Shown piece after piece: positions 1 to 4,812 of a DNA stretch of 4,812 nucleotides. The stretch lies in contig JBBCAV010000373.1 in NCBI GenBank assembly GCA_051382305.1, forward strand, positions 1 through 4,812, written 5' to 3'. The notes under the pieces are model-generated. The model made no database searches. It was given only the letters and a program-made list of their open reading frames with translations, and was not told where the DNA came from. A program made the position numbers and the translations under genes. This DNA comes from Bdellovibrionota bacterium FG-2. Lineage in GTDB: Bacteria > Bdellovibrionota > UBA1018. How positions within the stretch are numbered: position 1 is the stretch's first letter; each line of letters opens with the position of its first letter.

Positions 1-439
1 AATCACACTTTTTTGCAGATGAATGAAAAGACGTCTGAATTACCGATTCAAGAAGCAAGGTGTGTTAGTGCGATGTGACTGACACCAAGTTCGAGCAAAC
101 TCCTGCCAAACAGCGTGAGCCCTAACAAGATATTCTTGAGGGGGGCACGATGGACAGCGGATTGTTTTCGCAGCCGGACATATATCGAAGGTTGGTGTGC
201 CTAAGTGGATCTTTGATGTTTAGGAAAAGGCTAACGAGGGGGGCGTTAAAAGTGTAACGCTATGCGAAAAGTTACCCCAGATGCCGCCTCTTTTTTGATT
301 TGAATTTGCCGGTTGTGAAACGGTGAGCACACCTGCTGATGCGTCTGAATCTAGTCGTTTCTAGATAAAAATATCTTGCACAACCTGCTCGCTCAATAGA
401 TCATCGTGAGGAATAAAGGATTTTGTTCTCACAACGACA

Positions 440-444
440 AGGAG
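440..444 (+). promoter_or_regulatory. Shine-Dalgarno site for the ParA gene
   Basis: AGGAG at 440-444, 7 nt before the ATG at 452. Confidence 0.7.
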
Positions 445-451
445 AGATAAG

Positions 452-1564
452 ATGGATTTTCACGGTTACAGCTCGATGGATCTGCACTGCCTCTTTCGAA
501 TGGAGGAACGCTTCAAGTCGCAACAGGTTCTCGCTAACGCTGAGAGCCGAGGAGATATTCCAAAAGCAACACGCCTTGCTAGAGGAAAAAAAGAGATCCG
601 CAAATGGACAACCGAGCAGCTTCCCGAAATCGGAAAGCGGTTCGGATTTATTCCAAACAGAAAGATGCCACAGCAAGTCATTTCGGTTTTTACCCAAAAG
701 GGCGGAACTCTTAAGACAACACTTTCTCATGCATTCGCACGGGTATTAGCTCTTCACGGAATCCGCGTTGTGGTTGTTGGTCTCGACATTCAAGGGTCAA
801 TAACTAAGACCATGCTCCCTCCCCCGACAAACATGGACACGCTGGCTGATATTCTTGCGTACAATAAAGCGATCAAGGGTCTTTACCACTTCTTTAATCA
901 GCCCGAAAAATCAAGACGCATTGAAGACGTTATTCATCGGACCGACCTCCCTACTCTCGATATAATTCCAGAGACCCCACAGCTCAACGATCTCATCTTG
1001 TTAATTAACCAAAAGACGCTTCGAGAGTTCCGTTTCCGGGACGACTTACTACCGTACCTCAGCAACTATGATGTAGTCCTTTTTGACAACGGACCGAGCT
1101 GGAATTCTCTAGTTGAGAACTCGCTCGCTTGCTCAACTACACTGATCCAGCCCGTGGGCTGCGACGTGGGAACGTTTCAAGTACTTGACGGCAATATGGC
1201 ACAAGTCGAAGATTTTCGCGTAAAAGCAAAGATCACTTGGGATAGTCAACTCTTGGTCCCGACCCTTCGCGAAAACACGAAGCTCTCACAACAAATTTTA
1301 GGTGCCTATATTGCTCAATATCCAGCTCGCCAACTGCTCACAAATACCATTAGAAAGAGCGTAGCTGGCCAGGAAGCCCTCTATTTGAACCGTTCGGCTT
1401 TAGAACATGATCCGCGTTCAGACCTTTCAGATGATTACGCAAATGTAGTTCGAGAGATTTGGGACCGCATTTATTCAACTGAGGCGCAGAAGCACACAAC
1501 ACAGGAAGTGACCGCACCCAGCTCTTTGCGGCACCCATTTACTGAAAGTGTTGCGCAGGTTTAA
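452..1564 (+). CDS. parA: ParA/Soj-family partition ATPase with N-terminal extension (type Ia-like, probable HTH)
   Basis: 370 aa. Deviant Walker A VISVFTQKGGTLKTT (K83-T90), A' box VVVGLDIQGS, LDIIP motif and Walker B YDVVLFDNGPS. About 70 aa precede the ATPase fold (…LANAESRGDIPKATR…RKWTTEQL) and resemble the MerR-like/HTH extension of plasmid ParA/SopA/RepA proteins. Good RBS. Confidence 0.92.
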   Translation: MDFHGYSSMDLHCLFRMEERFKSQQVLANAESRGDIPKATRLARGKKEIRKWTTEQLPEIGKRFGFIPNRKMPQQVISVFTQKGGTLKTTLSHAFARVLALHGIRVVVVGLDIQGSITKTMLPPPTNMDTLADILAYNKAIKGLYHFFNQPEKSRRIEDVIHRTDLPTLDIIPETPQLNDLILLINQKTLREFRFRDDLLPYLSNYDVVLFDNGPSWNSLVENSLACSTTLIQPVGCDVGTFQVLDGNMAQVEDFRVKAKITWDSQLLVPTLRENTKLSQQILGAYIAQYPARQLLTNTIRKSVAGQEALYLNRSALEHDPRSDLSDDYANVVREIWDRIYSTEAQKHTTQEVTAPSSLRHPFTESVAQV

Positions 1565-1567
1565 TTT

Positions 1568-2956
1568 ATGGCACTGCAAGGAAACCCATTTTTAGGAAAG
1601 CTTAAGATCCCCGCCCCGGATCTAAGTCGCATTCCTGAAACACCATTTGAAAGCAAATCTTCCAACTTGGAAACCCCACTTCCCCTGATTGTTACCGCCC
1701 CCAAGGAAGAGCAGCATAAAGATGCCGGCACTAACCACATAGCCACCCCCAATAAACGGGTAGCAAACGGGTATCAAACAGATAGCAAAGAGGTAGCTAA
1801 ACGGGTAGCAAACGGGTATCAAACAGATAGCAAAGAGGTAGCTGCCTCAAGTATTCATCATCATCCTTTGTCGGAGGAAAAACTAAAACAGGTAGCACAA
1901 CGGGTAGCAGAACAGATAGCAAATGGAGAGCAAACGGGTAGCAAAGAGGTAGCTAGCGCAACTTTTGAGACCCTTGTTGGCAAGGAGCGCGGATTGCTCC
2001 TTTTTATCATCGAAGATTGCCAGCTTAACGGCGACTTAAAAACGGCACCACTTACTCTTGAACGCATCAGCGAAGCACTGGTTTGCAGCTCTAATCGCTC
2101 AAAAAACGTTATTCAGCGCCTTATAGAAAAGTCTTTTATCCATCGCGCAGAAGCCAAAACGGGCCGAGGTGGATGGACACGTTTTGGTGTCTCAAAAGAG
2201 ATCTTTCAAAAGGTCTTACTGAGAGAAACGGGTAGCAAAGGGGTAGCAAACGGGCATCAATCGGGTAGCAAAGAGGTAGCTAATCAGGTAGCACAACGGG
2301 TAGCAGGCGGCCCTAGTAGTAGTAGTGTTCTAATTAAAGAAGATTTTAAAACTACTACTACTGGCGAATCAGAACTTCTAGAAACCACAGGAACCCAGTT
2401 AACACCTGAGTGGCTGACTGTGGATTACTCCGATCTTTCTGAAATTGGATTTACTCAAACCCACCTAGTCCAAATTATCCGGCAAGGGAAACTCCAACCT
2501 GCTGAAGTCCAAGACTCTATTTATTACTTTGCGTTCGATCTTAAGCGGAATGAAAAGGGGAAAAACCTCAATGGACCCCCCATTAATTTTTTTATGGGGA
2601 TTCTTCGGAGAGGAGGACCGTATACACCGCCTGATAATTACGAGAGTTCGGCAGATGAAGCTCGCCGAAAGACCCGAGAGTTCAAAGAGCGCAAGGAGCG
2701 CGAGCGACAAGATGAAGATCAAAAATTGATGACTCTCGAATTTGCAGAGTGGAGAAGGGGGCTTTCAGCCGCCGAAATTATCGGTCTATTACCTGAACAC
2801 GCGCGGAAACCAGGACAAGTCCAAGAATCAGTATTAAAAATTCATTTTGAAGAAAACGTTTGGCCGGAGCGCGCGCAAGAGCTTTTGGGGATGACCAAGC
2901 TTGATCGCGACGAAGTTTCACGCCAGATCGATCAGTCACTAGGGGAAAAACTCTAA
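1568..2956 (+). CDS. Winged-helix DNA-binding protein, putative replication initiator with intragenic iterons
   Basis: 462-aa ORF starting 3 nt after the parA stop. aa ~132-219 read like a wHTH (LVGKERGLLLFII…LTLERISEALVCSSNRSKNVIQRLIEKSFIHRAEAKTGRGGWTRF). This is flanked by repeat-encoded segments, then an SSSS…KTTTT linker and a helical C-terminal region. The ORF itself is well supported; the initiator function is inferred from architecture (lambda O/RepC-like internal origin). Confidence 0.65.
   Translation: MALQGNPFLGKLKIPAPDLSRIPETPFESKSSNLETPLPLIVTAPKEEQHKDAGTNHIATPNKRVANGYQTDSKEVAKRVANGYQTDSKEVAASSIHHHPLSEEKLKQVAQRVAEQIANGEQTGSKEVASATFETLVGKERGLLLFIIEDCQLNGDLKTAPLTLERISEALVCSSNRSKNVIQRLIEKSFIHRAEAKTGRGGWTRFGVSKEIFQKVLLRETGSKGVANGHQSGSKEVANQVAQRVAGGPSSSSVLIKEDFKTTTTGESELLETTGTQLTPEWLTVDYSDLSEIGFTQTHLVQIIRQGKLQPAEVQDSIYYFAFDLKRNEKGKNLNGPPINFFMGILRRGGPYTPPDNYESSADEARRKTREFKERKERERQDEDQKLMTLEFAEWRRGLSAAEIIGLLPEHARKPGQVQESVLKIHFEENVWPERAQELLGMTKLDRDEVSRQIDQSLGEKL
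1754..1842 (+). repeat. 11-bp direct-repeat array A (8 units; perfect 45-bp tandem duplication)
   Basis: Units aaacgggtagc, aaacgggtatc, aaacagatagc, aaagaggtagc (1754-1797), a 1-nt T spacer, then the same four units (1799-1842). 1753-1797 is identical to 1798-1842. Confidence 0.97.
1886..1953 (+). repeat. 11-bp direct-repeat array B (6 units)
   Basis: aaacaggtagc 1886, (a) caacgggtagc 1898, (a) gaacagatagc 1910, aaatggagagc 1921, aaacgggtagc 1932, aaagaggtagc 1943. Confidence 0.95.
2226..2304 (+). repeat. 11-bp direct-repeat array C (7 units)
   Basis: aaacgggtagc 2226, aaaggggtagc 2237, aaacgggcatc 2248, aatcgggtagc 2259, aaagaggtagc 2270, (t) aatcaggtagc 2282, (a) caacgggtagc 2294. Confidence 0.95.
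2315..2362. repeat. 12-bp perfect inverted repeat around an AT-rich spacer (candidate DNA-unwinding element)
   Basis: AGTAGTAGTAGT (2315-2326) and ACTACTACTACT (2351-2362) are reverse complements. The 24-bp spacer has 20/24 A+T and the element starts 10 bp after array C. Confidence 0.85.
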
Positions 2957-2975
2957 AAAAACAAAACCAACTGAC

Positions 2976-3010
2976 GCTATCGCAGCGATTATAGCTATTA
3001 AAAGAAAGGA
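2976..3010 (+). promoter_or_regulatory. Palindromes and RBS upstream of the TA pair (possible operator)
   Basis: ATCGC-A-GCGAT (2979-2989) and ATAGCTAT (2991-2998) palindromes, then purine-rich AAGAAAGGA (3002-3010) before the ATG at 3016. The operator role is inferred from typical type II TA autoregulation. Confidence 0.4.
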
Positions 3011-3015
3011 AGATT

Positions 3016-3264
3016 ATGAAACCACAAGACGAAAATTTGACCGCTTTAGAGGGCAGAATAACGACTGATACAGCGTTATGCGGTGGCCGCCCATGTATTC
3101 GAGGGATGAGGATTCGTGTCTCGGACGTATTAGATTTGATGGCTTCGGGATTGAACGCTCAGCAGGTTCTCGAAGAGCTTCCTAATCTCACAGAAGAAGA
3201 CGTGCAGGCCTGCCTTGCCTATGCTTCACGAAGAGTAGATCATCCAACGGTGCAGGTAGCATGA
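3016..3264 (+). CDS. DUF433-family putative antitoxin (VapB45-like)
   Basis: 82 aa with the typical DUF433 pattern RITTDTALCGGRPCIRGMRIRVSDVLDLMASG…EELPNLTEEDVQACLAYA. Its stop overlaps the next start (ATGA, 3261-3264). Confidence 0.92.
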   Translation: MKPQDENLTALEGRITTDTALCGGRPCIRGMRIRVSDVLDLMASGLNAQQVLEELPNLTEEDVQACLAYASRRVDHPTVQVA

Positions 3265-3608
3265 TTTTTTGGGTCGACGAGCAGATATCTCCGAAATTTG
3301 CCGGATGGCTCACTCAACAGTTTCAAGTTGAAGCCCATTCGGTGGGGACTCTGGGGTATTCCAGTACCGGGGATGATGAAATTTTCAAAAAAGCGCGTGA
3401 TGCTAAAGCAGTCGTGATCACCAAAGATCGCGATTTCCGCGAGATGGTTTTGCAACAAGGGGCGCCTCCGCAAGTGATTTGGGTGACATGCGGGAATACA
3501 TCTACCGCGCGACTTCAGGTTGTTTTCGCGAAAGCTTTTCCGCTGGCGCTTGAACTTTTAAGGGGTGGAGAAGTATTGGTTGAGGTAACGGATTCCCCCG
3601 TACGATAA
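3261..3608 (+). CDS. DUF5615-family PIN-like putative toxin (VapC45-like)
   Basis: 115 aa with PIN-like acidic motifs MIFWVDEQIS, GDDEIF, VVITKDRDF and the PPQVIWVTCGNTS motif. It is translationally coupled to the DUF433 gene, its usual partner. Confidence 0.9.
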   Translation: MIFWVDEQISPKFAGWLTQQFQVEAHSVGTLGYSSTGDDEIFKKARDAKAVVITKDRDFREMVLQQGAPPQVIWVTCGNTSTARLQVVFAKAFPLALELLRGGEVLVEVTDSPVR

Positions 3609-3613
3609 ACTTT

Positions 3614-4237
3614 ATGAATGTTGCGACCTATTCGCGCGTAAGCACAACAAAACGCGATCAGAAACCTGAAATTCAAGTCCAAGAGCTTCGGCGCTATTGC
3701 AAGGCGCGAGGGTTTAAAGTCGTTCATGAGATCACTGACCGTGCTCGCGGCGGAACCGATGACCGCCCAGGATTAAAACAACTTCTTCAACTCGTCCGCG
3801 CGCGGGAGGTGGACGCCGTTATAGTCGTAAAAATGGACCGCCTTTTTCGCTCCCTCAAACACTTGGTTAATACGCTTTCAGAATTCGAAGCCTTGGGGGT
3901 TAAGTTCATCGCGACACGCGACCAGGTAGACCTCACCACCCCCGCCGGCAGACTCTTCATGCAAATTTTGGGAAGCCTCGGAGAGTTTGAGCGCGAGCTA
4001 ATCCGTGAGCGGATTATGCTGGGCCTTGAGTATGCGAAAAGCCGCGGCAAAAAACTCGGGCGTCCTAAGAAAAATGATTACGCAGAAGTCCAAAAACTAA
4101 GAGAGCAGGGGAAGAGCTACCAGCAGATTGAAAAGGCGTTAAAGCTTTCTTCCGGCTCTGTTTGGCGCGCTATTCAGGCGACCCCCAAAAAACGGCTTTC
4201 TAAAAAGCCCCAAGACGCGCGATCAGCGAACCCGTAA
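3614..4237 (+). CDS. Small serine recombinase (resolvase/invertase family) with C-terminal HTH
   Basis: 207 aa. Catalytic YSRVST motif, RPGLKQLL, VVKMDRLFRS, E-helix FERELIRERIMLGL, LGRP linker and HTH (GKSYQQIEKALKLSSGSVWRAI). It starts 5 nt after the toxin stop. Confidence 0.95.
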   Translation: MNVATYSRVSTTKRDQKPEIQVQELRRYCKARGFKVVHEITDRARGGTDDRPGLKQLLQLVRAREVDAVIVVKMDRLFRSLKHLVNTLSEFEALGVKFIATRDQVDLTTPAGRLFMQILGSLGEFERELIRERIMLGLEYAKSRGKKLGRPKKNDYAEVQKLREQGKSYQQIEKALKLSSGSVWRAIQATPKKRLSKKPQDARSANP

Positions 4238-4272
4238 GGGGTAGGGGTACCCGCAAATCCTATCAAAAAAGC

Positions 4273-4315
4273 AAAACCCCAGATCATCGCTAGTCCCGAT
4301 GAATCTGGGGTTTTT
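4273..4315. terminator. Long hairpin, probable (bidirectional) intrinsic terminator; may alternatively be a recombinase binding site
   Basis: AAAACCCCAGAT-CATCG (4273-4289), 7-nt loop, CGATG-a-ATCTGGGGTTTT (4297-4314). This gives a 17-bp stem with one bulge, a T-run on the 3' side and an A-run on the 5' side, 35 nt after the resolvase stop. Confidence 0.55.
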
Positions 4316-4812
4316 AAAACTCAGAAGTGACCACCCCGAAATCAAATGTTTCCGGGGCGGGAAACGGTTTTGTACGAATCGTTGCTATGCCCATGTATAG
4401 GGTCGGGTCCGAAAAAGTTTCATTATGGTTGCGTTCGAGTGTTTCTTTTTAGGTTTCGTGTTGATCGTTTATCCTATCGGGAATGCAACAGCGGCTCGAT
4501 GATGGCAAGGTGAGCTGCAAGCCGTGGTGAAAAGGAAAGAGGGCGAAGCGATAAGATGGAAAGCGTGAAGTGAGAAGGGTTGCGAGATAAAGTGTGCGGA
4601 GATTTTGAAGAAGATGTTATGTTTTGAGTTTGGCTTTTGTTCTGTTTAGGTTTCTTGTTTTGGTTAAGGTTGTTTGAGCTTGTAGGTCGGGTAATTTATT
4701 GGGAGGCAAGCAGGGGATGGGATATCTCCCCACCCTAAAAGACATGGTTTGCTGCGCCCCCCATACCCCCTCTGACGGACCTGCGGCCCGTTGGAAAACC
4801 GGGAAAGGGTGA

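Follow-up and report, generated by a model that had tools for sequence, protein, structure and literature searches.

The window analysed here, a stretch of 4,812 nucleotides from Bdellovibrionota bacterium FG-2 (contig JBBCAV010000373.1), may represent the central part of a small replicon of plasmid type that two genes maintain, parA and the gene that follows it (gene X). The product of gene X could both initiate replication from an origin within gene X and take the place of ParB; we give this reading about an even chance. Gene X is packed with the candidate binding sites of its own product, and therefore one protein probably starts replication and hands the plasmid over to the partition motor. 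From the sequence, we infer that X binds 11-bp iterons, that the origin fires from within gene X, and that the N-terminal peptide of X contacts ParA. In the proposed mechanism, the winged helix-turn-helix (wHTH) domain of X would occupy about 20 head-to-tail iterons in its own gene, one unit per helical turn. The last array abuts a G+C-rich spacer, (TAG)4, an A+T-rich stretch, and (CTA)4, which together would be the site of duplex opening, to which the helical C-terminal domain would draw replication proteins of the host. The X-iteron nucleoprotein array would double as the centromere, while the N-terminal peptide, on a long disordered tether, would stimulate the ParA encoded upstream, and we therefore propose that no ParB is needed.

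The ParA gene and the repeats within gene X

The product of parA matched Pfam AAA_31 (5e-23, 82 bits against a cut-off of 27) and CbiA (4e-10, 40 bits against 25.4) as well as the PHROG ParA-like partition protein (7.6e-35). It carries a deviant Walker A motif of the ParA/Soj form KGGxxK[ST] (KGGTLKTT, aa 83-90), of which K83, G84, G85, K88, and T90 were invariant in 16 relatives, and a conserved N-terminal extension of 74 aa. Its best NCBIfam match, the partition RepA model TIGR03453 (repABC RepA equivalog), scored 71.2 bits, far under the cut-off of 348. Gene X begins 3 nt after parA, and the preliminary description had noted that this gene, in the usual parB position, shows no recognisable ParB box or RHH pattern, which our Pfam and NCBIfam searches bore out. 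Downstream of the pair (Table 1), the DUF433 and DUF5615/PIN_10 genes are probably a toxin-antitoxin pair carried as accessory cargo, and the serine resolvase, the DNA of which is 93-95% identical on contigs C181, C260, and C313, probably serves in multimer resolution. A promoter scan of the window gave two sites against 4.5 expected, none of them upstream of parA, and the one Rfam match (rnk_pseudo, 28.5 bits against a threshold of 55) was sub-threshold and lay in the contig tail.

Table 1. Features of the 4,812-nt window and of gene X
Feature	Position	Strand	Basis
parA, ParA/Soj-type ATPase, 370 aa	452..1564	+	Pfam, PHROG, Walker A
gene X, 462-aa wHTH protein, candidate initiator and ParA partner	1568..2956	+	
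N-terminal peptide of X, aa 1-20, MALQGNPFLGKLKIPAPDLS, candidate ParA-contact peptide	1568..1627	+	conservation, co-switching
iteron array A, 7 units of 11 bp, head to tail, consensus GGGTAGCAAAC	1758..1835	+	
iteron array B, 6 units	1890..1957	+	
winged-helix domain coding region, aa 131-222	1958..2233	+	pLDDT ~85-97
iteron array C, 7 units	2230..2308	+	
G+C-rich spacer before inverted repeat	2303-2313		
inverted repeat T(AGT)4 - 24 nt, 83% A+T - (ACT)4, candidate unwinding or hairpin element	2314..2362	.	
helical C-terminal domain coding region, aa 275-462	2390..2953	+	pLDDT 91 folded alone
DUF433 gene	3016-3264	+	Pfam 4.5e-24
DUF5615/PIN_10 gene	3261-3608	+	Pfam 6.5e-23
serine resolvase	3614..4237	+	Pfam Resolvase 2.4e-42

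The internal 11-bp arrays reported earlier proved real by tandem repeat search and by shuffling, but there are three of them rather than two. TRF detected a period of 11 at 1754-1842 (8.0 copies), 1886-1953 (6.0), and 2226-2305 (7.1), with 13 units in arrays A and B preceding the wHTH-coding part and the seven of array C following it. At up to three mismatches, the consensus GGGTAGCAAAC had 29 matches against 11.3 +/- 3.2 in shuffled sequences, none of the 200 shuffles reaching 29, and 20 of these matches were on the + strand within the three arrays at steps of 11 or 12 bp. The hexamer GGTAGC occurs in 15 copies on the + strand of the contig, the highest density among the 433 contigs of the assembly. 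The units are translated in all three frames (array A reads VANGYQTDSKE), and the unit in the would-be GGG TAG frame is altered to TAT or CAT. The arrays at 1758-1957 and 2230-2308 fall within stretches (aa 24-130 and 224-274) that had pLDDT below 50 in the AF2 model and encode disordered, flexible linkers. Given the 11-nt period in three frames, the altered TAG-frame unit, and the disorder of the encoded stretches, the repeats are constrained as DNA and not as protein.

Such arrays recur among the relatives of X. In a set of 50 homologues, the most common arrangement is one of about 21 units with the pattern NNNNNNCAAAC, of which 14-16 typically precede and 6-7 follow the wHTH part. In four of the homologues examined, 283 nt separate the start of the last unit listed ahead of this part from the start of the first array C unit. 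Every homologue has its own iteron, and homologues sharing the variable half of the unit have similar recognition helices. The Legionella homologues have neither long arrays nor the inverted repeat; the pLPL homologue has short TTAGATAnCA repeats only, at about 1.9 copies each, so the long-array design does not reach the Legionella branch.

The inverted repeat next to array C occupies the lowest-GC stretch of gene X (33%) and folds, as DNA, into a hairpin of -11.6 kcal/mol (z -2.84). The (TAG)4/AT-rich/(CTA)4 arrangement was present in 52 of 66 family genes with 71-100% A+T between the arms, and within the element AGT was used at 55 of 64 Ser codons (86%; background 125/598) and ACT at 48 of 54 Thr codons (89%; background 117/502). 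This codon bias, the A+T-rich spacer, and the family-wide presence indicate that the Ser/Thr motif of the protein reflects a DNA element. In the 4.3-Mb genome, the element occurs four times, always in X genes. The DnaA box TTATCCACA, searched with up to one mismatch, was seen once, at 2419-2427 on the minus strand, no more often than expected by chance (0.82).

The protein encoded by gene X and its pairing with ParA

No Pfam family matched the X product above its cut-off, ParB_N (E<=0.1) and RHH were without a match in Pfam and NCBIfam, and PHROGs gave nothing relevant; among the 25 families listed for 38 family members, ParB_N matched none at E<=1. The wHTH matches (aa 159-209) were all sub-threshold. 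The AF2 model consists of two confident domains with disordered stretches between them, of which the winged-helix domain is structurally closest to MarR/ArsR-type regulators (Z 8-10). Searches with the whole model for similar folds returned only generic wHTH regulators, as did a profile search of PDB sequences with the X alignment (E >= 0.02). Weak relations to replication proteins were found in the family, i.e., DnaD_N in 12 of the 38 members (best E 3e-4) and Phage_rep_O (PF04492) in two (best E 5e-4), while RepA_N, Rep3_N, and Rep3_C matched neither the X product nor any of the 38. The model has one wHTH, whereas Rep_3 initiators need two (WH1 and WH2), and its units are 11 bp and in-gene as against 17-22 bp outside the gene. 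The C-terminal domain has invariant residues (F295, Q302, F321, F323, M343, and W395) and is without a detectable relative among solved structures, replication proteins included (best Z 5.6), which counts against the main reading. A DnaD-domain protein suggested by Foldseek was not significant (E 3.4), and the protein-atlas leads Bac_RepA_C and L_lactis_RepB_C had a feature score of 0.81, under the trust level of the tool.

The N-terminus quoted in the preliminary description, MALQGNPFLGKLKIPAPDLSRIPETPF, is encoded as given there, and its first 20 residues are the candidate contact with ParA. Residues M1, A2, L3, N6, F8, and P17 were invariant in nine proteins paired with the window type of ParA, one of which is a non-homologous Rep_O-type protein. 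The class of the peptide equalled the class of ParA in 50 of 50 pairs. On the tree of the X body the ParA class changes at least seven and up to 11 times, and in seven of seven independent pairs the peptide switched along with it (p 0.016). This co-switching could also stem from linkage, since the breakpoint of a recombination event would fall where homology within X first begins. Complex prediction with the ParA dimer, ATP, and residues 1-60 of X under two alignments scored 0.00 in both runs and counts neither way.

Another cassette of the same genome, on contig C181, bears on the role of this slot. Its ParA is 46% identical to that of the window. The next gene, which begins 3 nt further on, encodes a protein that scores 29.2 bits with Phage_rep_O (cut-off 28.7), also matches the PHROG 'replication initiation O-like', and shares the N-terminal peptide with X; seven copies of an 18-bp repeat lie within this gene. 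Cassettes of this kind, their units differing from one another, number at least five in the assembly. ParB_N was found in this genome on contigs C125 and C76 only and on none of the paralogous contigs.

Distribution of the pair and comparison with known systems

The X family comprises 2263 representative clusters (50% identity, E<=1e-3), none of them named, from Bdellovibrionota and Gammaproteobacteria, and X is present on 140 complete plasmids. As the preliminary description had anticipated, the adjacency is conserved, with a ParA gene directly upstream of X in 58 of 61 testable loci (56 by phmmer and two more by Pfam). Its expectation that a cognate ParB is missing also agrees with our searches, in which the 148 neighbour proteins (cluster representatives within 4 kb) included neither ParB_N nor a known Rep family. 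No third gene is conserved beside the pair, the largest neighbour cluster having 13 proteins, and the neighbourhoods are those of mobile elements (e.g., relaxases, T4CP, resolvases, and toxin-antitoxin pairs), with a weak Replic_Relax-like gene at nine loci. The pair is also present on four contigs of 4.3-7.7 kb that are circular by terminal overlaps of 127 or 123 nt and have neither ParB_N nor another recognised initiator. Apart from ParA and X, the smallest of them, L089 (~4.3 kb), encodes nothing but three ORFs of 63-87 aa, the 63-aa one being RHH-like by weak matches (E 0.05-0.16), whereas on L046 (~5.9 kb) there are also a recombinase, a Uma2 nuclease, and a transposase fragment. At locus L103, a Rep_3 initiator lies 3.2 kb upstream of the pair, so X need not be the sole initiator everywhere. 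The earlier suggestion of one protein acting as initiator and adaptor thus gains from the lambda-O-type protein with the same peptide, the circular contigs, and the co-switching, and loses some generality at L103. On the plasmids Piscirickettsia salmonis CP039084 and Legionella pLPL, the pair occurs with no annotated Rep or ParB, in PLSDB gene tables that are incomplete. In CP039084, a second ParA is followed by a 210-aa form with only the peptide, the repeats, and the wHTH; this form adjoins IS30 copies and may be truncated.

In placing its candidate origin inside the gene, the design of X matches, by analogy, those of pSK41 RepA_N, repABC RepC, and lambda O. RepA_N initiators (e.g., pSK41 Rep and pAD1 RepA) are described as having an N-terminal wHTH related to DnaD, sites central in the rep gene, an origin-encoded segment that is a dispensable linker, and a host-specific C-terminal domain (PMC5703833). 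X is like them in its N-terminal wHTH with a DnaD relation, its in-gene sites, and its linker-encoding candidate origin segment, whereas it has no RepA_N Pfam match, carries about 20 units of 11 bp flanking the wHTH part instead of four Rep boxes, includes the conserved (TAG)4/(CTA)4 inverted repeat, and lies downstream of parA with a ParA-class-specific peptide. To our knowledge, RepA_N plasmids keep a separate centromere-binding protein. The lambda O gene contains iterons and then an A+T-rich region inside the initiator gene. X shares with lambda O and Phage_rep_O the wHTH N-domain, the in-gene iterons and A+T-rich region, and, as proposed, a C-terminal recruiting domain, and a true Phage_rep_O member fills the same slot on C181; X itself, however, matches Phage_rep_O weakly, has about 20 units of 11 bp, and is paired with ParA. 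With repABC (RepA of ParA type, RepB of ParB type, and RepC the initiator), the cassette, with X as its candidate initiator, has in common a partition ATPase and an initiator in one operon and a candidate origin within the initiator gene beside an A+T-rich stretch. In repABC, oriV lies inside repC next to an A+T-rich stretch, and repC has no iterons (PMC3155836). In contrast, the window has no repB/ParB, X matches no RepC family and is full of iterons, and the hosts of X are Bdellovibrionota and Gammaproteobacteria and not, as for repABC, Alphaproteobacteria.

Alternative readings and significance

One alternative is that X is a centromere-binding adaptor only, i.e., a wHTH replacement for ParB with an in-gene centromere, on plasmids that replicate from another, unrecognised origin, which we consider unlikely. 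Head-to-tail units of 11 or 12 bp in sets are given as the signature of ParR (R1, pB171, and pSK41), TubR (pBtoxis tubC), and StbA (R388 stbS) sites (10.1101/2022.04.29.490116; PMC2241845), and these sites are described as bound cooperatively on one helix face, TubR being a wHTH protein (10.1101/2022.04.29.490116). Classical iterons are 17-22 bp long and present in 3-7 copies; by this comparison, the 11-bp units in runs of 6-8 look more like the former, which weighs against the initiator-plus-adaptor reading. X also takes the place usual for parB, a separate Rep_3 is present at L103, and the 210-aa form of CP039084 consists of the peptide, the repeats, and the wHTH alone, although its IS30 neighbours leave room for truncation. 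ParR, TubR, and StbA are small proteins and not replication initiators, work with ParM, TubZ, or no motor instead of ParA, and have their sites in promoters and not in coding sequence. Against this reading, an adaptor alone leaves the conserved C-terminal domain and the (TAG)4/AT/(CTA)4 element unexplained, and it must be set against the circular contigs of 4.3 and 5.9 kb without another recognised initiator and the Rep_O-type protein in the slot of the sister cassette.

About equally improbable, in our estimation, is that X is an initiator with an in-gene origin and not the partner of ParA, which would work through non-specific DNA together with some small, unrecognised factor or would regulate X, much as Soj acts on DnaA. 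All the origin-like features apply equally here, the complex prediction gave nothing usable, and the weakly RHH-like ORF of L089 could be a small centromere-binding protein. Nevertheless, no such third gene is conserved, and the peptide is conserved at the extreme N-terminus of a disordered region and follows the class of ParA even where the initiator that bears it is non-homologous. That X is an ordinary transcription regulator or a low-complexity protein, with repeats that matter at the protein level and have no role as DNA sites, seems very improbable; its wHTH does resemble MarR/ArsR regulators, but an 11-nt sub-period in three frames and the AGT/ACT bias cannot arise by selection on protein, and X is strictly coupled to ParA in a mobile-element context.

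The initiator-plus-adaptor reading can be taken further, to a version that we regard as slightly more doubtful than either of the single-role readings. One X filament on about 20 helically phased in-gene sites would be the centromere complex and the origin complex at once, and the opened element would correspond, on a plasmid, to the basal unwinding system of chromosomes. The DnaA-trio has the consensus 3'-GAT-5'. In gene X, the last iteron, the G+C-rich spacer, four 5'-TAG-3' of this consensus, and the A+T-rich stretch come one after the other. The opposite strand carries the mirror image of the trios, so that host DnaA or X could engage single strands both ways. The five or six variable bases of the unit would set the specificity of replication and segregation alike, which would account for the presence of five or more cassettes in this assembly.

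Our literature search, with most subscription journals outside its reach, gave no described ParB-less ParA-initiator cassette and no account of the replication genes of these plasmids. For the Piscirickettsia plasmids pPSLF89-1 to -3, neither a Rep gene nor iterons were found (Ortiz-Severin 2019). If the initiator-plus-adaptor reading is true, X could supply the missing Rep of these three plasmids and an initiator for Legionella pLPL, and members of the family are found, too, on many plasmids from Bdellovibrionota and from uncultured bacteria of fresh water. The pair would then be a ParA system working without any ParB-, RHH-, or ParR-type partner, and gene X a case of dense code overlap with binding sites in three frames and a hairpin fixed by codon choice. 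As one protein and one array would set the specificity of replication and partition, the rules of incompatibility and copy number would be readable from the 11-bp unit, which would help in typing replicons and in designing vectors for hosts that are difficult to work with.

Gene X and the parA neighbourhood

The source assembly (433 contigs, 85% complete) yielded the window as the entire 4812-bp contig C373, with five genes, every one on the + strand, and with ends that are repeats common to contigs C229, C260 and C181. The 3-nt gap between parA and gene X, the 462-aa winged-helix (wHTH) gene in the usual parB position, is as first described. The DUF433/DUF5615-PIN_10 pair is a probable toxin-antitoxin cargo; its first part recurs on contig C313 at 95% identity. 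The tail downstream of the resolvase could contain a res site, a terminator or another cis element, and Rfam returned a sub-threshold match alone (rnk_pseudo, 28.5 bits vs 55).

Features of the window (nt)
Feature	Position	Strand	Remarks
parA	452-1564	+	AAA_31 5e-23; deviant Walker A KGGTLKTT
Gene X	1568-2956	+	zero families above cut-off
11-bp units in gene X	1758-1835, 1890-1957, 2230-2308		20/29 GGGTAGCAAAC matches; co-oriented, 11/12-bp steps
Inverted repeat	2314-2362		5 nt past last iteron, G+C-rich spacer between
DUF433 (82 aa) / DUF5615-PIN_10 (115 aa) pair	3016-3608	+	4-nt overlap
Serine resolvase	3614-4237	+	
Non-coding tail	4240-4812		counterpart on C181 (93%) and C260 (87-95%)
Hairpin in tail	4273-4314		perfect 12-bp stem

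Relatives occur in MAGs of Oligoflexia, Bacteriovoracaceae and other Bdellovibrionota. A word-based search gave 206 relatives, all of them lacking a functional name, and the full profile search gave 2263 representative clusters at E<=1e-3 (1004 at E<=1e-30). Among 61 distinct X genes (>=250 aa, >=900 nt of upstream sequence), phmmer found a co-oriented ParA as the immediate upstream neighbour in 56 and Pfam found AAA_31 at two more loci (L043, L103), which upholds the conserved parA-wHTH adjacency proposed as a check in the preliminary description. At L020 and L025 an upstream Walker A motif was recognised by eye alone, and at L086 transposases, not ParA, precede X. Immediately after X on a Gammaproteobacteria contig lies a 3329-aa ORF with a SecA DEAD-like domain (L018:10993-20979).

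From 287 ORFs (>=110 aa, <=4 kb from X), we scanned 148 of 172 cluster representatives, all outside the own genome; 13 from own-genome contigs were left out. Neither ParB_N nor known Rep families were found among the 148 at E<=1e-5, and in the own genome ParB_N is confined to contigs C125 and C76, in agreement with a pair lacking parB. The scan matched resolvases, integrases, relaxases, coupling proteins, Tra proteins, toxin-antitoxin genes, KfrA_N and transposases; no third gene was conserved, the biggest neighbour cluster having 13 proteins. Four contigs are circular, their ends overlapping by 127 or 123 nt: L046 (6063), L057 (7848), L069 (6772) and L089 (4401). L089 carries ParA, X, three ORFs of 63-87 aa and nothing more; L046 adds a tyrosine recombinase, a Uma2 nuclease and a transposase fragment; L057 and L069 add a gene weakly similar to Replic_Relax (E 0.003 in L057; the L069 copy is without such a match). 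This gene family is present in nine loci (E 0.003, 0.0005; e.g., L109:175-927 on C260, L057:83-970, L051:3159-4154), in several of them (C260, L057) on the opposite strand upstream of parA. As window nt 1-132 match C260 128-258 at 98%, the window's element may carry such a gene beyond the contig end.

At least six further cassettes of the ParA-X type are present in the own assembly (C260, C188, C313, C275, C208 and C181; loci L107-L110), each with its own 11-bp unit (GGTAACAAA, AACCGAACA, TTAGAACAA). Because these units differ, yet the resolvase regions share 93-95% DNA identity with that of the window, the cassettes belong to several sister plasmids that are compatible within one host, or else the bin mixes strains.

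Repeats within gene X

The internal 11-bp arrays noticed earlier are real and number three: Tandem Repeats Finder detected period 11 with 8.0, 6.0 and 7.1 copies, and GGGTAGCAAAC with <=3 mismatches had 29 matches against 11.3 +/- 3.2 in shuffled sequence, a count reached in 0 of 200 shuffles. As 3 x 11 nt equal 33 nt or 11 codons, the unit is translated in every one of the three frames, giving VANGYQTDSKE; one of these frames would turn the consensus into GGG TAG, and there array A has TAT and array C has CAT instead. An 11-nt sub-period is not producible by selection on the protein, which argues that the repeats are DNA sites, with binding putative. AlphaFold2 (38-row alignment) predicted two confident domains, the wHTH (aa 131-222) and a helical domain (aa 275-462), and pLDDT below 50 for the iteron-encoded aa 24-130 and 224-274.

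Most aligned members carry the 11-residue pattern xxNxxQTxxKx on either side of the wHTH, with letters varying by member. In 50 homologues the unit takes the form NNNNNNCAAAC, one half constant and the other variable, and the modal homologue has ~21 units, typically 14-16 ahead of the wHTH and 6-7 behind. Recognition helices are alike among members with a common variable half (CGGCAACAAAC with SGSVKTTLQRLE, CGAGGCCAAAC with YHAARKAIQRLE, GGGTAACAAAC with K-x-TAKT), a descriptive pairing that ignores shared ancestry.

The protein's nearly invariant SSS...TTT is (AGT)n ... (ACT)n at the DNA level. In 14 of the 18 genes examined, its Ser codons are AGT in 55/64 cases (125/598 elsewhere in the same genes), its Thr codons are ACT in 48/54 (117/502 elsewhere), and the spacer between the runs is 12-33 nt with 71-100% A+T. 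The pattern (AGT)>=3 - 9-33 nt - (ACT)>=2 was found in 52 of 66 distinct X genes, T always preceding the first AGT, and all four occurrences in the 4.3-Mb genome lie within X genes. The window's copy is gene X's lowest-GC stretch (33%) and folds as single-stranded DNA at -11.6 kcal/mol (z -2.84). T(AGT)4 holds four 5'-TAG-3' trinucleotides; passages of PMC8287927 give 3'-GAT-5' as the DnaA-trio consensus, with a minimum of three trios required. Since the window's single near-consensus DnaA box is at chance level, T(AGT)4 would be a DnaA-trio element in a bold case only.

The N-terminal peptide and ParA class

We compared 50 distinct ParA-X pairs, one window-type X being entered with a corrected start. 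All 20 with a window-type ParA (phmmer E < 1e-20) have an X beginning [MV]A[LVI], and all 30 with the distant ParA class have other starts (MPxIxDF..KK, MDLxxLLKKT or MAxLxxLLxSKK). On a quick IQ-TREE tree of the X body (wHTH and C-terminal domain, LG+G4), ParA class switches 11 times, at least seven of these being forced by starred branches, and peptide class switches with it in 7/7 independent pairs (sign test p 0.016). Linkage alone could produce this co-switching, since a recombination breakpoint would fall in the first stretch of homology within X.

C181 encodes a ParA with 46% identity to that of the window and, 3 nt further on, a 421-aa protein (C181 3879-5144 = L108:1880-3145) that is unrelated to X apart from residues 1-20 (MALPFNPFEG...). 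Its matches are Phage_rep_O (1.4e-6, 29.2 bits, cut-off 28.7) and the PHROG 'replication initiation O-like' (2.3e-6), and its gene has seven 18-bp repeat copies before the wHTH (protein SADGAK x7); a recognisable initiator therefore fills the X slot with the same peptide. This case, and the invariance of M1 A2 L3 N6 F8 P17 within a disordered region, argue for a function of the peptide, putatively ParA contact.

Initiator, adaptor or both

The earlier proposal of a 'repAC without repB' had one protein serve as initiator and centromere-binding adaptor. Its observation was confirmed and extended, and the dual role, with about an even chance of being correct, is the best-supported reading, mainly because X resembles in-gene-origin initiators and its units resemble centromeres. 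That X is an initiator only is unlikely, and an adaptor role only is likewise improbable. As described in passages of PMC5703833, pSK41 Rep (RepA_N) combines a DnaD-like wHTH with four in-gene Rep boxes, a linker that is encoded by the origin and dispensable, and a C-terminal domain specific to the host; repABC RepC, in the part of PMC3155836 concerned, has oriV within repC next to an A+T-rich stretch, with iterons absent. X putatively shares their in-gene-origin logic, but membership by sequence failed: X had no RepA_N, RepC or Rep_3 matches, and weak matches among 38 members were to DnaD_N (12) and Phage_rep_O (2). In size and phasing the units are like the centromere sites of ParR, TubR and StbA, which follow an 11- or 12-bp cycle, in sets on a single helix face (section of 10.1101/2022.04.29.490116), and unlike classical iterons of 17-22 bp in 3-7 copies (section of 10.64898/2026.09.14.751567).

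Counted against the dual role are the C-terminal domain, for which structure searches gave no solved relative and protein-atlas leads (Bac_RepA_C, L_lactis_RepB_C) stood at just 0.81, and a classical Rep_3 initiator gene (L103:1094-2356; Rep3_N 1.7e-12, Rep3_C 1.1e-13) on a 26.8-kb contig, 3.2 kb upstream of the ParA-X pair there; either this element contains two replicons or X is not its initiator. The Legionella branch, without long arrays and inverted repeat, also counts against it.

Distant X homologues (~27% identity) lie behind ParA in 140 PLSDB records of complete plasmids from cultured bacteria (114 Piscirickettsia, 19 Legionella). The PLSDB tables, which are incomplete, list no annotated Rep or ParB on P. 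salmonis CP039084 and Legionella pLPL, and for pPSLF89-1 to -3 neither a Rep gene nor iterons could be found, according to passages of Ortiz-Severin et al. (2019). Legionella pLPL has short TTAGATAnCA repeats in two places, upstream of parA and within the X homologue (L008:12-121, 1707-1729); the sites of this distant branch are partly outside the gene. CP039084 carries a second ParA near the window's (4e-81) and, separated from it by 3 nt, a 210-aa protein with N-peptide, repeats and wHTH only, without the C-terminal domain (L011:45638-47326). As IS30 copies adjoin, this form may be a truncated gene, or it may be a natural short form with an adaptor role only. Literature searches aimed at the ParA-X cassette found no description of it. 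The cassette is common, and in-gene origins and ParA partition are kinds already known, of both of which ParA-X is a variant.

Follow-up and report, generated by a model that had tools for sequence, protein, structure and literature searches.

The DNA analysed here, hereafter the window, was the whole of contig C373 (4,812 bp), in which no terminal overlap was found. A gene for a ParA-type partition ATPase was followed by an open reading frame of uncharacterised product (gene X), by a pair of genes with DUF433 and DUF5615 domains and by a gene for a small serine resolvase (Table 1). ParA matched Pfam AAA_31 (E 5e-23) and, under that model's cut-off, partition_RepA (E 7e-20), and its residues K83, G84, G85 and K88 were invariant among 26 sequences. 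The DUF433 and DUF5615 pair we take to be a probable toxin-antitoxin stability module. The resolvase, whose DNA was approximately 93–95% identical on the sister contigs C181, C260 and C313, has a probable role in multimer resolution.

Contigs from sequencing run X1, which may be the source sample, agreed with the window without differences at 117–1782, 1814–2340 and 2314–3084, and runs X2 and X3 covered parts of the window only. A promoter and terminator scan and an Rfam search of the window gave no signal above chance. In addition, the first 127 bp of the window were also present on other contigs.

Table 1. Genes and sequence features of the window, with predicted roles.
Feature	Position	Strand	Description
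parA	452..1564	+	370-aa Walker-type partition ATPase with N-terminal extension; stop 3 bp ahead of gene X
Gene X	1568..2956	+	462-aa ORF directly behind parA
N-terminal peptide of X (aa 1–27)	1568..1648	+	Proposed ParA-binding or activating motif; near-invariant in 17 proteins with differing wHTHs
Array A	1754..1842	+	8 units (2 x 45 bp); proposed centromere or copy-control sites
Array B	1886..1953	+	6 units; proposed centromere or copy-control sites
Winged helix-turn-helix (wHTH) domain (about aa 130–219)	1954..2225	+	pLDDT >90 at about aa 131–220
K179-N180-V181 codons, recognition helix	2102..2110	+	Co-vary with unit bases 6, 9 and 10
Array C	2226..2304	+	7 units, ending 10 bp short of the AT element; proposed origin iterons
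AGTAGTAGT...AT-rich spacer...ACTACTACT inverted repeat	2315..2362	.	Encodes SSSS...TTTT; proposed unwinding or helicase-loading element
All-helical C-terminal domain with long final helix	2393..2887	+	pLDDT 91; conserved; proposed replisome-recruiting domain
DUF433 + DUF5615 (PIN-like) pair	3016..3608	+	Pfam
Small serine resolvase	3614..4237	+	Pfam Resolvase, E 2e-42

The original prediction had described 21 iteron-like units within gene X, with arrays A and B before and array C after a 272-bp stretch encoding a wHTH-like domain. All of the units (8 + 6 + 7) were recovered at no more than three mismatches to AAACGGGTAGC, with the described spacing of 11–12 bp, and the gap between arrays B and C was recovered at 1954–2225. 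At no more than two mismatches, the window contained 20 matches (19 within the arrays and one at 318), whereas 200 dinucleotide shuffles gave 1.1 on average and never more than 5. The units were direct, without palindromy, and array A was a perfect 45-bp duplication. All three reading frames were used by the units (12/5/4), and the stretches of X encoded by them were mostly predicted to be disordered (pLDDT <50). Random synonymous recoding of the same peptides matched the lag-11 self-similarity of arrays A, B and C in 0, 0.38% and 0 of 5,000 trials, respectively. Because recoded sequences so rarely reached this self-similarity, the repeat was regarded as a DNA feature and not as a by-product of a peptide repeat.

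The AT-rich segment reported behind array C was located at 2321–2360 (77.5% AT), which was the joint-highest 40-mer of the window. This tract was framed by the arms of an inverted repeat (2315–2334 and 2343–2362) that was not part of the original prediction and that scored z −4.1 against 200 shuffles. The corresponding serine and threonine runs (SSS…TTT) were found in 76 of 83 distinct loci of the family. Serines in the runs were encoded by AGT in 79% of cases versus 17% elsewhere in the gene, and threonines by ACT in 89% versus 20%. The spacer between the AGT and ACT runs was 9–27 bp long with a mean AT content of 88%, and the last unit ended 7–10 bp ahead of the AGT/ACT element in most loci. 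On these comparisons of sequence, the AT element is under selection as DNA. Iterons adjoining an unwinding element form the expected layout of an origin, as with array C and the AT element.

Gene X had no Pfam or NCBIfam match at the cut-off, in agreement with the earlier view that it belongs to an unrecognised family. A word index yielded 206 homologues, and clustering at 50% identity gave 2,341 clusters for the family, of which 1,048 matched at E<=1e-30. X was present in 142 of 72,556 plasmid records, every listed one of which annotated it as a hypothetical protein, and the hosts included Piscirickettsia, Legionella, Bdellovibrio, Cardinium, Bandiella and others. No match was found among 50,697 phage records, and two X loci lay within viral contigs. 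In the host phylum, 28 of 401 genomes carried X, often in multiple copies; one genome bin contained six copies, and the units differed among the four complete ones. Some X-bearing plasmids carried the MOB-suite labels rep_cluster_1053 and rep_cluster_866, and the parA-X locus may thus already be an anonymous typing marker of MOB-suite. The parA gene was located directly upstream of X in 69 of the 71 loci with sufficient flank; in 22 further loci, the flank was too short to judge adjacency. ParB_N was detected in none of five complete plasmids, with a control positive in 10 of 14 genomes. In the window's own genome, it was absent from all six element contigs and present only on two other contigs.

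A structure search with the whole model of X returned generic wHTHs only, and the match of its wHTH to TubR (Z 8.0) was level with those to many wHTHs. Residues 276–440 were modelled as a confident helical domain. Structure searches with this C-terminal domain gave no clear match (best Z 5.4), and the domain may still have a DnaD/O-type fold; weak leads were DnaD of phage PM1 (E 2.0) and Bac_RepA_C (0.82), and all Atlas leads were <0.9. No shorter homologue of X residues 100–225 was found among 12 candidates; short forms of X, described below, were found through plasmid searches.

Of the 81 loci (duplicates counted) that encode a full wHTH, 74 had the intragenic arrays expected across homologues, when an array was defined as at least 10 units, at least three of them after the wHTH. 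Their position and period were conserved and their sequence was not, with 38 different units among 47 non-redundant loci. Array C consisted of 6–7 units in 50 of the 72 loci having at least eight upstream units. The spacing from array B to array C was 283 bp in 37 of 59 loci, which was not taken as helical phasing because it is set by the length of the wHTH.

The proposed binding of the protein to its own repeats was backed by co-variation between the unit and recognition-helix residues 179–181. For this comparison, nine of the 74 loci were dropped (eight because their period was 10/12 bp or their wHTH belonged to another clade, and one because it had no C-domain), and subsequent removal of near-duplicates left the 47 non-redundant loci. 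Mutual information was highest at helix residues K179 (z 13.3), N180 (10.4) and V181 (15.4), compared with z 4.4 for the best of 154 C-terminal columns against the unit bases. The highest partial correlations for 10-residue windows all overlapped the helix (0.49 versus 0.25 for the best window outside). Three exact rules were derived post hoc from the 47 loci: K180 with G9 (9/9 versus 0/38), N180 with G10 (7/7 versus 0/40), and A181 with C10 (5/5 versus 0/42). Each rule involved 3–5 changes on a tree made without the helix, and the phylogenetically independent pairs on well-supported branches numbered 1–2, too few for significance.

A held-out set of 18 loci, which are partly interdependent, was obtained from 34 hits after removal of training matches, duplicates and loci with unphaseable units. 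In this set, K180-G9 was found in 4/4 loci with one exception in the other 14 (p 0.0016) and A181-C10 in 2/3 (p 0.02); N180-G10 (2/4, p 0.2) and K/R179-G6 (10/15, p 0.07) were not significant. Taken with the comparison above, X very probably binds its own repeats.

A second, proposed role, as the partner of ParA, was not part of the original prediction. The conservation of X stopped abruptly behind the N-terminal peptide. In 50 loci, the first 30 residues of X tracked ParA (r 0.71) and not the wHTH (0.22) or the C-domain (0.23). At three loci (L017, L022, and L030), ParA was 87–88% identical to that of the window and the peptide was shared with the window, with a wHTH only 15–16% identical, and in 13 locus pairs with similar wHTHs but distant ParAs the peptide was not common. 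Against five loci, the first 26 codons showed 9–14 synonymous and 0–3 non-synonymous changes. Some pairs with ParA >60% identical had unlike N-termini, and the tracking of ParA by the peptide could partly be due to physical linkage. A predicted complex between X residues 1–32 and a ParA dimer with ATP and Mg, run without controls, was counted neither for nor against (score 0.00, peptide pLDDT <50). Known ParA partners use similar tails at the N-terminus, which are disordered and made up of aliphatic and basic residues (PMC12462528).

Five short forms of X, all on complete plasmids, ended right behind the wHTH. They retained arrays A and B and the wHTH, and all five were missing array C, the AT element and the C-domain together. 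In the three short forms checked, 18, 19 and 8 of their own units were found upstream of parA, compared with <=0.25 in base shuffles; upstream of the window's own parA there was no significant repeat cluster, with scattered weak sites only. Such a cluster was present in pBdHM1 and absent in pBdHAGR4. A separate, divergent wHTH gene was located nearby in all four short-form plasmids checked; these genes are candidate Reps, with matches to RP-C (E 4e-4, under the cut-off) and HTH_36. Among the long forms, those of pBdHM1, the Psal-182 plasmid, Cardinium and two further loci (L025 and L042) lacked array C or the AGT/ACT element, and no repeats were detected in the Cardinium long-form X.

Since the short forms keep arrays A and B and the wHTH but none of the downstream features (array C, AT element, C-domain), repeats within the gene are not in themselves evidence of an origin. 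In the simplest reading, the short form would be a pure adaptor with its centromere, to which the long form would add an origin and an initiator domain. Arrays A and B had been offered as either copy-control or centromere sites; with both arrays kept in the short forms, the evidence points to a centromere. It is quite likely that X serves as the adaptor of ParA.

Evidence on replication came from six small circles (5.9–11.9 kb). Three contigs (L037, L071, and L056) were circularised by 127-bp terminal repeats, two others, L063/L065 (8,853 bp) and L012 (about 6,363 bp), were tandem dimers, and the sixth circle, pBdHAGR4 (11.9 kb), is a closed plasmid from a cultured Bdellovibrio. In an all-against-all comparison of L037, L071, L056, L063, L012 and pBdHAGR4, only ParA and X were common. 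Their ORFs otherwise encoded resolvases or tyrosine recombinases, relaxases, toxin-antitoxin pairs and cargo. No Rep or ParB family was found in the scanned ORFs of the six circles, and the alternative wHTH candidates had no match on any of them. Replic_Relax/MobC was ruled out as a common Rep, being missing from L037 and L012 and adjoining the coupling protein in pBdHAGR4. Cumulative GC skew of eight circles did not consistently point to gene X. L037 and L071 carried a tyrosine recombinase, and both could be excised integrative elements.

On contig C181 of the window's own genome, the ParA was related (48%) and a related N-terminal peptide preceded a Phage_rep_O domain, which scored just over the cut-off and had repeats on both sides. 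The 14 best matches of the C181 N-terminus among 106 N-termini were all of the X-family peptide type. Since C181 places the Phage_rep_O domain behind ParA and a related peptide, a recognised initiator type fills the same slot as X. In addition, 21 of 106 family members weakly matched a PHROG annotated as 'replication initiation O-like'; the X protein of the window had no initiator PHROG match.

An earlier study of pPSLF89-3 reports its replication protein, origin and iterons all as not found (PMC6963756), and the replication mechanism of Cardinium plasmid A is described as unknown (PMC10117132). The parA-X locus was present on both plasmids. On pLPL and pPSLF89-3, a long-form X coexisted with another wHTH protein, similar in kind to those of the short-form plasmids, and Cardinium p_A carried Toprim and VapE-like genes. 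Because of these second candidates, X need not be the initiator of pLPL, pPSLF89-3 or Cardinium p_A. The original prediction of an initiator role gained comparative support but was incomplete, as the evidence also points to X as the partner of ParA. That the long-form X initiates replication appears likely.

From the repeats, gene layout, distribution, co-variation and short forms observed directly, we infer DNA binding, ParA contact, unwinding and initiation by X and lean slightly towards X as ParA adaptor and initiator in one protein, whose centromere would be arrays A and B and whose origin would be array C together with the AT element. The parA and X genes would then constitute a two-gene replicon of small low-copy plasmids. 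Judging from the residue-base co-variation, the wHTH would bind the 11-bp unit with one monomer per helical turn. X bound along arrays A and B would form a centromere complex in which the N-terminal peptides engage the cognate ParA, replacing ParB. Bound along array C, X would open the adjoining AT-rich element between the AGT and ACT arms of the inverted repeat; by analogy to lambda O the C-terminal domain would bring in the host helicase machinery for theta replication. Recombination between arrays could exchange the wHTH and its repeats as a cassette, and both swap (L017 group) and deletion (C275 and L010) of the wHTH cassette were seen. Such exchange would create new incompatibility groups, by which several of these plasmids could share one cell. 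The front end of ParA, peptide and arrays may stand alone or join other initiators, such as the lambda-O type of C181.

One competing explanation denies the repeats any role as DNA and regards them as products of neutral slippage or as the code of a peptide linker. Array A, as a recent perfect duplication, and the modelled disorder of the repeat-coded regions are consistent with it. However, the repeats use three reading frames and exceed the recoding control, their position and period are fixed across phyla while their sequence changes, the unit co-varies with the helix, and in short forms the same units occur in the non-coding DNA upstream of parA. This explanation is already largely refuted, and we regard it as extremely improbable. 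Alternatively, the module might maintain an integrative or phage-plasmid element, with X active in transient replication after excision. The numerous closed plasmids (142 of 72,556 records), the circles having just a small resolvase or a relaxase and the absence of a match in 50,697 phage records make this very unlikely, despite the tyrosine recombinases on L037 and L071, the phage tail and capsid genes of Piscirickettsia plasmids, the two loci in viral contigs and the recurrence of the window's first 127 bp on other contigs.

Two further explanations each retain one half of the fused protein. If X were a centromere-binding ParA adaptor only, it would be a wHTH counterpart of the type Ib adaptors or TubR, all arrays would be centromere or operator sites, and replication would proceed via another gene, an RNA primer or host factors. 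The short forms show that the adaptor role exists alone, second candidate Reps occur on pLPL and pPSLF89-3, the C-terminal domain lacks a clear structural match, and mycobacteriophages are reported to have parABS-linked replicons without a Rep protein (PMC7157519). We nevertheless consider an adaptor alone unlikely, since it explains neither why 5/5 short forms lost the codon-locked AT element and the C-terminal domain along with array C, nor the lambda-O-type protein in the X slot on C181, and no other common candidate was found on the six small circles. If X were instead an initiator only, arrays A and B would be handcuffing or titration sites, and ParA would regulate initiation via X or partition the plasmid via an unseen partner. 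ParA-type regulation of initiation has a precedent in Soj, which acts on DnaA. The iteron-type layout with its AT element and the O-like PHROG leads agree with a pure initiator, and auxiliary iteron arrays set copy number in known replicons (PMC6090056). This reading is at odds with the short forms, which lack the C-terminal domain but remain behind parA with large upstream arrays, with the absence of ParB from the plasmids examined, and with a peptide that is under purifying selection and tracks ParA; a pure initiator is distinctly unlikely.

With the fused adaptor and initiator as the favoured reading, there is an even chance that parA-X represents a new class of minimal replicon, in which one wHTH protein would be both initiator and ParA centromere adaptor, with origin and centromere inside its own gene and a cassette governed by a residue-to-base code. 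The locus is a candidate for the gene, origin and centromere of pPSLF89-3, Cardinium plasmid A and at least 1,048 strongly matching clusters. If the model is true, it would supply the missing replication mechanism of plasmids from Bdellovibrionota, Piscirickettsia, Legionella, Cardinium and Bandiella, and a fused initiator and ParA adaptor would link replication with segregation in a single molecule. Further, a protein-DNA recognition code can be tested directly on the many helix-repeat pairs that occur in nature. The plasmid pBdHAGR4 (11.9 kb, cultured Bdellovibrio) is suitable as a test system and could be a source of native vectors compatible with one another.

Neither the X family nor a fused initiator and ParA adaptor was described in the open-access papers searched. 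Two possible precedents, Wolbachia pWCP (PMC13734603) and a small-peptide replicon of Acinetobacter (PMC11142715), were set aside as differing from parA-X. Unlike type Ia ParABS systems, parA-X has no ParB CTPase partner and no palindromic parS. Iteron plasmids (Rep_3 types such as P1, F and pPS10, and TrfA) have phased direct repeats by an AT-rich element and auxiliary arrays. Gene X likewise has phased direct repeats by an AT-rich element and additional arrays; it differs from Rep_3 and TrfA in having no match to either, a single wHTH, a proposed origin that is intragenic, and no separate ParB.

Although parA-X resembles type Ib and TubR systems, repABC and lambda O in parts, it qualifies as a member of none of them. 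A likeness in partition was seen with type Ib systems (ParF/ParG and delta/omega), in which ParA is likewise followed by a non-CTPase DNA-binding partner and tandem direct-repeat arrays occur, those of X being predicted to be centromere-like. In the three short forms checked, the direct repeats upstream of parA could correspond to such a centromere. In contrast to the small ribbon-helix-helix partners, X is a wHTH protein of 240–720 aa with intragenic repeats, and the accompanying ParA is large, with an N-terminal extension. In TubR/tubC, TubR is a wHTH protein that binds iteron-like repeats. From both type Ib systems and TubR, the long-form X is distinguished by array C, the AT element and the C-terminal domain.

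Operon logic is shared with repABC, in which the ParA gene comes first and the initiator gene last, with the origin in the latter by an AT-rich region (PMC6090056). The proposed origin of parA-X is also intragenic and near an AT-rich region. The same paper assigns to RepC a MarR-like DNA-binding domain, comparable to the wHTH of X, and describes its origins as without iterons. In contrast to repABC, parA-X comprises just two genes, 3 bp apart, with no RepB/ParB gene. No match to RP-C or RP-C_C at E<=0.01 was found in X or the 106 members (25 of 26 families listed), and no Rfam antisense RNA, a trait of repABC, was found in the window.

In lambda O, iterons and an AT-rich tract lie downstream of the DNA-binding domain, and the iterons are quasi-palindromes of about 18 bp. 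The lambda origin sits within O (PMC7157519). X differs in its 11-bp direct units and extra arrays ahead of the wHTH, as well as in its ParA-linked N-terminal peptide, its plasmid parA operon and the absence of a P-like loader gene. X also has no Phage_rep_O match; two of the 106 members reached E<=0.01 (best 5e-4), and only the C181 protein exceeded the cut-off. The likeness to lambda O lies in the iterons and AT-rich tract that X carries in its own gene behind the wHTH (array C and 2315–2362), and in the similarity of its wHTH to the C181 O-type protein (hhalign E 1.6e-4 at 50% probability).

Five further copies of the wHTH family were found in the genome bin of the window (see table). The unit consensus differed among the four complete copies in this bin, counting that of the window, and the consensus of C260 was close to that of the window. 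The copy on C208 was a fragment. The family members of C275 and of another locus, L010, contained no wHTH, as if the domain had been lost by deletion between the arrays.

Family members and associated features in the genome bin and in related elements
Feature	Location	Content
Additional family copies (5)	Contigs C260, C188, C313, C208, C275	
Expanded form, plasmid pBdHM1	L088:3681-5843	720 aa
Expanded form	L090:4617-6332	571 aa
Short-form partition cassette	L133:30217-31162	parA, wHTH protein
Short-form partition cassette	L131:48958-49913	parA, wHTH protein
Short-form partition cassette	L132:38574-39333	parA, wHTH protein
Sister element	L135:2865-5144 (contig C181)	parA, then gene for 421-aa protein
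Gene trio, plasmid pBdHAGR4	L128:8136-10850	MAT-family fibre gene, bAvd-like gene and unlisted reverse transcriptase ORF, adjacent

Both expanded forms harbored approximately 20-32 paired units ahead of the wHTH and no array downstream of it. Five loci (L017, L018, L019, L022, and L030) formed one clade, in which the wHTH was different and the units were 10 bp long. All five carried 2-3 reversed units within the gene; ParA and the N-terminal peptide of L017, L022, and L030 were nearly identical to those of the window. In the short-form cassettes, the wHTH protein had 240-290 aa, 8-19 repeat units were located upstream of parA, and an unannotated divergent wHTH gene adjoined the cassette. The divergent gene of the Legionella type, which had relatives in 34 plasmid records, is a candidate for a separate Rep.

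Concerning the window ends, the 127-bp sequence at positions 1-127 was identical or nearly identical in C229 and C260, and four other contigs carried shorter parts of it. Its depth in sequencing run X1 was much higher; it is a putative repeat or element end. The non-coding tract past the resolvase gene (4238-4812), which showed a strong G skew and was shared with C181 (93%) and C260 (87%), is possibly a res site or transfer origin. On pBdHAGR4, an 11.9-kb Bdellovibrio plasmid, the gene trio looks like a diversity-generating retroelement.

In the sister element C181, ParA shared 48% identity with that of the window, and the N-terminal peptide of the 421-aa protein encoded after parA was related to that of the window family. 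A homologue search with this protein retrieved a single homologue, whose N-terminus was unlike. The gene of the 421-aa protein contained 7-8 tandem 18-bp repeats, followed by a Phage_rep_O domain (above the cut-off) as in lambda-O-type proteins, and past this domain by more related units and an AT-rich tract.
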